64,000 nt of DNA from an uncultured Lachnospiraceae bacterium (GTDB taxonomy: Bacteria > Bacillota > Clostridia > Lachnospirales > Lachnospiraceae), in contig CANQPJ010000005.1 in assembly GCA_947625755.1 (NCBI GenBank), forward strand, positions 15,832-79,831. The letters run 5' to 3'. The notes below the pieces were generated by a model, which did not search any database, was not told the origin of the DNA, and worked only from the letters and a program-made list of their open reading frames with translations. The position numbers and the translations under genes were made by a program. Positions within the stretch are counted from its first letter, which is position 1. Each line of letters begins with the position of its first letter. Positions 1 to 64,000 of the stretch are shown here, piece by piece.

Positions 1-42
1 GGAGCTGATTTCCACCTCTTTTATGATATGATTGTTCTATCT

Positions 43-1452
43 TTATTTTTTCTTTTTCTTTTTTCTTTCCTCTTTTAATATCGGCTGGAATCTTTCTACT
101 TCCTTTGCAATCACATTGCTCATTACAAGTAAGCAGATTAGATTTGGAATTGCCATCAATGCATTGGCAATATCTGAAAAGTTCCATACCACCTCAAGCG
201 TTGTTGTAGCTCCAACAAATACTATAAGACAGAAAAATATTCTATATACCATATTATATTTATGTGTTCCAAATATGTACTCGAAAGCTTTCTCACCATG
301 GTATTCCCAACCAAGAATTGTTGAAAATGCAAACAACACAATTCCTATTGTTACTAAAATACCACCAAATTCGCCGATAGCTGATTTGAATGCAAGAATT
401 GTCAATGCTGCGCCTTGTACTAATTCTCCATCTGCACCAACGGTTCCCAAAACTCCTGATGATGCAATGCAGAGACCGGTAATCGTACATACAACAATAG
501 TATCCCAAAATGTTCCTGTCATGTTAATATAACCCTGACGTACCGGATCATCTGTTGTGGCAGCTGCGGCTGTGATAGCAGCAGAACCCATTCCTGCCTC
601 ATTGGAAAATACACCACGGGCTACACCAAATCTCATGGCATTCATCATACTTGCCGTAATTGTACCAGCCACACCACCTGCAACTGACTGTGGTGAAAAT
701 GCCATCTTAAATATCATTACAACACCGGCAGGGACATTCTGTATATTTACAATAATAACAATCAGACCAGCCAATACATAGAAAATAGCCATCAAAGGAA
801 CAACAACTGATGAAACCTTTGAAATTGTCTTGATACCGCCTACAATAATAACCAATGCCAGTATCGTTAATATAATACCTACGATTTTTTCGTCAATATT
901 GAATGTACTCTTTAAGGAGTCCGAAATGGAATTTGCCTGAGTCATATTTCCAATACCAAAGGAAGCCATTATTGCAAATATTGCAAAAAGCATACCGAGA
1001 AATGCACCTATTTTTTTGTGCTTAAATCCTTTTTTCATTGTGTACATTGGTCCACCGGACATTTCCCCGTTTTTATTTACCTCACGGTACTTAATCGCCA
1101 ACATACATTCACTGAACTTTGAAGTCAATCCAAAGCATGCTGAAATCCACATCCATACCAAAGCCCCCGGTCCGCCGGAAACCATGGCTGTTGCTACACC
1201 TACAATATTACCGGTTCCAATCGTTGCCGCAAGCGCAGTCGTCAATGCTGAAAACGGTGAAACATCACCTGTTCCTCTTTTTGTGGTTCTTGCTTCTTTG
1301 CTCAATGTGCTTTTTAAAGCATATCCCAGATTTCTCCAAGGCAGAAATTTTAATCTGATTGTAAGAAAAATTCCTGTTCCTACAAGAAGTACCAGCATAA
1401 CCGGTCCCCATACGAAATCATCCACTACTTTAATAATGTCTGAAAAATTCAT
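43..1452 (-). CDS. agcS: Alanine/glycine:cation symporter (AGCS family)
   Basis: 469 aa polytopic membrane ORF with family motifs ALAATIGTGNIVGVATA, GGPGALVWMW, RGVFSNEAGMGS. Confidence 0.9.
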   Translation of the reverse strand: MNFSDIIKVVDDFVWGPVMLVLLVGTGIFLTIRLKFLPWRNLGYALKSTLSKEARTTKRGTGDVSPFSALTTALAATIGTGNIVGVATAMVSGGPGALVWMWISACFGLTSKFSECMLAIKYREVNKNGEMSGGPMYTMKKGFKHKKIGAFLGMLFAIFAIMASFGIGNMTQANSISDSLKSTFNIDEKIVGIILTILALVIIVGGIKTISKVSSVVVPLMAIFYVLAGLIVIIVNIQNVPAGVVMIFKMAFSPQSVAGGVAGTITASMMNAMRFGVARGVFSNEAGMGSAAITAAAATTDDPVRQGYINMTGTFWDTIVVCTITGLCIASSGVLGTVGADGELVQGAALTILAFKSAIGEFGGILVTIGIVLFAFSTILGWEYHGEKAFEYIFGTHKYNMVYRIFFCLIVFVGATTTLEVVWNFSDIANALMAIPNLICLLVMSNVIAKEVERFQPILKEERKKKKKK

Positions 1453-1498
1453 ATTTTTTCTCCTTCACTATAAAATATAAATATGCGCTGTTTAACGC

Positions 1499-1532
1499 AA
1501 AAAAGGAGGCGCTTAATACAGCTACCTCCTTT
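1499..1532 (-). terminator. Intrinsic terminator-like hairpin in the agcS 5' leader
   Basis: Minus strand AAAGGAGG-UAGCUGUAUUAAGCG-CCUCC-UUUUUU, about 15 nt downstream of a sigmaA -10 box. Confidence 0.55.
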
Positions 1533-1546
1533 GGTAAACCAACATA

Positions 1547-1575
1547 ATTTTAAAATTATTTTCTTCATATGTCAA
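1547..1575 (-). promoter_or_regulatory. SigmaA promoter of agcS
   Basis: TTGACA-17 nt-TAAAAT on the minus strand. Confidence 0.7.
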
Positions 1576-1617
1576 GTTCTATTACATTTCGCCAAAAAAT
1601 CTGCATATAGCTGTAAT

Positions 1618-2043
1618 TTATTTTATGTCCAAATCATTTAGAAAATCCATGATGACTTTCCTTGACTCTGATGTCTTCTTTACAACCACTATCACGGCAA
1701 TCATCAATACCGCTGCTGAAATTCCACACAAAATCATATTGTCTGTCTGCATTTCATATACAGACCATGAAAATCTGACAACAATAAAACATAAAGCCGC
1801 AATTATCAGTACATAAAGGTAAAATGCAAAAGTAAACCCTCCTTTGATTTTACACCCTTTTTCATCATCAACAATTTTTCCTTTAAAAATAATCGGAACT
1901 GTTTCTGTACGGTTAGCTTTTTCTAATAAAAGAGTCATCTCAATGCTGTTTCCAATCTTTTTGATAACAATATTGTTCTTCTTTGCTTTATTCAACATCA
2001 CATTGAATAAACTTTCTTTGTCCGTATTATATTCAATCTTCAT
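1618..2043 (-). CDS. Hypothetical membrane protein with two C-terminal TM helices
   Basis: 141 aa ORF with SD (GAAGG) and two hydrophobic segments; follows porB. Confidence 0.7.
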   Translation of the reverse strand: MKIEYNTDKESLFNVMLNKAKKNNIVIKKIGNSIEMTLLLEKANRTETVPIIFKGKIVDDEKGCKIKGGFTFAFYLYVLIIAALCFIVVRFSWSVYEMQTDNMILCGISAAVLMIAVIVVVKKTSESRKVIMDFLNDLDIK

Positions 2044-2097
2044 GTTTTCACCTTCTACTCGATGCAGGTATTTTTCTACTACAATATCTGCATCCGG

Positions 2098-3030
2098 CTA
2101 TCTGCTGCACTGAAACAAAAGATCTTCCCATCTTCTATCTACTTCTTTTTGGTACTCCTCAATTAAGTGCTGGTTTTCTGGTTTAAATAAATGTTTAAAT
2201 CTTCCCTGTGTCTTTAAGAATTCTTCGATTGGAAGTCTTTTTTTCGGCTCATAGTTTAATTTCCATCTGCCATCCACAACCTCATAAAGCGGCCAGTAGT
2301 TTGTCTCAACTGCCAGTCTGCAGATTTCCATAATATCATCTGTCTTGTACTTCCAGCCTGTCGGACATGGAGCACACACATTCAGGAAAGCCGGTCCGTC
2401 TGTATAAATAGCACGTTCTGCCTTTGTATGTAAATCTTTAAATCCATTAAAAAAGGTTGTCTGCGCCGCATACGGAATATCATGGGCTGCCAAAATTGCC
2501 GCAAGATCTTTTCTATACTGTTCCTTACCGTTTGACTGGCTTCCTACCGGTGTAGTCGTAGTATCTGCATACATAGGGGTAGCAGATGATCTCTGTGTAC
2601 CGGTATTCATATAGGCACCATTGTCATAACATACATAGGTATAGTTTGTTCCACGCTCCATTGCGCCGGACAGTGACTGGATACCAATATCATAAGTGCC
2701 GCCATCACCGCCAAAACAGATAAACTTATAGTTTTCTTTTATCTTTCCTTTTCTTTTCAATGCCTTGTATGCACCCTCCACACCACTCATTGTTGAACTG
2801 GTATTTTCAAATGCACTGTGAATGTAGCTGTCTTCCCATGCCACATACGGATACTGAAACGATGACACATTTAAACATCCCGTAGCGCACCCGATAACTG
2901 CATGGTCTCCTTCATGCAGTCCGCGAAGTACGTTTCTGGCACAAATCGTAGCTCCACATCCCGCACACATTCTATGACCAGGAGCAAAACGTTCCGGCTT
3001 ATTCATTGTCTCTTTAAAATTGTAACCCAT
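2098..3030 (-). CDS. porB: Pyruvate:ferredoxin oxidoreductase beta subunit (TPP-binding)
   Basis: CAGC, GCATGC, GGDGGTYDIG TPP motif, YMNTGTQRSSATP, CPTGW. Confidence 0.92.
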   Translation of the reverse strand: MGYNFKETMNKPERFAPGHRMCAGCGATICARNVLRGLHEGDHAVIGCATGCLNVSSFQYPYVAWEDSYIHSAFENTSSTMSGVEGAYKALKRKGKIKENYKFICFGGDGGTYDIGIQSLSGAMERGTNYTYVCYDNGAYMNTGTQRSSATPMYADTTTTPVGSQSNGKEQYRKDLAAILAAHDIPYAAQTTFFNGFKDLHTKAERAIYTDGPAFLNVCAPCPTGWKYKTDDIMEICRLAVETNYWPLYEVVDGRWKLNYEPKKRLPIEEFLKTQGRFKHLFKPENQHLIEEYQKEVDRRWEDLLFQCSR

Positions 3031-3031
3031 C

Positions 3032-4225
3032 CTATTTTGCCTCCTTATCTCTTAATCCGATATATCTGTGTGTAGGTCCTATATCACCGGTCTTTACAAT
3101 TTCCATCAATGTAGTGTACACGCTTTTCATATCGTCTACCGTAACATCTCTGCCGCCAATACCATACATGATATTGATTGTCTTTGCTGTGCAGCCGCCG
3201 GTATACATTGCCTGCATGGTCTCTGCTCCGACCGGACCTCCATTGGTTGAAAATGATTCGCTTCTGTCCATGATGGCTACTGCCTTACATTTCTTTAAAG
3301 AAGCTGCAATTTCTGCACCCGGGAAAGGTCTGAAGGAACGAATCTTGACCAATCCTACCTTTTGTCCTTCCTCTCTCATCTGGTCAATGGCTTCCTTTGC
3401 AGTACCTGCTGCAGAACCTATAATGACCATTGCATACTCTGCATCCTCCATCTTATATTCTTCAATCAGACCGTATTTACGTCCGGAAATTTTTTCAAAA
3501 TCTTTTGCCACATCCAAAATTACCTGTTTCGCATTTTCCATGGCATGTGCCTGTGCTTTTCTTGATTCCATGTAATAATCAGATACGGCGTATGGACCGA
3601 CTGCAAATTTTTCTTCCGGATTTAAAAGATACTCAACCGGTTCTCTTTCTCCTACAAATTCTTTTACAGTCACATCATCCAAAAGCTCCATGTTCATCAT
3701 GGCATGACTGGTAATAAAACCATCCTGACAAATCATAATTGGAAGCATTACGTCTTTATGTTCAGCAATGTTAAATGCCATTACCATATTGTCATAAGCC
3801 TCCTGATTGTCCTCTGCATATAACTGAATCCAACCGGAATCTCTTGCCCCCATGGTATCAGAATGGTCACAGTTAATATTAAGCGGTCCTGTGAGCGCAC
3901 GACATACAGCTGCAAGTCCTACCGGCAGTCTGCTGGAAGCTGCAACTCCCAGTACCTCCCACATAAATGCAAGACCTGCTGATGATGTAGCTGTCAATGC
4001 TCTGGCTCCTGCCGCAGAGGCACCCATTGCCGCACTCATGGAACTATGCTCCGATTCTACCGTGATAAACTCTGTATCCACCAGTCCATTGGCAACATAG
4101 TTGGAAAAATACTGTGGTATCTCTGTAGATGGTGTAATAGGAAATGCCGGGAATACATCTGGATTAATCTGTCTGAGTGCTGTTGCCACTGCCTCATTTC
4201 CTGACATTAATACTTTCTTTGGCAT
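3032..4225 (-). CDS. porA: Pyruvate:ferredoxin oxidoreductase alpha subunit
   Basis: GNEAVA, FPITPSTEI, VESEHSSMSA, TATSSAGL motifs. Confidence 0.92.
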   Translation of the reverse strand: MPKKVLMSGNEAVATALRQINPDVFPAFPITPSTEIPQYFSNYVANGLVDTEFITVESEHSSMSAAMGASAAGARALTATSSAGLAFMWEVLGVAASSRLPVGLAAVCRALTGPLNINCDHSDTMGARDSGWIQLYAEDNQEAYDNMVMAFNIAEHKDVMLPIMICQDGFITSHAMMNMELLDDVTVKEFVGEREPVEYLLNPEEKFAVGPYAVSDYYMESRKAQAHAMENAKQVILDVAKDFEKISGRKYGLIEEYKMEDAEYAMVIIGSAAGTAKEAIDQMREEGQKVGLVKIRSFRPFPGAEIAASLKKCKAVAIMDRSESFSTNGGPVGAETMQAMYTGGCTAKTINIMYGIGGRDVTVDDMKSVYTTLMEIVKTGDIGPTHRYIGLRDKEAK

Positions 4226-4227
4226 AA

Positions 4228-4530
4228 CTATTTCACCTCCATCTTAATTGCGTGAAATGGGCATGCTTTGACACATATTCCACATCCCTTGCAATGATCT
4301 AAATCAATCGCCTGTCTTTTATAATCCTTTACAGGAATACAGCTGTCCGGGCAGACCGGCACGCATAAAAGACATTGTTTACATTTTTCTTCATCAATTA
4401 CCGGCGCAACTGCAGTCCAGTCACCTGTAATAAACTCTCTGGTCGTACCGCTTCCTACAATGGTATTTCCTCTTGTCACATCCTGCCAGCACACGTCCTG
4501 ACCTAATTTTTTAATATCCGACTTTGCCAT
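4228..4530 (-). CDS. porD: Pyruvate:ferredoxin oxidoreductase delta subunit (2x[4Fe-4S])
   Basis: CKQCLLCVPVCP and CKGCGICVKACP ferredoxin motifs. Confidence 0.92.
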   Translation of the reverse strand: MAKSDIKKLGQDVCWQDVTRGNTIVGSGTTREFITGDWTAVAPVIDEEKCKQCLLCVPVCPDSCIPVKDYKRQAIDLDHCKGCGICVKACPFHAIKMEVK

Positions 4531-5102
4531 TATCTTACCTCCCTTAGCGCCATCCTAAGTGCATCCATATTACCTTTTATTACTTCCGGCTTTTTCGCAA
4601 ACTTATGCTTAAATGAACCTTCCATCTCTTTCAGAAATGTCTCATCATCAATCACACCTGTTATCTTTACAATAGCTGCAAGCATTGGTGTGTTAGGAAA
4701 GTTCTTTCCCAGGGTATCCATAGCAATCTGTCTGGCATCAATTGTGTACACTTTGCCTTTATATCCTTTTAAAAGTGGAATTATCTCATCTCTGCTTTTG
4801 GATGTGTTAATCAGTATGGCTCCATCTGCACGAAGCCCCGCTGTTACGTCTACAATTTCAAGCAGTGTTTCATCCACTACTACTACAAACTGCGGTTCAT
4901 AAATATTAGAATGTACGCGGATAGGAGTATCACTGATTCTGTCATACGCCGTAATTGGAGCTCCCATCCTTTCAGGTCCGTATTCTGGAAATCCCTGTGC
5001 GTTTTTTCCTGTTTTAAAAGCCACTTCTGCCAGAAGAAGCGCCGCTGTTTTAGCGCCCTGTCCTCCGCGACCGTGCCATCTGATTTCAAGGGTATTATTC
5101 AT
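4530..5102 (-). CDS. porC: Pyruvate:ferredoxin oxidoreductase gamma subunit
   Basis: EIRWHGRGGQGAKT, FPEYGPERMGAP motifs; TAATG overlap with porD. Confidence 0.92.
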   Translation of the reverse strand: MNNTLEIRWHGRGGQGAKTAALLLAEVAFKTGKNAQGFPEYGPERMGAPITAYDRISDTPIRVHSNIYEPQFVVVVDETLLEIVDVTAGLRADGAILINTSKSRDEIIPLLKGYKGKVYTIDARQIAMDTLGKNFPNTPMLAAIVKITGVIDDETFLKEMEGSFKHKFAKKPEVIKGNMDALRMALREVR

Positions 5103-5205
5103 ATCTTTTTCCTTCTTTTTCTTTTCTTATCTCAATTGATTGTATCAGCCGTCAGAAAACCGACGCTGATCTTTTTGCTGTGTCGTTAAAAAACACGCAA
5201 TTTTT

Positions 5206-5233
5206 ATTATATCAAAGGTTGTCATATTTTCAA
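5206..5233 (-). promoter_or_regulatory. SigmaA promoter of the por operon
   Basis: TTGAAA-16 nt-TATAAT with TGn extended -10. Confidence 0.55.
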
Positions 5234-5355
5234 GTTTTTTGGCAGGAAATCATAGTATCTCCATCATCCAAAATTTTCATGCAACAATTTTCAAAATATA
5301 TTACACTATATCTGTGAAGGTGTTAAAGCTTTATTACCAGATAAAGAGGTACGAT

Positions 5356-5901
5356 ATGACATACGACAGAAAATTATTAACCGCTTCTATGAACGGTGAC
5401 CAACAGGCATTTGCCCTGCTCTATGATGAAATTTATCCGGAATTATACCGCATGGCAATTTATATGTCAGGCAATGTGACCATTGCAGATGACCTTGTGA
5501 GTGAAACAGTTCTTGCTGCATATCAAGGCATCAACAAACTCAAATCACCGGAGGCATTCGAAGCTTGGATTTTTAAAATTATGTCCATTATAGTAAAACG
5601 GAGTTTCCATCAAAAATATCACAGTTTTTCGGTCTTTCATCCGAATGCCGTGGAAATGGATACCATCGGTTTGAAAGCTTCAGATTGGTCGGACAATGAA
5701 ATTATAAAAACTGATTTGCTCAATGCAATGTCAAAATTAAAATACATAGACCGCCTGATTATTTCGTTATGTGTTCTTGAAGGCTATTCTAGTCGTGAGG
5801 TGGGAAAAATTCTTTCCATGAATGCCGCTACGGTCCGTTCGCGTCTGAATCGTAATCTGAAAAAATTGAAAACTGAATTGGAGGAACATGGTTATGAGTA
5901 A
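5356..5901 (+). CDS. ECF-type sigma-70 factor
   Basis: Region 2 (AFALLYD...LYRMA...ADDLVSE...FEAWIFKI) and region 4 (GYSSREVGKILSMNAATVRSRLNR); ATG at 5356 follows SD AGAGG. Confidence 0.85.
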   Translation: MTYDRKLLTASMNGDQQAFALLYDEIYPELYRMAIYMSGNVTIADDLVSETVLAAYQGINKLKSPEAFEAWIFKIMSIIVKRSFHQKYHSFSVFHPNAVEMDTIGLKASDWSDNEIIKTDLLNAMSKLKYIDRLIISLCVLEGYSSREVGKILSMNAATVRSRLNRNLKKLKTELEEHGYE

Positions 5902-8197
5902 ATACTTTCATCACGATATTGAACAGGAAAATAAAAAAATTGCAAACAAACTGTTAGAGGAAAGCCGGACAATTCCAATTCCAAACCATCAGACATTTGA
6001 CGAATTGATTAAGAATACGAAAAAAAGCAGTTGCAGTAAAAAATATGCAAAAATTTTTGAAGGAAAGCGAAATAAAATTGCTGCACTGGCTGCCTGTCTG
6101 ATTGTTTTGCTTGCCACAGGAAGTTTCTGGTCCGTAACCCAAATTGCAAACAATCAGTTTGAAAATAAAAATCCGTCAAAAACCAAAACAGATTTCACTT
6201 CCCATCAGGCTCACGGATACAACGAAGTTTTTAAAGCATTTGAAAATGCGTACTCTCATACCCGGTCTTTTGCAACAACTGAATCTGTTTTGTCAGATAC
6301 CATTTCAGCGGCAAAAGAAACTGCAAAGTCAGCAAATGACGCCACAGATTACAGTACCACCAATGTACAGTCTGCCGGAATTGATGAAAATGATTTTGTA
6401 AAGACCGACGGAACATATATTTATTCCGTAAAACAAACGCCTAGAAAAAAAATTATTTACATTACTAAAGCAGAAGGGACGTCCACCCGGACAGTTTCTT
6501 CCATAACGGTTTCCCAACTGCCTAAAAAAAGTGATACCACGGAAATTTTTTGCGGAATTTATATTTATAAGCACTATCTGATTGCCCTGTACACGAGAAA
6601 TCAGTATTCTACGAACAACATGATAAGAGAATCCGTAAACTATAATTCCTATGATACATGTGGTAGTTCAAAAACAGCAGATGTTTTGTCTCCGTCTGAA
6701 TCACAAGTCATTATCAAGGTTTATAATATTTCTGATGCCGGCAATCCGAAACTGCTTCACACAAACACACAGGAGGGAGCTTACGTTTCTTCCAGAATGA
6801 AAGATGCTTATTTATATACAGTCACTACGGTCACTGCAAGAACTGCTTTTGAATATCCAACGGCATCCTATGACAAAAATTTTACTTCACTTTATGATGA
6901 GAATTGTATTCCAAAAATAAATGAAGTAAAGGTTGACCCCAAAGATATTTATGTGCCGGATAAAATTGATGTGCCGGGATTTTCCATTGCCACAGTTCTT
7001 GATGTGACAGACAGTTCTGACTTTAAAAATTCCGTTTGTGTTGCCGGAAACTGCGACCAGATTTATGTGAGTGAAGACAATTTGTATTTGATAAACAACT
7101 ATGATGACATTATAGATTCATCAGAAAGAGAGAATCCTTTCCAACAGAAAAAACTTAAAAAAGGAAACCAGATAGAAGATAATGTCCGTTCCATGAAAAA
7201 ACAGATAAAAGAATCATGTCCTGAAATTTCAATAAAAAAAATTAAAGAAGAAGTTTACCGCAGGGACATCAAACATATTTCTTTCATTAATATTATCAAA
7301 TTTCATTATGACAAAAGCAAATTGACTTTTGTAGCGGATAATCAGTTCAATGGTACTGCTTACAATAACTTATTTTTTGATGAAAAAGATGATTGCCTGA
7401 GGTTTGTATCCTCCATGGAACCTGAATATAATACCGGTTTTCAAATTAATTTATATGATAAAAAAAATCATTTACTTTCATCATATTACGATGCCCGCAA
7501 ATATAAGTTTTTGCCGATTACTTCGCAGGTGATGGTATTAGACCAAAATTTAAACAAAATTGCATTGATTGACAATCTTGCCAAAGGAGAATCTCTCTAT
7601 GCTGCCCGGTATTTAGGTGGTTATGGATACTTTGTTACCTTTCAGGAAAAAGACCCTCTATTTTCTGTCGATTTTAATGACATGAAACATCCAAAAATCA
7701 TTTCAAAACTGAAGCTTCCGGGCTATTCTTCCTATCTGGGGTTTTATGGTAATAATCTGCTTTTTGGATTTGGCGAAGAAATAAAAAAGGGAAGTTCACG
7801 ACTGAAACTGGAAATGTATGACATCACAAACGGAAAAGCTATTCAAAAGGCAAAACAATATGTAGGAAAAACAGATGCTTATTCTCCTGCACTTGACGAC
7901 TACAAACAGCTTTTGACAGACTCGGAAAAAAATCTGATTGGCTTTTATTATGATGATGATATTAGTGGTAATGCAAATGAATATATTCTTCAAGCTTACT
8001 ATACACTGTATACATATGAAAAAGAAGAATTTCAGTGTATTGCAAAGATTCCTTTAAAAGATTGCCAGCCAGACAGCATTAAAGGAATATATATCGGAGA
8101 TTATTTCTATATTGTTGACTGCAATCATGGGATTTACAGTTTTAATATGAGCAAGCCGAAAACAGAACGAAAAATATTTTATAAAAAATATAAATAG
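5888..8197 (+). CDS. Membrane-anchored beta-propeller domain protein, probable anti-sigma/sensor partner of the ECF sigma
   Basis: Overlaps the sigma gene; short N-terminal cytoplasmic part, one TM (IAALAACLIVLL), then Beta_propel-type motifs STTNVQSAGIDENDFVKTDGTYIY, ESLYAARY, YFVTFQEKDPLF, LKLPGYSSYL. Confidence 0.75.
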   Translation: MVMSKYFHHDIEQENKKIANKLLEESRTIPIPNHQTFDELIKNTKKSSCSKKYAKIFEGKRNKIAALAACLIVLLATGSFWSVTQIANNQFENKNPSKTKTDFTSHQAHGYNEVFKAFENAYSHTRSFATTESVLSDTISAAKETAKSANDATDYSTTNVQSAGIDENDFVKTDGTYIYSVKQTPRKKIIYITKAEGTSTRTVSSITVSQLPKKSDTTEIFCGIYIYKHYLIALYTRNQYSTNNMIRESVNYNSYDTCGSSKTADVLSPSESQVIIKVYNISDAGNPKLLHTNTQEGAYVSSRMKDAYLYTVTTVTARTAFEYPTASYDKNFTSLYDENCIPKINEVKVDPKDIYVPDKIDVPGFSIATVLDVTDSSDFKNSVCVAGNCDQIYVSEDNLYLINNYDDIIDSSERENPFQQKKLKKGNQIEDNVRSMKKQIKESCPEISIKKIKEEVYRRDIKHISFINIIKFHYDKSKLTFVADNQFNGTAYNNLFFDEKDDCLRFVSSMEPEYNTGFQINLYDKKNHLLSSYYDARKYKFLPITSQVMVLDQNLNKIALIDNLAKGESLYAARYLGGYGYFVTFQEKDPLFSVDFNDMKHPKIISKLKLPGYSSYLGFYGNNLLFGFGEEIKKGSSRLKLEMYDITNGKAIQKAKQYVGKTDAYSPALDDYKQLLTDSEKNLIGFYYDDDISGNANEYILQAYYTLYTYEKEEFQCIAKIPLKDCQPDSIKGIYIGDYFYIVDCNHGIYSFNMSKPKTERKIFYKKYK

Positions 8198-8252
8198 AAA
8201 TTAATGCAAATAGAATGATTTTCATTAAAACACTGACACTGCAAAGCAAAAA

Positions 8253-8294
8253 TTCTCCGGCAGGAATCACCTTCACGGCGTTCCTGTCGGAGAA
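8253..8294. terminator. Hairpin between convergent genes
   Basis: ttctccggcaggaa-N14-ttcctgtcggagaa inverted repeat with one G-U position. Confidence 0.6.
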
Positions 8295-8306
8295 GATAAC
8301 ACTGAA

Positions 8307-9914
8307 TTATAATTGTTTTAAATAATTCTCTATATTCATATACATTATTTTATCATCTTCAAAATAATCCTCACCTCTGTAAAGTATGTATTTGGAAGTA
8401 ACTTTTCCAAAACGGTTTTCCAGTTCACGAATCTTATTTTCATCCACTAAATTTCTATAATGTTTCTGTTGTATTTCTTTGGCATTGACAATTTCAAACA
8501 CTGTACATTCATTTTTCTCCGTGTCATACACAACCATGTCAAAACTTCCTTCCGGTAGACGCAACCGAAATGCCCGATACCTTTTCGAAATTCCTCTGCA
8601 TGTTTCTATCAAAACAATATCCTTTAAAATAGAATTTCTGATTTCTTCTAATATATCTTTGATTATCGTGCTTTTGTCAGCCTCACTTATAGTATCAACC
8701 TTTAATTCTTTGAAACATTCACCGATGAGTTTTTTAGAATTCAAATATTTTCTTCCCGGCTGTAAAAATAAAAATTCTTCTATATCCTCCACTGTATCAT
8801 TCATTCTTTCCACCGGACATTCTGCAATATAATCCAAATCTTTTATCAGATTAATAATTTTCCTATTATAAGGAACAGTGTGAAGCCTCGGTTGAGACTG
8901 CTTTTCCTTTCTCCTGTCCCAGATAAAAGTTTTGGAAGATGCTCCTGATTTTTTGCTAATAACTTCCCTTGTCAAAATTCCGGACAGAAAATTGTGGCAA
9001 ACAGCCTTTATTTCATTATCAATATCTATATCTGCCGCTTCGTTGTTTTTTCCAACCGATTCACCAAACTTTGGACGATCGTTTCCCAATACACCTCCAT
9101 ATTCAATATATCGGTCCAAATCATCATCATTCATTAACAAACTGTGCTCTCTATACGAAATATATGTAGTATGAATCATGACTGCTCTTTCGTATAATTC
9201 CCCATGAACCGACTGCCAAAAACTCAAAGGCTCCTGACCGGATAGAACCATTTTCATTCCGGTGGCAGCAAAAACATCTGACAACACAGAAGCCGATTCT
9301 ACAAAATCACTGACATTAGAAATATCTTCAATAAATACATATCTTACCTTCTTATCATACAAAGCCTGAAGGTCCTCTGCCAATTCCTTCATGGTATTTG
9401 ACTTTATTATTTTGATATAAGCACACCGATCCAACTGTATTTTCGGCATATTAAGCAGTGCCTGTCTGATTAATGTTGTCTTTCCGGTTCTGCGTAATCC
9501 ATAAAGCACACAAACTTTATCCACTTCAGGGCTGTTTAAATAATTCATTAACTGCTTGATACAATCTCTCATGGCAAGTCCCCGAACTGCCTCTCCCATA
9601 TCCTGAAGGGCAGTACCAAACACAACATTTGTTTTATATTTTTCTTTATGGGGAACATAAGGCACAACCTCTATGTGTTTTTTCTTTTCTGATTTCAGTT
9701 CCTTTAACTGCTTTTCCAGTGCTTTTCTTTTGGCAATCTGGCTCTCCATCCGTTCAAGTTCGCCTTTTTTTATGTACTTGCTTTTAACCTTTCCATTTTC
9801 TGCCCACTGTTGGTAATGATAAACATTTCCATTAATATTTTTCTTTGAAATATAACCTATTGGCAACATGGAAATCTGTATTTCCAAATCTTCAATCATC
9901 GCTGTGTAATCCAT
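8307..9914 (-). CDS. AAA-family ATPase with small N-terminal domain and C-terminal PD-(D/E)xK-like domain, catalytic motifs degenerate
   Basis: Walker A YGLRRTGKTT; Walker B position reads YVFIED; C-terminal FDMVVYD...FEIV. Confidence 0.7.
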   Translation of the reverse strand: MDYTAMIEDLEIQISMLPIGYISKKNINGNVYHYQQWAENGKVKSKYIKKGELERMESQIAKRKALEKQLKELKSEKKKHIEVVPYVPHKEKYKTNVVFGTALQDMGEAVRGLAMRDCIKQLMNYLNSPEVDKVCVLYGLRRTGKTTLIRQALLNMPKIQLDRCAYIKIIKSNTMKELAEDLQALYDKKVRYVFIEDISNVSDFVESASVLSDVFAATGMKMVLSGQEPLSFWQSVHGELYERAVMIHTTYISYREHSLLMNDDDLDRYIEYGGVLGNDRPKFGESVGKNNEAADIDIDNEIKAVCHNFLSGILTREVISKKSGASSKTFIWDRRKEKQSQPRLHTVPYNRKIINLIKDLDYIAECPVERMNDTVEDIEEFLFLQPGRKYLNSKKLIGECFKELKVDTISEADKSTIIKDILEEIRNSILKDIVLIETCRGISKRYRAFRLRLPEGSFDMVVYDTEKNECTVFEIVNAKEIQQKHYRNLVDENKIRELENRFGKVTSKYILYRGEDYFEDDKIMYMNIENYLKQL

Positions 9915-9951
9915 ATCATTACCTCCAAATCTAAAAATATCTTATAAAACA

Positions 9952-9987
9952 ATTATAACCTATCAACTTTCAAAGTCAATAGGTTAT
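9952..9987 (-). promoter_or_regulatory. SigmaA promoter overlapped by a 33-bp palindrome (candidate operator)
   Basis: TTGACT-16 nt-TATAAT; ATAACCTAT-ca-ACTTT-c-AAAGT-ca-ATAGGTTAT at 9955-9987. Confidence 0.6.
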
Positions 9988-10011
9988 TGCCTTAATATAT
10001 TTATTTTTTTA

Positions 10012-10716
10012 TTAATTTTTACAATATCCGTTTTTATATATTTTTCTTGCTAAATATATAAATGGTGTATCGGTCAGACTTGTTACAATAAAAATAATAT
10101 AACTTGACAGAACAATATGCATCACAGTATTTACACTGTGTATCCCTCCAAAAGCTCCAAAATTAAACAAAAGATTATTTAAAAACTGGGATATTAATGT
10201 TGAACCATTATTTCTTATCCAAAGAAATTTATCCCGGTCGCCAAATTTTCTTTCCGTAAAATTCCACCATTTATGGTAAGCCCACACATCAAACCTCTGG
10301 ACAATAGCATATACAACCATACTCACAATCATAACCCTTGGTGTATTGGAAAAGATTGTCCTCATGGCAGGCATTGCAAAATCCGAGCCTGCCGGTGTAT
10401 ATAAAAGCCACCATTGTGAAAATACGATAAACACCAAAGATGTGGCAATTCCTAAATTGACAGCTCTCTGCGCTTCTTTTTTTCCATACAACTCGCTGAC
10501 AATATCCGTAACCAGAAATGTCGAGGCAAAGAGTACATTTCCAAGCGTCATTTCCATTCGAAAGGCATTAACTACAATTAAAACCTCAATATTGGCGGCG
10601 ATAGTTGCAATAGATGTAAAACAAAACAAGCCATACTTTCCAAATAATTTAAAAAACAGTAACTCACTTCCATATATAATAAATATGGATAATATTAATA
10701 AAACTTCATTTGACAT
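10012..10716 (-). CDS. yhhQ: Queuosine precursor transporter (YhhQ/Vut_1 family)
   Basis: 234 aa membrane ORF with GNVLFASTFLVTDIVSELYG, WIRNNGSTLISQ, DTPFIY; downstream of a preQ1 riboswitch. Confidence 0.88.
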   Translation of the reverse strand: MSNEVLLILSIFIIYGSELLFFKLFGKYGLFCFTSIATIAANIEVLIVVNAFRMEMTLGNVLFASTFLVTDIVSELYGKKEAQRAVNLGIATSLVFIVFSQWWLLYTPAGSDFAMPAMRTIFSNTPRVMIVSMVVYAIVQRFDVWAYHKWWNFTERKFGDRDKFLWIRNNGSTLISQFLNNLLFNFGAFGGIHSVNTVMHIVLSSYIIFIVTSLTDTPFIYLARKIYKNGYCKN

Positions 10717-10805
10717 AACACTTCTCCTCCTTTTCTTTTGCTTATTACAGTCATCGCATCAATTTCTCTGCGCGACCGGTCTTATGCCATTTTGTTTGTT
10801 ATATA

Positions 10806-10836
10806 TTAAAAAAGAGTACCCTAGGGTACTCTTTTT
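10806..10836 (-). terminator. Intrinsic terminator of the preQ1 riboswitch platform (also the first terminator after rpoC)
   Basis: Perfect 28-bp palindrome aaaaagagtaccctagggtactcttttt at 10809-10836; U6 tract on the minus strand. Confidence 0.8.
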
Positions 10837-10861
10837 AAACCACACTTTACCTGTGGTAAAT

Positions 10862-10902
10862 CCCTAGTTTTGTTTAAAGACAGGATGGTTTTCGAACTGT
10901 CT
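10862..10902 (-). ncRNA. preQ1-I (type I) riboswitch aptamer
   Basis: Minus strand AGACAG-UUCGAAAACCAUC-CUGUCU-UUAAACAAAACUAGGG: P1 stem, UUCG..CCAUC loop, A-rich tail ending CUAG; upstream of a Q-precursor transporter. Confidence 0.88.
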
Positions 10903-10913
10903 GTTATAAAAGA

Positions 10914-13900
10914 TTATTCTTCTGTAATTTCTACTGTTTCCTCATCAACTTCTATCGTTTCCATATCTTCAGAGACCTGAAGAATTTCTTCTTCCGAAAT
11001 TTCTTCCGTATCTTCTGAAACAGCAATCATTTCTTCTGATGCCGGCTGATTATCTGTAGTCAGTTTTACAGAACCGTATCTTTCAAGTCCTGTACCTGCA
11101 GGAATCAGTTTACCAATCAATACATTTTCTTTCAGTCCTACAAGCGGATCTACCTTACCGCTGATAGCGGCTTCTGTAAGAACTCTTGTTGTCTCCTGGA
11201 AAGAAGCTGCAGAAAGGAATGAATTTGTAGCAAGCGAAGCCTTTGTAATACCAAGCATAATCTGGGTACCCGTAGCCGGCTCTTTTCCTTCTGATATCAA
11301 CTGTTCGTTTACTTCGTTAAAGTTAAGAACCTCAACTGTTGTTCCCGGTAAGAAATCAGAATCACCTGCTGTATCAACCTTAATCTTTTTAAGCATCTGA
11401 CGCACAATCACTTCGACATGCTTGTCATTAATTTCTACACCCTGTAAACGGTATACTCTCTGCACCTCACGAATCATATAATCCTGTGCTGCGCGGAGTC
11501 CTTTAATCTTCAAAAGATCATGTGGATTAATACTACCTTCCGTAAGCTCGTCACCTGCTTCCAAAACCGTGCCATCAAGAATCTTAATTCTTGAGCCATA
11601 TGGGATAAGGTAAGCCTTTGACTCTCCGGTCTCCTCATTGGTTATAACAATTTCACGTTTCTTTTTATTTTCCTTAATTTCAGCCTTTCCGCCAAATTCT
11701 GCAATAATTGCAAGTCCCTTTGGCTTTCTTGCCTCAAACAACTCCTCTACTCTAGGAAGACCTTGAGTAATATCGTCACCGGCAACACCACCGGTATGGA
11801 AGGTTCTCATAGTAAGCTGTGTACCCGGCTCACCGATAGACTGTGCAGCAATAATACCAACAGCCTCACCTACCTGAACTCTCTGTCCTGTTGCCATGTT
11901 AGCGCCGTAACATTTTGCGCAGACACCTACCTGTGATTTACATGTAAGGATTGTTCTTATCTTTACTTTTTCCACGCCTGTTGCAACAATAGCAGCTGCT
12001 CTTTTTGGCGTAATCATATGATTTGCCTTTACAATCATATTACCATCTGCATCATACATTGATTCAGCAGCGGTTCTTCCTGTGATTCTCTCTTCCAGAC
12101 TTTCGATAACTTCGTTGCCATCCATTAATGCTTCAATTTCCATAAATGGAATTGCTTTTCCTTCACAGCAATCAACATCACGAATAATTAAATCCTGTGA
12201 TACATCTACAAGTCTTCTTGTAAGGTATCCGGAATCGGCTGTACGAAGAGCAGTATCTGAAAGACCTTTTCTTGCGCCGTGGGCAGAAATAAAGTATTCC
12301 AAAACATCAAGTCCCTCTCGGAAGTTTGACTTAATTGGAAGTTCGATGGTCTTACCTGTTGTATCCGCCATCAATCCACGCATACCGGCAAGCTGTTTAA
12401 TCTGCTTGTCAGAACCACGGGCTCCGGAATCTGCCATCATAAAGATATTGTTGTATTTATCAAGTCCACCTAACAGGGCGCTCGTAATCTGATTGTCGGC
12501 ATCCTGCCATGTCTCGATAACCTCTTTATATCTTTCTTCGTCTGTCAAGAATCCTCTGCGGTAATGCTTTGTAATTTCATCTACCGTGTTTTCGGCATCT
12601 GCTAAAATCTGTTTTTTCGCTTCCGGTACTGTCATATCGGAAATAGAAACGGTCATGGCTGCCTTTGTAGAATACTTGTAACCCATCGCTTTGATGTTAT
12701 CAAGAACCTCTGCGGTTTTCGTAGCTCCATGGTTATTTATAACTTTCTCAAGTATTTGTTTCAAACCTTTCTTTCCTACATGGAAATCAATCTCAAACTT
12801 GAGCCAGTCTTCATCTGTTTCTCTTTTAACAAATCCTAAATCCTGTGGAAGAATTTCATTAAATAGGCAGCGTCCGAGCGTTGTCTCAATAATGCCTTCT
12901 ACTTCTTCACCTTTTCCATTAAAGACTTTTCTCTTAACTTTAATCTTCTGATGAAGTGAAATGTCTCCATTTTCATATGCCAAAATAGCCTGATTTACAT
13001 CACTGAACGAATGTCCCAAAACATCAATCGGCTCACAGACAACCACTCTGTCGTCCGCCTGATATTTGATATAATCATGTGTTCCAATCTTGCCATCATC
13101 CAAGGCTTTTTTCACCTCATCCGAAGACTTATAAATCTTTCTTCCGGCTTTTGAGGTAATTTCTGCATCATTGGAATAGTCAACCATCTTATCCATTGTA
13201 AGATAGTAAATACCAAGTACCATATCCTGTGAAGGAACTGCCACCGGCGCACCATCGGATGGTTTCAGCAGGTTGTTTGGTGAAAGCAGCAGGAATCTGC
13301 ATTCTGCCTGTGCCTCCACGGAAAGTGGAAGATGAACAGCCATCTGATCACCGTCGAAATCGGCATTAAACGCCGTACATACCAACGGATGCAGTTTAAT
13401 CGCCCTGCCTTCTACAAGTACAGGCTCAAATGCCTGAATACCCAGTCTGTGAAGGGTAGGGGCACGGTTTAACATAACCGGATGCTCCTTAATAACTTCT
13501 TCCAAAACATCCCAGACTTCTGTCTGGAGTCTTTCTACCATCTTTTTCGCAGCCTTAATGTTATGGGCTGTTCCCTGTTCTACTAATTCTTTCATAACAA
13601 ATGGCTTAAACAATTCAATCGCCATTTCTTTTGGAAGACCACACTGGTAAATTTTTAACTCTGGTCCTACAACGATAACCGAACGTCCTGAATAGTCAAC
13701 ACGCTTACCAAGCAAATTCTGACGGAAACGTCCCTGCTTACCTTTCAGCATATCGGAAAGAGACTTCAAAGCTCTATTACCAGGTCCTGTAACAGCTCTG
13801 CCACGTCTTCCATTATCAATCAATGCATCCACAGCTTCCTGAAGCATTCTCTTTTCATTTCTCACGATAATTTCAGGAGCTCCTAATTCAAGAAGTCTCT

Positions 13901-14747
13901 TTAAACGATTATTTCTGTTGATAATTCTTCTATATAAATCATTTAAGTCAGAAGTGGCAAATCTTCCTCCTTCCAACTGAACCATAGGTCTAATATCAGG
14001 AGGGATAACAGGAATTACATCCATAATCATCCATTCCGGTTTGTTTCCTGAACTTCTGAAGGCTTCAAAAACCTCCAGTCTCTTAACCAGTTTTGCTTTT
14101 TTCTGACCGGATGCCTCATACAGTTCTTCTTTCAGTGCTTCTGCTTCCTTGTCAAGATCAATTGCCTGAAGCAGTTCCTTGATAGCTTCTGCACCCATAC
14201 CCACTCTGAATTTTCCTTCAAACTCATCATAGGCTTCTCTATATTCTTTCTCCGTTAATACCTGCTTATACTCTAAATTGGAATCCATAGGGTCCAGTAC
14301 AATATAAGAAGCAAAGTATAGTACCTTTTCCAAAACCCTCGGTGAAATATCAAGGAGCAGACCCATTCTTGAAGGAATTCCTTTGAAATACCAAATATGT
14401 GATACCGGTGTCGCCAATTCTACGCATCCCATACGTTCACGACGCACGCTTGCCTTTGTGACCTCAACACCACATCTGTCACACACTACGCCTTTGTATC
14501 TGATTTTCTTGTATTTACCACAATGACATTCCCAGTCCTTATTTGGTCCGAAAATCTTTTCACAGAACAAACCGTCCTTTTCAGGCTTCAGTGTTCTATA
14601 GTTAATTGTCTCCGGCTTTGTAACTTCACCCAGCTCTTCTTTGTCGCCTACTTTTCTGGTAGCCCACTTTCTGATTTTTTCCGGTGAAGCAAGACCGATT
14701 CTAATTTTATCGAATGAAAGCTGTTCACTTACATTTACATCTGCCAT
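10914..14747 (-). CDS. rpoC: DNA-directed RNA polymerase beta' subunit
   Basis: NADFDGDQM catalytic motif, N-terminal zinc finger, QLTMRTFH; start at ATG 14747 behind SD GGGAGA. Confidence 0.99.
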
Positions 14748-14762
14748 GATCAAATCTCCCTT

Positions 14763-17700
14763 CTATTCATTTTCCTGACCATCTTCAAATACGGAACCAT
14801 CAGCATTTACTGTCTGAAGTTCTTCCCCAACAAATTCCTGGGTCTGATACCCCGCCTGCGCAAATGCCTGACTGTCTTCTTTATTTTGACTAAAGTTTTT
14901 GTCACTGTTAAGAATTGCATTGAAATTTGTCTCACCATAATCGGTGCTTTCTTTCAATTCAACTACGTTATCTTCTTTATCCAATACATTTACATCCAGT
15001 GCCAATGCCTGAAGTTCCTTTACAAGTACCTTAAATGATTCCGGAATTCCCGGCTGAGGAATATTTTCACCCTTAATAATTGCTTCGTATGTCTTAACAC
15101 GTCCTACAACGTCGTCAGACTTGAAGGTTAAGATTTCCTGCAATGTATAAGAAGCGCCATAAGCCTCCAATGCCCAAACTTCCATTTCACCAAATCTCTG
15201 TCCACCAAACTGTGCCTTACCGCCAAGTGGCTGCTGGGTTACTAACGAATATGGACCTGTGGAACGTGCGTGAATCTTGTCGTCAACCAGATGATGAAGT
15301 TTCAGGTAATGCATGAAGCCGATTGTAACCGGGCTGTCAAAATAATCACCTGTTCTACCGTCACGAAGTCTTACCTTACCATCTCTTGCAATGGTCACGC
15401 CCTTCCACTCTTCCCGGTGGTCTAAATTATTTCCTAAATATTCCATAATCTCCGGTTTTAATGTGTCTTTATATTTTTCTACAAAATCTTCCCACTCTGT
15501 ATTGGCATAGTCATTGGCGAGTTCCAAAGTATCCATAATATCAAACTCGTCTGCTCCATCAAATACAGGAGTAGAAATATTGAATCCTAACACTTTTGCG
15601 GCAAGACTTAAATGAATCTCAAGTACCTGTCCAATATTCATACGCGAAGGTACGCCCAATGGGTTCAATACAATATCAAGAGGTCTTCCGTTTGGAAGAA
15701 ATGGCATATCTTCTACCGGAAGCACTCTGGAAACAACACCCTTGTTACCATGACGTCCAGCCATCTTATCACCAACAGAAATCTTTCTTTTCTGGGCGAT
15801 ATAAATACGAACGGATTCGTTTACGCCCGGAGCTAATTCATCTCCGTTTTCTCTCTTAAATACCTTGGCATCAACCACGATACCTGCTTCACCATGAGGA
15901 ACCTTCAAAGATGTATCCCTCACTTCTCTTGCCTTTTCACCAAAGATTGCACGAAGCAATCTCTCTTCCGGTGTCAGCTCCGTCTCTCCCTTTGGTGTAA
16001 CCTTACCAACCAAAATGTCACCGGCTCTTACTTCTGCACCGATTCTGATGATACCTCTTTCATCCAAATCTTTTCTCGCATCATCACCGACGCCCGGTAC
16101 ATCATTGGTAATCTCTTCCGGTCCAAGTTTTGTGTCTCTTGCTTCTGTCTCGTATTCTTCTATATGAATAGATGTATAAACATCATCCTGTACTAATCTT
16201 TCACTGATAAGTACCGCATCTTCGTAATTGTAGCCTTCCCATGTCATAAATCCAATCAATGGGTTCTTTCCAAGGGCGATTTCACCGTTTGATGTTGATG
16301 CACCATCGGCAATGACTTCTCCGGCTTCCACTCTGTCGCCTTTAAATACAATCGCTCTCTGGTTATAACAGTTACTCTGGTTACTTCTGGCAAACTTAAT
16401 TAAATGATATACATCTAAATCGCCATCATCTGTTCTAACGGTAATCTCTTTGGAAGTTGATTTTTCAACAACACCCGCACGTTTTGCCACTACGCATACA
16501 CCCGAGTCCACCGCTGCCTTACCTTCCATGCCGGTACCAACGACCGGTGCCTCTGTGGTCATAAGAGGAACTGCCTGACGCTGCATGTTAGAACCCATCA
16601 GGGCACGGTTTGCGTCATCATTCTGCAGGAATGGAATCATGGATGTTGCTACAGAAAATACCATTCTAGGAGAAACATCCATCAGGTCAATTCTCTTCTT
16701 ATCAAACTGTGATGTCTCCTCTCTGTAACGTCCGGATACATTCTTATTTACAAAATATCCGTTTTCATCTAAAGGCTCATTCGCCTGTGCAACAGTATAG
16801 TTATCTTCTTCATCTGCTGTAATATATATTACTTCATCTGTAACACGTGGATTATCCGGATCCGACTTATCTACAACTCTGTATGGAGCCTCAATAAATC
16901 CATACTCATTCAACCTTGCAAAAGAAGCAAATGAGTTAATCAGACCAATGTTCGGTCCTTCCGGTGTCTCAATCGGACACATTCTGCCGTAATGTGTATA
17001 GTGAACGTCTCGGACTTCGAAGCCGGCACGGTCTCTGGAAAGACCGCCAGGTCCAAGCGCCGACAAACGTCTCTTGTGCGTCAACTCACCAAGTGGGTTG
17101 TTCTGATCCATAAACTGTGATAACTGGGAGCTTCCAAAGAATTCCTTTACAGCCGCAGTTACCGGTTTGATATTAATTAATGTCTGTGGAGAAACGCCTT
17201 CCAAGTCCTGTGTTGTCATTCTTTCACGAACAACTCTTTCCATTCTTGAAAGACCAATCCTATACTGATTCTGAAGTAATTCGCCCACTGCACGGATACG
17301 TCTGTTTCCTAAATGGTCAATATCATCAGAAGTTCCAATCCCATATTCAATATTTAACAAATAGTTAATGGATGCAAGAATATCTTCCTTTGTAATATGC
17401 TTTGGAACTAATTCATGTGCATTTCTCTTAATTGCATCCTTTAATTCTTCTTCCGTCTCATTTTCTGCTAAAATTTCAGCAAGTACCGGATAATAAACAT
17501 CCTCTAAAATACCTAATTCCTTACAATCAAAATCAACATATGTGCTAATATCAACTGCCATATTTGACAACACTTTTTCATTCTTCACATCTGTCTGTAT
17601 TACAACGGATGGAATTGCGGCATTCTGAATCTGAATAGCAAGCTCTTTTGTAACCGTTGTTCCTGCCTCTGCCAGAACTTCTCCCGTAGACATATCAATA

Positions 17701-18593
17701 ACATCTTCCGCTAAAATATGTCCTACAATTCTGCTCTTGTAAGCAAGTTTTTTATTGTACTTATATCTGCCTACCCTTGCAAGGTCATATCTCTTTGGAT
17801 CAAAAAACATACCGGTGATAATAGACTCCGCACTATCGACACTAAGCGGTTCACCCGGACGAATCTTTTTATATAATTCTAAAAGACCACTTTCATAGTC
17901 TTCGCTTTGATCCTTTTCAAAAGTCGCAAGCAGTTTATCTTCCTCACCAAACAACTCTGTAATTTCAGCATTCGTTCCTACGCCCAGCGCTCTGATAAGA
18001 ACTGTTACAGGAACTTTTCTGGTTCTGTCCACACGAACATAGAATACATCATTAGAGTCTGTTTCATATTCTAACCATGCACCACGATTTGGAATAACCT
18101 GTGATGTATATAATTTCTTTCCTACCTTATCATGAGCGATAACATAATAAATTCCCGGGGAACGAACTAACTGACTGACGATAACACGTTCAGCGCCGTT
18201 AATTACAAAAGTACCGGTCTCTGTCATAAGCGGTAAATCACCCATGAAAATATCGTGTTCTGTAAACTCCCCTGTCTCCTTGTTATGAAGTCTGACTTTT
18301 ACTTTTAAAGGGGCAGCATAAGTTGCATCTCTTTCCTTGCACTCTTCAATCGAATACTTTTTATCTTCTTCACATAGTCTGAAGTCGATAAATTCAAGGC
18401 TTAAATTTTGGGCATAATCTTCAATCGGAGAAATATCATCTAATACTTCTCTTAATCCCGTAGTAAGGAACCATTCATATGAGTCTCTTTGTACTTCAAT
18501 AAGATTTGGCATTTCGAGCACATCTTTCTGTCTTGAATAGCTCATACGAATACCTTTTCCTGCTTTTACAGGAGTGATTCTGTTCTTCTCCAT
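14763..18593 (-). CDS. rpoB: DNA-directed RNA polymerase beta subunit
   Basis: [42 protein letters not shown]; start 18593 (alternative 18599). Confidence 0.99.
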
Positions 18594-18690
18594 CGACATT
18601 ACTCTCCTTGTCTTAATATAATTAATTATTTTACTACTATTACTTAATTTAATTAAGTTTTTTGGTCGTTATGTCAACCAGACACCTGCC

Positions 18691-18716
18691 AAAAGGGCGC
18701 ACTACGCCCTTTTTTA
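18691..18716 (-). promoter_or_regulatory. GC-rich hairpin in the rpoB 5' leader (attenuator-like)
   Basis: Minus strand AAAAGGGCG-UAGUG-CGCCCUUUU just downstream of the rpoB promoter. Confidence 0.5.
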
Positions 18717-18731
18717 CGCATATCAAATTTA

Positions 18732-18760
18732 AATATACCATTAAAAAAAAAAGAAGTCAA
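18732..18760 (-). promoter_or_regulatory. SigmaA promoter of rpoBC
   Basis: TTGACT-17 nt (contains T10)-TATATT with TGn extension. Confidence 0.7.
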
Positions 18761-18808
18761 GCATTTTTGTAATCTTTTCCAACTTGCGAAAATCACAACA
18801 ACGCCGTT

Positions 18809-18898
18809 TCAAATTTTTATATACCTTTCATCAATCGGTATCATATCATTAAAATTTAAGACACCAGCTATTTTATCTTTATCAAATCTATGGCAAAT
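18809..18898 (-). pseudogene. Remnant of a ToxN/AbiQ-like (type III toxin-antitoxin) toxin gene
   Basis: Minus-strand frame reads ICHRFDKDKIAGVLNFNDMIPIDERYIKI*; GVLNFNDMIPI resembles the ToxN/AbiQ core G-x-(I/L)-N-(F/L)-x-x-M-I-P motif; overlapping frame reads AIDLIKIK; no start codon or 5' half. Confidence 0.5.
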
Positions 18899-19265
18899 TC
18901 ATGATGTGGGAAAATCAATTACATATATTTTTTACAATACAAGCCAGATATATATGTAAATTCTTGGTGAATTCATAATCAGGGAGAATGCATTACATAT
19001 ATGTTTTACAATACAAACCACATATATATGTAAATTCTTGGATAATTCATAATTGGGGAGAATCAATTACATATATTCTTTACAATACACTCTTGATATA
19101 TATGTAAATTCTTGGTGAATTCATAATCGGAAAGAATGCATTACATATATTCTTTACAATACACTCCAAATATATATGTAAATTTTTGGAAAATTCATAG
19201 CAAGTCAAAATATATTACATATCTATATCAAATTATAAAATGCTAATATATGTAAATTATAAATA
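18896..19265. repeat. Non-coding tandem array of 74-bp units (4 well-conserved plus 1 degenerate), each with an internal inverted repeat
   Basis: Units start at 18896, 18970, 19044, 19118, 19192; units 3 vs 4 match 63/74 and units 2 vs 4 match 64/74; arms TTACATATAT-N21-ATATATGTAA. Confidence 0.95.
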
Positions 19266-19381
19266 TTGCAAGAAAACAAAGCTTACAAAAGACGATTCAG
19301 AAAATGAAAGGTGTAATTAATTTTAGAACTTGCACTAAAATCAACAATATATGTTCTCTTCCCTTATTTACCGTAAAACAA

Positions 19382-19422
19382 AAGAATACCCGCATCAGTG
19401 CAAGCACAATGCGGGTATTCTT
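19382..19422 (-). terminator. rplL terminator
   Basis: aagaatacccgcat-N13-atgcgggtattctt, followed by UUUUGUUUU on the minus strand. Confidence 0.8.
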
Positions 19423-19455
19423 CTATTATACATACAGCTTATTGCCATCATGTAA

Positions 19456-19821
19456 TTATTTAAGAGTAACTGTTGCTCCAACATCTTCTAACTGTTTCTT
19501 AAGAGCTTCTGCTTCCTCTTTAGAAAGACCTTCTTTAACAACCTTAGGAGCTCCGTCAACTACTTCTTTAGCTTCTTTCAGTCCTAAACCTGTTGCATCC
19601 TTAACAGCCTTGATAACCTTAACCTTCTGGTCACCTACTTCTGTTAACTCAACATCAAATTCAGTCTTTTCTTCTGTTGCTGCACCTTCTGCACCACCTG
19701 CTGCAACTACAACACCTGCTGCTGCGGATACACCAAATTCTTCTTCACATGCCTTTACAAGGTCATTTAATTCTAATACTGATAATCCTTTGATTACCTC
19801 AATGATTTCTTCTGTTGTCAT
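19456..19821 (-). CDS. rplL: 50S ribosomal protein L7/L12
   Basis: [41 protein letters not shown]; start ATG 19821 after SD GGAGG. Confidence 0.98.
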
Positions 19822-19896
19822 TGTTAATATCCTCCTAAATTTCAATTTAATAATTTTCACTGACGGGATTATCCCGTTTTTACTTTGTTTTACACT

Positions 19897-20391
19897 TTAT
19901 GCAGCTTCTTCGTCTTTTTCAGCAATCTGCTTAATAACACGAGCGAAGTTTGTGATAGGTGACTGGATAGATCCAAGTAACTTTGAAAGAAGCACTTCTC
20001 TTGACGGGATATTTGAAATCATCTTTAATCCTGCTTCATCATAGTAAACACCATCTACAATACCACCTTTAACTTCCAGAGCTTCAGCATTTTTTGCAAA
20101 CTGGTATAAAACTCTGGCTGCTGCTGTAGCATCATCTTTGCAAACTGCAATAGCAGTTGGTCCTGCAAGATGTTGAGCTAAATCTTCAAAGTCTGTACCT
20201 TTTATTGCGAAGTTAATCATAGTGTTTTTATATACTTTGTATATCACACCGGCTTCTCTTAACTGTCTACGAAGATCTGTATCCTGTGCAACAGTCAGTC
20301 CACGGTAATCAACTACAACTGCTGTAGCTGCACCTTCGAGCAACTCTGATATTTCTTCTATAATAGGCTTCTTTAACTCTACTTTTGCCAT
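19897..20391 (-). CDS. rplJ: 50S ribosomal protein L10
   Basis: VVDYRGLTVAQ, VYKNT, LAGPTAIA motifs; position in the rplJL operon. Confidence 0.97.
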   Translation of the reverse strand: MAKVELKKPIIEEISELLEGAATAVVVDYRGLTVAQDTDLRRQLREAGVIYKVYKNTMINFAIKGTDFEDLAQHLAGPTAIAVCKDDATAAARVLYQFAKNAEALEVKGGIVDGVYYDEAGLKMISNIPSREVLLSKLLGSIQSPITNFARVIKQIAEKDEEAA

Positions 20392-20474
20392 GAATGGTTT
20401 ACCTCCTTTTTAGATTCAGGTTTGCAACCTCATGCGCTTATAACCTTCCAAAGCACTTATACTACTTTGAAAAA

Positions 20475-20590
20475 GAAAAGCCTCTCTGCCGAAACAGAGA
20501 GGCATAAATCGTCATAAAAAAACGTTTACAACTTCATTCCTCGGCAGGCACTTGCGTTTACTCCTTTCGGAACCTGCTGTCTTCGGCATT
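20475..20590 (-). promoter_or_regulatory. L10 leader (ribosomal protein autoregulatory RNA)
   Basis: Minus strand GCCGAAGACAGCAGG...CCUGCCGAGG followed by a terminator-like hairpin (GCCUCUCUG..CAGAGAGGC-UUUU) upstream of rplJ. Confidence 0.75.
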
Positions 20591-20611
20591 TGGTTAGAAA
20601 CCACTTTGTGC

Positions 20612-20640
20612 ATAATAGCATAAGAATATTAATTTGTCAA
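20612..20640 (-). promoter_or_regulatory. SigmaA promoter of rplJL
   Basis: TTGACA-17 nt-TATTAT with TGn extension. Confidence 0.7.
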
Positions 20641-20645
20641 ATCAT

Positions 20646-21344
20646 TTATGCATTTACAAGTTTTGTCACATTAACTTTTACTCCAGGACCCATCGTAGAA
20701 GTCAGAGTAATTGTCTTTAAGTATACACCCTTCAAAGCTGCCGGTTTTGCCTTCAAAATTGCATCCATCAGCGCATTAAAGTTTTCTGTAAGCTGTTCTT
20801 CTGTAAATGAAGCCTTACCAACCGGAACGTGAACAATATTAGCCTTGTCAAGTCTGTACTCAATCTTACCTGCTTTAATGTCTTCAATAGCCTTTGTAAC
20901 GTCCATAGTTACTGTACCAGCTTTTGGGTTTGGCATTAAGCCCTTTGGTCCGAGTACACGACCCAGTCTACCAACAACACCCATCATGTCCGGTGTGGCA
21001 ACAACGACATCAAAGTCAAACCAGCCATCATTCTGAATCTTTGGTATTAATTCTTCGCCGCCAACATAATCAGCTCCTGCTGCTTCTGCTTCATCAGCTT
21101 TAGCGCCCTTTGCAAAAACCAAAACCTTAACCGTCTTACCGGTTCCGTTCGGTAATACTACAGCGCCACGTATCTGCTGGTCTGCGTGACGACCGTCACA
21201 ACCTGTTCTGATGTGACATTCTATTGTTTCATCAAATTTTGCAACTGCTGATTTCTTTACTAAAGAAATCGCCTCTTCTGTGTCATACTGAACAGCTCTG
21301 TCAATATTTTTAGCTGCATCTGTATATTTCTTTCCTCTCTTCAT
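20646..21344 (-). CDS. rplA: 50S ribosomal protein L1
   Basis: [39 protein letters not shown]. Confidence 0.98.
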
Positions 21345-21355
21345 TTAAACCTCCT

Positions 21356-21383
21356 CGTGGTAATAACGGATATACCTCCCACG
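21356..21383 (-). promoter_or_regulatory. L1-binding site upstream of rplA
   Basis: Minus strand CGUGGGAGG...UUACCACG directly before the SD; same motif as before rplK. Confidence 0.6.
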
Positions 21384-21413
21384 TTTTTCAATTCTTATTT
21401 CGATAATCATCGA

Positions 21414-21839
21414 TTAGTCTTCAACTTTGATTCCCATGCTTCTTGCTGTACCTGCAATCATACTCATTGCTGACTCAATGCTCGCTGCATTCAAATCTTT
21501 CATCTTTGTTTCAGCAATCTGCTGTAAATCTGCTTTTGAAATTGTCGCAACTGTTTCTTTTAATGAATTGCCTGCACCCTTTTGAATCTTGCAAGCCTTC
21601 TTTAATAGAACTGCTGCCGGTGGAGTCTTTGTTATAAAACTAAAACTCTTATCCTGATAAACAGTGATTACAACTGGAATAATCATTCCCGGCTGATCTG
21701 CTGTTCTTGCGTTGAAGTCCTTTGTGAACTGAACGATGTTTAATCCCCATTGTCCAAGCGCTGGACCAACTGGTGGAGCTGGCGTTGCTTTTCCAGCTTC
21801 AATTTGCAATTTAATGTATCCTTCTACTTTTTTAGCCAT
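21414..21839 (-). CDS. rplK: 50S ribosomal protein L11
   Basis: [39 protein letters not shown]. Confidence 0.98.
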
Positions 21840-21860
21840 ATCAGGCACCTCCTAAAAATT

Positions 21861-21886
21861 GTGGTATTATCGGGAACCCCTCCCAC
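21861..21886 (-). promoter_or_regulatory. L1-binding site upstream of rplK
   Basis: Minus strand GUGGGAGG...AUACCAC before the SD. Confidence 0.6.
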
Positions 21887-21962
21887 TGTTTTGTACCTAT
21901 TACAAAACATTCTCTATCAATGCTTTTCTAATGATAAGCATTTTCATAAAACCTCAACGGTC

Positions 21963-22484
21963 TTATCGCAATTTTTTTACTTCGGCAAAGTTCAACTCTA
22001 CCGGAGTTTCTCTTCCAAACATATCCACGTTAATTGTGACCGTCTGTCTAGCGTCATCAATACGTTTTACCTCACCGGCTGTACCAGCCCATACGCCCGA
22101 GACAACATTAACCATCTCTCCTTCTTTAAAATCAACACTGATTTTTTCATTGGTCTTAACGCCCAATGTCATCATTTCTTCTGCTGTTAAAGGAACTGGT
22201 TTTGATCCCGGACCTACAAATCCTGTAACACCTCTGGTATTTCTCACCACATACCATGTGTCGTCATTCATAACCATGTTGATAAGCACATATCCGGGAA
22301 AAAGTTTTTTTTCAGAAACTTTTTTTACACCATTTTTTAATTCTACCACTTCCTGTGTGGGAACTGATACTTCTAAAATCTGGTCATGCAGTTTTCTGTT
22401 TTCAATCGACTGCTCTATATTTGTTTTCACTTTATTTTCATAGCCTGAATACGTATGCACAACATACCAATTTGCTTCTGACAT
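21963..22484 (-). CDS. nusG: Transcription termination/antitermination factor NusG
   Basis: WYVVHTYSGYENKVK, FPGYVL, VRNTRGVTGFVG, C-terminal KOW and MFGRETPVEL. Confidence 0.98.
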   Translation of the reverse strand: MSEANWYVVHTYSGYENKVKTNIEQSIENRKLHDQILEVSVPTQEVVELKNGVKKVSEKKLFPGYVLINMVMNDDTWYVVRNTRGVTGFVGPGSKPVPLTAEEMMTLGVKTNEKISVDFKEGEMVNVVSGVWAGTAGEVKRIDDARQTVTINVDMFGRETPVELNFAEVKKLR

Positions 22485-22510
22485 ATCATCACCTCTTATT
22501 ATTATTCTTA

Positions 22511-22711
22511 TTATTTAATAATGTTATTTAAACCAAACTGTATAACTTGGTCAATCAATCCAATAAGAATTCCCATAATAACAGTGACAATTACAACAAT
22601 AACAGTCTGTCTGATGATTGATGCTTTTGTAGGCCAGATAATTTTTGAAAATTCAGCTTTTAAGCCTGTCCACCAGTTTTTCAAGCCACCTTTTTTCTTT
22701 GCTTCTGCCAT
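22511..22711 (-). CDS. secE: Preprotein translocase subunit SecE
   Basis: EFSKIIWPT motif plus a single TM; between rpmG and nusG; start ATG 22711 after SD GGAGG. Confidence 0.92.
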   Translation of the reverse strand: MAEAKKKGGLKNWWTGLKAEFSKIIWPTKASIIRQTVIVVIVTVIMGILIGLIDQVIQFGLNNIIK

Positions 22712-22730
22712 AATTCTACCTCCATATAGA

Positions 22731-22880
22731 CTATTTTGTTTCTTTGTGCATTGTATGTTTTTTGCAGAACTTACAATACTTTTTTGTCTCAACTCTGTCC
22801 GGATGAGTCTTCTTATCCTTGGTTGTATTGTAATTTCTCTGCTTGCATTCTGTACATTCTAATGTGATTTTTGTTCTCAT
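22731..22880 (-). CDS. rpmG: 50S ribosomal protein L33, Zn-binding (C+) form; not in the ORF track
   Basis: Manual translation [56 protein letters not shown]. Confidence 0.96.
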
Positions 22881-22993
22881 GCGTTTCACCTCCGCTTTAT
22901 TCTCTCATAGGGCTTTTCTTCCATATAATATAACACATTATTCCTAAAAAAATAATGCAAAAAAAAAAAAGACCTCTCTTCTTACGCACTACT

Positions 22994-23022
22994 AATATAT
23001 CACACCCAAACTCACTCGTCAA
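22994..23022 (-). promoter_or_regulatory. SigmaA promoter of the rpmG-secE-nusG operon
   Basis: TTGACG-17 nt-TATATT with TGn extension. Confidence 0.65.
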
Positions 23023-23095
23023 CCAAATTTTAGGTGATAACACAAAGTTTGCATAAAATTTAATTAAAGTCTTTTTTCGGCAAAATCAGGAACAG

Positions 23096-23258
23096 CTACT
23101 GTAAACTTAACAATTTTTCTCTTAATTCCGGAATATCATCGCATATTATTTCCCACACAAGTATTAAATTTACACCTTCATAATCATGCACAATTCTGTT
23201 TCTTAATCCATAGACTTGTTTCCACGGAATATTTTTATATTATAATCTCATTTCTCAT
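23096..23258 (-). pseudogene. HepT/DUF86 HEPN ribonuclease toxin, internally deleted
   Basis: C-terminal frame YKNIPWKQVYGLRNRIVHDYEGVNLILVWEIICDDIPELREKLLSLQ* carries the R-X4-H motif RNRIVH; both candidate ATGs overlapping the MNT stop (23258, 23251) hit stops within 8 codons; about half of a normal DUF86 length is missing. Confidence 0.82.
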
Positions 23259-23550
23259 ATATCAATACTCCTGTTTTTTTTATTTCATTATCAATTAATG
23301 AATCTTTTTCGATATGAGTCCTGTCAAATAAGTCTATATCTTTTTTTATGGTTTTTCTAATATCTTCTAGCAGACCAATAAATTTTAATCCTTTTAAATT
23401 GCTTTCCACAAATATATCAATATCACTTCCAATATTTGCACTTCCCTTTCCATAAGAACCAAATACGACAGCTTTTTTGACATCATAACTTTCAAAAACA
23501 GGAGTTAAAATTGCCTTGATATATTCTATGTTATATATTTGATTTTCCAT
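23248..23550 (-). CDS. Minimal nucleotidyltransferase (MNT/MntA-type antitoxin)
   Basis: VFGSYGKG...SDIDI motif, 100 aa, overlaps a HEPN remnant. Confidence 0.88.
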   Translation of the reverse strand: MENQIYNIEYIKAILTPVFESYDVKKAVVFGSYGKGSANIGSDIDIFVESNLKGLKFIGLLEDIRKTIKKDIDLFDRTHIEKDSLIDNEIKKTGVLIYEK

Positions 23551-23665
23551 AATTGCTCCTTACTTTTATTTTTAACCGTTCCTCCATATTAATCCTATTT
23601 GTATTATACTTATGTATGCTCTAAATATCAATTATCGTTTGCCAATTCTTTTTTTGCCTCCTTGG

Positions 23666-24421
23666 TTAATAGAAAGCTCCTTGCTGTTTCTCTTCGAACT
23701 TTTTCGTATCTCTTCCTCCTGCCACACACATAAAATAAACTTTCTCTATTCCCGCCTTTTTCAGAACCTCTGCACAGGCATCTAAAGTGCTCCCTGTCGT
23801 ATAAATATCATCCACCAGCAAAACCGATGTTTTTCCCTTTATTCTTTTCCTATCAACAGCAATGGCATTTTGCAGATTGGTATATCTTTCTTCTTTATCC
23901 AATCCCTTCTGCGGCTTTGTATCTTTCATTCGTACCAGTGATTTACAATCTATTTCTATCCCTGTATATTCAGACAATGATTTTCCAAACTCCTCTGCCT
24001 GATTATATCCTCTTTTACGTTGTTTTTTATAATACATTGGAACCGGCAGTATGACATCCGCTTTCCACTCATTGAATAATTTTCGATATTTTACGGCACC
24101 TGTATACCCAAACAAATCGTTATAGCATCTCTTATTTCCGTATTTAAATTCATATAATGATTTTTTTATCTCATCTGTATATTCAAAAATACATACTCCC
24201 CTGTCAAATATGTGCTTTGTATTACTGCAATCCGTACAGAACAGTTTCTCGTCTGTTCCTAACTGCTTCCCACATTTCTGACATTTGGGTTCCTGCACTA
24301 TATTTACTTTTTCAATACATTCTTTACAGATCTTCTCTTTCGGCTTAATTACTTTTCCACATATGGGACATGTATTTGGGAAAAAAATTCTTTCCAATGC
24401 TTTTAATATATTTCTTTTCAA
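23666..24421 (-). CDS. comFC: ComF family protein (zinc ribbon plus phosphoribosyltransferase-like domain)
   Basis: CPICG..CKEC..CQKCG..CTDC, RGYNQA, LLVDDIYTTGST; TTG start overlapping the recD2 stop. Confidence 0.88.
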   Translation of the reverse strand: MKRNILKALERIFFPNTCPICGKVIKPKEKICKECIEKVNIVQEPKCQKCGKQLGTDEKLFCTDCSNTKHIFDRGVCIFEYTDEIKKSLYEFKYGNKRCYNDLFGYTGAVKYRKLFNEWKADVILPVPMYYKKQRKRGYNQAEEFGKSLSEYTGIEIDCKSLVRMKDTKPQKGLDKEERYTNLQNAIAVDRKRIKGKTSVLLVDDIYTTGSTLDACAEVLKKAGIEKVYFMCVAGGRDTKKFEEKQQGAFY

Positions 24422-26694
24422 CCTGTTTCATTACCCTCTTCATAATAATTTATCAACTGCCACTTCAATCCCGAATACCTTTTCTGTTGGTCTTCATTGG
24501 CAATCATTGATGCAAACATTTCTTTTCTTCCCACGATGCATACACATTTTTTTGCTCTGGTCACACCGGTATAAAGCAGATTTCTTGTCATAAGCATAGG
24601 AACACCCGATACTAATGGCATAATCACAGCCGGATATTCACTCCCCTGGGACTTATGTATGGTAATTGCATATGCCAGTTCCAGCTCTTCTGCCTGTTTG
24701 GCATCATAAGTCACATATCGGTCGTCATCAAATACTACTTCCATATAATTTGTAGTGTTATTAATTGTTGTAATAATTCCCATATCCCCATTGAATATTC
24801 CTGTACCGCTGTCATAAATTCTACCATCGGTGCTTCTCTGCTCCCACTCCAGCTGATAATTGTTTTTTATCTGCATGACTTTGTCGCCTTCCCGAAATAC
24901 CGTTCCGGCAATTTCCCGTTCATTTTTAGTTTCATTTTCCGGATTCATATATTTCTGCAGTTGTTCATTGAGAGAATTCACCCCCAGAATTCCACCACGC
25001 ATTGGTGTCAACACCTGTATTTCTTTTTCATCGGCTTTCACATAGTCAGGAAGTTTTGATTTCAGCAATCCAATCGTAGCATTGAGCGCCATCTGGGCAT
25101 TTTCCCTTTCCACATACAGAAAATCTCCTTTGCTGTTATCAAGTGCTACCTGTTCGCCATTATTAATCTTGTGGGCATTCGTGACAATACCGCTCTCCCC
25201 TGCCTGCCGAAATACTTTGGTAAGCTTTACCACACTAAACTGCTTTGATTCAATGATATCTCTCAATACGTTTCCGGGACCTACGCTGGCAAGCTGATTT
25301 ACATCTCCCACAAAAACAATTCTGGTTCCAATCGTAACAGCCTTTAACAGTGCATGAACCAGAAATGTATCCACCATAGACATTTCATCTACAATAATCA
25401 CATCTGTTTCCAAAGGATTTTGCTCATTTCTTCCAAATCTTGCCTCCACCTCATCTCTTTCAACATTTTCTGATGAGCCGGATACCTCCAGCATTCTATG
25501 TATGGTTTTCGCCTCATGACCTGTCGCCTCGTTCATTCGTTTTGCGGCGCGGCCTGTAGGCGCAGCCAGACTGACATCCATGCCATCAGCCTCGAACATT
25601 TGAATAATCGCATTAATCGTGGTAGTTTTGCCCGTACCCGGTCCACCGGTAATAATCGAAACCCCATGATTCTGTGTTTCAACGACCGCCTTTCTCTGCA
25701 GCTCATCTAATTGTATGCCGGAAAGTTTTTCTATCGTATCCAATTTGACTCCCATAATATAGTCATCTTCCGGATTTGATATGTTAAGCTCTAGAAGCAT
25801 TCTTGCTATATTTAATTCTGTATAATAAAAGGTAGACAAAAAGACAGCTTCTTTTTTATCAATGGTCTTTAAAATTAGTTTCTTTTCCAAAATCAACTCT
25901 GTAAAACAGTGATCTAAAAGGTCCATATTGTATGTTCCGTCAGCATTTAAATACTGGTCTCTTAATCCCAGCAGATTAATGGTTGCCTCAACCAGCTTGT
26001 CCTTCGGTAGATATGTATGTCCTGAATTTGAAGCTTCAGACAATGCATAACACATGCCGCTTTTAATTCGAATGGAAGCATTAACCTCGATGCCGGCTCT
26101 TCTGGCAATCTCATCCGCTGTCTTAAAACCTATCCCTGACACATCATCTGCCAGCCGATATGGATTCGTCTTGATAATATCATATACTTTAGACCCATAC
26201 ATCGTATAAATCTTATTGCTCAATGTAGGACTGATTCCATATCCCTGAAGAAAAATCATAACATCCCGCATATCCTTTTTTTCTTCAATCTGTTCACAGA
26301 TACTCATAGCCTTCCTGATAGTAATTCCCCGTATTTCAGCCAGTCGTTCCGGTTCCTCCTCAACGATTCTTAAAGTATCCTCACCAAACTTGTCCACAAT
26401 CCTGTCAGCCAGAACTGCTCCCAGTCCTTTCACTGCGCCGGAACCCAGATACTTTCTGAGGGATAATTCATCAGTAGCGGGAACCACTTTATAAGACAAT
26501 ACCTTAATCTGTTCCCCATATACATCATGAAAAACCTCCTCCCCCTCTATTTCCAAATACTCTCCTTCTGCTATGTATCCAAAATTTCCGGTACACTTGA
26601 TTTCCTTTTTTCCATAAGAAAGAGTGAGAACAGTATAACCATTATCTTCATTTCTGTAAGTTATATTTTCGACATATCCATTGATTGATTTCAT
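24418..26694 (-). CDS. recD2: ATP-dependent RecD2-like DNA helicase
   Basis: ITGGPGTGKTT, IIVDEMSMVD, VGDVNQL, LAYAITIHKSQGSEY, NLLYTGVTRAK and N-terminal HhH region. Confidence 0.93.
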   Translation of the reverse strand: MKSINGYVENITYRNEDNGYTVLTLSYGKKEIKCTGNFGYIAEGEYLEIEGEEVFHDVYGEQIKVLSYKVVPATDELSLRKYLGSGAVKGLGAVLADRIVDKFGEDTLRIVEEEPERLAEIRGITIRKAMSICEQIEEKKDMRDVMIFLQGYGISPTLSNKIYTMYGSKVYDIIKTNPYRLADDVSGIGFKTADEIARRAGIEVNASIRIKSGMCYALSEASNSGHTYLPKDKLVEATINLLGLRDQYLNADGTYNMDLLDHCFTELILEKKLILKTIDKKEAVFLSTFYYTELNIARMLLELNISNPEDDYIMGVKLDTIEKLSGIQLDELQRKAVVETQNHGVSIITGGPGTGKTTTINAIIQMFEADGMDVSLAAPTGRAAKRMNEATGHEAKTIHRMLEVSGSSENVERDEVEARFGRNEQNPLETDVIIVDEMSMVDTFLVHALLKAVTIGTRIVFVGDVNQLASVGPGNVLRDIIESKQFSVVKLTKVFRQAGESGIVTNAHKINNGEQVALDNSKGDFLYVERENAQMALNATIGLLKSKLPDYVKADEKEIQVLTPMRGGILGVNSLNEQLQKYMNPENETKNEREIAGTVFREGDKVMQIKNNYQLEWEQRSTDGRIYDSGTGIFNGDMGIITTINNTTNYMEVVFDDDRYVTYDAKQAEELELAYAITIHKSQGSEYPAVIMPLVSGVPMLMTRNLLYTGVTRAKKCVCIVGRKEMFASMIANEDQQKRYSGLKWQLINYYEEGNETG

Positions 26695-26725
26695 TTTTTC
26701 TCCCGATACTTTACCATCAAAATAG

Positions 26726-26760
26726 TAAGGCTGTCCCTTAAAATTAGTTGGACAGCCTTA
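26726..26760 (-). terminator. Hairpin downstream of mreB
   Basis: taaggctgtcc-N13-ggacagcctta. Confidence 0.55.
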
Positions 26761-26801
26761 TGACATACCCTCGCAAACTTTTTTATAACATGCAAGGTAA
26801 T

Positions 26802-27803
26802 CTACTTTATTTTTTCTGTTTCATCTGCGTCAATGTATTCTAAATACTGACCTGTACCAATAGCAACAGCTGTCATTGGATCTTCCGCCGTCATTGTATT
26901 AATACCTGTCTTTGACTCTATCAACTCATCAAGTCCATGCAGCAGGCAACCGCCTCCCGTCAAAACAATTCCCCTGACAGCAATATCTGCCGCAAGTTCC
27001 GGAGGTGTCTGTTCCAACACTCTGTGAACTGCATCCACGATACTCGTAGTAACATCACTTAATGCTTCTTCTGTCTCTTCTGAAGTTACCTCAATCGTTT
27101 TTGGAAGACCTGTTACAAGATTACGTCCCCTGACTTCCATTTTCTGATTTTCAGACTTGTTATAGCATGTACCAATTCCGATTTTTATTTCTTCAGCTGT
27201 CCGGTCGCCTATCAGAAGATTATGTTTTTTTCTCATATATCTGACAATCGCCTCATCAAAATCATCACCTGCCACTTTGACAGATGTGCTGACAACTGTA
27301 CCTCCTAATGATATTACGGCTATATCTGTTGTTCCGCCTCCAATATCAACAATCATATTTCCACATGGTTTTTTTATTTCTATTCCTGCCCCAATAGCTG
27401 CCGCTAATGGCTCTTCCACGACAAAGACCTCTCTGGCGCCTGCCTGAAATGCCGCATCCTGTACAGCCTTTGTTTCTACTTCCGTAGCACCGCTGGGAAT
27501 ACACACACAAATACGCGGTTTTTTATATGAACGTTTTCCCACAGATTTCTGAATAAAATACCGTATCATCTGTTCCGTAACGGAATAATCCGAAATAACT
27601 CCCTGTTTTAATGGTCTGACAGCAACAATATTCCCGGGGGTACGACCAATCATCAATCTTGCTTCTTCTCCTACTGCCTTAATTTTTCCCGTATCTCTAT
27701 CAATCGCTACCACCGAAGGTTCTTTTAAAACAACACCCTTTCCTTTAATATAAACAAGTATGCTTGCTGTTCCTAAATCTATTCCAATATCTGTGTTAAA
27801 CAT
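26802..27803 (-). CDS. mreB: Rod-shape determining protein MreB (Mbl-like by synteny with spoIIID)
   Basis: DIGIDLGTAS, EPSVVA, IVDIGGGTTDIAVISLGG, GIVLTGGG. Confidence 0.95.
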   Translation of the reverse strand: MFNTDIGIDLGTASILVYIKGKGVVLKEPSVVAIDRDTGKIKAVGEEARLMIGRTPGNIVAVRPLKQGVISDYSVTEQMIRYFIQKSVGKRSYKKPRICVCIPSGATEVETKAVQDAAFQAGAREVFVVEEPLAAAIGAGIEIKKPCGNMIVDIGGGTTDIAVISLGGTVVSTSVKVAGDDFDEAIVRYMRKKHNLLIGDRTAEEIKIGIGTCYNKSENQKMEVRGRNLVTGLPKTIEVTSEETEEALSDVTTSIVDAVHRVLEQTPPELAADIAVRGIVLTGGGCLLHGLDELIESKTGINTMTAEDPMTAVAIGTGQYLEYIDADETEKIK

Positions 27804-28168
27804 TTGTTACTCCTTTGGTCATTCTTTTTTTAATATAAAACTATCTATATTTTAGAATATCCACACTACAATAAAGTATAACAATTTTTTCTCATTATGT
27901 ATATGTTTTATTTTGATTTTTATCCCAAAATTTCCTTATTTTTTCTATCATTTTTTTATTATCATTTATTATTTTTTATCATTTTCGTCAAATTTCGATT
28001 TTTTTTACAATTATTTAATAGTTTGTTCACATTTATACATTATAAATTTATATGTACCACCTCGGTGGTGCACATAGTTTGTATACGTTATACCCTATAA
28101 TGGCGTATTTTAAGTTTTTCATACTCAACCTAGTGGGTGAGATTCCCACTAGGTCCCCCGCAAACAAC

Positions 28169-28202
28169 AGCCTTGAGCGATACATTCGCCCAAGGCTTTT
28201 TT
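28169..28202 (+). terminator. Intrinsic terminator oriented for a plus-strand transcript
   Basis: agccttgagcga-tacat-tcgcccaaggc followed by T6 on the plus strand; the minus strand lacks a U tract. Confidence 0.55.
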
Positions 28203-28214
28203 ATTCTCTGTATT

Positions 28215-28490
28215 TTACTGTTTGTGTTCATTTTCTTTCTCTTTTTCTTTTCTGTATTTTTCCCTTGTTGCCATTCCTCCCCTTATATGCCTCTCACTTT
28301 TGTTTTTATCCAGAACATTCCGGACCTTATATGACATAGAAGGATTAATTTGAAGCAACCGTTCTGATACATCTTTATGTACGGTACTTTTACTGATTCC
28401 AAACTTTTTGGCGCAATTTCTTACTGTCGCCTTATTATTAATTATGTATTCAGCGCTTTCCAGCACCCTCTCTTCAATATATGCCTTCAA
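28215..28490 (-). CDS. spoIIID: Stage III sporulation protein D (transcription regulator)
   Basis: YIEERVLESAEYII..ATVR..AKKFGISKSTVHKDVSERL..NKSERHIRGGMATREKY; TTG start after SD GAGG. Confidence 0.95.
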   Translation of the reverse strand: MKAYIEERVLESAEYIINNKATVRNCAKKFGISKSTVHKDVSERLLQINPSMSYKVRNVLDKNKSERHIRGGMATREKYRKEKEKENEHKQ

Positions 28491-28519
28491 AAAAACCTCT
28501 GCAAAAACACACTTTGTAC

Positions 28520-28549
28520 ATTTTATGCAGAGATTTTCATGTATATTCA
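28520..28549 (-). promoter_or_regulatory. Candidate SigE-type promoter of spoIIID
   Basis: TGAATAT...CATAAAAT on the minus strand, resembling the mother-cell SigE consensus; spoIIID is SigE-dependent in Bacillus. Confidence 0.45.
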
Positions 28550-28574
28550 ACCCATAATATATTATTTCATAAGA

Positions 28575-30389
28575 TTATGATTGCTCCAGCAGCCACTTTT
28601 TTTCATCTTCCGAAAGATAACCATTTAATTTTTCATAAACATGTTGTCTATATTTTTGAAGTAAATTTTTTTCGCTATCATTGAGCATTTCTTCAACAAT
28701 CAGTTCACTGTCATAGGGTACCAGGGTCAAAGTTTCAAACTGAAGAAAATCACCAAAATTGTTACTTATCTTTTTTTTACAGAGAAGCAGATTTTCAATC
28801 CGAATTCCAAACTCCTTCTCTAAATATACCCCCGGTTCATTGCTGGTAATCATGCCGGGCTGAAATGGAACATTCAGCGCCTGATTTTTTAATATTTTAT
28901 ATCGGATACCGTTTGGCGGTTCATGGACACTCAATAAATATCCTACCCCATGTCCTGTCCCATGATTATAATCCATTCCAATATCCCACAATGGTTTCCG
29001 TGCCAGATAATCAAGTGAAACACCACTACAACCGGATTTAAATACTGCTGCTGCAAGATTCAAATGACCTTTCAACACAGCCGTATACATTTCTTTCATT
29101 TTTTGCGTAACCGCTCCAAGACAAATAGTTCTGGTAATATCTGTTGTTCCTTCCATATAATGACCGCCGGAATCTATTAATATAATATTTTCTGCTTCCA
29201 CCGCATAATTACTCTCTTTAGTGGCGCTGTAATGAACGATAGCTCCATGGTCTTTGTATCCAACAATAGGTGAAAAACTGGGTCCGATATAGCTTTTTGC
29301 CATACTCCGAAAATCTTCCAGTTTTTGTCCGAGCATAATCTCATCCATAGGAATTTTTCCTACATTCGTTTTCAGCCAATAAATAAACTTTGTCATTGCA
29401 ATGCCGTCCAGCAAATGTGCCTTTTTCATATTTTTAATTTCTGTATCATTTTTTATTGCCTTCATGGTAAGCGCCGGAGAAAAACAATTATAAATCTCGT
29501 TGCTCTTTTTCAACACATTCACGATTTTATAATTTGCAGAAGAAAAATCCACCCAGACTTTTTTATCTTTTATTTCATTTACAAACTTATATATTTCTTC
29601 ATAAGATTTTTCCTGAATGCCATTTTGTTTTAAATATGCTCTTACCTCACTCCCTATGACATTTTGCTGTACGAAAAGTATTGCCTGTTTTTCTTCAACA
29701 ACCAAATAGGATAAAAACACCGGTGTACACTCTATATCATTTCCCCTTAAATTCAAAGTCCAGGCAATATTTTCCAACTGTGTCTCAACTAGAACATCAC
29801 ACGATTGAGCCTCCATTCCTGTTCGAATGGAAGCAATTTTTTCCGAAACGGTTTTTCCGGCATAACAATCTTCCAATCTCCAAACCGGATTGCAGGATAT
29901 AGCAGGTCTGTTCTCCCATATTCTTCCCACCAAATCTATATCGCATATTACGTTTGCCTCTTGCAGCGGACAGATATTCTCCTGCATCTCTTTCGTAATA
30001 CATCTTCCGTCAAATCCAATGGTAATAACCCTTTTCTGATTTGATATATAGGTTAAAATATATTCTTTAACAGAGGGGGTATTTTTTTCTCCCTCCTTCA
30101 TTAGCGTATATTCTTCAGGTAACTGAATTTCTGCCTGCATGAAATATCTTCCATCCGTCCACAGACATGCTTCTTTATCTGTGATAACCACCGTTCCTGC
30201 AGAGCCTGTAAATCCACTAATATATTCTCTGGTCTTGAAATAATCACCTACATATTCAGAACCATGAAAATCACAAGTAGGCACAATATAAATATCTATG
30301 CCATGTCTCTTCATTTCTTTTCTTAACTTTTTAACCCTTTTACCGATTTCTATCTGTTCCATCGTATACCCTTTCACTCCATTTTTCAC
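28575..30389 (-). CDS. Aminopeptidase P family protein (M24)
   Basis: DSGGHYMEGTTDITRT, HGTGHGVG, SNEPGVY, GIRIEN metal-ligand motifs; ATGA overlap with the upstream gene (alternative start 30362). Confidence 0.92.
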   Translation of the reverse strand: MKNGVKGYTMEQIEIGKRVKKLRKEMKRHGIDIYIVPTCDFHGSEYVGDYFKTREYISGFTGSAGTVVITDKEACLWTDGRYFMQAEIQLPEEYTLMKEGEKNTPSVKEYILTYISNQKRVITIGFDGRCITKEMQENICPLQEANVICDIDLVGRIWENRPAISCNPVWRLEDCYAGKTVSEKIASIRTGMEAQSCDVLVETQLENIAWTLNLRGNDIECTPVFLSYLVVEEKQAILFVQQNVIGSEVRAYLKQNGIQEKSYEEIYKFVNEIKDKKVWVDFSSANYKIVNVLKKSNEIYNCFSPALTMKAIKNDTEIKNMKKAHLLDGIAMTKFIYWLKTNVGKIPMDEIMLGQKLEDFRSMAKSYIGPSFSPIVGYKDHGAIVHYSATKESNYAVEAENIILIDSGGHYMEGTTDITRTICLGAVTQKMKEMYTAVLKGHLNLAAAVFKSGCSGVSLDYLARKPLWDIGMDYNHGTGHGVGYLLSVHEPPNGIRYKILKNQALNVPFQPGMITSNEPGVYLEKEFGIRIENLLLCKKKISNNFGDFLQFETLTLVPYDSELIVEEMLNDSEKNLLQKYRQHVYEKLNGYLSEDEKKWLLEQS

Positions 30390-31033
30390 GTTTCATTCTT
30401 TTGTCCCCGTTTTATGATATAGAGCTTTGTTTCACTTTGATTGATGTTTTTTAAATACTCTAAACTGATTTTCCTATATTTCTCCAGTGTTTCTCTTCGG
30501 AAATTTTTCTGCATGATTTTACTTTTCATATACTTTTCACCAAAAAGTTCACCGGACTGAAAATCCTCCTTCATTTTCTCGGGCTCCCTGTCAATAAAAT
30601 AAATCTCATCAGCCAATTTTAAAAATCTGTCAGGAATGGTATTTCTGACAGCTATTCCTGTAATTTTTTTAAAATATTGGTTCGCTCCTTCAAATCGCTT
30701 TAAATTGGTAGAAGTATATACGTCTATGCCTCTCTTTAACATTTCTTCTATAACATTATAGACAAATCCCTGATGTCTGACCTTCATACCCATTTCATCC
30801 ATAATTACGAGGTCCGGAGCCTTCGCTAAAATATCATCCGGTTTCAAACCTTTAGCGCAATAATCCGATTGATTTATTCCATTGTCCTCTAGTATTTTTG
30901 TAACATCTCTATGTCCGCCATGCAGAAATCCCACTAAAACTTTTTTTCCCTTCGCTCTTTCTTCCATGGCTTTTTGCACCATTGCATAGCTCTTTCCTGC
31001 ACCGGGCGTATAACTGGTAAAAATTGTCAACAT
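30386..31033 (-). CDS. Stand-alone KdpD N-terminal sensor-like P-loop domain protein
   Basis: IFTSYTPGAGKSYAM, LVIMDEM, RGIDVYTSTNL, ITGIAVRNTIPD..LKLADEIYFID, NFRRETL match the KdpD N-terminal pattern; no USP, TM or kinase domain. Confidence 0.75.
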   Translation of the reverse strand: MLTIFTSYTPGAGKSYAMVQKAMEERAKGKKVLVGFLHGGHRDVTKILEDNGINQSDYCAKGLKPDDILAKAPDLVIMDEMGMKVRHQGFVYNVIEEMLKRGIDVYTSTNLKRFEGANQYFKKITGIAVRNTIPDRFLKLADEIYFIDREPEKMKEDFQSGELFGEKYMKSKIMQKNFRRETLEKYRKISLEYLKNINQSETKLYIIKRGQKNET

Positions 31034-31091
31034 CTGCTTTCAACCCCTCATTGCCTCTCATAACATTTACAAGTCTACCCTGCCTGTATCT

Positions 31092-32081
31092 TTACTCATA
31101 TTGTTTGTTTAATCTTGCAATCTCATTCTTTAACTCGTCTACTACACTTTCAGGCTCCAGTATTTTGACTCCTTCACCCAGACCAATAATCCATCCGAAA
31201 AACATATTACTGATATTTACTCTGACATTTATAGTAAAAGAATTTTCATCTTTGGGAATAATCATAACATCTTTTCCAAACCGGTCTATTACTACTCCAA
31301 TCAGTCTGTTATCAAATTGTATTTTTACATTTTTCTCATTTCCGGTAAACATTCCAAAAACTTTTTTTGCATACAAGGCCATGTCAAACTCTTTAAATTG
31401 TGCTTTTCCGTCACGGGCAGTGTCTAAAAGTTTTATTCTTCTCATTTTATCTACCCGATAATGTTTGATACTACCGCTTTCACCGTCAAAAGCCACCATA
31501 TAGTAGTTTTCGTCATCCCATGTGAGCGCCCACGGACTAATATCCGTTTTATGCCCGTTTTCTCTTATTTTCATTTCCTTATTGCGTGTCCATTCATAAT
31601 AATCAAACTGTATTTTACTATTACGATTAATAGCCAAATTCAAATTATCAATATTGTAATAGACACTTTCATAATTTGTTTTTACACGATTGGCTACATA
31701 AACCTGTCTCTGAAGTTCTGTCGCCTGATATTTACTCGCCTGATTTTCAATTTTTTTAATGAGTTCATTTGAACGTTTTTCTGATATAAACTTTGACGCC
31801 TGAACTGCATCTACCAGCAATTTAAGCTCGGGCAGTTCGAAATCCCTTGTAATAAGCGAATAATAGTAAGTCCCGCCGCTCTTATTTCCTTCTATCTCAT
31901 ATCCATAATCATTCAGCACGCCAATATCCATATAAATAGTTTTACGCTCTGCCTTGATTCCTAATGCATTCAGTTCACTGATAATCTGCGCCATGGTAAT
32001 GCCATGCTGCTCATCTGTATTTTTTTTAAATATATCTAATAATGCTAATAGTTTCTGTTTTTGATTTTCAGACCTTGCCAT
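31092..32081 (-). CDS. WYL-domain transcriptional regulator (wHTH-WYL-WCX)
   Basis: N-terminal HTH (ERKTIYMDIGVL), ISPWALTWDDENYYMVA..HYRVDKM, C-terminal FFGWIIGLGEGVKILEP. Confidence 0.88.
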   Translation of the reverse strand: MARSENQKQKLLALLDIFKKNTDEQHGITMAQIISELNALGIKAERKTIYMDIGVLNDYGYEIEGNKSGGTYYYSLITRDFELPELKLLVDAVQASKFISEKRSNELIKKIENQASKYQATELQRQVYVANRVKTNYESVYYNIDNLNLAINRNSKIQFDYYEWTRNKEMKIRENGHKTDISPWALTWDDENYYMVAFDGESGSIKHYRVDKMRRIKLLDTARDGKAQFKEFDMALYAKKVFGMFTGNEKNVKIQFDNRLIGVVIDRFGKDVMIIPKDENSFTINVRVNISNMFFGWIIGLGEGVKILEPESVVDELKNEIARLNKQYE

Positions 32082-32117
32082 TCCAACTTCTCCTGTGTTA
32101 TGTAAACTATATCTGTG

Positions 32118-32615
32118 TTAATAGCTTCGAAGGGAATCTGTTTCCTCTTCCCCGGTATTTTCTATCGATTTGATAACTACATAATAACTATAACTGTCAT
32201 TTACCTGTATTTCCACTCTATCTCCTACTTTGTGTCCCATAAGAGCCGCTCCCATGGGAGACTCATTACTAATTCTTCCCTTTACGGAATCTCCCCGCAT
32301 AGTGCTTACAATCTTAAAAGTTTCGGTTTCGTCCTCCTCCTCAAAATAAATTTGAACCGTATTATTCAATCCTACTTCATCACTCTTTGATTTATCTGAA
32401 ATAATCGTAGCTGTTTTTAAAATTTTCTCCAGATAACGAATACGGCTTTCATTTTTGTTTTTATCTTTTTTGGCTGCATGATACTCAAAATTTTCACTTA
32501 AATCTCCATGTGCTCTTGCCTCTTTAACAGCTTCCAGCGCTTCTTTGCGCACGACCAGTTTTCTATGTTCTATTTCTTCCTTAATCTTTTCAACATCGCT
32601 TTTTGTCAGCTCCAT
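32118..32615 (-). CDS. greA: Transcription elongation factor GreA
   Basis: EARAHGDLSENFEYHAAK, ISNESPMGAALMG; ATG 32615 follows SD GGAGG. Confidence 0.92.
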   Translation of the reverse strand: MELTKSDVEKIKEEIEHRKLVVRKEALEAVKEARAHGDLSENFEYHAAKKDKNKNESRIRYLEKILKTATIISDKSKSDEVGLNNTVQIYFEEEDETETFKIVSTMRGDSVKGRISNESPMGAALMGHKVGDRVEIQVNDSYSYYVVIKSIENTGEEETDSLRSY

Positions 32616-32675
32616 AAATTCCTCCATATATCATACAGCCACGCACCTAAACCGGCAGCGTGGCTGTTCGTTTTA

Positions 32676-34037
32676 TTATCTTTCTTCAATCTTTTTATAA
32701 ACATTGTAATCACAGTTGCTTACATACGCCGGTCTCATTATCTTATCTGCATTGACTAATTCCTCAATACGATGTGCACTCCAGCCTACAATTCTGGCTA
32801 TGGCAAACATTGGCGTAAATAATTCTTCCGGAATGTCAAGCATGCTGTAAACTAATCCGCTATAAAAATCTACGTTTGCACTGACGCCCTTATACATCTT
32901 GCGTTCCTCTGCAATAACCTTCGGTGCTAAATGTTCAATCATACTGTACAGCTGAAAATCTTTTTCCCTTCCTTTTTCAATAGCCAGTTTTTCCACAAAA
33001 GCCTTAAATATCTCTGCTCTCGGATCTGATACAGAATAAACTGCATGTCCCATGCCATAAATCAGTCCTTTCTTATTGAAGGCTTCCTGATTAAGAATCT
33101 TTCGGAGGTATTCTTTTACCTGTTCCTGATCCGTTATATCTGACACATTCTTTCTAATATCCTTAAACATTTCTACCACCATGATATTTGCCCCTCCATG
33201 TCGAGGTCCTTTTAATGATGATAAAGCTGCCGCAATAGTTGAATATGTATCAGAACCAGAAGATGTTACCACTCTGGTAGTAAAGGTTGAATTGTTTCCT
33301 CCTCCATGCTCCATATGCAGAACTAATGCCAAATCCAGTACCTTTGCTTCCAATTCCGTATATTGCTTATCCGGGCGAAGTATTCGCAGGAAATTTTCAC
33401 TGGTAGATAACTCCGGTCTTGGACGATGAATATAAAGACTTCCATTTTTTTTGTAATGATTGTATGCCTGGTATCCGTATACCGACAACATAGGAAAGAG
33501 GGCAATCAGTTCAACACACTGACGAATAACATTTTCCAAAGATGTATCCGATACATTTTTATCATATGATGCCAATGTCAGAATACTTTTTGTCAATGAA
33601 TTCATAATATCTGAACTTGGTGCTTTCATAATAACATCCCGCACAAAGTTTGTCGGAAGCCTTCTTCCTGCCGCTAACATTCTCTTAAATTCAGTTAGAT
33701 TTTCTTTATCCGGAAGTTCTCCAAAAAGCAACAGATACGCTATTTCTTCAAATCCATACCTGTTCTCTCCCATAAATCCTTTTACCAGCTCTTGAATCTT
33801 ATATCCTCTGTAATATAATCTTCCGGGAGCCGGAACACTCTTTCCATCTATTATTTCAGATGATTCTATCCGGGAAATATTTGTAATACCTGTAACAACC
33901 CCCTGTCCGTTGATGTCTCGCAGTCCTCTTTTTACTCCATACTCCGTAAATAATTCTTTTTGTACATTGTCGTTTTTTCTACAAATCTTACCATATTTTT
34001 CCGTAAAATTTCTTACATCCTCTTTTTTTATTGTCAT
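32676..34037 (-). CDS. gltA: Citrate synthase (citrate/2-methylcitrate synthase family)
   Basis: LHMEHGGGNNSTF, GPRHGGAN, GMGHAVY..DPR, ANVDFYSG, RIVGWSAH. Confidence 0.92.
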   Translation of the reverse strand: MTIKKEDVRNFTEKYGKICRKNDNVQKELFTEYGVKRGLRDINGQGVVTGITNISRIESSEIIDGKSVPAPGRLYYRGYKIQELVKGFMGENRYGFEEIAYLLLFGELPDKENLTEFKRMLAAGRRLPTNFVRDVIMKAPSSDIMNSLTKSILTLASYDKNVSDTSLENVIRQCVELIALFPMLSVYGYQAYNHYKKNGSLYIHRPRPELSTSENFLRILRPDKQYTELEAKVLDLALVLHMEHGGGNNSTFTTRVVTSSGSDTYSTIAAALSSLKGPRHGGANIMVVEMFKDIRKNVSDITDQEQVKEYLRKILNQEAFNKKGLIYGMGHAVYSVSDPRAEIFKAFVEKLAIEKGREKDFQLYSMIEHLAPKVIAEERKMYKGVSANVDFYSGLVYSMLDIPEELFTPMFAIARIVGWSAHRIEELVNADKIMRPAYVSNCDYNVYKKIEER

Positions 34038-34141
34038 AAATACCCCTCTTACATCTTTACTTACTCTTTCACTTTTATCACATCATGCAGTTTGCAGATA
34101 GACGAACAAACCCTTAATTACATTGCAGCCGGTAATAACTG

Positions 34142-35020
34142 CTAATAAATAAACCAAACAGCATCATGAATAACTTTAAAATCTACCACTGCCCTGCCTG
34201 TCTCCTTCTCGCCATCCAATGACCAGTCTATATCTGTACAATCCGTAATCCGAGCCGATGTAATCTGCTCTAACATTATCTTACCGGTAAATTTTTGTGT
34301 AAATATTTTTAATACCAGTCGAATAAACTCCAGACATCCTTTCGGAAACTCTACCAGCATCAGTTCAAACAGACCATCGTTAAACTCCACCATGTCTTTG
34401 TCGAGCTTCATAATGCCTCCGACTTTTGTTGCATTATTGATGGCAGCAAAAATATATTTTCCCTCATAAGTCTTATCCGGCAGTTCAATTTTTAATTTTA
34501 ACCTCCGAATATGGAACAGTTCTCTCACTCCATGTAATATATAAGCAAAATGTCCTAACCTATTTTTCATTTTTTGTGGTGTGGAATAAGATGTTTTTGT
34601 AAAAATACCTGCCGAAGCTGTATACACAAAATAACGCCCGTTAAACATTCCCATATCTAATGGTCTTGCCTCATTGCTTACAATAAATTCAGCCTGTTCC
34701 TTTGGATTCGTCTTTAAACCAAGACTGGCGGCAAAATCATTGGTGGAACCTGCCGGAATATAACCAAGCGGTGTAGATACTTCTGCTTCAATCATACCCT
34801 GAATAACTTCGTTAAGGGTACCATCTCCACCCATACACACAATCAGGTCCGCCTTTGCTCCATACTCTCTGGCAATGTTGGTGCCATCCAGTCTTTTTTT
34901 CGTATATTTAATACCTACCTTATATCCTGCATTTTCAAATACCTTCACAGCATCATCAATATAGTTTTTATTTTTTTTCAATCCAGCCTTTGGATTAATA
35001 ATATACAAAAGCTTTTTCAT
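34142..35020 (-). CDS. Diacylglycerol kinase family lipid kinase (YegS/BmrU type)
   Basis: IINPKAG, GGDGTLNEV, IPAGSTNDFA, LDGE motifs. Confidence 0.88.
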   Translation of the reverse strand: MKKLLYIINPKAGLKKNKNYIDDAVKVFENAGYKVGIKYTKKRLDGTNIAREYGAKADLIVCMGGDGTLNEVIQGMIEAEVSTPLGYIPAGSTNDFAASLGLKTNPKEQAEFIVSNEARPLDMGMFNGRYFVYTASAGIFTKTSYSTPQKMKNRLGHFAYILHGVRELFHIRRLKLKIELPDKTYEGKYIFAAINNATKVGGIMKLDKDMVEFNDGLFELMLVEFPKGCLEFIRLVLKIFTQKFTGKIMLEQITSARITDCTDIDWSLDGEKETGRAVVDFKVIHDAVWFIY

Positions 35021-35105
35021 TGTAATACTCCTTAGTATAATAGCTATTTTACAAAATATTTACATTTATTATTATGAAATTAAATTGAACATTCTGTGAA
35101 CTTCT

Positions 35106-35897
35106 CTATTTCTTTTTCCCTATGAAAAAGGTTCCTACCTGATGTCCCTCTAATGCCTTATAAATATTCTCCGGTTCATTTCCATTCATTACAATGGTAT
35201 CAATTCCTGCTTCCGTTGAAATCTGCGCCGCCTGAAGTTTTGTAACCATTCCACCGGTTCCAAATTTAGAGCCTCTGCCTCCAGCCATTTTATATAATTC
35301 CGGTGTGATTTCCTCAACCACAGGTATAATCCTTGCATACTCATCCTCATTAGGATTTGCATTATATAAACCGTCAATATCCGTTAATATTAACAATACA
35401 TCTGCTCCGATTAATTTTGCAACAATAGCTGATAAGCTGTCATTATCTCCATAAAGGATTTCTTCAATGGCTACAGCATCATTCTCGTTAATAACAGGAA
35501 TGGCTCCCATTTTAAATATTTCTTCAAATGTATTGATAAGATTTTCTCTGCACTCACTATTTTCCACATCTCTTTTTGTCATAAGAAACTGTCCGGTAGT
35601 ATGACCATACTCCCCAAACATTTTATCATACATAAACATAAGCTCGCATTGTCCTATGGTGGCAGCTGCCTGTTTGCCCGCAGTCGTAGTCGGTCGTTCT
35701 TTCAGCCCTAATTTCCCGACACCTACGCCAATAGCCCCGGATGTAACTAATGCTACCTGCTTTCCCGAATTTACTACATCGGAAATAACCGTAACTAATT
35801 TTTTCATTCTGCGAATATTTGCTTTTCCCGTACTATGCGCTAATATGGAGGTTCCCACCTTTATCACTATACGCTCCACATTATCTACTGTTGCCAT
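35106..35897 (-). CDS. proB: Glutamate 5-kinase (no PUA domain)
   Basis: IVIKVGTS, VTSGAI, VINENDAV, GDNDSLSA, GTGGMVTKL; start ATG 35897 after SD AAGGAG. Confidence 0.93.
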   Translation of the reverse strand: MATVDNVERIVIKVGTSILAHSTGKANIRRMKKLVTVISDVVNSGKQVALVTSGAIGVGVGKLGLKERPTTTAGKQAAATIGQCELMFMYDKMFGEYGHTTGQFLMTKRDVENSECRENLINTFEEIFKMGAIPVINENDAVAIEEILYGDNDSLSAIVAKLIGADVLLILTDIDGLYNANPNEDEYARIIPVVEEITPELYKMAGGRGSKFGTGGMVTKLQAAQISTEAGIDTIVMNGNEPENIYKALEGHQVGTFFIGKKK

Positions 35898-36055
35898 ATT
35901 TCTATTCTCCTTTGTCCTACTCACACATATATTATTTTAAATCCCCTTCCACATTTTGTAAACCTATAATTGCCATGCAGAAAGAAATATACAGACTGTA
36001 CGCAAGAGTTCACTCTCGCGTACAGTCTGTATATTTCTTTCTATATAGCGTTAAT

Positions 36056-36925
36056 TTATATTTCACTCTTAAAATGAGACTTAAATCCTTCCCCAAACAC
36101 TTCATTTGCCGAAGTGACAATCATAAATGCATCAGGATCAACTTCTTTTAAGATATTTCTCACTTTTGTCAGGGTTTGTTTTCTCATAACACACATTATG
36201 ATTTCTGTATCATGATTGCTGTATGCTCCCATTCCCCGCATCATTGTGACGCCAACTTCTAATTCCTGCATCATTCTGACCGCAATAATTTTTCTCCGAT
36301 TGCTGATAATATAAACTAAAGTTGCTTCATCTCCACCATATATTGCTCTGTCCATTACCACAGAAGATACATAAATTGCAATAGCCGCAAACAAAGCTAC
36401 TTCTATATTATGAAAAGCGAGTGCAGATGCCGCTAATATGACCACATCCATGAGTAAATAAATCTGACCGGTCTTCAGATGAGGTCTTTTCTGCTTCACA
36501 AGTTTTACAAGTACATCCATGCCCCCGGTGGTTGTCTCCATGCGAAACATAACGCCCATGGCAAAACCAAACAAGCCTCCCCCAATAATGGACGCCAGCA
36601 TCCTATCATTTGTAAACGATGTAATGTTCGTCAAGGAAGGGGCAATATCTATTACAACTGACGAAATAATTAACGTGTAAATTGTCGATAATACAAATCT
36701 GATTCCAAATTTCCATGCACCCAATATCAGAATAGGAATGTTAATAATCAGAATCAGCATACCTACTCCCGGCAGAAACGGAAACACCTTTTTCAGTATA
36801 ATTGCTATCCCGGATACTCCGCCGGGTGCTAATTGATTGGGATTGAGGAAAAAGGCGATTCCTATGGCATATAAAACAGATGAAAGTGTAATAATAATAT
36901 ATCTCCACAAAAATTTTACTACCAT
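36056..36925 (-). CDS. YitT family membrane protein
   Basis: LAPGGVSGIA, TTGGMD, C-terminal DUF2179-type GVT..G.GAY..EVDPDAF. Confidence 0.88.
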   Translation of the reverse strand: MVVKFLWRYIIITLSSVLYAIGIAFFLNPNQLAPGGVSGIAIILKKVFPFLPGVGMLILIINIPILILGAWKFGIRFVLSTIYTLIISSVVIDIAPSLTNITSFTNDRMLASIIGGGLFGFAMGVMFRMETTTGGMDVLVKLVKQKRPHLKTGQIYLLMDVVILAASALAFHNIEVALFAAIAIYVSSVVMDRAIYGGDEATLVYIISNRRKIIAVRMMQELEVGVTMMRGMGAYSNHDTEIIMCVMRKQTLTKVRNILKEVDPDAFMIVTSANEVFGEGFKSHFKSEI

Positions 36926-36939
36926 ATATTCCTCCTAAA

Positions 36940-37004
36940 AAGATATAACTTATCATTAGGATGTCCCTTTATATCAATTCAATCCCTTTGATAAGTTATA
37001 TCTT
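36940..37004 (-). terminator. Long hairpin immediately before the yitT SD
   Basis: Perfect 16-bp arms aagatataacttatca / tgataagttatatctt around a 33-nt loop, U run then AGGAGG on the minus strand. Confidence 0.5.
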
Positions 37005-37027
37005 AAATATTATTTTACATATCACTA

Positions 37028-37246
37028 TTATTCTTCATCATCACCCGGCAGCTCTGCTGTCGGAACACTACATGCAGTGGGATTAATGGAACATTCCGCA
37101 CAACCCCTGATAACTGATTTGTCTTTTTTTACATCATTTTCTCCCTGCACCACTTCGTTGACTTTTACATTGATATGTCCGTCTCCTTTTTCCATGCTTC
37201 CGTCAAGCATTGCCACAATATCATCTATCATTTTTTCTTTATCCAT
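37028..37246 (-). CDS. Small acidic hypothetical protein with CxxC-x6-C motif
   Basis: 72 aa ORF with strong SD AGGAGG; GCAECSINPTACS. Confidence 0.7.
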   Translation of the reverse strand: MDKEKMIDDIVAMLDGSMEKGDGHINVKVNEVVQGENDVKKDKSVIRGCAECSINPTACSVPTAELPGDDEE

Positions 37247-37294
37247 AATATCCTCCTAACACAAACTCTGTTGCGGTACCATGATTATATTTCA

Positions 37295-38560
37295 TTATAC
37301 TGTTACCGTCTTTTTTCCGGACCATTTCGTATAAACAGTTTTTCCGCCGATTTTTTTCGATGCCCGGAACCGTACATAATATTCACTATTAGTGTCTACA
37401 TCAGACAAATTCACTTTCGTTTTTTTGACTGTCATCTTTTTTGCATTGCTGAAAGCGCTGTTTTTTGAATACTGTATGATATATTTCACACCGCTTTCTA
37501 CTTTATCCAATGTAACCTCTCCGCCATTCGTATTTTTAATCTTTGGTATTTTCACTTTAAATTTGGCTCTCTTACTTTTCGTGGACAGTGCGTTCTTACC
37601 CTTCCTGTAAGCATATCGTGCCATAGGATACCTGCTATAAAAATCATCCGTTTTGTATTCAGCAAACCTTACATGGTCTTTAAAATTATCCCCTTTCAGG
37701 AAATATTTATATCCGGTTTTCATGTGATAATAAGTGGAATCCCATGTTGCATCAATATTATAATAATATTTCCCTATCCGGACAATGTTCCACCCATGCG
37801 TCTCACCTTTTGAATATCCCGGAATCAGTCTGACCGGAACGTCCGCTTCCTTCAACATAATATACATCAGTTGGGAATATCCCTGACATACTGCTTTTCC
37901 ATAAAACAATGCCGAATAAGACGTAAAGGAAAGATTGCTGTCATCCGGTACAAAACTTAAATTTTTGTATGCATATTTTACATTTTTGCACACATAATCA
38001 TATATCTTCTTTATCTTTTTATAATTGGATGTTTTCTTATTAAATTTAAAACTTCGAATAATCGATTTTACTTTGGAAACAACCTTTTTCTTTTGTGCCA
38101 GAGTTGTATAATAGCGATAACGGATATTAAACTGATAGCAATAGTATTCCTTACCTTTTTCATTTATTGGAAAATAAGAATACTGCATGGTTTGTGAACT
38201 AATATCCCAATAAAGATAATCGCCTCCGGAAATATCCTTTACATCTTTTGTCAGTTCCTTTTTAAACTCTTCATAAGCCTTGGTAGGTGATGAGGCTTTT
38301 GATTTAAAAAATACACTTATATTCGAACGATGATTAATTACCTTTTGTCTCACTTTTTTCGCTGCCTGCTCAACCGACACATATTTTCCGACATTAGGCA
38401 TACCCTCAAGTGATTTTAATTTTATCTGTTCTTGCATAGGTAGTATTTTCATATCAGACGTTTGCGCCTTTGCCTGAATCTCAACACTACTCAAACCCAT
38501 GAAGAAAATGAACAATAGTATTATTAACCTTATCTTTTTAATTTTATTTTCCCCTTCCAT
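37295..38560 (-). CDS. Secreted transglutaminase-like domain protein with a basic C-terminal FN3-like module
   Basis: Signal peptide; Cys-His-Asp triad AVCQGYS..HGWN..IDATWD. Confidence 0.82.
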   Translation of the reverse strand: MEGENKIKKIRLIILLFIFFMGLSSVEIQAKAQTSDMKILPMQEQIKLKSLEGMPNVGKYVSVEQAAKKVRQKVINHRSNISVFFKSKASSPTKAYEEFKKELTKDVKDISGGDYLYWDISSQTMQYSYFPINEKGKEYYCYQFNIRYRYYTTLAQKKKVVSKVKSIIRSFKFNKKTSNYKKIKKIYDYVCKNVKYAYKNLSFVPDDSNLSFTSYSALFYGKAVCQGYSQLMYIMLKEADVPVRLIPGYSKGETHGWNIVRIGKYYYNIDATWDSTYYHMKTGYKYFLKGDNFKDHVRFAEYKTDDFYSRYPMARYAYRKGKNALSTKSKRAKFKVKIPKIKNTNGGEVTLDKVESGVKYIIQYSKNSAFSNAKKMTVKKTKVNLSDVDTNSEYYVRFRASKKIGGKTVYTKWSGKKTVTV

Positions 38561-38569
38561 CTCTTTTCT

Positions 38570-40339
38570 TTATTTTGCCTTCTTTCTGTATTTAGATGTA
38601 TATGTCTTTTTGTTGTACTTTTGGGCACGAATCATTTTCCTGCCGCCTTTTAACGTATAGGTAAACTTCTGATTTGAATATTTTTTAAGCCTGAACTGTA
38701 ACTGATATGTTCCTATTAATATCTGTTTTACTCTGTTTTTGCTGCTGATAACGGTATCAAATCCTAATAGTTTATTATTCTGGTCTTTAATCCTTAAGCA
38801 TGGCTCTCCCTTAAATAATACCGTGGAAATATAAATCTTGTATACGATTTTTTTACCTTTAACTGTTCCCTTATGGCTCCATGTGCCAACCCAGAATCTC
38901 ACTTTATGGTTAAATTCTTTTATATTTTTATAAAGATTTTCAGCAGTCTTATTATCTTTTCTGATAGTATTTAACAGATTCATCGCTTCTGTCATCTTGC
39001 CGGCTTCGCCCAGCTTGACTGCCTGCTTGTAAACGCTTTCCGATAAATTTTCAGATTTTGTATACTTTGCAATATCTTTATAGACATTCATACCTTCATC
39101 TGTTTTTCCACTATCTATTAATGATTTTGCGTATGCATATCCATAAGTTCCATATTCATCGGCGAACGACTGGTCTTTCGCAAATACATTTTTAATTGTA
39201 TTCCATGCGGTACTGTAGTCATTCTGATAATAATATATTTGCGCCATTCCGGCACTTGCTTTATTAACCAGATTGAAATCGGAAGCGGCATTAGCGCTTG
39301 CCTTAAATAAGTTCATTGCCTTATCATATTCTTTTTTCTCCAGCAGTGACATTCCCTCATAATAATCTAAAAACGCTCCTGCCATGGTTCCATACTCTGA
39401 ATCCTTGTCAGCTTTGTTACTTTTTGAAAAATAATCCTTTGCGCTTTGCTCATTTTTTTCTAATGCTTTCAGTCCAAGATTGTAGTAGGCTTCAGCTAAA
39501 TATTTTTCACTATTTAAAAATCCTTTTAACTGATTGAACTCTTTGGCAGCCTGCTCATATTTTTTGTTATTTAACAGTTTTTTTGCCTCTTTATATTTAT
39601 TATTCGGTATCATAAAGGCTGTAATCCCTGCTGCCAATATTCCTACGACAACGACAATAATAATCGCCGTGGTTATGTATTTTTTCTTGACAGACTCTCT
39701 TCTGTTCGATTTCTTCGCCTGTATTCTTTTTCTTCTGTTTTCTGTATTTTTTATCGCATTAAATTTTTGTTCTGTATCTTTTAAAATTTTGTCAGAATCC
39801 TTGTACCATGAAATACGCCTTAATATATCAATTCCATTACTCATGTTAACAAAATCTTCTTTGGCAATATCTTCTTTGGCAATAATATAATTATCCTCAT
39901 AATCTTTATTTTTTGCCTTTGCAAATACATCAAGGTCATCAATTATTCCGGTGCTTTCATAGACTGCATCTTCTTTTGACCAAATCGTACCATCTTCAAA
40001 TACAATCCTGTTAACTGTTATGATAATATTTGCCGCATCACTTTCCAGATTAGAGAATGCATCAGCGGTTTGTGATTCCAGATAGCCCAGTCCCAGAGAT
40101 GTATAATTCTGTGTGACAATCTCTTCTTTTCCGTCAGAATCTGTAATCACTAATTTCATATTAATCTCTTGAATTATTTTCTCAAGGATATTAGCAAACG
40201 TTAATTCCAAAGATACTGTATTTTCTTTTGCGCCGCTGTATACGGTACCGGTCTGAAAAATAATAGGGCTTCCATAGGTCCAAAGATTTTCCGCCAGTTC
40301 TTTTAAAACATTTTCTTTGATATTCTTATTTTCTTCCAT
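38570..40339 (-). CDS. Single-pass membrane protein with TPR-like repeats
   Basis: TM IIIVVVVGILAAGITAF, followed by helical repeats (YEQAAKEF..YDKAMNLF). Confidence 0.65.
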   Translation of the reverse strand: MEENKNIKENVLKELAENLWTYGSPIIFQTGTVYSGAKENTVSLELTFANILEKIIQEINMKLVITDSDGKEEIVTQNYTSLGLGYLESQTADAFSNLESDAANIIITVNRIVFEDGTIWSKEDAVYESTGIIDDLDVFAKAKNKDYEDNYIIAKEDIAKEDFVNMSNGIDILRRISWYKDSDKILKDTEQKFNAIKNTENRRKRIQAKKSNRRESVKKKYITTAIIIVVVVGILAAGITAFMIPNNKYKEAKKLLNNKKYEQAAKEFNQLKGFLNSEKYLAEAYYNLGLKALEKNEQSAKDYFSKSNKADKDSEYGTMAGAFLDYYEGMSLLEKKEYDKAMNLFKASANAASDFNLVNKASAGMAQIYYYQNDYSTAWNTIKNVFAKDQSFADEYGTYGYAYAKSLIDSGKTDEGMNVYKDIAKYTKSENLSESVYKQAVKLGEAGKMTEAMNLLNTIRKDNKTAENLYKNIKEFNHKVRFWVGTWSHKGTVKGKKIVYKIYISTVLFKGEPCLRIKDQNNKLLGFDTVISSKNRVKQILIGTYQLQFRLKKYSNQKFTYTLKGGRKMIRAQKYNKKTYTSKYRKKAK

Positions 40340-40461
40340 AGCAATCTCCAAATATTATTTTGTTTTAACCAATGTAAAATACACTCTGTTTTCCTTATGT
40401 ATAATTTACAATTTATTATTTTAACATATTTTTCAATAAAAAAATACCATACTTTATATAA

Positions 40462-40506
40462 ATAAATTCCCAAATATTGGAGTAAATCCAATTTTTGGGA
40501 ATTTAT
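40462..40506 (-). terminator. Terminator after the GH16 gene
   Basis: ataaattcccaaa..tttgggaatttat inverted repeat. Confidence 0.6.
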
Positions 40507-40509
40507 CTT

Positions 40510-41691
40510 TTATTTCTTAACTTTCACTCTTTTTACTTTGGACCACTTTCCATATACTTTGTTATTTCCTGATGCCTTGTAAGCTCTTACCTTAATGAAA
40601 TATGTGGTTCTCTTACTTAACCCCTTTAATGTTACCGTTCTTTTGGATGTTTTTTTCTGCATGTATCCCTGGAATTTTTTATTGTCACACCAGCGGATCT
40701 GATAACCTTTTGCTCCGGCAACTTTTTTATATTTTAGGTTAATCTTTCTCTTTTTAACATTTTTCGCTTTTGTAATCTTTACTCTTTTCGGTTTTGACGG
40801 TGTTTGTTTTGGTGATGATGGCGGTGTTGTTGTCTGTGGTTCCTTTGTCGGGTCTCCCGTGTAATATCTTACATAATCCACTTCCATCACAGCATTCCAA
40901 TCCGGAGAAACCGGTGGGTTTCCTCCTGCAAGATTTCCTCCACATGCAACATTGAGCAGAATATAATAATCATCATTTAATACGGAACGTTTGCCTGCGT
41001 ATGGACCGGATGAAACATCACTTGCGCTATATTCTCTCAATAATTTTCTATCAATATAAAATGCAATCGTGTCACCATCCCTATAGCATCCATATGTATG
41101 CCACTGTGTCTTGTCGTACTCCTCTGTAGAGCTGTAGACAAACACATCCTGACCTGACCAGTTTGGATAATGGATTGTGCTCTGCAATGTTCTTCTGGTA
41201 TTAAATGCTTCCATAATATCTATCTCACCATTTGAAGGCCATACCTCTCCATTGGTACCCAGCATCCAAAATGCAGGCCAGATTCCTTGAGCGGATGGAA
41301 TCTTTATTCTGGCTTCCACATATCCTAATCCCACATGAACTAACTTATCGCTTGCAATTCTCGCAGAAGTCCAATTATAATCTCTTCCCATATATGTGGT
41401 AGGTTCATACTTTGCCGTAATTTTCATTGTTCCATTAGACACAGAAACGTTATCCTCTTTGTAGTTTTCCTTTTCATTATTTCCCCAGCCAATAAGATTA
41501 CTTCCACCATAAGCAAACCCGTCGCCTATTTGAGGTGTCCAGTTAGATCTGTTTAATGATGTTCCATTAAACTCGTCCGACCATTTAATCTGCATATTAT
41601 TTGCATTAAGATTATTTGGTGCGGCAAAAACTGTAATTCCCATTGCAAAAGTTGCAATGAAGGAAGCAGCTATCAAAATTATTTTTTTCAT
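40510..41691 (-). CDS. Secreted glycoside hydrolase family 16 (laminarinase/beta-glucanase-like) with a C-terminal basic FN3-like module
   Basis: WSDEFNG, GIWPAFWMLG, catalytic EIDIME, MEVDYVRYY; signal peptide; start 41691 after SD GGAGG. Confidence 0.88.
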   Translation of the reverse strand: MKKIILIAASFIATFAMGITVFAAPNNLNANNMQIKWSDEFNGTSLNRSNWTPQIGDGFAYGGSNLIGWGNNEKENYKEDNVSVSNGTMKITAKYEPTTYMGRDYNWTSARIASDKLVHVGLGYVEARIKIPSAQGIWPAFWMLGTNGEVWPSNGEIDIMEAFNTRRTLQSTIHYPNWSGQDVFVYSSTEEYDKTQWHTYGCYRDGDTIAFYIDRKLLREYSASDVSSGPYAGKRSVLNDDYYILLNVACGGNLAGGNPPVSPDWNAVMEVDYVRYYTGDPTKEPQTTTPPSSPKQTPSKPKRVKITKAKNVKKRKINLKYKKVAGAKGYQIRWCDNKKFQGYMQKKTSKRTVTLKGLSKRTTYFIKVRAYKASGNNKVYGKWSKVKRVKVKK

Positions 41692-41763
41692 AGAATTTTC
41701 CTCCTGCATATTTTTTAACTGAAAAAATTATAGCACACCAAAATTTTTAATAACAGTAGTTGT

Positions 41764-41803
41764 AAAAAAAGATGCACTTTACTAAAATAAATGCACCTTT
41801 TTT
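41764..41803 (-). terminator. Terminator after the ldhA-like gene (end of the V-ATPase transcript)
   Basis: AAAAAAGGUGCA..UGCAUCUUUUUUU on the minus strand. Confidence 0.55.
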
Positions 41804-41812
41804 GACAAAAAT

Positions 41813-42802
41813 TTATTTTACAATATTACTCTCAATGCAATCTCCATTTATATATGATTTCGCATTTTCCATTGTCGTATAGCTAATCGCCTCCAATGCC
41901 TCTTCCGTTAAAAATGCCTGATGGGAAGTAACAATTACATTTGGAAATGATAGTAACCGGGAAGTAATAGATGTCTCTAAAATGTCGTCTTCTCTGTTTT
42001 CAAAAACATTTTCTGTCTCTTCCTCATATACATCCAAACCAACAGCATGGAACTTATGCTCACGGATTCCCTTGATTAAATCATCCGTATCAATCAATGC
42101 TCCTCTTGAAGTATTCACAAGTATTACATTATTTTTCATTTTTTTGATACTTTTAGAATTAATCATATGGTAAGAATCATCTGTCAAAGGACAATGAAGG
42201 GAAATTAAATCACTCTCTTCTAATAATTTGTCCAACTCAACATATTCCACAAAATCTAAATCAGGATTTTGGTACACATCATAGCCAATCACTCTCATTC
42301 CAAAGCCCCGGCATATACGACACATCGCCGCGCCAATTTTGCCTGTTCCTATAATTCCTGCCGTCTTGTGATGAAAATTATATCCGGTTAATCCTACCAG
42401 ACTAAAATTATTCTCTCTGACTTTAATATAAGCCTTATGAACACGTCTGTTACATGCTAATGCAAGTGCCATTGCATGCTCTGCCACAGCTTCCGGTGAG
42501 TACCCCGGAACTCTTAAAATGGTAATTCCATGTTTTTCGCACGCTTTCAAATCGATATTATTAAATCCTGCGCATCTCATTAGGATTAACTTAATTCCAT
42601 TTTCAGCAAGAATCTCTATCACTTTCCTGCTCAAATTCGAGCTGACAAATGCACAAATCGCATCAAATCCTTTTGTATATTTTGCTGTTCTCTCTGAAAC
42701 ATCAGCTTCCACGTATTCTATCTCAATTCCTTCGTACTCCGGTAAAATCTTATCAAAGGATTCTTTATCATACTTCTTCGTATCAAAAAAAAGTATTTTC
42801 AT
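41813..42802 (-). CDS. ldhA: D-isomer-specific 2-hydroxyacid dehydrogenase (D-lactate dehydrogenase-like)
   Basis: MRCAGFNNIDL, VPGYSPEAVAEH, GIIGTGKIG, LVNTSRG, LDVYEEE, TSHQAFLT. Confidence 0.85.
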   Translation of the reverse strand: MKILFFDTKKYDKESFDKILPEYEGIEIEYVEADVSERTAKYTKGFDAICAFVSSNLSRKVIEILAENGIKLILMRCAGFNNIDLKACEKHGITILRVPGYSPEAVAEHAMALALACNRRVHKAYIKVRENNFSLVGLTGYNFHHKTAGIIGTGKIGAAMCRICRGFGMRVIGYDVYQNPDLDFVEYVELDKLLEESDLISLHCPLTDDSYHMINSKSIKKMKNNVILVNTSRGALIDTDDLIKGIREHKFHAVGLDVYEEETENVFENREDDILETSITSRLLSFPNVIVTSHQAFLTEEALEAISYTTMENAKSYINGDCIESNIVK

Positions 42803-42829
42803 AATAACTCCTCCACACTACTTTTTTCA

Positions 42830-43504
42830 CTAGTGAACTTCGCCGGCACCTTCGCTCTTCTTTGCTTTGATGTTCTCTTCAATCATCATATCCTTGACCT
42901 TCATCAGGCGAATCTGTGTGCTGCGTTCATTTTCATCCAGCTTCATTGTTATATACTTTATATTTCCCAAAGCTTCTGGAATTATTACATGTTCCAGCGC
43001 ATTTACTCTTCTTCGTGTTTTTTCGATTTCTGCTGCCATCAGCTGACATGACTTTTCCACTTCTGCCAGTTTTAACATATCTTCAAAAACAGCAGACAAG
43101 GAATATACCGCATCATCTAAATCCCCCGCAGTAAACGCATAACCGTAAGAATAAATATCGTTTCCGCCAATATCGCTATTTGTCGAAAACTGCGGAATAT
43201 CAACGCTCATAACATTTTTTACATCCTGTCGGATTTCCAATGTCTTATTTGTCGCCATAAGTGCAGTGTTTAAGACCTCATCACTCATGCCGGCTCTGGC
43301 TACTGCAAATTCCCTGTTGGCAGCCTTTAAGCCTTTTTCTACCTTTAACCGCAAATCCATATTGACTTTTATCAAATCCATAAACTGACGAACCAGTTCA
43401 TCCCGTTTATCTTTTAACAGCTTATGTCCTCTTGTGGCTGATGTCAGTTTCTTTTTTTGTTTTGTAAGCTCCATTCTCGTTGGATTTACTCTAGTACCTG
43501 CCAT
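42830..43504 (-). CDS. ntpD: V-type ATP synthase subunit D
   Basis: NPTRMEL, RGHKLLKDKRD, EIEKTRRRVNALE. Confidence 0.95.
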   Translation of the reverse strand: MAGTRVNPTRMELTKQKKKLTSATRGHKLLKDKRDELVRQFMDLIKVNMDLRLKVEKGLKAANREFAVARAGMSDEVLNTALMATNKTLEIRQDVKNVMSVDIPQFSTNSDIGGNDIYSYGYAFTAGDLDDAVYSLSAVFEDMLKLAEVEKSCQLMAAEIEKTRRRVNALEHVIIPEALGNIKYITMKLDENERSTQIRLMKVKDMMIEENIKAKKSEGAGEVH

Positions 43505-43533
43505 AATTGACCCCTTCTTTTTGCACTTTTATT

Positions 43534-44904
43534 CTACTTTTTATAATACTTTTCAAGATACTTATCATCGATACGTTTCAGTTCCGACTTTGGCAGCATG
43601 GAGAGAAGTCTCCAGCCAATATCCATTGTTTCTATAATGGAACGGTTCGCATCATATCCCTGTGAAACATATTCCTTTTCAAATTCATCGGCAAATTCCG
43701 CATAAATTAAATCAATATCAGACAATGCGGCTTCACCTAAAATAGTCATTAATTCCTTGGCATCTTTTCCACGGGCATAAGCAGAAAACAACTGGTTCAT
43801 TACGTTGCTGTGATCCTCTCTTGTTTTTCCCTCGCCGATACCTTTATCTTTCAGTCGGGACAGCGATGGTAAAACATCAATTGGAGGTGTCACACCTTTC
43901 CGGTAAAGCTCACGGCTGAGAATAATCTGTCCTTCCGTAATATATCCTGTTAAATCAGGAATCGGATGTGTTTTATCATCCTCCGGCATGGTGAGAATCG
44001 GAATCATTGTAATACTTCCATCCTTACCGCGCTGACGACCGGCACGCTCATATAACGTGGCAAGGTCTGTGTACATATATCCCGGATACCCACGTCTGCC
44101 CGGCACTTCTTTTCTGGCTGCCGACACTTCACGAAGCGCATCTGCATAATTTGTAATATCGGTTATAATTACAAGTACGTGCATTCCTTTTTCAAAAGCA
44201 AGGTACTCTGCCGCAGTCAATGCCATACGGGGAGTCGCAATACGTTCAACCGCCGGATCGTTGGCAAGATTCATAAACATAACCGTTCTGTCGATTGCTC
44301 CGGTTTCTTTAAAACTATTTACAAAATAGTTGGATTCTTCAAATGTGATACCAACAGCTGCAAATACTACCGCAAAAGGATCATCTGTTCCAATTACCTT
44401 TGCCTGTCTTGCAATCTGCGCTGCCAGATTGGCATGCGGCAGACCGGAAGCTGAAAATATAGGCAGCTTCTGTCCTCTTACTAATGTATTTAATCCATCA
44501 ATGGCTGAAATACCGGTCTGAATAAACTCTGACGGATAATTTCTTGCCGCAGGATTCATGGCAATACCATTTATATCTTTTCTTTCATCCGGAAGAATTT
44601 CCGGACCATTATCAATAGGATTTCCCAGACCATCGAAGACACGTCCCAGCATATCCATGGAAACACCTAACTCCATGCTTCGCCCAAGAAACCGAACCTT
44701 ACTGTTAGAAAGGTTAATACCTGTGGAATCTTCAAACAACTGAACCAATGCATTGTTTCCATTGACTTCCAGCACCTTGCAGCGGCGTGTTTCGCCATTT
44801 GCAAGCTCTATCTCACCTAATTCGTCATAAGTTACACCCTCAACATCCCGAACCAGCATTAAGGGACCCGCAACTTCCTGTATGGTTCTATACTCTTTTG
44901 GCAT
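43534..44904 (-). CDS. ntpB: V-type ATP synthase subunit B
   Basis: [45 protein letters not shown]; start ATG 44904. Confidence 0.97.
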
Positions 44905-44905
44905 A

Positions 44906-46678
44906 TTAGAATTCCTCCTTACTAAATGTATTTGCAATCTCTAAGGATAATTGATGATTGATTTTTGAAAACTCAACATCCAAACTGTCCTCCGGAGTAT
45001 ACTTAAATCTACCTATTGCCTCGCGAACCGGCATCTTAATCAGCGCATCCACGTCTGCGCCTTCCCCGAGGGCCTCTGCTGCCTGCTCATAGAAGCCGAT
45101 AACCAGTTCCATCATCATTTCCTGTTTTTTCAATGACGTATAGGTATCTATTTCATGAAAAGAATTTTGATGCAGGTAATCCTCTCTGATTGAGCGGGCT
45201 GCCTCCATTTTCAATCTGTCCGGAGCTGACAATGCATCCATACCAACCATTTTGACAATTTCTTCCAGTTCTGCTTCTTCCTGAAGGAGGCTCATTAACT
45301 TTTGACGAAGAGTAAGCCAGTTTGGATCAACATTTTTTGTAAACCACGGTCCGATGCTGTCCACATACAAAGAATAACTGGTGAGCCAGTTAATTGCCGG
45401 AAAGTGTCTCTTGTAAGCAAGCGCTGAATCCAATCCCCAGAATACCTTTACTATACGGAGGGTTGCCTGAGATACCGGCTCTGAAATATCACCACCCGGA
45501 GGAGACACGGCTCCAATAACCGAGAGTGCGCCATCTCTTCCTTCTTTTCCTAATGTTACCACGTCGCCTGCACGCTCATAAAACTGTGCCAGACGGCTTC
45601 CCAGATATGCCGGATACCCTTCCTCGCCCGGCATTTCTTCCAAACGTCCGGACATTTCACGAAGTGCCTCTGCCCACCGTGATGTGGAATCTGCCATCAA
45701 TGCCACAGAATATCCCATATCGCGGAAATATTCCGCAATGGTAATACCTGTATAAATAGAAGCCTCTCTGGCTGCTACGGGCATATCGGAAGTATTTGCA
45801 ATCAATACTGTTCTTTCCATCAAAGATTGTCCTGTCTTTGGATCTTTTAATTCAGGAAACTCATTCAGAACATCCGTCATTTCATTTCCACGTTCCCCAC
45901 ATCCAATATATACCACAATATCAGCCTCTGCCCACTTTGCAAGCTGATGCTGAATAACTGTCTTTCCACTGCCAAAAGGTCCGGGTACAGATGCCACTCC
46001 GCCTCTGGCAATAGGGAATAACGTATCCACAACCCTCTGTCCTGTAATTAACGGTTTGTTCGGATTTTTCTTTTCTTTATATGGACGTCCTTTTCTAACC
46101 GGCCACTTCTGCATGAGGGTTATTTCTTTTTCCCCGTCATCCGTCTGAATGACTGCGATTACTTCCGTTACGTCATATGTTCCCGCATCAATTTTGCTGA
46201 CCTGACCTTTTATTCCATATGGAACCATGATTTTCTGGGTGACAACAGAAGTTTCCCTGACCGTTCCAAGAATATCACCTGCTTCGACCATATCGCCCAC
46301 TTTTGCTGTTGGCTCAAACTCCCATTTCAACTCTCTTTTTAAAGACGGAACCTGAACGCCGCGCTTTAGTAAATTTCCTGAAACCTTCATAATATCATCC
46401 AGAGGTCTCTGAATACCATCATAAATACTTCCAATCAATCCCGGTCCCAGTTCAACCGACATGGGTGCCCCCGTGGAAACCACCGGTTCTCCCGGTCCCA
46501 GTCCGGCTGTCTCTTCATAAACCTGAATAGATGCCTGATCTCCGTGCATCTCAATGATTTCGCCAATGAGTTCCCTGTCACTTACACGGACCACGTCAAA
46601 CATATTGGCATCCCGCATTCCATCGGCGATAACCAACGGTCCTGCTACTTTCCTAATTACACCTTTGCTAAATTCCAT
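44906..46678 (-). CDS. ntpA: V-type ATP synthase subunit A
   Basis: Walker [30 protein letters not shown]. Confidence 0.97.
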
Positions 46679-46750
46679 GTCCTATCCTTTCCGACTATTC
46701 GTGTTTCACTTTTATCGATTTATAATTTTATTGTTTTTTCATTTCACTGA

Positions 46751-47071
46751 TTATTTATTTCCAAAAACAATATCTGAACCTATTGCCTGTTCTACAAAAT
46801 CTTTTACCCCCTGTACTCCTGCTCCTGTGTTTCCTGACACACCCGGAATAAGTATAATTGCAGGAGTTACCATCTCGTTGTACTGCTCTATTTCTTCCTG
46901 AATCTGTTCTGCCAGAGCCTCTGTAATATATATAATCGGATAGTCTCCAGCTGCTAATTTTTTCAACAGATGGACCGCCTCTGTCCTGTCACCTGCAGGG
47001 TAAACATCAAGCCCTAAAGCGCCAAATCCATATATACTATCGTAATCACCCATTACTGCAACTTTAAGCAT
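46751..47071 (-). CDS. V-type ATP synthase subunit F
   Basis: KVAVMGDYDSIYGFGALG, PAIILIPG, VEQAIGSDI; operon position. Confidence 0.92.
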   Translation of the reverse strand: MLKVAVMGDYDSIYGFGALGLDVYPAGDRTEAVHLLKKLAAGDYPIIYITEALAEQIQEEIEQYNEMVTPAIILIPGVSGNTGAGVQGVKDFVEQAIGSDIVFGNK

Positions 47072-48032
47072 ACATCACCCTTACCCTTTCTTTGATAAAA
47101 TCGTTATCAAATCCATTCAGCTTTCCTGATAATATAATTTTTACCGTTTTTATTTCATTTTCTCTGGCGATAACATACGCCACAATTGGTCCGATAGAAA
47201 ACGAATTATATTTTTCAGGCTTTATATCTTCAATAATTTTATTGTCACACCAGCATTCAAAAACAGATTTTGATTTTTGAAGAGCTTTTACTGCATCTTC
47301 AAATCCGCTGCTTTCCAGATAATCACAGACGCCATCAATTCCATCATCCACTGCCTGCGTAAGCTCCATTACGCTGATTCCCCGGCAGGGAACAAGGCAC
47401 TTGCCTGCAAATTCACTGTTTTTTCCGGTGAATGCACATCTGACAGCTGTCTTAATATCAGCAATCATTACCTGTGAATCTGCATATTTTTTTATCAGCT
47501 TATTTTCTGATTTTTCTCCGGCTGTCTTTATCGCTTCGAGAGCTGCCTTATCAACAATAATATCACACAGCTGACCGCTTCCGGTTTTTAAAAGAATCTC
47601 GGTAGCCTCCCTTGCAGCCGGCGCCATATATTCCGGGAGACTGGTGTATTCGCCCTGTTTTATACAGTTTTTTAAAAATTCTGAATCCAATTTACAGTGA
47701 GAATAAAATACATCCTTTGTCTCATCTTCCGTGCAGACCTGTTTAATTGCTGCCTTCAGATTATGAAACTCGTCTTTGATTGATAGAATATCCACAGCAT
47801 CACTGTCTTCTACCAACTCGTTCAGAACCATTTGTGTCTTTTCCTTCTCCTGGCTTAACATTTCAGAAAGAGGCTGTTCCAAACTTCCATTCCCCCATCC
47901 TCTGTCCCGCAGAAAATTCATACACTCATCATATGTCTGACACTGTAGTAACGACATAATCGTGTCATCATTAAATAAACTGCTTTCCAGTGCTCTTACT
48001 CTAGCAACACCATAAGTATAATCTGATTCCAT
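47064..48032 (-). CDS. ntpC: V-type ATP synthase subunit C (AC39)
   Basis: YGVARVRALE, FSIGPIVAYVIARENEIKTVKIIL; operon position. Confidence 0.92.
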   Translation of the reverse strand: MESDYTYGVARVRALESSLFNDDTIMSLLQCQTYDECMNFLRDRGWGNGSLEQPLSEMLSQEKEKTQMVLNELVEDSDAVDILSIKDEFHNLKAAIKQVCTEDETKDVFYSHCKLDSEFLKNCIKQGEYTSLPEYMAPAAREATEILLKTGSGQLCDIIVDKAALEAIKTAGEKSENKLIKKYADSQVMIADIKTAVRCAFTGKNSEFAGKCLVPCRGISVMELTQAVDDGIDGVCDYLESSGFEDAVKALQKSKSVFECWCDNKIIEDIKPEKYNSFSIGPIVAYVIARENEIKTVKIILSGKLNGFDNDFIKERVRVMYA

Positions 48033-48043
48033 GGTATTACCTC

Positions 48044-48637
48044 CTATCCAAACAACTGCCTGTTCACAATATCTTTTAACCTGTCAATATTTGCATCAAA
48101 TAAAGCCTTCAACTGACAATTTTCTTCTATGTCTCCATAGACCAGTATAAAACCATCGGTGATTTCAGCTCTGTCCGATGAGAGAACAATATGTCCATTA
48201 TTTTTTTCTGCGATGCTCTCTATTTTTTCTTTAAAATCTGAAGGCATTCTTGCAGCATCCTTTTCACTCAAAAACATTGTGCCGGTCTGCGCCTGCACGT
48301 TTCTTTCAAACAGCTTTGCAAGAAAATCAAAATACTCTGCTTCCGGAAGATTTGTAATCTTTTCCTGCGCTTTTTTTATTACTTCCTCAATACTCTGCTG
48401 TTTTGCCTTTAAGATTGCGTTTCTTTCCCTAAACTGGGCGCCCGACCGTGTTTTTTCCTCATAAAGGTCTCTTTTTGCCCGGGCTTTTTTATGAAACTGC
48501 TCTACTTCCTGCTGCACCTTTTCTTTTACATCTGCCATATATTTTTCACAGTAATTGTCTGCTTCCTGTAAAATAATATCTGCCTCTGCTTTTGCACTTG
48601 TCTGGATTTCTTTAATAATATTATCTAATCCACTCAT
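48044..48637 (-). CDS. ntpE: V-type ATP synthase subunit E
   Basis: MSGLDNII, helical stalk, C-terminal GFILVYGDIEENC; operon position. Confidence 0.9.
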   Translation of the reverse strand: MSGLDNIIKEIQTSAKAEADIILQEADNYCEKYMADVKEKVQQEVEQFHKKARAKRDLYEEKTRSGAQFRERNAILKAKQQSIEEVIKKAQEKITNLPEAEYFDFLAKLFERNVQAQTGTMFLSEKDAARMPSDFKEKIESIAEKNNGHIVLSSDRAEITDGFILVYGDIEENCQLKALFDANIDRLKDIVNRQLFG

Positions 48638-48680
48638 ACATTTTTCCTCTACTTTTTTCTAGCATACATCTGATAAAACA

Positions 48681-51184
<2,504 letters not shown>

Positions 51185-51192
51185 AAGACCTC

Positions 51193-51501
51193 CTATGCTA
51201 AAGCATGAATTGCTGCTTCAACTGCTGCATCCATTTTTTTGTCTGATAATGCTTTGAGTTCTGCAACTTTTTCCTCAATCTGCTTTTCCATTTTCAAATC
51301 ATATTCCTTACATTTTTTTACTACTTGGTTCATCTCACGGTCAGCCTCTGCTTTTGCCATCTGCATCTGTTCTGTCCGGTAGTCTGCTTCCTTATTTTTT
51401 ATCTGCGCCTTCTCTCCTTCAGCATTTTCCTTTGCTACGGAAATCTGTCTTTCGGCTTCCATTTCAGCTACACGAACAGCATCTACTGTTTCTTTAATCA
51501 A
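51193..51501 (-). CDS. V-type ATPase peripheral stalk subunit (G/H-type)
   Basis: 102 aa charged coiled coil, first gene of the operon, TTG start after SD AAGG. Confidence 0.75.
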   Translation of the reverse strand: MIKETVDAVRVAEMEAERQISVAKENAEGEKAQIKNKEADYRTEQMQMAKAEADREMNQVVKKCKEYDLKMEKQIEEKVAELKALSDKKMDAAVEAAIHALA

Positions 51502-51669
51502 AATATTACCGCCCTTTCTTAATATGTTTTATACTGTTCTTAAGTTATTCATTACTGTCTGATTTTATTAAACTTCCAATATTTACTAATATACCACATA
51601 ATAAGGTTAATATGTGAAAAAAAATTGAAAATATAGCCTATAAAATAGAATATTAATTTTTATAATATA

Positions 51670-51727
51670 AAAATGTAGCAGACATAATATTTTTATAATT
51701 ACAAAAATATTATGTCTGCTGCATTTT
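51670..51727 (-). terminator. Long hairpin terminator after degV
   Basis: 25-bp arms aaaatgtagcagacataatattttt / aaaaatattatgtctgctgcatttt with one G-U position. Confidence 0.7.
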
Positions 51728-51753
51728 ACTATATTATCGTTATTTTCTTTGGT

Positions 51754-52596
51754 CTAAATTTCAAAAGCCATAATGACTCCCTTTGCTTCTGCATAATAAC
51801 TGCATAATCCACCTGTTGTCGAAACTTCTATCTCTGCATCAGGAAATTTTTCCTTTATAAGAGATGAAATATACTCTGCCCTCTCTTTGTTAAAGCAGTG
51901 GCTTATCATAACTTTTCCACCGTTATATCCACTTGCCGACATATCCTCAACTGCCTTTTTGTAAATTACGTCTTTTCCTCTTAACTTTCTCAATAATTCT
52001 ATTGTTCCCTGCGTACTATTCTGTCCTAATATCTTTATTCCCAAAATTCCGGCAAGTTTTCCGGCTATTGCACTAACCCGTCCGCTTTTTACTAAATTTT
52101 CCATGGATTCTAGGATAAAATATGTTTTAATTCGTTTACAATATTCATCTATCCCACTAACAATATCCTCAAAAGACATATTTTTCTGAATATATTCCTG
52201 TATTTTTCTTACAATAATTGCAGGACCTGTGCCTGCCGACTTGGAATCAAATACATGAATTTTTTTATCCGGATATTTTTCTAATATCATCTGTCTGCCC
52301 ACTATGGCACTACTATATGTTCCGGACAACCCGCTCGTAATTGTTACAGCAAATATTTCATCTGCCTTTTTGTAAGCATTATACCATTCTTCAGGGCTGG
52401 GAGCAGCCGTTCCGGTGGCTTCCGCACACTCACTCATTTTTCTCATAAAAGATACAAGATCCAGATTATCATCATCTATATATTCATCTTCACCCACTCT
52501 TAATTTCAGCGGAACCTTTTCCATATATATTTGGTTTTCAAAATCCCCATTTATAAATATATCACAACTGGAATCCATTATTATTGCACGTTTCAT
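51754..52596 (-). CDS. DegV family fatty-acid-binding protein
   Basis: IIMDSSCD, TAAPSP, TITSGLSGTYSSA, VFDSKSA, LVKSGRV. Confidence 0.9.
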   Translation of the reverse strand: MKRAIIMDSSCDIFINGDFENQIYMEKVPLKLRVGEDEYIDDDNLDLVSFMRKMSECAEATGTAAPSPEEWYNAYKKADEIFAVTITSGLSGTYSSAIVGRQMILEKYPDKKIHVFDSKSAGTGPAIIVRKIQEYIQKNMSFEDIVSGIDEYCKRIKTYFILESMENLVKSGRVSAIAGKLAGILGIKILGQNSTQGTIELLRKLRGKDVIYKKAVEDMSASGYNGGKVMISHCFNKERAEYISSLIKEKFPDAEIEVSTTGGLCSYYAEAKGVIMAFEI

Positions 52597-52636
52597 TTTT
52601 CCTCCTCGCAGGCATATACACCTTTTCCTTTTATTA

Positions 52637-52657
52637 ATGTAGTATTTATTACTACAT
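52637..52657. promoter_or_regulatory. Palindrome in the divergent degV/tetR intergenic region (candidate TetR operator)
   Basis: ATGTAGTA-tttat-TACTACAT. Confidence 0.5.
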
Positions 52658-52730
52658 ACTATTGTATCATTTACTTTATTGTGCTACAATTTACAGAAAT
52701 AGCATATATGTAAACTTTTGAAAGGATTTT

Positions 52731-53282
52731 ATGATGCAAAAATTTTCTATCAGTAATTTTACTAAAAGAAATAAGTTTTCCCGAATGTGTATGGGCGAAG
52801 CCGTTACTGCTCTTATGAAAGAAAAAACTTTTGATAAAATTAAGATAATGGATATTACACGTAAGGCAGGTGTCTCCCGAATGACTTTTTACAAATATTA
52901 TCATTCTAAAGAAGAAGTCGTAGAAGGTTATTTACAGGAAATAATTTCCGGTTATATTGAAGAATTTGGAGATAATTTTTCAGAGGACTACCCTAATTAT
53001 AACAATACCGTCACTGCATTAAATTACTTTGATAAATTTGCAGACTTTTTCCTTGTAGTTGCACATGCCGGACTATATAACCTTCTAATTGATGCAATAA
53101 ATTTTTATATGGAAGAAATCATTATTCCACGTTATAATATTTCCCCATATAAAATATATTATTACGCCGGTGCGCTTCTGAATATTTTTATTAAATGGGA
53201 AGAATCAGGAAAAAATGAAGATGCATCAGAAATTGCAAAGAATATCTTTGTCATAGATGAGTCTCACCGTATGCACATGTAA
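52731..53282 (+). CDS. TetR/AcrR family transcriptional regulator
   Basis: N-terminal HTH FDKIKIMDITRKAGVSRMTFYKYYHSKEE. Confidence 0.9.
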   Translation: MMQKFSISNFTKRNKFSRMCMGEAVTALMKEKTFDKIKIMDITRKAGVSRMTFYKYYHSKEEVVEGYLQEIISGYIEEFGDNFSEDYPNYNNTVTALNYFDKFADFFLVVAHAGLYNLLIDAINFYMEEIIIPRYNISPYKIYYYAGALLNIFIKWEESGKNEDASEIAKNIFVIDESHRMHM

Positions 53283-53314
53283 ATTTTGATTCTCCCCATT
53301 TTATGGAATTTTAA

Positions 53315-53434
53315 TTACTTTAATACCAGCTTCCAGTTTTCATAGTTTTGTTCATAATAAAATTCACTTAAATTTTCATCCCCCTGATAAATCATGCACA
53401 TATTAATCAGAGTGACCGTTTCTGTTCTGTTCAT
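53315..53434 (-). pseudogene. 8-oxo-dGTP diphosphatase (MutT/MutX-like) remnant, Nudix core deleted in frame
   Basis: SD AGGAAGG + MNRTETVTLINMCMIYQGDE|NLSEFYYEQNYENWKLVLK*; both ends resemble the N- and C-termini of Firmicute MutX-like proteins; Nudix box absent. Confidence 0.7.
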
Positions 53435-53508
53435 TTTTAATTCCTTCCTATTGATTTTGTTCTTTTACACTTACGATTATTTCTTTTTTCATATCATTAC
53501 TCTGTACT

Positions 53509-53988
53509 TTATATTTTTATAAACTTCCACATTCTGGTTGTTGCTAATTTTTCTCCCATATTGTTTAATTCTTCTCCTGTTACCCATTGATAATCGACTG
53601 TTTCGCCCGATTGTAATGTAACGGAATTTTTACTGCAATCAGTCCTGCATAGATAGTCCACATAAAGGGAATGATTATGCTCATTTACCACTCTCCCAAC
53701 CTCAACAAGTTCTAACGCAGTAATTCCTGTCTCTTCTTTGAGTTCTCTCAAGGCACATTCCATTGGGCTTTCGCCTGACAGGGCAGAACCTCCGGCGCTT
53801 GCTTCCCACATGCCTCCATAATGGTCTTTGTTAAAATCCCTCTGCATTAAAAGATAAGTTCCATCTTTATGTTTCACTAAAATCTCACACACAAGATGAA
53901 AAAAACCTTCGGGAATCTGTTCGCCTCTAATCAATATCCTGTTTTTTATTTTATTGAAGTTTTTATCGTATGCGTCCCACTGTTCCAT
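53509..53988 (-). CDS. NUDIX hydrolase
   Basis: Nudix box GGSALSGESPMECALRELKEETG; start ATG 53988 after SD AGGAGG. Confidence 0.9.
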   Translation of the reverse strand: MEQWDAYDKNFNKIKNRILIRGEQIPEGFFHLVCEILVKHKDGTYLLMQRDFNKDHYGGMWEASAGGSALSGESPMECALRELKEETGITALELVEVGRVVNEHNHSLYVDYLCRTDCSKNSVTLQSGETVDYQWVTGEELNNMGEKLATTRMWKFIKI

Positions 53989-54063
53989 TTTCAGCCTCCT
54001 AAAAAAATTTAGAGAGGCAAGCGCATACCCCAAAAAGATATTTGCCTGCCTCCTTCATTCACT

Positions 54064-54669
54064 TTACCAACCTCTTGCAGCGTTGAACGCTAATTGATTC
54101 TGTACTGCCGCATTGATATATTCCCAAGTTTCTTCAGGAAAATCATCTTTATTTAATGATTTCAGAAAGTCTGTCATTTCTTCAAAAAGACTTATCGCTT
54201 TCACCGGTGTACTTTCTTTCAAATCATCATACATCTTTTCATAAAATCTCAAGAGCTGCTGATTTGTTGTTTCCCGATTTTGGACAACTGCTGTCAACGC
54301 CTCTGCTTTTGCACTTACCGCTGCATTGTTTGCTCCGTTTTCAACAGAGATTTCTCCCAGCTTATCCACCGTCTTCGTTAAGTAATCGGTCTGCTGCGCA
54401 ATCTTCTCTATCTGTTCAAGCACATAATCCATTGTAAACTTGCCTGTATCTGTATGCTTTTCATTATTCTGCATATCGTTATCCTCCAATTCATTTGGCG
54501 GACACGCAAGGCATATCATATTCTCTGAAATGAAGCGTGCCCTGCCTTTTTTTACCAGCCCTTTCGCCCGTTTCGGGTAAGTAGCTTCATATTCATTTCC
54601 TTTTTCATCTACAACCAATATGTTTTTTTCGATGGGTATCCTCCCCTTTGCTGTAAATTTTATAAGCAT
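54064..54669 (-). CDS. Hypothetical protein with an N-terminal PLMP/RRXRR-like segment; start uncertain
   Basis: ILVVDEKGNEYEATYPKRAKGLVKKGRARF..ICL then a helical C-terminus; best SD (GGGGAGG) lies downstream of the ATG, 6 nt before an in-frame ATC. Confidence 0.7.
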   Translation of the reverse strand: MLIKFTAKGRIPIEKNILVVDEKGNEYEATYPKRAKGLVKKGRARFISENMICLACPPNELEDNDMQNNEKHTDTGKFTMDYVLEQIEKIAQQTDYLTKTVDKLGEISVENGANNAAVSAKAEALTAVVQNRETTNQQLLRFYEKMYDDLKESTPVKAISLFEEMTDFLKSLNKDDFPEETWEYINAAVQNQLAFNAARGW

Positions 54670-54778
54670 TCTGTTTTTTCTTATGGGTGTCTTCCCCTGC
54701 CTATAAAACCATTATAATACTTTATAAACAATATCGCCACCAGTATTTTCACTGATTTCTTAAAATCATTATCGCAAA

Positions 54779-54819
54779 AAAATCTCTGAAATCCTTGTTT
54801 TAAAGATTTCAGAGATTTT
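54779..54819 (-). terminator. tRNA-Trp terminator
   Basis: aaaatctctgaaatc-N11-gatttcagagatttt with a U tract on the minus strand. Confidence 0.75.
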
Positions 54820-54826
54820 CTTCTGA

Positions 54827-54897
54827 CAGGGGCACTAGGAATCGAACCCAGCTCTGGAGTTTTGGAGACTCTTATTCTACCGATGAACTATGCCCCT
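54827..54897 (-). tRNA. trnW: tRNA-Trp (anticodon CCA); 3' CCA not encoded
   Basis: AGGGGCA acceptor stem, GUUC/GAAU D stem, loop CUCCAAA, T loop UUCGAUU; 71 nt. Confidence 0.95.
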
Positions 54898-54919
54898 ATT
54901 GCAATTTAACACAGAGATA

Positions 54920-54948
54920 TTTATACCATAAACACTAAACCTTGTCAA
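54920..54948 (-). promoter_or_regulatory. SigmaA promoter of tRNA-Trp
   Basis: TTGACA-17 nt-TATAAA with TGn extension. Confidence 0.7.
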
Positions 54949-54997
54949 CTACAAAGAACAGGCTGTCCATCATAAGTAATCTCAATCCAAAACAAAG

Positions 54998-56353
54998 CTA
55001 TATCTGCTCTCCTGCCTGTTTTATATTGCTCACCCCCACCAGCTCTATACCTTCTGTCCTTTTTAAAGATTTTACGGAAACTTCGGGAAGAATACACCTT
55101 TGAAATCCCAATTTTTTTGCCTCAATTACTCTTTGCTCCGCCTGTGATACAGCGCGAACCTCGCCTGCCAGACCAACCTCGCCAAATACAATCGTATCCG
55201 ATGTAATTGGTCTGTTTTTATAACTGCTGATAAGAGCCATAATCAATGCCAAATCCATGGCAGGTTCATTTATTTTCATGCCACCCGCCACATTTACATA
55301 AGCATCATAATCACCCATCTGTATTCCAAGACGTTTTTCTATCACAGCCATCAGTAAATTGACTCTGTTATAGTCGGTTCCCACAGCTGTACGTCGTGGC
55401 ATACCGAATGCCGTATGATTAATTAATGCCTGAATTTCTACAAGAATCGGTCTGGTTCCTTCCATCAGACAGGCGACAACAGAACCTGATGCATCCAATG
55501 GTCTTCCTGTCAGCATAAATTCTGATGGGTTGAGTACCTGCTGCAGTCCATCCTCTCTCATTTCAAAAACACCGATTTCATTTGTCGAACCAAATCTGTT
55601 TTTTACCCCACGCAATATACGATAGGATGCGTGTCTGTCTCCTTCAAAATATAAAACCGTGTCTACCATATGTTCCAAAACTCTGGGACCGGCAACAACT
55701 CCTTCTTTTGTTACATGCCCTACAATAAAAATGGGAATCGTATTTCCCTTTGCCACCTGCATTAACGTGTTCGTTGACTCTCTGACCTGACTTACACTAC
55801 CCGGTGCAGAGCTAATATCTTCTCTAAATATGGTTTGAATAGAATCAATCACTACCACATCCGGTTTTGACTCTGTCACAACCGCTTCGATAGCATCCAG
55901 ACTGGTTTCAGCAAGCAGGCTTAAATTATCACTAAACTCTCCTATTCTGTTCGCACGAAGCTTAATCTGCTTCAATGACTCCTCTCCTGATATGTATAAA
56001 ACTCTCTTGTCGCTATTGGACATATTCCGGCACACCTGAAGAAGTAATGTTGATTTTCCAATTCCCGGATCTCCTCCTACCAGAATCAATCCACCGGGAA
56101 CGACGCCTCCGCCCAGCACCCTGTCCAATTCACTAAAACCGGTGCTGACTCTTTCTTCGTCACGGGCTGTTACCTTATTGATTGTCACAGGTTCACTGTT
56201 TTTCAGACTTCGCCGCATCATTTTTTTTGAGGAACCTACAGGCTCCTCCACAAAGGTTCCTACCTCTTTACAGCCCGGGCATTGTCCCAGCCATTTTGTA
56301 GACTCATATCCACACTCTTTACAAAAAAATACTGTTTTATCAGATTTTGCCAT
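54998..56353 (-). CDS. radA: DNA repair protein RadA/Sms
   Basis: CKECG..WLGQCPGC, GGDPGIGKSTL, KNRFG motif; start ATG 56353. Confidence 0.96.
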   Translation of the reverse strand: MAKSDKTVFFCKECGYESTKWLGQCPGCKEVGTFVEEPVGSSKKMMRRSLKNSEPVTINKVTARDEERVSTGFSELDRVLGGGVVPGGLILVGGDPGIGKSTLLLQVCRNMSNSDKRVLYISGEESLKQIKLRANRIGEFSDNLSLLAETSLDAIEAVVTESKPDVVVIDSIQTIFREDISSAPGSVSQVRESTNTLMQVAKGNTIPIFIVGHVTKEGVVAGPRVLEHMVDTVLYFEGDRHASYRILRGVKNRFGSTNEIGVFEMREDGLQQVLNPSEFMLTGRPLDASGSVVACLMEGTRPILVEIQALINHTAFGMPRRTAVGTDYNRVNLLMAVIEKRLGIQMGDYDAYVNVAGGMKINEPAMDLALIMALISSYKNRPITSDTIVFGEVGLAGEVRAVSQAEQRVIEAKKLGFQRCILPEVSVKSLKRTEGIELVGVSNIKQAGEQI

Positions 56354-56434
56354 ATATCCACACTTTCTATTATATTGCTTTTCTTTGTATCCGTCTGATA
56401 CGCCTGCGTGCCACCCGTTTGTCGTCAATCAAAC

Positions 56435-56484
56435 AAAGGTCCTGTTGACACAACGCCTTTTGAGCATTGATAATCAGGACCTTT
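56435..56484 (-). terminator. Hairpin between the 137 aa gene and radA
   Basis: aaaggtcctg..caggaccttt inverted repeat. Confidence 0.45.
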
Positions 56485-56489
56485 ATTAT

Positions 56490-56903
56490 TTATGCTGCAA
56501 CAACTTTAATCATAGTTAAAGTTCCTGCCTGCAGTTCTACATCAAACGTCAGCTTTCCACCAATGTCTGTCTTCGATACTCCAAGCTCTTTTGTTCCGAC
56601 AATCACATTATATTCCTTATTTGACTCTAATTCTAATGTAATCTGTGTCTGACCGTCACCATCCACAAAAAAACTTACCTCTTCTCCTGTCTCTCTGAAT
56701 ACATTGACTGCTGTTCCCGGAATTGATTCATAAACGAAAGTTCCATTTCTCTCTAACTTCGTAATCTCACTCCATGTTTTTACTTTATACATATCGCCTG
56801 AAACTTCAAAGTCAGAAAGTTTCTTTTTCTCACTTAACTTATAATTTCCAAAACTGATTGTACCATTACTTTCTTTTTTGATTAATTCCTTAATAATTGC
56901 CAT
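56490..56903 (-). CDS. Conserved hypothetical protein (beta-rich, 137 aa)
   Basis: ORF with SD GGAGG between clpC and radA; no catalytic motif recognised. Confidence 0.75.
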   Translation of the reverse strand: MAIIKELIKKESNGTISFGNYKLSEKKKLSDFEVSGDMYKVKTWSEITKLERNGTFVYESIPGTAVNVFRETGEEVSFFVDGDGQTQITLELESNKEYNVIVGTKELGVSKTDIGGKLTFDVELQAGTLTMIKVVAA

Positions 56904-57016
56904 TTCATCCTCCTGTTTTTATTCGCATATACGACTTTATCTTGTAAATTATTTTATCATATTGCGCCAAAATTTACACTACTTTTCCGGCAGAATCCAA
57001 ACTTTTCATCCTTCTT

Positions 57017-59509
57017 TTACTGAGGGACTTTGACGGTATTTTCACTTTGTTTCACTGCAAAAGTAACTGTATTATTTTTTACTCCCACACGGACCTGCTG
57101 CCCTTGAGAGATATTTCCAGCTAATATTTCTTCTGCCAGAGAATCTTCTACTTTATTTTGTATCATCCTTCTAAGAGGTCTCGCGCCAAATTTTTTATCG
57201 TAACTTTCCTTTGCCAGATATGCTTTCAGTCCGGCTGTAAATGTCAGGTGAATATCCATCTGCTCTGCCACCTGCTTCGTCAGCCCTTTCAACATCAGCC
57301 CTACAATACTTTTCACTTCTTTTTCCGTTAATGCATGGAATACAATAATATCATCAATTCGATTAATGAATTCCGGCTTAAACATATGTTTTACCTCTTC
57401 CATAACACTGGATTTCATTTTTTCGTAATCCTGCTTTACCGTATCCCCATGCGTAAATCCAAGATGCTTTGGATCAATAATTCTATTTGCTCCGGCATTA
57501 CTGGTCATAATAATAATTGTATTTTTAAAACTGATTTTTCTTCCTTTAGAATCCGTAATATGTCCATCATCTAACACCTGAAGCAAAATATTAAACACAT
57601 CCGGATGAGCCTTTTCCACCTCGTCAAACAATACCACAGAATAAGGATTTTGACGGACTTTGTCACTAAGCTGTCCTCCATCTTCAAACCCAACATATCC
57701 CGGTGGAGAACCAATCAGTTTTGACACGCTATGTTTCTCCATATATTCAGACATATCTACTCTGATGATAGATTCTTCCGAACCAAACACAGCCTCCGCC
57801 AGTGTCTTTGAAAGTTCTGTTTTACCTACCCCCGTAGGTCCCAGGAATAAGAAAGAACCAATCGGTCTGTTAGGATTTTTTAATCCCACCCGACCTCTTC
57901 TGATTGCTTTGGCAACGGCGCTGACAGCCTCTTCCTGACCAATCATTCTCCTGTGGAGTATCTTTTCCAAATCAATCAGTCGTTTCTGCTCGTTCTTCTC
58001 CAATTTTGTAACCGGAATACCGGTCCACATTGCAACAATTTCTTCGATAGAACTTCCTGTGATTTCCGGTCGGTATGCTTCTTCCGTTCCTTCCCATCTG
58101 GCAACAGCCCTGCTTAATTTATTCTGTGTCTTATCCATCTGTTTTTTTATTTCGCCGGCTGTCTTAAAATCAGAATGTCTGATACACATTTCAAGTTCAA
58201 GATTTAATTCTGCAACATCTAATTCCAATTCTTTTATCGCTTTAGGTTTTGGAACTTCCCTGATTCTGATTTTTGAGCATGCCTCATCAACTAAATCAAT
58301 CGCCTTATCAGGTAAATTTCTGTCATTAATATATCTTGAGGATAATTTGACTGCCGAATTAATTGCCTCATCTGAAATCTTCACGTTATGAAACTCTTCG
58401 TATGCATTTTTTAATCCTTTTAATATTTCTACTGTCTGCGCCTCCGTCGGTTCTTCAATGTTCACCGGCTGAAATCTTCTCTCAAGAGCCGCATCCTTTT
58501 CAAAATATTTTCTATATTCTGAAATTGTCGTTGCCCCAATAATCTGTAATTTTCCTTTTGTCAATGATGGCTTTAAAATGTTTGAAGCATCCATAGAGCC
58601 TTCTGCACCACCGGCGCCTATAATTGTATGGATTTCGTCAATAAATAAAATAATATTTCCGGACAACTCTACTTCATCAATAATTTTCTTTAAGCGTTCC
58701 TCAAACTCTCCCCTGTACTTTGAACCGGCCACGGTGCCTGATAAATCAAGGCTGAATAATCTCTTACCCATCATTGTTTTTGGCACGGTACCTTCGCATA
58801 TACGCCATGCAATTGCTTCAACCACAGCAGTTTTTCCAACACCCGGTTCGCCAATCAGACACGGATTATTTTTTGTTCTTCTGCTGAGTATTTGGATAAT
58901 CCTCTGAATTTCATTTTCGCGTCCTATCACCGGGTCCAGCTGATTATTTTTTGCTTCCAAAGTCAAATCTCTGCCGTATTTTTCCAGAGTAGGAGTGGCT
59001 GTGCTCTCGCCATCCCTTCCTTTTCGGTCCGACTTAATATATTTTTTCACTTCACTGGCATCTCTGTTTGTAAGTCTCAATATATCTGCACATATTTTCC
59101 TCATATTTAAACCAAAGCTGGCTAAAATACAATGTGCTTCACATTCAGAATCTGCCAATATGGCTAACAGTAAATGTTCTGTTCCCACCTGAAGCAATCC
59201 CTGCTCTCTGGCTTCCTGCACAGCTCTTTCTATAAGTAACTGCGCTCTGTCTGAAGGGAATATATTTTTCGCTCTGGATTTTGAACGAACTCTCGCCTTG
59301 ATTCCCATATCTTCTTCTATTGCAGAAATTATGTCATTATATACCAAATTATAATTATATAAAATATTTGCAGCCACACCGTCTGTAACCTTGGAAATAC
59401 CTGCTAATATATGTTCTGTTCCAATGTAATTCATTCCCAAATCAATGGCGGCATCTTTTGCGTAACCAATAGCCTCCACCGTCTGTCTGGTAAATTTATT
59501 ACTTTCCAT
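57017..59509 (-). CDS. clpC: ATP-dependent Clp protease ATP-binding subunit ClpC
   Basis: Double Clp-N repeat (GTEH x2), GEPGVGKT, DAALERRFQ, GPTGVGKTEL, IGSPPGYVG, GARPLRR. Confidence 0.95.
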   Translation of the reverse strand: MESNKFTRQTVEAIGYAKDAAIDLGMNYIGTEHILAGISKVTDGVAANILYNYNLVYNDIISAIEEDMGIKARVRSKSRAKNIFPSDRAQLLIERAVQEAREQGLLQVGTEHLLLAILADSECEAHCILASFGLNMRKICADILRLTNRDASEVKKYIKSDRKGRDGESTATPTLEKYGRDLTLEAKNNQLDPVIGRENEIQRIIQILSRRTKNNPCLIGEPGVGKTAVVEAIAWRICEGTVPKTMMGKRLFSLDLSGTVAGSKYRGEFEERLKKIIDEVELSGNIILFIDEIHTIIGAGGAEGSMDASNILKPSLTKGKLQIIGATTISEYRKYFEKDAALERRFQPVNIEEPTEAQTVEILKGLKNAYEEFHNVKISDEAINSAVKLSSRYINDRNLPDKAIDLVDEACSKIRIREVPKPKAIKELELDVAELNLELEMCIRHSDFKTAGEIKKQMDKTQNKLSRAVARWEGTEEAYRPEITGSSIEEIVAMWTGIPVTKLEKNEQKRLIDLEKILHRRMIGQEEAVSAVAKAIRRGRVGLKNPNRPIGSFLFLGPTGVGKTELSKTLAEAVFGSEESIIRVDMSEYMEKHSVSKLIGSPPGYVGFEDGGQLSDKVRQNPYSVVLFDEVEKAHPDVFNILLQVLDDGHITDSKGRKISFKNTIIIMTSNAGANRIIDPKHLGFTHGDTVKQDYEKMKSSVMEEVKHMFKPEFINRIDDIIVFHALTEKEVKSIVGLMLKGLTKQVAEQMDIHLTFTAGLKAYLAKESYDKKFGARPLRRMIQNKVEDSLAEEILAGNISQGQQVRVGVKNNTVTFAVKQSENTVKVPQ

Positions 59510-59586
59510 GTCTTCTCCTCCATGATGTTTTTAGAATTCATATTATATTTATTAAATATGTCTATTGTTTTAAAATTTTTTAAATA

Positions 59587-59617
59587 AAGGGTAATTCTTT
59601 GTTTAAGAATTACCCTT
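59587..59617 (-). terminator. Terminator after the cadherin-like gene
   Basis: aagggtaattctt-N5-aagaattaccctt. Confidence 0.7.
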
Positions 59618-59629
59618 CATAATCTTGTG

Positions 59630-61243
59630 TTAATTTAAATCAATAAATTCAAAATCGTCATCATCGTCATCATCCTGTTCGTCCGGCAGCAGCGACTTTA
59701 TTGTTTCCTCTAAATCTTCTTCATCTGAAACTGTAGATTCAGCCAGCTCAAAGTCGTCATCATCATTATCCTCCAACGAATCATCACTGTCAGTATCTTC
59801 AGCAATATCTTCATCATTTTCTTCCGCTATTTCTTCTTCAGACGGAATTTCTTTCAAATCCTCAACAACAGATTCATCACTTTCCGGAAGTTTTTCAACG
59901 ATTTCTTCCTCTTCTACCTGTTCCAGTTCCTGAATGTCGGCTGCTCTGTCAGCTTCCGATTCTTTCTGGAATTTCTCTTCGTCATCTATCGCAATGCCGG
60001 AATCAATATCATCCTCGTCCTGCTCGTATTTCTGTCTCTTTTTTTCTGCTTTTTCAGCCTTTTTTGCTTCCTTCTTTGCAGCTTTTATTTCTTTCTTGGA
60101 CATAACCGGATTTTCATCTGTATCTTCACTGTCCTCTGTATATTTATCATTCTGTTTTATTTTCTTTTCTTTTTTGTTTAATGCAAGATTGATTACAACA
60201 AATATTAATATAATAATCAGTATTACCAATCCGCATAGAATTTTAATTAAAACATTGTACTTATCAACGAGTTTATTATAATCTTTCTGTAATGTATTGT
60301 AAGCTTTTGCCGCTGCTTCTGATTGTCTGTTTGCATCTGATGATGTCAAATATCTCTGGAAGCATTTCTCATTGTCGTCATAGCAGTACAGATTCGTTTC
60401 TCCATTCCAGTTCATGGCATAAACCAAATACATTCCCTCTTCAGCATCAAGAACCCATGCCTTTACTTTCTGATCGATGATTGTTACGTTTTCCTGTTTA
60501 TATGCCTCCACAATTCCATCTGTCTTTTCCGGCTGCACAATGGTATACATTCTGCTCTTTATCTTTATATTGTTCATCAGATAGAACTTATCTTTGTCTG
60601 CATCATAAATATAAAATCCTTCCTGATTGTTACCATATAAATAAAATGCTGTTATATCTTTTATTTCGCCTTTGATGCAGGAATATTTCTTTCCTTTATA
60701 CTTTTGCGTTGATTTTTTAAATCCTTCCGGAATCTTATCTTTGCTGAAGGAAGAAGTGATTTTCATTGTTTTATTGCCCACTTTGACAGGCTTATCACTG
60801 GATTTCTTTTTATCAGCACCTGCTCCATCCTGTACATCCGGCTCTTTGTAAGTAGCCTCTTCTTCTGTCGTCAGTTTCTTTGTGTTTAATGTATATCTCT
60901 GTACAACTCCTGCTGATGATGTTACGGCAACAACCGTCTTGTTAAGTCCGGTATCCATTTTTGTGTTGATACCATCTTTTTCGACAATCCATTTAGACGT
61001 ACTGTCCTGTACCTCTGCTTCTATTTCAATCGATGTAACATTGGATTTTACGGTTAAATCATATTCATATGTCGTGGAACTAAAATTCATTGGTACTTCC
61101 GTCTTATTCCCGGCTGTATCCACTGCATATACTTTCATTTCAGATAAATCTGTAGCTTCATCTGCGCTAACAGTAAAAATCATCATTGCCATCATTGTTG
61201 ATATTGCAACTACCATCATTAACAGATTTCTTAATTTTCTCAT
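59630..61243 (-). CDS. Membrane protein with signal peptide, cadherin-like beta-sandwich domain, one TM and a long acidic cytoplasmic tail
   Basis: TYEYDLTVKSNVTSIEIEAE..TGLNKTVVAVTS beta-sandwich; TM LIKILCGLVILIIILIFVVI; D/E-rich C-terminus; start 61243 after SD AAAGGA. Confidence 0.7.
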   Translation of the reverse strand: MRKLRNLLMMVVAISTMMAMMIFTVSADEATDLSEMKVYAVDTAGNKTEVPMNFSSTTYEYDLTVKSNVTSIEIEAEVQDSTSKWIVEKDGINTKMDTGLNKTVVAVTSSAGVVQRYTLNTKKLTTEEEATYKEPDVQDGAGADKKKSSDKPVKVGNKTMKITSSFSKDKIPEGFKKSTQKYKGKKYSCIKGEIKDITAFYLYGNNQEGFYIYDADKDKFYLMNNIKIKSRMYTIVQPEKTDGIVEAYKQENVTIIDQKVKAWVLDAEEGMYLVYAMNWNGETNLYCYDDNEKCFQRYLTSSDANRQSEAAAKAYNTLQKDYNKLVDKYNVLIKILCGLVILIIILIFVVINLALNKKEKKIKQNDKYTEDSEDTDENPVMSKKEIKAAKKEAKKAEKAEKKRQKYEQDEDDIDSGIAIDDEEKFQKESEADRAADIQELEQVEEEEIVEKLPESDESVVEDLKEIPSEEEIAEENDEDIAEDTDSDDSLEDNDDDDFELAESTVSDEEDLEETIKSLLPDEQDDDDDDDFEFIDLN

Positions 61244-61327
61244 CTCTTTTCCTTTCTGCATACCGTACTCTAAAATATTTTACAACTTATTTTCATTTGT
61301 ACATTCATTCTGTTTTATTGCTCTGTT

Positions 61328-62602
61328 CTATTGTACATCATCAATTGCTTTTCCAATATCGTTTCTCATATATTTATTTTGAAAATCAATTAACTTCGTT
61401 GCCTCGTATGCGTTGGCTCTTGCCTCCTTTAAATTATTTCCTTTAGCTGTAACACCAAGAACGCGTCCGCCATTGGTTACGATTTTCCCATCCTTCCGGG
61501 CTGTCCCTGCATGGAATACATAATAACCTTCCTTACCTTCAAACTTCTCTAATCCTTTTATTTCAAATCCTTTTTCATAGGAAACCGGGTATCCGTCACT
61601 TGCCAGAACTACACATACTGCCGCATTGTCTTCAAACTCTAACTCTATTTTATCCAATTTACCATCAATACATGCCTCGAAAACATCTATAATATCATTT
61701 TTCATTCTAGGCAGTACCACCTGGGCTTCCGGATCTCCAAATCTTGCATTATATTCCAGTACCTTCGGTCCCTCTTGTGTAAGCATCAATCCAAAAAATA
61801 TGATTCCTTTAAAAGGTCTGCCTTCTGCCGCCATTGCATCTACAGTAGCCTGATAGATATATTTCTTACAAAACGCATCAACTTCCTTTGTGTAAAAAGG
61901 ACTTGGAGAAAACGTTCCCATTCCTCCTGTATTTAATCCCTTGTCTCCGTCTTTTGCTCTCTTGTGATCCTGTGCAGATGTCATAATCTTAATCGTCTTT
62001 CCATCTACATAAGATAATACAGATACTTCAGGACCTGTCATAAATTCTTCTATTACAATTCTGTTTCCTGCACTGCCAAACTTTTTGTCGAGCATTAATT
62101 CCCTAACGCCCTCCATTGCCTCTTCTTTCGTATTACAAATCAAAACTCCCTTTCCAAGTGCAAGACCATCTGCTTTTAGGACAATAGGATATTTTGAGTT
62201 TTCTAAATATGCCTTTGCGGCTTCAGGGGAATCAAAGTTTTCATATTCAGCTGTCGGAATATTATACTTTTTCATCAAGTCCTTTGAAAATGCCTTTGAG
62301 CCCTCCAAAATTGCTGCATTCTTTCTCGGTCCGAAAACTCTTAATCCTGCTTTTTCAAATTTATCCACAATACCACCGACCAACGGATCGTCCATGCCTA
62401 CAATGGTCAGGTCAATTTCCTTTTCCTTGGCAAAATCGACTAATTTGGCAAATTCCATTGCTCCAATATTGACACACTCTGCAATCTGTCCGATTCCCGC
62501 ATTGCCCGGCGCACAATATATTTTATCCACTCTCGGGCTCTTTGCCACTGCCGCTGCAATCGCATGTTCTCTTCCACCACTTCCTACAATTAATACTTTC
62601 AT
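61328..62602 (-). CDS. purD: Phosphoribosylamine--glycine ligase
   Basis: VGSGGREHA, EGSKAFSK, KADGLALGKGV, QDHKRAKDGD.G.NTGGMG, EYNARFGDPE. Confidence 0.98.
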   Translation of the reverse strand: MKVLIVGSGGREHAIAAAVAKSPRVDKIYCAPGNAGIGQIAECVNIGAMEFAKLVDFAKEKEIDLTIVGMDDPLVGGIVDKFEKAGLRVFGPRKNAAILEGSKAFSKDLMKKYNIPTAEYENFDSPEAAKAYLENSKYPIVLKADGLALGKGVLICNTKEEAMEGVRELMLDKKFGSAGNRIVIEEFMTGPEVSVLSYVDGKTIKIMTSAQDHKRAKDGDKGLNTGGMGTFSPSPFYTKEVDAFCKKYIYQATVDAMAAEGRPFKGIIFFGLMLTQEGPKVLEYNARFGDPEAQVVLPRMKNDIIDVFEACIDGKLDKIELEFEDNAAVCVVLASDGYPVSYEKGFEIKGLEKFEGKEGYYVFHAGTARKDGKIVTNGGRVLGVTAKGNNLKEARANAYEATKLIDFQNKYMRNDIGKAIDDVQ

Positions 62603-62623
62603 AACTATACCTCTTTTTCTCTT

Positions 62624-63217
62624 TTAAAGTTCTCCGTTTGCTATAGCATTTATTGCTGCCGGTAATATTTTCCACTCTGCCTGTTCCATAACGCGCCTTT
62701 GCAGGATTTCCGGTGTATCTCCCGGTAAAACTTCAACCGCTTTCTGGTAAATAATCGGTCCTGTATCTGTCCCCTCATCTACAAAATGAACCGTGGCGCC
62801 TGTAATCTTCACACCCCGTTCCAAAACCTTTTCATGTACATGTAATCCATAAAATCCCTTTCCACAGAATGACGGAATTAATGATGGATGTATGTTAATA
62901 ATCTTATTTCTGTATTTTGCAATCAACTCCGGTGGCAGTACCATCAAAAAGCCTGCAAGTACAATCAAATCAAGATGATAGGAATCTATCCTTTCAGTCA
63001 GCGCCCTGTTAAACGCATCTCTTGTTTCATAATCTTTAACACATACACATTCTGCCGGAATATTATTATCCTCTGCCCTTGTCAATGCGTAAGCATCTTT
63101 TTTATTGCTAATAACAACCTCTAATGAGACATTTGTAATATCTCCACTATTCACTGCATCAATAATCGCCTGTAAATTAGTACCACTGCCGGATACCAGA
63201 ATTCCTACTCTCATCAT
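62624..63217 (-). CDS. purN: Phosphoribosylglycinamide formyltransferase
   Basis: LVSGSGTNLQA, INIHPSLIP, GATVHFVDEGTDTGPII. Confidence 0.97.
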   Translation of the reverse strand: MMRVGILVSGSGTNLQAIIDAVNSGDITNVSLEVVISNKKDAYALTRAEDNNIPAECVCVKDYETRDAFNRALTERIDSYHLDLIVLAGFLMVLPPELIAKYRNKIINIHPSLIPSFCGKGFYGLHVHEKVLERGVKITGATVHFVDEGTDTGPIIYQKAVEVLPGDTPEILQRRVMEQAEWKILPAAINAIANGEL

Positions 63218-63238
63218 AACTTTTTGCTCTTTGCCTTT

Positions 63239-64000
63239 TTATATAATCTCTACTGATTTTTGACCTGTTTCTATTTCTCCGACAAGAAAACATTTCTCTC
63301 CTGCCGATTCAATCGCTTTCATTACAGTCTCCACATCTTTTTCATCAACTGCTAATAACATTCCAATACCCATGTTATAAGTATTGTACATCATTTTTTC
63401 TTCAATCCCGCCGGTCTTCTGAAGTAATGTAAAAATTGGCGGAACGTCATAAGAGTCCTTTCTCACAACTGCCTTGACACCATCCGGCAGCATTCTCGGA
63501 ATATTTTCGTAAAAACCGCCACCGGTAATATGACTGCATCCATGGATTACCACGCCGGCATCTCTGATAGCATTCAGTGCCTTTACATAGATAATGGTAG
63601 GTGCAAGCAAAGCCTCTCCTAGCGTTGTTCCAAGTTCATCATAATATGTATTTAATGACTCTTTTGTCATGTCAAAAACTTTTCTTACCAGCGAAAATCC
63701 ATTGCTGTGTACACCTGATGATGCAATCCCAATCAGTTTGTCACCCGGTTTAATATTTTCTCCGGTAATTAAATCCTTCCTGTCAACAACTCCCACTGCA
63801 AATCCTGCCAAATCATAATCGTCTTCCGGCATCAGTCCCGGATGTTCTGCTGTTTCTCCGCCAATCAATGCGCAGCCTGACTGTTTACAACCTTCTGCCA
63901 CACCTTTGACAATTTCAGCAATCTTCTCCGGAAAGTTCTTTCCACATGCTATATAATCCAGAAAGAACAATGGTTCCCCGCCACCACAGACAATATCATT
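63239..64000 (-). CDS. purM: Phosphoribosylformylglycinamidine cyclo-ligase (5' end outside the window)
   Basis: NDIVCGGGEPLFFLDY, GGETAEHPG, SSGVHSNGFSL, HITGGG, YNMGIG; frame is open to the window edge. Confidence 0.97.
   Translation of the reverse strand, partial: NDIVCGGGEPLFFLDYIACGKNFPEKIAEIVKGVAEGCKQSGCALIGGETAEHPGLMPEDDYDLAGFAVGVVDRKDLITGENIKPGDKLIGIASSGVHSNGFSLVRKVFDMTKESLNTYYDELGTTLGEALLAPTIIYVKALNAIRDAGVVIHGCSHITGGGFYENIPRMLPDGVKAVVRKDSYDVPPIFTLLQKTGGIEEKMMYNTYNMGIGMLLAVDEKDVETVMKAIESAGEKCFLVGEIETGQKSVEII

What the first reader, a model, noticed from the sequence alone, without database searches (positions are those of the whole stretch)
18896..19265. 74-bp tandem array with invariant inverted arms and an A-B-A-B higher-order pattern between rplL and rpoB
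Seen: five units at an exact 74-bp period (18896, 18970, 19044, 19118, 19192; the last is degenerate). Each carries TTACATATAT-N21-ATATATGTAA and, in units 1-4, TTTACAATACA inside the loop. Variation is concentrated at unit positions about 7-22 and 46-53, while the arms are unchanged apart from one base in unit 5. Units 1/3 share caatt and ggtg, and units 2/4 share gcatt and gga, which suggests duplication of a 148-bp dimer. 74 is not a multiple of 3 and the array contains no ORF. It sits between the rplL terminator and the rpoB promoter. Inference: either an array of structured RNA units (one hairpin per repeat) or an array of binding sites for a dimeric protein. I cannot match it to a repeat family I know.
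Basis: partly seen in the sequence, partly recalled or inferred. Interest (0 to 1): 0.75.

Follow-up and report, generated by a model that had tools for sequence, protein, structure and literature searches.

The report
Dispersed modular 74-bp intergenic repeat
The 74-bp array between rplL and rpoB is real, but it is one local copy of a repeat family scattered through the intergenic DNA of a few rodent and rabbit gut Eubacterium species, comparable to pneumococcal BOX elements, and not a conserved control element of rpoB.

Summary
There are four near-perfect 74-bp units and a fifth divergent one at 18896-19265, each with TTACATATAT-N21-ATATATGTAA (5 matches, 0.01 expected by chance). Independent assemblies of the same species also carry the array, with 4 or 5 regular units.

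It is not specific to rpoB. Sister species (RplL 93-97% identical) keep the rpoB promoter and leader but have no array there. The same unit occurs as short arrays (2-4 units, period 72-75) at about 30 unrelated intergenic sites in four related Eubacterium MAG species, and at roughly 10-20-fold depth in the source rabbit gut metagenome.

The family has a fixed order: left cap, first unit, middle units, then two special terminal units.

The cores TACAT and ATGTA never vary in 67 distinct units, and spacing is tightly held. Loops and spacers diverge. Changes in the arms break pairing rather than compensate, and the hairpins are weak.

Best reading: a BOX/BrickBuilt-like modular interspersed repeat. 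Its arms are most likely protein recognition sites on duplex DNA, and it expands and contracts by recombination. It is a new member of a known kind. The binding protein, any transcription and the mode of spread are unknown.

The parts
18886..18918 (+). Left cap: a spacer-like sequence (..AATTCATGATGTGGGAAAATCAA) that precedes the first unit
   Evidence: It resembles the regular 33-nt inter-unit spacer and the left ends of arrays in other genomes. The left limit is approximate.
18919..18992 (+). First regular unit (F): arms 18919-18928 and 18950-18959, a 21-nt loop and a 33-nt spacer
   Evidence: Exact motif match. Its k-mers have about 79x depth against about 8x in the flanks in the source metagenome, so this unit type is multi-copy.
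18993..19214 (+). Three middle units (M1 18993-19066, M2 19067-19140, M3 19141-19214)
   Evidence: Exact motif matches at 18993, 19067 and 19141. Their number and order differ between strains, with 4 or 5 regular units in all.
19215..19282 (+). Terminal unit T1: TTACATATCT, a 21-nt loop and ATATATGTAA (19246-19255), followed by the spacer ATTATAAATATTGCAAG...
   Evidence: The TTACATATCT left arm and the last-but-one position in the array are conserved in the CAJTDQ, CAJTRZ and CAJFUA arrays. This unit has the highest depth, 120-165x.
19283..19356 (+). Terminal unit T2-like: a degenerate left arm TTACAAAAGA (19283-19292), GATTCAGAAAATGAA, an enlarged loop, and the right arm ATATATGTTC (19347-19356)
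   Evidence: It aligns with the ATACAT..agattcaaagaataata..ATATATGTAA unit that ends arrays in other species. The assignment is by similarity and is less certain than T1.
19246..19346 (.). A 101-bp segment present in the window and L004 but absent from L001, L002, L003, L006 and L008. The deletion joins the T1 loop to the T2 right arm.
   Evidence: Alignment A1 shows a 101-column gap. The junction in the deleted strains reads ..AAAATGCTA|CTATATGTTC. This fits recombination between the right arms of T1 and T2. The boundaries are ambiguous by about 8 nt.
19375..19418 (-). Context: the rplL intrinsic terminator (stem ATACCCGCA/TGCGGGTAT plus a T run), about 20 nt from the T2 end of the element
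   Evidence: (inverted repeat I1).
18732..18760 (-). Context: the rpoB promoter TTGACT-17-TATATT with a TG extension, 136 bp from the array. It is conserved in sister species that lack the array.
   Evidence: alignment A3.
18695..18709 (-). Context: a conserved hairpin in the rpoB leader (GGGCGTAGTGCGCCC followed by TTTT)
   Evidence: It is conserved in L072, L074 and L077.

Best explanation
The array is a local copy of a lineage-restricted, non-coding, modular interspersed repeat. Its order is left cap, first unit, a variable number of 74-bp middle units, and two special terminal units.

Shown:
- The family is scattered through intergenic DNA of a small clade of rodent and rabbit gut Eubacterium species.
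- It sits next to unrelated housekeeping genes.
- It tends to lie at gene 3' ends.
- It is absent from the rplL-rpoB spacer of sister species.
- It varies in unit number and order between strains.

Inferred:
- The arrays grow, shrink and lose ends by recombination or slippage between units. The 101-bp T1/T2 deletion is an example.
- Copies within a genome are homogenised, or re-seeded, so that spacers are genome-specific.
- The invariant TACAT...ATGTA cores, held at fixed spacing (21-nt loop, 33-nt spacer, period 74, about 7 helical turns), are recognition sites on duplex DNA for a trans-acting protein. The most economical candidate is the protein that mobilises or maintains the element, in the manner of terminal inverted repeats.
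- At this locus the element is a tolerated passenger between an intact rplL terminator and an intact rpoB promoter, with at most incidental effects on rpoB.
For: Reality and polymorphism:
- The motif gives 5 matches against 0.01 expected.
- Contigs of the same species from other samples carry 4 or 5 regular units in different orders, and differ by a 101-bp T1/T2 deletion.

Dispersal:
- About 30 of the 58 genome hits fall in four related MAG species.
- Nearly all of these are arrays of 2-4 units.
- The window is 83% identical to one of these genomes over 3.4 kb.
- Repeat k-mers reach 79-165x depth against 8x in the flanks, and loose ends show divergent flanks.

Not tied to rpoB:
- Sister species have a 354-bp spacer, or an inserted symporter gene, with the same promoter and leader and no array.

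Neighbours:
- 130 neighbouring ORFs hit 185 Pfam families. None is a recurring mobile-element or partition family.
- Of 20 arrays with both neighbours known, 9 lie between convergent genes, 9 between co-directional genes and 2 between divergent genes.

Conserved architecture: the terminal units T1 and T2 are shared across three species.

Sequence constraint without pairing constraint:
- TACAT/ATGTA is invariant in 67/67 units.
- Changed arm cells: 70 break pairing, 25 give G-U and 3 are compensatory.
- Covariation is no better than in slid controls.
- Hairpins are weak.

Spacing: periods are 72-75 with 47 of 76 at 74. Loops are 21 nt in 88 of 112 units.

Orthologous loci:
- L012 and L042 both carry arrays whose arms are intact but whose spacers are genome-specific.
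- L033 and L035 carry the array in opposite orientation.

Published analogues exist: BOX (PMC3049150) and BrickBuilt (PMC4596501).
Against: - No target-site duplication could be defined.
- Beyond the 10-nt arms there is no terminal inverted repeat.
- No transposase or IS with matching ends was found. Only about 8 kb around each array was examined.
- Two orthologous locus pairs both keep an array. That fits long-term retention, and possibly a host function, at least as well as mobility. The pairs could only be found if both carried an array, so this is a biased sample.
- Conservation of the arms could reflect a host protein rather than a mobilising one.
- Transcription was not testable. The runs labelled RNA behave like DNA.
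- No binding protein is identified.
Confidence: 0.6

Rival explanations
1. The arrays are host-recruited protein-binding platforms, and spread is only their origin. In this reading they are phased arrays of dyad sites bound by a nucleoid-associated protein, a topoisomerase or another sequence-specific protein at gene ends. This would be analogous to enterobacterial BIMEs, which bind IHF and DNA gyrase (established knowledge).
For: - Invariant cores and tightly conserved spacing despite roughly 50% divergence of loops and spacers.
- A period of 74 bp is about 7 helical turns. The arm centres are 31 bp apart, about 3 turns (sequence arithmetic).
- Enrichment between convergent genes.
- Arrays kept at two orthologous loci in different species.
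- Function would be independent of orientation, as seen at L033/L035.
Against: - The array is absent from the rplL-rpoB spacer in sister species.
- Unit number varies freely between strains, and one end is deleted in most strains.
- There is no bias with respect to replication direction, 16 against 12.
- No candidate protein is known.
- Convergent-gene enrichment is also what purifying selection against promoter disruption gives for any selfish insert.
Confidence: 0.17
2. The arrays are non-coding RNA genes or RNA modules with one hairpin per unit. Examples would be a multi-hairpin RNA that sequesters a protein, or 3'-end stabilisers or processing sites when transcribed by read-through.
For: - Every unit can form a 10-12-bp stem.
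- Some arrays are followed by terminator-like hairpins in the right cap (read).
- Many arrays begin 30-60 nt after the terminator of a co-directional gene (read).
- Some copies in other species have TTGAAA-N17-TATATT in the spacer (read).
- BOX and BrickBuilt elements are transcribed.
Against: - Array folding is not better than shuffles, z = -1.25 and -0.78.
- Stems are A/T-only apart from one C-G pair, with 21-nt loops, at -2.6 to -5.6 kcal/mol.
- Arm changes mostly break pairing, 70 against 3 compensatory.
- Covariation score is 0.110, against 0.136 and 0.091 for partners slid by 2.
- There is no Rfam hit even at permissive thresholds.
- Orientation relative to neighbours is mixed and is flipped at an orthologous locus.
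- The promoter-like hexamers are not kept in the window's own units, which read TGCATT or TCAATT.
Confidence: 0.1
3. The array is a locus-specific cis-regulator of rpoB or rplL. It could be an operator or decoy array, an upstream activating or bent-DNA element for the rpoB promoter, or an insulator between the two transcription units.
For: It lies 136 bp upstream of the rpoB -35 and about 20 nt beyond the rplL terminator. All strains of this species examined keep it.
Against: - Sister species with the same promoter and leader have no array.
- The same element lies beside unrelated genes at about 30 other sites.
- Unit number, unit order and the terminal end vary between strains.
Confidence: 0.05
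4. The array is an assembly or read artefact, such as a collapsed or chimeric repeat.
For: Short-read contigs often break inside the array.
Against: Independent assemblies from several samples span it with consistent flanks. Unitigs tile the whole array at flank-like depth. Homologous arrays exist in other genomes, including an isolate genome.
Confidence: 0.01

Closest known systems
Pneumococcal BOX elements (boxA-boxB(n)-boxC)
   Same: Both are dispersed, non-coding, intergenic and modular. Distinct terminal modules flank a tandem internal module whose copy number differs between loci and strains. BOX size varies through unequal crossover or slippage. BOX elements cluster with, and insert into, other small repeats (PMC3049150). 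Here a 310-bp MITE and another repeat flank many arrays.
   Different: There is no sequence relationship. The internal unit is 74 bp (boxB is 45 bp by my recollection; one search gives no size) and carries a wide dyad (10-nt arms, 21-nt loop) with invariant cores. BOX has recognised terminal inverted repeats, target-site duplications and a proposed parent IS. None of these could be shown here. BOX RNA folds tightly, whereas these units fold weakly.
BrickBuilt MITE with internal minisatellite (Porphyromonas gingivalis)
   Same: BrickBuilt has leader, tandem repeat and tail architecture. It has about 19 copies per genome, is always intergenic and has a limited host range (PMC4596501).
   Different: The BrickBuilt unit is 23 nt with no spacers and has small inverted-repeat ends. 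Promoter activity was shown experimentally for it, and nothing was tested here. The host is in a different phylum.
REP/BIME clusters of enterobacteria
   Same: Both consist of a short motif in alternating orientation, separated by spacers of two fixed kinds, in arrays at gene 3' ends. BIMEs are bound by host proteins such as IHF and gyrase (established knowledge).
   Different: REPs are G+C-rich stable hairpins with small loops, associated with RAYT (Y1) transposases. Here the stems are A/T-rich and weak with 21-nt loops, and no Y1 transposase was seen nearby.
Plasmid centromere or iteron arrays (for example F sopC: 12 tandem 43-bp units, each with a dyad site)
   Same: Both are tandem units that each carry one dyad-symmetric site at a fixed, helically phased period. 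This is the classical layout of a protein-binding array (established knowledge).
   Different: Those arrays are single loci next to their parAB or rep genes on plasmids. Here there are many chromosomal arrays with no partition or replication genes nearby, and no match in plasmid or phage collections.
CRISPR arrays
   Same: The period (about 74 bp) is similar, the repeated part is partly palindromic, and the terminal unit is degenerate.
   Different: The 33-nt 'spacers' are homologous to one another within and between arrays. No cas genes lie nearby. Arrays have only 2-6 units.

Membership tests
MITE (miniature inverted-repeat transposable element) | Many dispersed copies in one genome, next to unrelated genes | tested here: met
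   There are 9, 11, 6 and 4 array loci in four MAG species. Neighbouring genes are diverse. Depth is 10-20-fold in the source metagenome.
MITE (miniature inverted-repeat transposable element) | Small, non-coding, A+T-rich | tested here: met
   Elements are about 150-470 bp. GC is 23-26% against about 40% in the flanks. There is no conserved ORF on either strand.
MITE (miniature inverted-repeat transposable element) | Terminal inverted repeats | tested here: inconclusive
   The outermost arms (TTACATATAT / ATATATGTAA) are inverted repeats, but so is every internal pair. The caps beyond them show no further inverted similarity.
MITE (miniature inverted-repeat transposable element) | Target-site duplication | tested here: inconclusive
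   No alignable empty/filled site pair was available. Spacers of sister species are too diverged upstream of the promoter.
MITE (miniature inverted-repeat transposable element) | A parent IS or transposase with matching ends | tested here: not met
   No transposase or integrase family recurs among 130 ORFs within 4 kb of 29 arrays. Whole genomes could not be searched, so this is a weak negative.
MITE (miniature inverted-repeat transposable element) | Presence/absence polymorphism between related genomes | tested here: met
   The array is present in the rplL-rpoB spacer of this species and absent in three sister lineages.
BOX-like modular interspersed repeat | Distinct end modules flanking a tandem internal module of variable number | tested here: met
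   The order left cap, F, M(n), T1, T2 is conserved in three species and in the window. Arrays have 2-6 units, and strains of one species have 4 or 5 regular units.
BOX-like modular interspersed repeat | Sequence homology to boxA, boxB or boxC | not tested
   No BOX sequences were compared. The resemblance is architectural only.
REP/BIME | Stable G+C-rich hairpin with a small loop | tested here: not met
   Stems are A/T-only apart from one C-G pair, loops are 21 nt, and free energy is -2.6 to -5.6 kcal/mol as DNA.
Structured RNA family (Rfam, or a new one) | Match to a curated covariance model | tested here: not met
   Nothing relevant was found at E up to 10 in the window region or E up to 0.1 in four related loci.
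Structured RNA family (Rfam, or a new one) | Base pairs kept through compensatory changes | tested here: not met
   Five pairs never vary. Elsewhere 70 changed cells break pairing against 3 compensatory. The covariation score of 0.110 is not above the slid controls.
Structured RNA family (Rfam, or a new one) | A transcript exists | not testable with these tools
   No RNA run holds the window's species. Runs labelled RNA for the relative's element show flat, DNA-like depth and contigs over 65 kb.
CRISPR | Unique spacers between identical repeats, with cas genes nearby | tested here: not met
   The spacers share a consensus. No cas families occur among the neighbours.
Plasmid-type centromere or iteron array | Adjacent partition or replication genes, on a plasmid or phage | tested here: not met
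   No such neighbours were found. There are no plasmid or phage matches. Viral contigs give only 6 single chance-level hits.
Conserved rpoB leader or regulatory element | Conserved at the same position in related species | tested here: not met
   The promoter and leader hairpin are conserved, but the array is not.

The most novel reading that the evidence does not exclude
The arrays are not mere passengers. They would be phased, orientation-independent docking platforms for an unidentified sequence-specific DNA-binding protein that recognises TACAT-N31-ATGTA, kept at gene ends across species. That would make them a Gram-positive functional counterpart of BIMEs, for example organising local topology or the nucleoid between transcription units. 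Alternatively, they could be multi-hairpin RNAs that titrate a protein. The strict invariance of the cores, the fixed spacing and the retention at orthologous loci do not exclude this.
Probability: 0.15. Interest if true: 0.65.

Novelty: new member of a known kind. Interest (0 to 1): 0.35.

Why it matters
For annotation, the array should not be read as an rpoB regulator, a CRISPR-like array or a new riboswitch-like RNA. It marks a previously undescribed interspersed repeat family in uncultured or little-studied gut Eubacterium.

Such families have practical consequences. They break short-read assemblies, as seen here. They provide variable-number tandem-repeat (VNTR) markers for strain typing. 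They can alter expression of neighbouring genes, and they reveal recombination activity.

The unusual feature is a wide dyad with absolutely invariant 5-nt cores at fixed spacing, while everything else drifts. This gives a clean handle for finding the protein that recognises it. One carrier (MGBC000141, strain B88_13_EV_BP) is recorded as an isolate, so the experiment is feasible.

Tried and rejected
- **Known RNA families and tRNA-like units:** Rfam was run at permissive thresholds on the window region and on related loci, and ARAGORN on 30 loci. Nothing relevant was found.
- **Whole-array RNA structure:** not better than shuffles on either strand.
- **Promoter array:** the consensus scan finds fewer promoter-like sites than shuffles (5 against 7.3) and none recurring per unit. 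TTGAAA-N17-TATATT occurs in spacers of some other species but not in the window's units. Only 8 of 25 arrays have a co-oriented gene downstream.
- **Hidden small ORF in the T1/T2 flank on the reverse strand:** stop codons occur in all frames and there is no conservation.
- **Phage, plasmid or virus origin:** no matches in the phage or plasmid collections. Viral contigs gave only 6 single chance-level hits.
- **Polar chromosomal element such as KOPS or Ter:** array orientation against GC skew is 16 to 12.
- **Linked gene such as a transposase, integrase, Par or Cas protein:** none recurs among 130 neighbouring ORFs.
- **Expression evidence:** no RNA run holds the window's species. Runs labelled metatranscriptomic for the relative's element have contigs over 65 kb and flat depth, so they only confirm copy number.
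- **Metagenome scan:** Only L096 and L194 were further arrays.
- **Empty-site comparison with MGBC000141 near the window's 1.6-kb position:** synteny ends there.
- **Recalled operator consensuses (dif/Xer, NrdR, TyrR, PadR, ARG box):** these were compared from memory only. None fits the 21-nt and 33-nt spacings, and none is claimed.

Full report
**1. The observation**

The genes here are on the minus strand: rplL at 19456-19821 and rpoB at 14763-18599. Reading with the genes, the order is:
- the rplL stop codon;
- a strong intrinsic terminator (19375-19418);
- the array;
- about 136 bp of unique sequence;
- a sigma-70-type promoter, TTGACT-17-TATATT with a TG extension (18760-18732);
- a leader hairpin (18695-18709);
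- the ribosome-binding site and rpoB.

Tandem Repeats Finder gives period 74, 4.1 copies and score 412 at 18896-19199. TTACATATAT-N21-ATATATGTAA occurs four times exactly and once with one mismatch, at 74-bp steps. Shuffles predict 0.01 matches, and the motif occurs nowhere else in the window. A family-level HMM also finds no other copy in the 64 kb.

The A-B-A-B pattern is weak. Identities are 88% and 86% for units 1/3 and 2/4, against 80-85% for the other pairs.

**2. The array is real and polymorphic**

Contigs from other samples that encode the identical RplL carry the array. Aligning them and listing their units shows:
- L003 has 4 regular units, like the window. L001 and L006 have 5.
- The middle units come in different orders.
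- The gca/caa alternation appears only in the window and L003.
- A 101-bp segment (19246-19346) is present in the window and L004 but missing from five other contigs.

Short-read unitigs tile the array at flank-like depth. Many contigs end inside it.

**3. It is not an rpoB feature**

RplL homologues at 93-97% identity led to the same region in sister lineages.
- One lineage has a 354-bp rplL-rpoB spacer.
- Two lineages have a Na+/alanine symporter gene behind a glycine riboswitch inserted between rplL and rpoB.

All of them keep the rpoB promoter, the leader hairpin and the ribosome-binding site almost unchanged. None has the array. The array is a lineage-specific addition upstream of a conserved promoter.

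**4. It belongs to a dispersed family**

An exact-pattern scan of one genome per prokaryotic species gave 58 loci. About 30 of them fall in just four related MAG or isolate genomes labelled Eubacterium or Eubacteriaceae. These are CAJTDQ01 (MGBC000141), CAJTRZ01 (MGBC106873), CAJFUA01 and CANPET01. The window is 83% identical to MGBC000141 over 3.4 kb of coding DNA.

In nearly all of these loci the motif sits in a short array. Across 76 intervals the period is 72-75, with 47 at exactly 74. The loop is 21 nt in 88 of 112 units, and the outer spacer is 32-34 nt.

The arrays are intergenic and their neighbours are ordinary, unrelated genes such as PFK, ABC exporters, PTS and YfhO. Among 130 neighbouring ORFs, 185 Pfam families are hit and no transposase, integrase, partition or Cas family recurs. 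Of 20 arrays with both neighbours known, 9 lie between convergent genes, 9 between co-directional genes (5 co-oriented with the array, 4 opposed) and 2 between divergent genes. There is no bias with respect to GC skew, 16 against 12.

In the source rabbit gut metagenome the flanks have about 8x depth. The k-mers of the first unit reach about 79x and those of the fifth unit 120-165x. Several different sequences continue beyond 19266. This suggests roughly 10-20 further copies in that genome or community.

Phage, plasmid and viral collections hold nothing comparable. A large environmental metagenome collection added only two arrays.

**5. Architecture**

With all arrays oriented like the window's plus strand, the family has a fixed order:
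- a spacer-like left cap;
- a first unit;
- middle units;
- a terminal unit T1, with TTACATATCT as left arm and ..AAAATAAGA.. in the loop;
- a second, more degenerate terminal unit T2 (ATACAT...agattcaaagaataata...ATATATGTAA);
- a short right cap.

A T2-like unit follows at 19283-19356, about 20 nt from the rplL terminator. The 101-bp strain difference joins the T1 loop directly to the T2 right arm, which is what recombination between the two right arms would produce.

In MGBC000141 and MGBC106873 many arrays are flanked by copies of a separate palindromic MITE of about 310 bp. These copies give the whole 1.1-kb intergenic block a multi-copy appearance.

**6. What is conserved**

In 67 distinct units from at least five species the cores TACAT and ATGTA never vary. 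All arm mismatches fall in the inner four positions or the outermost one.

Loops and spacers keep only a loose consensus and are genome-specific. Where arm positions change:
- 70 cells lose pairing;
- 25 become G-U;
- 3 are compensatory, and another 3 change on both sides without pairing.

The formal pair count gives a covariation score of 0.110. Partners slid by two columns give 0.136 and 0.091. Fewer pairs show double changes than in shuffles. Single units fold at only -2.6 to -5.6 kcal/mol as DNA. Whole arrays fold no better than shuffles.

The constraint is therefore on the sequence and its spacing, not on base pairing. That points to recognition of duplex DNA by a protein rather than to an RNA or cruciform structure. 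This is an inference, since no protein has been identified.

**7. Persistence and turnover**

Two pairs of orthologous loci were found between species.
- At L012 and L042 the flanking genes are 88% identical. Both species carry an array in the same orientation. The arms are intact, but the spacers match each genome's own family consensus rather than each other. This implies homogenisation within genomes, or repeated replacement.
- At L033 and L035 the flanking gene is 92% identical. The array and its right cap are inverted relative to the gene. In L035 MITE-related segments lie on both sides of the array.

These pairs could only be detected if both members carried an array, so they say nothing about the rate of loss. 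They do show that orientation relative to the neighbouring gene is free.

**8. Interpretation**

The closest known things are modular interspersed repeats:
- pneumococcal BOX (boxA-boxB(n)-boxC), which varies in size by gain and loss of boxB modules and clusters with other repeats (PMC3049150);
- the BrickBuilt MITE of P. gingivalis, with leader, 23-nt minisatellite and tail, 19 copies, always intergenic (PMC4596501).

I file the array as a new member of that kind. Full MITE membership is not established. Multi-copy dispersal, small non-coding A+T-rich nature and presence/absence polymorphism are met. Terminal inverted repeats beyond the arms, target-site duplications and a parent transposase are not shown.

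The most likely mechanism has three parts:
- a trans-acting protein recognises the paired cores;
- the arrays change by recombination between units;
- the copy at rplL-rpoB is a tolerated passenger between an intact terminator and an intact promoter.

Rivals, in order of likelihood, are a host-recruited BIME-like binding array, an RNA element and an rpoB-specific regulator. An artefact is excluded. Transcription could not be tested, because the only runs holding a relative's element behave like DNA.

**9. Verdict**

This is a new family of a known kind and of moderate-to-low interest. The one noteworthy property is a wide dyad with invariant cores and fixed spacing, which makes the unknown binding partner experimentally accessible.

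Noticed in passing
window 19246-19346: A 101-bp presence/absence difference between strains of the same species. It is present in the window and L004 and absent in L001, L002, L003, L006 and L008. The breakpoints lie in the right arms of the two terminal repeat units.
   Followed up: yes
window 18690-18715 (minus strand), and L072, L074, L077: A hairpin GGGCGTAGTGCGCCC followed by TTTT lies in the rpoB 5' leader, just downstream of the promoter. It is conserved across sister species. It looks like an attenuator or terminator-like leader element and has no Rfam match.
   Followed up: partly
L069 2532-2646, L072 2523-2634: In two sister lineages a Na+/alanine symporter gene preceded by a glycine riboswitch (Rfam RF00504, 50-58 bits) is inserted between rplL and rpoB. 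The spacer is therefore a recurrent site of lineage-specific insertions.
   Followed up: yes
L011 5155-5465 and 5996-6275 (also L020, L037, L042, L053, L035, L025, L040, L047): A separate palindromic MITE-like element of about 310 bp has ends AAATTTCGGTTTGTAGGGG.../...CCTCGACAAACCGGAATTT. It is present at 10-25-fold depth and often flanks the 74-bp arrays in two mouse-gut species.
   Followed up: partly
L033 about 470-600 and L012 about 3125-3260: A third shared intergenic repeat of about 120 bp (..CCAGACGTTAACACGTCTG..GCAAATGCCTGCTTA.GCAGTC.CTTGCTTTTC..) lies next to arrays in two species. Several repeat families cluster in the same spacers.
   Followed up: no
runs X29, X30, X36, X43 laid on L011 4400-7600: Runs labelled metatranscriptomic RNA-Seq contain contigs of 65-186 kb and give equal depth on neighbouring unrelated genes. 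They seem to hold mostly DNA and cannot be used as expression evidence.
   Followed up: partly
L104 379-538, L106 1374-1533 and related Ga01050xx / Ga02094xx contigs: Environmental metagenome contigs carry the same 20 specified bases inside AT-rich repeats with a period of about 120 bp or irregular spacing. They appear unrelated to the Eubacterium family.
   Followed up: no
window 18806-18831 and 19304-19329: A 26-nt inverted repeat, 73% complementary, brackets the array. The right copy lies inside the 101-bp segment that most strains lack, and depth there is single-copy. It is probably chance in A+T-rich DNA.
   Followed up: partly

Follow-up and report, generated by a model that had tools for sequence, protein, structure and literature searches.

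Type III toxin-antitoxin cassettes of the ToxIN family, together with AbiQ, are the closest described systems to the toxin fragment presented here; they include those of B. thuringiensis (4ATO), P. atrosepticum (2XD0, 2XDB and 2XDD) and E. coli (7D8O), and AbiQ itself (4GLK). Published repeats of the toxIN family are 31-62 nt long and occur in 1.9-5.6 copies (PMC3401426, Table 2), and a terminator between the repeats and the toxin gene is a criterion of Blower et al. 2012 (PMC3401426). The fragment shares the GVLNFNxMIP core with these systems, as well as the C-terminal motif LKRRCCDFxKLE, and scores above the Pfam ToxN_toxin cut-off. In contrast to them, it is frameshifted and has no start codon, ToxI array, terminator or promoter, and the repeat that adjoins it has a 74-nt unit that is unrelated to ToxI and outside the 31-62 nt range.

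Two kinds of dispersed repeat are the relevant comparison for the array itself. The pneumococcal BOX element (boxA, boxB repeated n times, boxC) and the staphylococcal STAR element are modular dispersed intergenic repeats of Firmicutes. The repeat family of the window would resemble them in being non-coding, intergenic and multi-copy, and in having variable tandem modules between conserved end modules, with a copy number that depends on the strain. It is not known to have sequence similarity to BOX or STAR, and differs in its 74-bp unit, in which a variable 20-nt spacer separates two invariant 10-bp inverted half-sites, and in its host, a gut Eubacterium and its relatives. Like MITEs, a 1.13-kb element of the same family in another genome (B88_13, see below) is free of ORFs, bounded by terminal inverted repeats and multi-copy, whereas the copy in the window has no terminal inverted repeats.

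The window, by which we mean the whole 64-kb stretch of DNA that was analysed, derives from rabbit-gut metagenomes and from an uncultured Lachnospiraceae labelled 'Eubacterium sp.'. Its minus strand carries the conserved cluster rpmG-secE-nusG-rplK-rplA, then an L10 leader, then rplJ-rplL-rpoB. The features that frame the locus are the following:

20465-20604, in the minus-strand cluster: L10 leader (Rfam match)
19456-19821, minus strand: rplL, encoding ribosomal protein L7/L12, upstream of the spacer (ORF list)
19373-19431, minus strand: hairpin followed by a T-run, the likely rplL terminator (inverted repeat and terminator-like site)
18732-18760, minus strand: rpoB promoter-like site of sigma-70 type (TTGACT, 17 nt, TG-n-TATATT), orthologous to the promoter of the nearest relative, L001
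14763-18599, minus strand: rpoB, with its ATG at 18599 (ORF list and relatives)

The exact 121-aa rplL product is also encoded on conspecific contigs, with a match to Pfam Ribosomal_L12. Between the rplL stop (19456) and the rpoB ATG (18599) lies an 856-nt spacer, which contains both the toxin relic and the array. Read along the minus strand, this spacer consists of the hairpin with its T-run, about 100 nt of unique-looking sequence, the array, the ToxN-like frames (18898-18744), the promoter, a GC hairpin and a ribosome-binding site, followed by rpoB. The nearest relative in the genome collection, L001 (91% in the RpoB N-terminus), has a spacer of 290 nt with the orthologous rpoB promoter and with neither relic nor array. 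Because both are missing there, relic and array are inserted DNA, and by the same comparison the rpoB promoter-like site is the downstream edge of the insertion. Among the 80 relatives compared, the relic was confined to conspecific contigs.

The toxin relic consists of the following pieces:

18901-18809, minus strand: ToxN-like frame ICHRFDKDKIAGVLNFNDMIPIDERYIKI, read from stop to stop
18815-18886, minus strand: toxN relic segment A, corresponding to residues 76-99 of the intact L133 ToxN and including the GVLNFNxMIP core
18765-18827, minus strand: toxN relic segment B, corresponding to residues ~151-169 of intact ToxN (LKRRCCDFRKLEKI), in a frame that differs from that of segment A

On the minus strand, the 74-nt array runs directly into a frame that reads DKIAGVLNFNDMIPIDERYIKI up to a stop, with the motif G-V-L-N-F-N-D-M-I-P-I at exactly 18865-18833. 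The original prediction had described this junction, the position of the motif and an overlapping frame reading AIDLIKIK, and had cautioned that no start codon or terminator separates array and fragment. All of these observations were reproduced: neither a start codon nor a terminator was found between the two, and the AIDLIKIK reading is present and carries no signal. The suggestion that the fragment is ToxN/AbiQ-like was likewise borne out, by the Pfam search proposed at the time, by a second collinear fragment and by a control over the whole window.

For the 29-aa fragment of segment A, the sole Pfam match was ToxN_toxin (E 0.0015, profile positions 71-92 of 159) and the sole PADLOC match was AbiQ (E 0.013); tblastn gave 62% identity over 24 aa. 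At the DNA level, the uncultured Eubacterium MAG L133 has a toxN gene to which blastn aligned 74 nt of the relic with 80% identity (E 1e-12); a further 80% match over 59 nt was to the 3' end of the L168 toxN. The nucleotide homology to toxN begins at 18884. By scanning the remaining stop-to-stop fragments of the spacer, we were able to locate the second fragment, KVYKNLKRRCCDFRKLEKITKML (18827-18744), which is collinear with the first and in another frame; it matches ToxN_toxin positions 140-157 (E 0.017), the C-terminus of ToxN. When segments A and B were joined, the score on Pfam ToxN_toxin (PF13958) rose to 31.1 bits (E 3.3e-7), the cut-off being 25. The best PDB match of the relic was B. 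thuringiensis ToxN (4ATO), in two collinear segments (residues 76-96 and 148-164).

As a control against selection by eye, an HMM was built from 66 full-length ToxN proteins of gut Clostridia and run against all 3716 six-frame fragments of the 64-kb window. It matched segment B (E 8.7e-7) and segment A (E 3.3e-6) and nothing else, the next best fragment having an E of 1.8. On this sequence evidence, the fragment is the genuine remnant of a toxin gene of the ToxN/AbiQ family, and a type III toxIN cassette was therefore formerly present in the rplL-rpoB spacer. A word-indexed protein database search with the 45-aa relic gave no candidate, and nothing relevant was found when the relic was compared with plasmids by tblastn or the spacer with plasmids and phages by blastn. 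Two candidates for the ToxN N-terminus were rejected. The frames of the array itself had no Pfam or custom HMM match, and tblastn pointed to a possible remnant at 19422-19282, upstream of the array (E 0.2-0.8, with YIVD and PFI..IV.CK as short matches), which was discarded because the profile HMM gave no score there and the segment behaves as part of the repeat.

The relic retains residues ~75-101 and 153-167 of the 172-aa L133 ToxN, that is, about 45 of ~172 codons. Relative to this protein, about 72 N-terminal codons are gone from the 5' end, and an in-frame deletion has removed 51 internal codons between ...RYAKTL and KRRCCDF. The window has in addition lost one base between 18814 and 18813, which places segments A and B in different frames; the conspecific contigs L083 and L086 keep this base and read through both segments in a single frame, from stop to stop, beginning ICHRFDKDKIAGVLNFNDMMPIDERYEKTLKRRCCDFRKLEKITKML. 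The junction of array and relic is identical in all conspecific contigs, which come from other samples. Some differences between strains fall inside the conserved MIP core, where L081 has L in place of P and L086 has M in place of I; neutral decay of a pseudogene is expected to give such changes.

The locus is thus a toxIN remnant and not a working member of the family. An intact toxin ORF (~160-220 aa, with a start codon) is missing, as are short repeats and the layout of a cassette. A rho-independent terminator between repeats and toxin gene is missing as well: no terminator-like site is present, and the array abuts the relic directly. As such, it offers a clear example of toxIN decay, with 5' truncation, in-frame deletion and frameshift documented across strains.

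The features of the array, given without strand, are:

18901-19196: four 74-nt units, each with the 10-bp inverted half-sites TTACATATAT / ATATATGTAA, 21 nt apart
19197-19270: diverged terminal unit, plus strand ATTACATATCTAT..GCTAATATATGTAAAT; this type of unit also ends arrays at other loci
18884-18900: 17-nt partial unit, forming the junction of the array with the toxN relic, whose homology starts at 18884
19271-19365: 95-nt segment flanked by ACATATA, present or absent among conspecific strains

Tandem Repeats Finder reported a 74-nt period with 4.1 copies and 84% matches at 18896-19199. Followed along the minus strand, the whole array extends over 18884-19270 and comprises, in register, four good units (19196-18901), the diverged unit (19270-19197) and the 17-nt partial unit. 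Each unit has the invariant half-site ATTACATATAT, about 20 variable nt and the invariant half-site ATATATGTAAA; the half-site pattern was matched four times in the array, against an expectation of zero. An alignment of 40 units gave the invariant sequences ATTACATAT(A)T and (AT)ATATGTAAA, a variable spacer of 19-21 nt and a semi-conserved linker. The window array also has a 148-nt super-period, and its copy number ranges from 4 to 6 units among strains. All of its frames are interrupted by stop codons. On the minus strand the array showed no sigma-70-like promoter, and Rfam had nothing in it at either gathering or permissive thresholds. Public RNA runs gave no match to the stretch. The distinctive last unit is common to the window and five other loci.

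As far as about 19348, where the contigs diverge, the 95-nt segment behaves like a right-hand module of the dispersed repeat. Bounded by its ACATATA direct repeats, the segment is shared by the window with L084, L085, L087 and L089; L081, L082, L083, L086 and L088 lack it.

The original prediction took the array for the antitoxin of a decayed type III-like system, with a 74-nt hairpin-type unit that intact copies elsewhere would establish as a new subfamily. The array does adjoin a ToxN relic and lies 5' of it on the minus strand, and the ToxN homology is real. For comparison with intact loci, a degenerate DNA pattern based on the two motifs of the relic was used to collect toxN genes, which gave 82 loci, nearly all from gut Clostridia; ToxN genes without these motifs fall outside the sample. 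The 700 nt upstream of each of the 82 genes was scanned, about 10 loci ending early at the end of a contig or block. The tandem arrays detected there all repeat every 34-52 nt (mostly 34-36), with 1.9-3.9 copies, while about 10 of the 82 loci with full upstream sequence had no array at the threshold used. Where the 5' end of toxN is intact, a gap of a few tens of bases separates the array from the start codon.

The closest intact relatives of the relic all have repeats of 34-36 nt. L133, whose ToxN matches 4ATO with an E of 5e-16, has the textbook layout of a promoter, 35 nt x 3.0 repeats (100% identical copies), a terminator hairpin, a ribosome-binding site and toxN. The search for an intact ToxN gene preceded by the 74-bp unit, which had been put forward as a check, returned none among the loci collected. 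The closest intact homologues have ordinary repeats of 34-52 nt in 2-4 copies followed by a terminator, and never the 74-nt unit, which is the outcome that the original prediction had named as refuting it. The 74-nt period of the window is also longer than the short repeats of toxIN (31-62 nt), and the unit has no similarity to any ToxI array or cassette part. We also considered that 74 nt might represent two diverged 37-nt ToxI units, and rejected this: autocorrelation appeared only at lags 74 and 148, and the similarity between the two halves did not exceed that of shuffles.

Several properties of the array itself speak against an antitoxin. The predicted RNA folds of the units are weak and differ from unit to unit (z about -1), and Rfam has no match for the array. 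In the unit alignment, arm positions just beyond the 8-bp core are not compensated, so sequence-specific half-sites fit better than an RNA stem. Between array and relic, 72 codons of the toxin are missing along with terminator and start codon, and by the polarity of the repeat family the terminal unit stands at the array end far from toxN. Furthermore, 20 or more loci have the 74-nt unit but no ToxN. Since the closest intact ToxN homologues lack the 74-nt unit and the unit is dispersed over many ToxN-free loci, the array is of independent origin. We regard it as exceedingly improbable that the array was the antitoxin of a new type III subfamily whose units are long hairpins, and that this locus is a decayed member of it. 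Of the original prediction, the decayed toxIN gene thus stands, and the array as its antitoxin, and with it the new subfamily, does not. The tempting lead of a new long-unit class of type III antitoxin is thereby removed, and the published range of toxIN repeats stands. The reading that we consider very probable is that of a dead toxN pseudogene abutted by an unrelated dispersed 74-nt repeat.

The distribution of this repeat was followed with two scans of the genome collection, one with a pattern of two successive units and one with a pattern of a single unit. The two-unit pattern was found at 9 loci, 8 of them in uncultured Eubacterium or Eubacteriaceae MAGs, and four of these loci are separate contigs of MGBC106873, the MAG that also carries L133; one 74-nt array of this MAG lies 100 kb from its toxIN locus. 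The one-unit pattern was found at 28 loci, including 21 in four Eubacterium/Eubacteriaceae genomes and 2 in other Eubacteriales/Eubacteriaceae MAGs. Counting both scans, the four genomes have 2-9 repeat loci each. All these loci contain 2-4 palindromes spaced 73-76 bp apart, and in blastn the window array is 71-80% identical to them (E down to 4e-17). The neighbouring genes differ at every repeat locus examined, the orientation relative to them is not constant, and no ToxN was found near the array at any of the 20 or more loci in related Eubacterium genomes. The genome collection gave no match to the exact 43-nt unit core; the species of the window is therefore not among the representative genomes.

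The source metagenome, a rabbit-gut sample holding the window and sequenced in four DNA runs, gave the same picture. The unique flanks had a word depth of about 8x, the bins of the array 100-250x (15-30 fold over the flanks) and the right module 20-50x. Each run had more than 60 contigs on the stretch, from which many different flanking sequences branch off. Matches to the array pattern in metagenome contigs were mostly unrelated AT-rich repeats, and viral contigs gave no match to it.

A larger form of the repeat was identified in Eubacteriaceae bacterium B88_13_EV_BP, as a 1.13-kb non-coding repeat at L194:5155-6281, L196:6691-7817 and L202:5869-7059. This element has the 74-bp palindrome array at its centre and long internal inverted repeats, and is present in at least 6 copies with 82-95% identity, with no ORF >50 aa (L194). 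Terminal inverted repeats of about 22 bp (AAATTYCGGTTTGTMGRGG) were found in L194, L196 and L202, and are absent from the window copy and several other loci. The window holds the array core with a short right-hand module, and has neither the terminal inverted repeats nor the outer 900 bp of the B88_13 element; its copy is either a fragment of this element or another form of it. At gathering thresholds, Rfam matched only two tRNA genes, both in L202, in the array-bearing loci L173-L180 and L194-L212.

The family thus has no coding capacity, the 1.13-kb element having no ORF >50 aa and the window array being closed by stops, and many copies per genome at unrelated intergenic sites. The array is probably a modular dispersed intergenic repeat or a fragment of a MITE. 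A literature search on the palindrome sequence found nothing, and the dispersed repeat family with its 74-bp module appears to be undescribed so far, though of a known kind. Such a family in rodent and rabbit gut Eubacterium, with its phased palindromic module, breaks metagenome assemblies and could serve as a strain marker.

An origin in place, as a private minisatellite that arose by tandem duplication at the scar of the toxIN deletion, would account for the 4-6 units among strains, for the 148-nt super-period and for the partial unit in which the array ends exactly at the relic. It would not explain why unrelated loci of other genomes share the half-sites, the 74-bp phase and the type of terminal unit, nor the high multiplicity of the array in the same metagenome; amplification accounts for the extra copies but not for the origin. 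We therefore judge an origin of this kind to be very improbable.

For the preferred reading of a pseudogene next to a dispersed repeat, the following history can be proposed. A canonical toxIN cassette once lay between the rplL terminator and the rpoB promoter, and has decayed to a toxN pseudogene of 45 codons. The promoter, the ToxI repeats, the terminator and ~72 N-terminal codons (~0.5 kb) were lost, 51 internal codons were removed by an in-frame deletion, and the window lineage added the 1-nt frameshift. The 74-nt array belongs to a family of non-coding repeats, lineage-specific and dispersed, whose tandem-module core it copies; in at least one genome this family is MITE-like. Most likely it arrived by insertion or recombination, and replaced or deleted the 5' part of the cassette, then or later. 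The number of units would then have drifted by slippage or unequal recombination, to give the 4-6 units seen among strains. This history builds on the observed toxN homology and lesions, on the independent occurrence of the array at multiple loci and on its variation in copy number. As to the order of events, the repeat may have inserted into toxIN, or the two may first have been neighbours that a later deletion joined; all conspecific contigs carry the array.

The half-sites are phased at whole turns of the helix, with 31 bp within a unit (about three turns) and 74 bp between units (seven turns). Because of this phasing and the invariance of the half-sites, their sequence suggests recognition sites for a protein, a transposase or another DNA-binding protein, rather than RNA structure. 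A co-opted array could regulate rpoB in one of two ways, by binding protein as a phased platform upstream of the rpoB promoter or by forming structure within a transcript that reads through from rplL to rpoB; a dispersed origin would not conflict with such a role. In its favour, the distance from the array to the conserved -35 element of rpoB is 125-500 bp, with the array upstream, the half-sites are phased at whole turns, and the array has been kept in all conspecific contigs. The arrays at L177 and L178 likewise face the 5' end of a neighbouring gene, and unrelated tandem arrays occur upstream of rpoB in other Clostridia, for example in L042. On the other hand, orientation and position relative to neighbouring genes are inconsistent, several arrays lying between convergent genes; the copy number drifts, and the 95-nt flank is dispensable among strains. 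Regulation of rpoB by the array therefore seems improbable to us. A wider proposal is unlikely too, with some small chance of being right: the 74-bp modules (ATTACATATAT / ATATATGTAAA) would form a phased platform for a DNA-binding protein that modulates rpoB expression, and, as a separate point, type III cassettes may have landed repeatedly in the rplL-rpoB spacer of this clade, which has a toxIN relic here and an intact tenpIN in L019 (see below). If the platform exists, an array copy expanded upstream of the rpoB promoter would modulate the expression of the RNA polymerase beta subunit.

With regard to the spacer, a complete tenpIN type III toxin-antitoxin cassette was found in a relative, uncultured Eubacterium sp. 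Reindeer_2_mag_110 (L019:1330-2056). It comprises a promoter, 42 nt x 2.2 repeats (1454-1544), a terminator hairpin and a 153-aa toxin of the TenpIN family (NF047358, E 1.7e-41). This cassette occupies the same rplL-rpoB spacer in the same orientation as the toxN relic, but it belongs to a different toxin family, is intact and has no 74-nt array. Together with the toxIN relic of the window, it means that this spacer has been used by two different type III families among related gut Clostridia.

Other repeats were observed upstream of rpoB in further genomes. In Bacillota bacterium OH_SBlB_196, a 65-nt x 5.0 array with a 130-nt super-period lies just upstream of the rpoB promoter (L042:2435-2775). 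Its units have two hairpins each, and a terminator-like hairpin followed by a T-run closes the last one. Between this array and rpoB there is no toxin ORF, and the sequence of the array is unrelated to that of the 74-nt array. A 37-nt x 2.4 repeat was found in uncultured Lachnospiraceae MGBC114200 (L035:2629-2716), in a rplL-rpoB spacer of 456 nt with no ORF >=70 aa; this may be a ToxI-like array that stands as an orphan, or a repeat that arose by chance. L060 has a 41-nt x 2.5 repeat in its rplL-rpoB spacer (L060:1840-1942).

Among the loci L002-L080 with rplL within the 3 kb fetched upstream of rpoB, the rplL-rpoB spacer measured 169 nt to about 2.5 kb; at about 30 other loci of this set no rplL was found within that distance. 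The long spacers contain unrelated genes or long repeats, such as the 51-nt x 15 repeat of L071, and the rplL-rpoB junction is a frequent insertion site. Finally, a hairpin (AAAAAGGGCGTAGTGCGCCCTTTT, 18691-18715 of the window, minus strand) was noted in the rpoB leader, between the rpoB promoter and the ribosome-binding site. It has no match in Rfam, L001 carries a similar segment (GCGCCCTTTTTGCGG), and the hairpin may be a leader or attenuator structure of rpoB.
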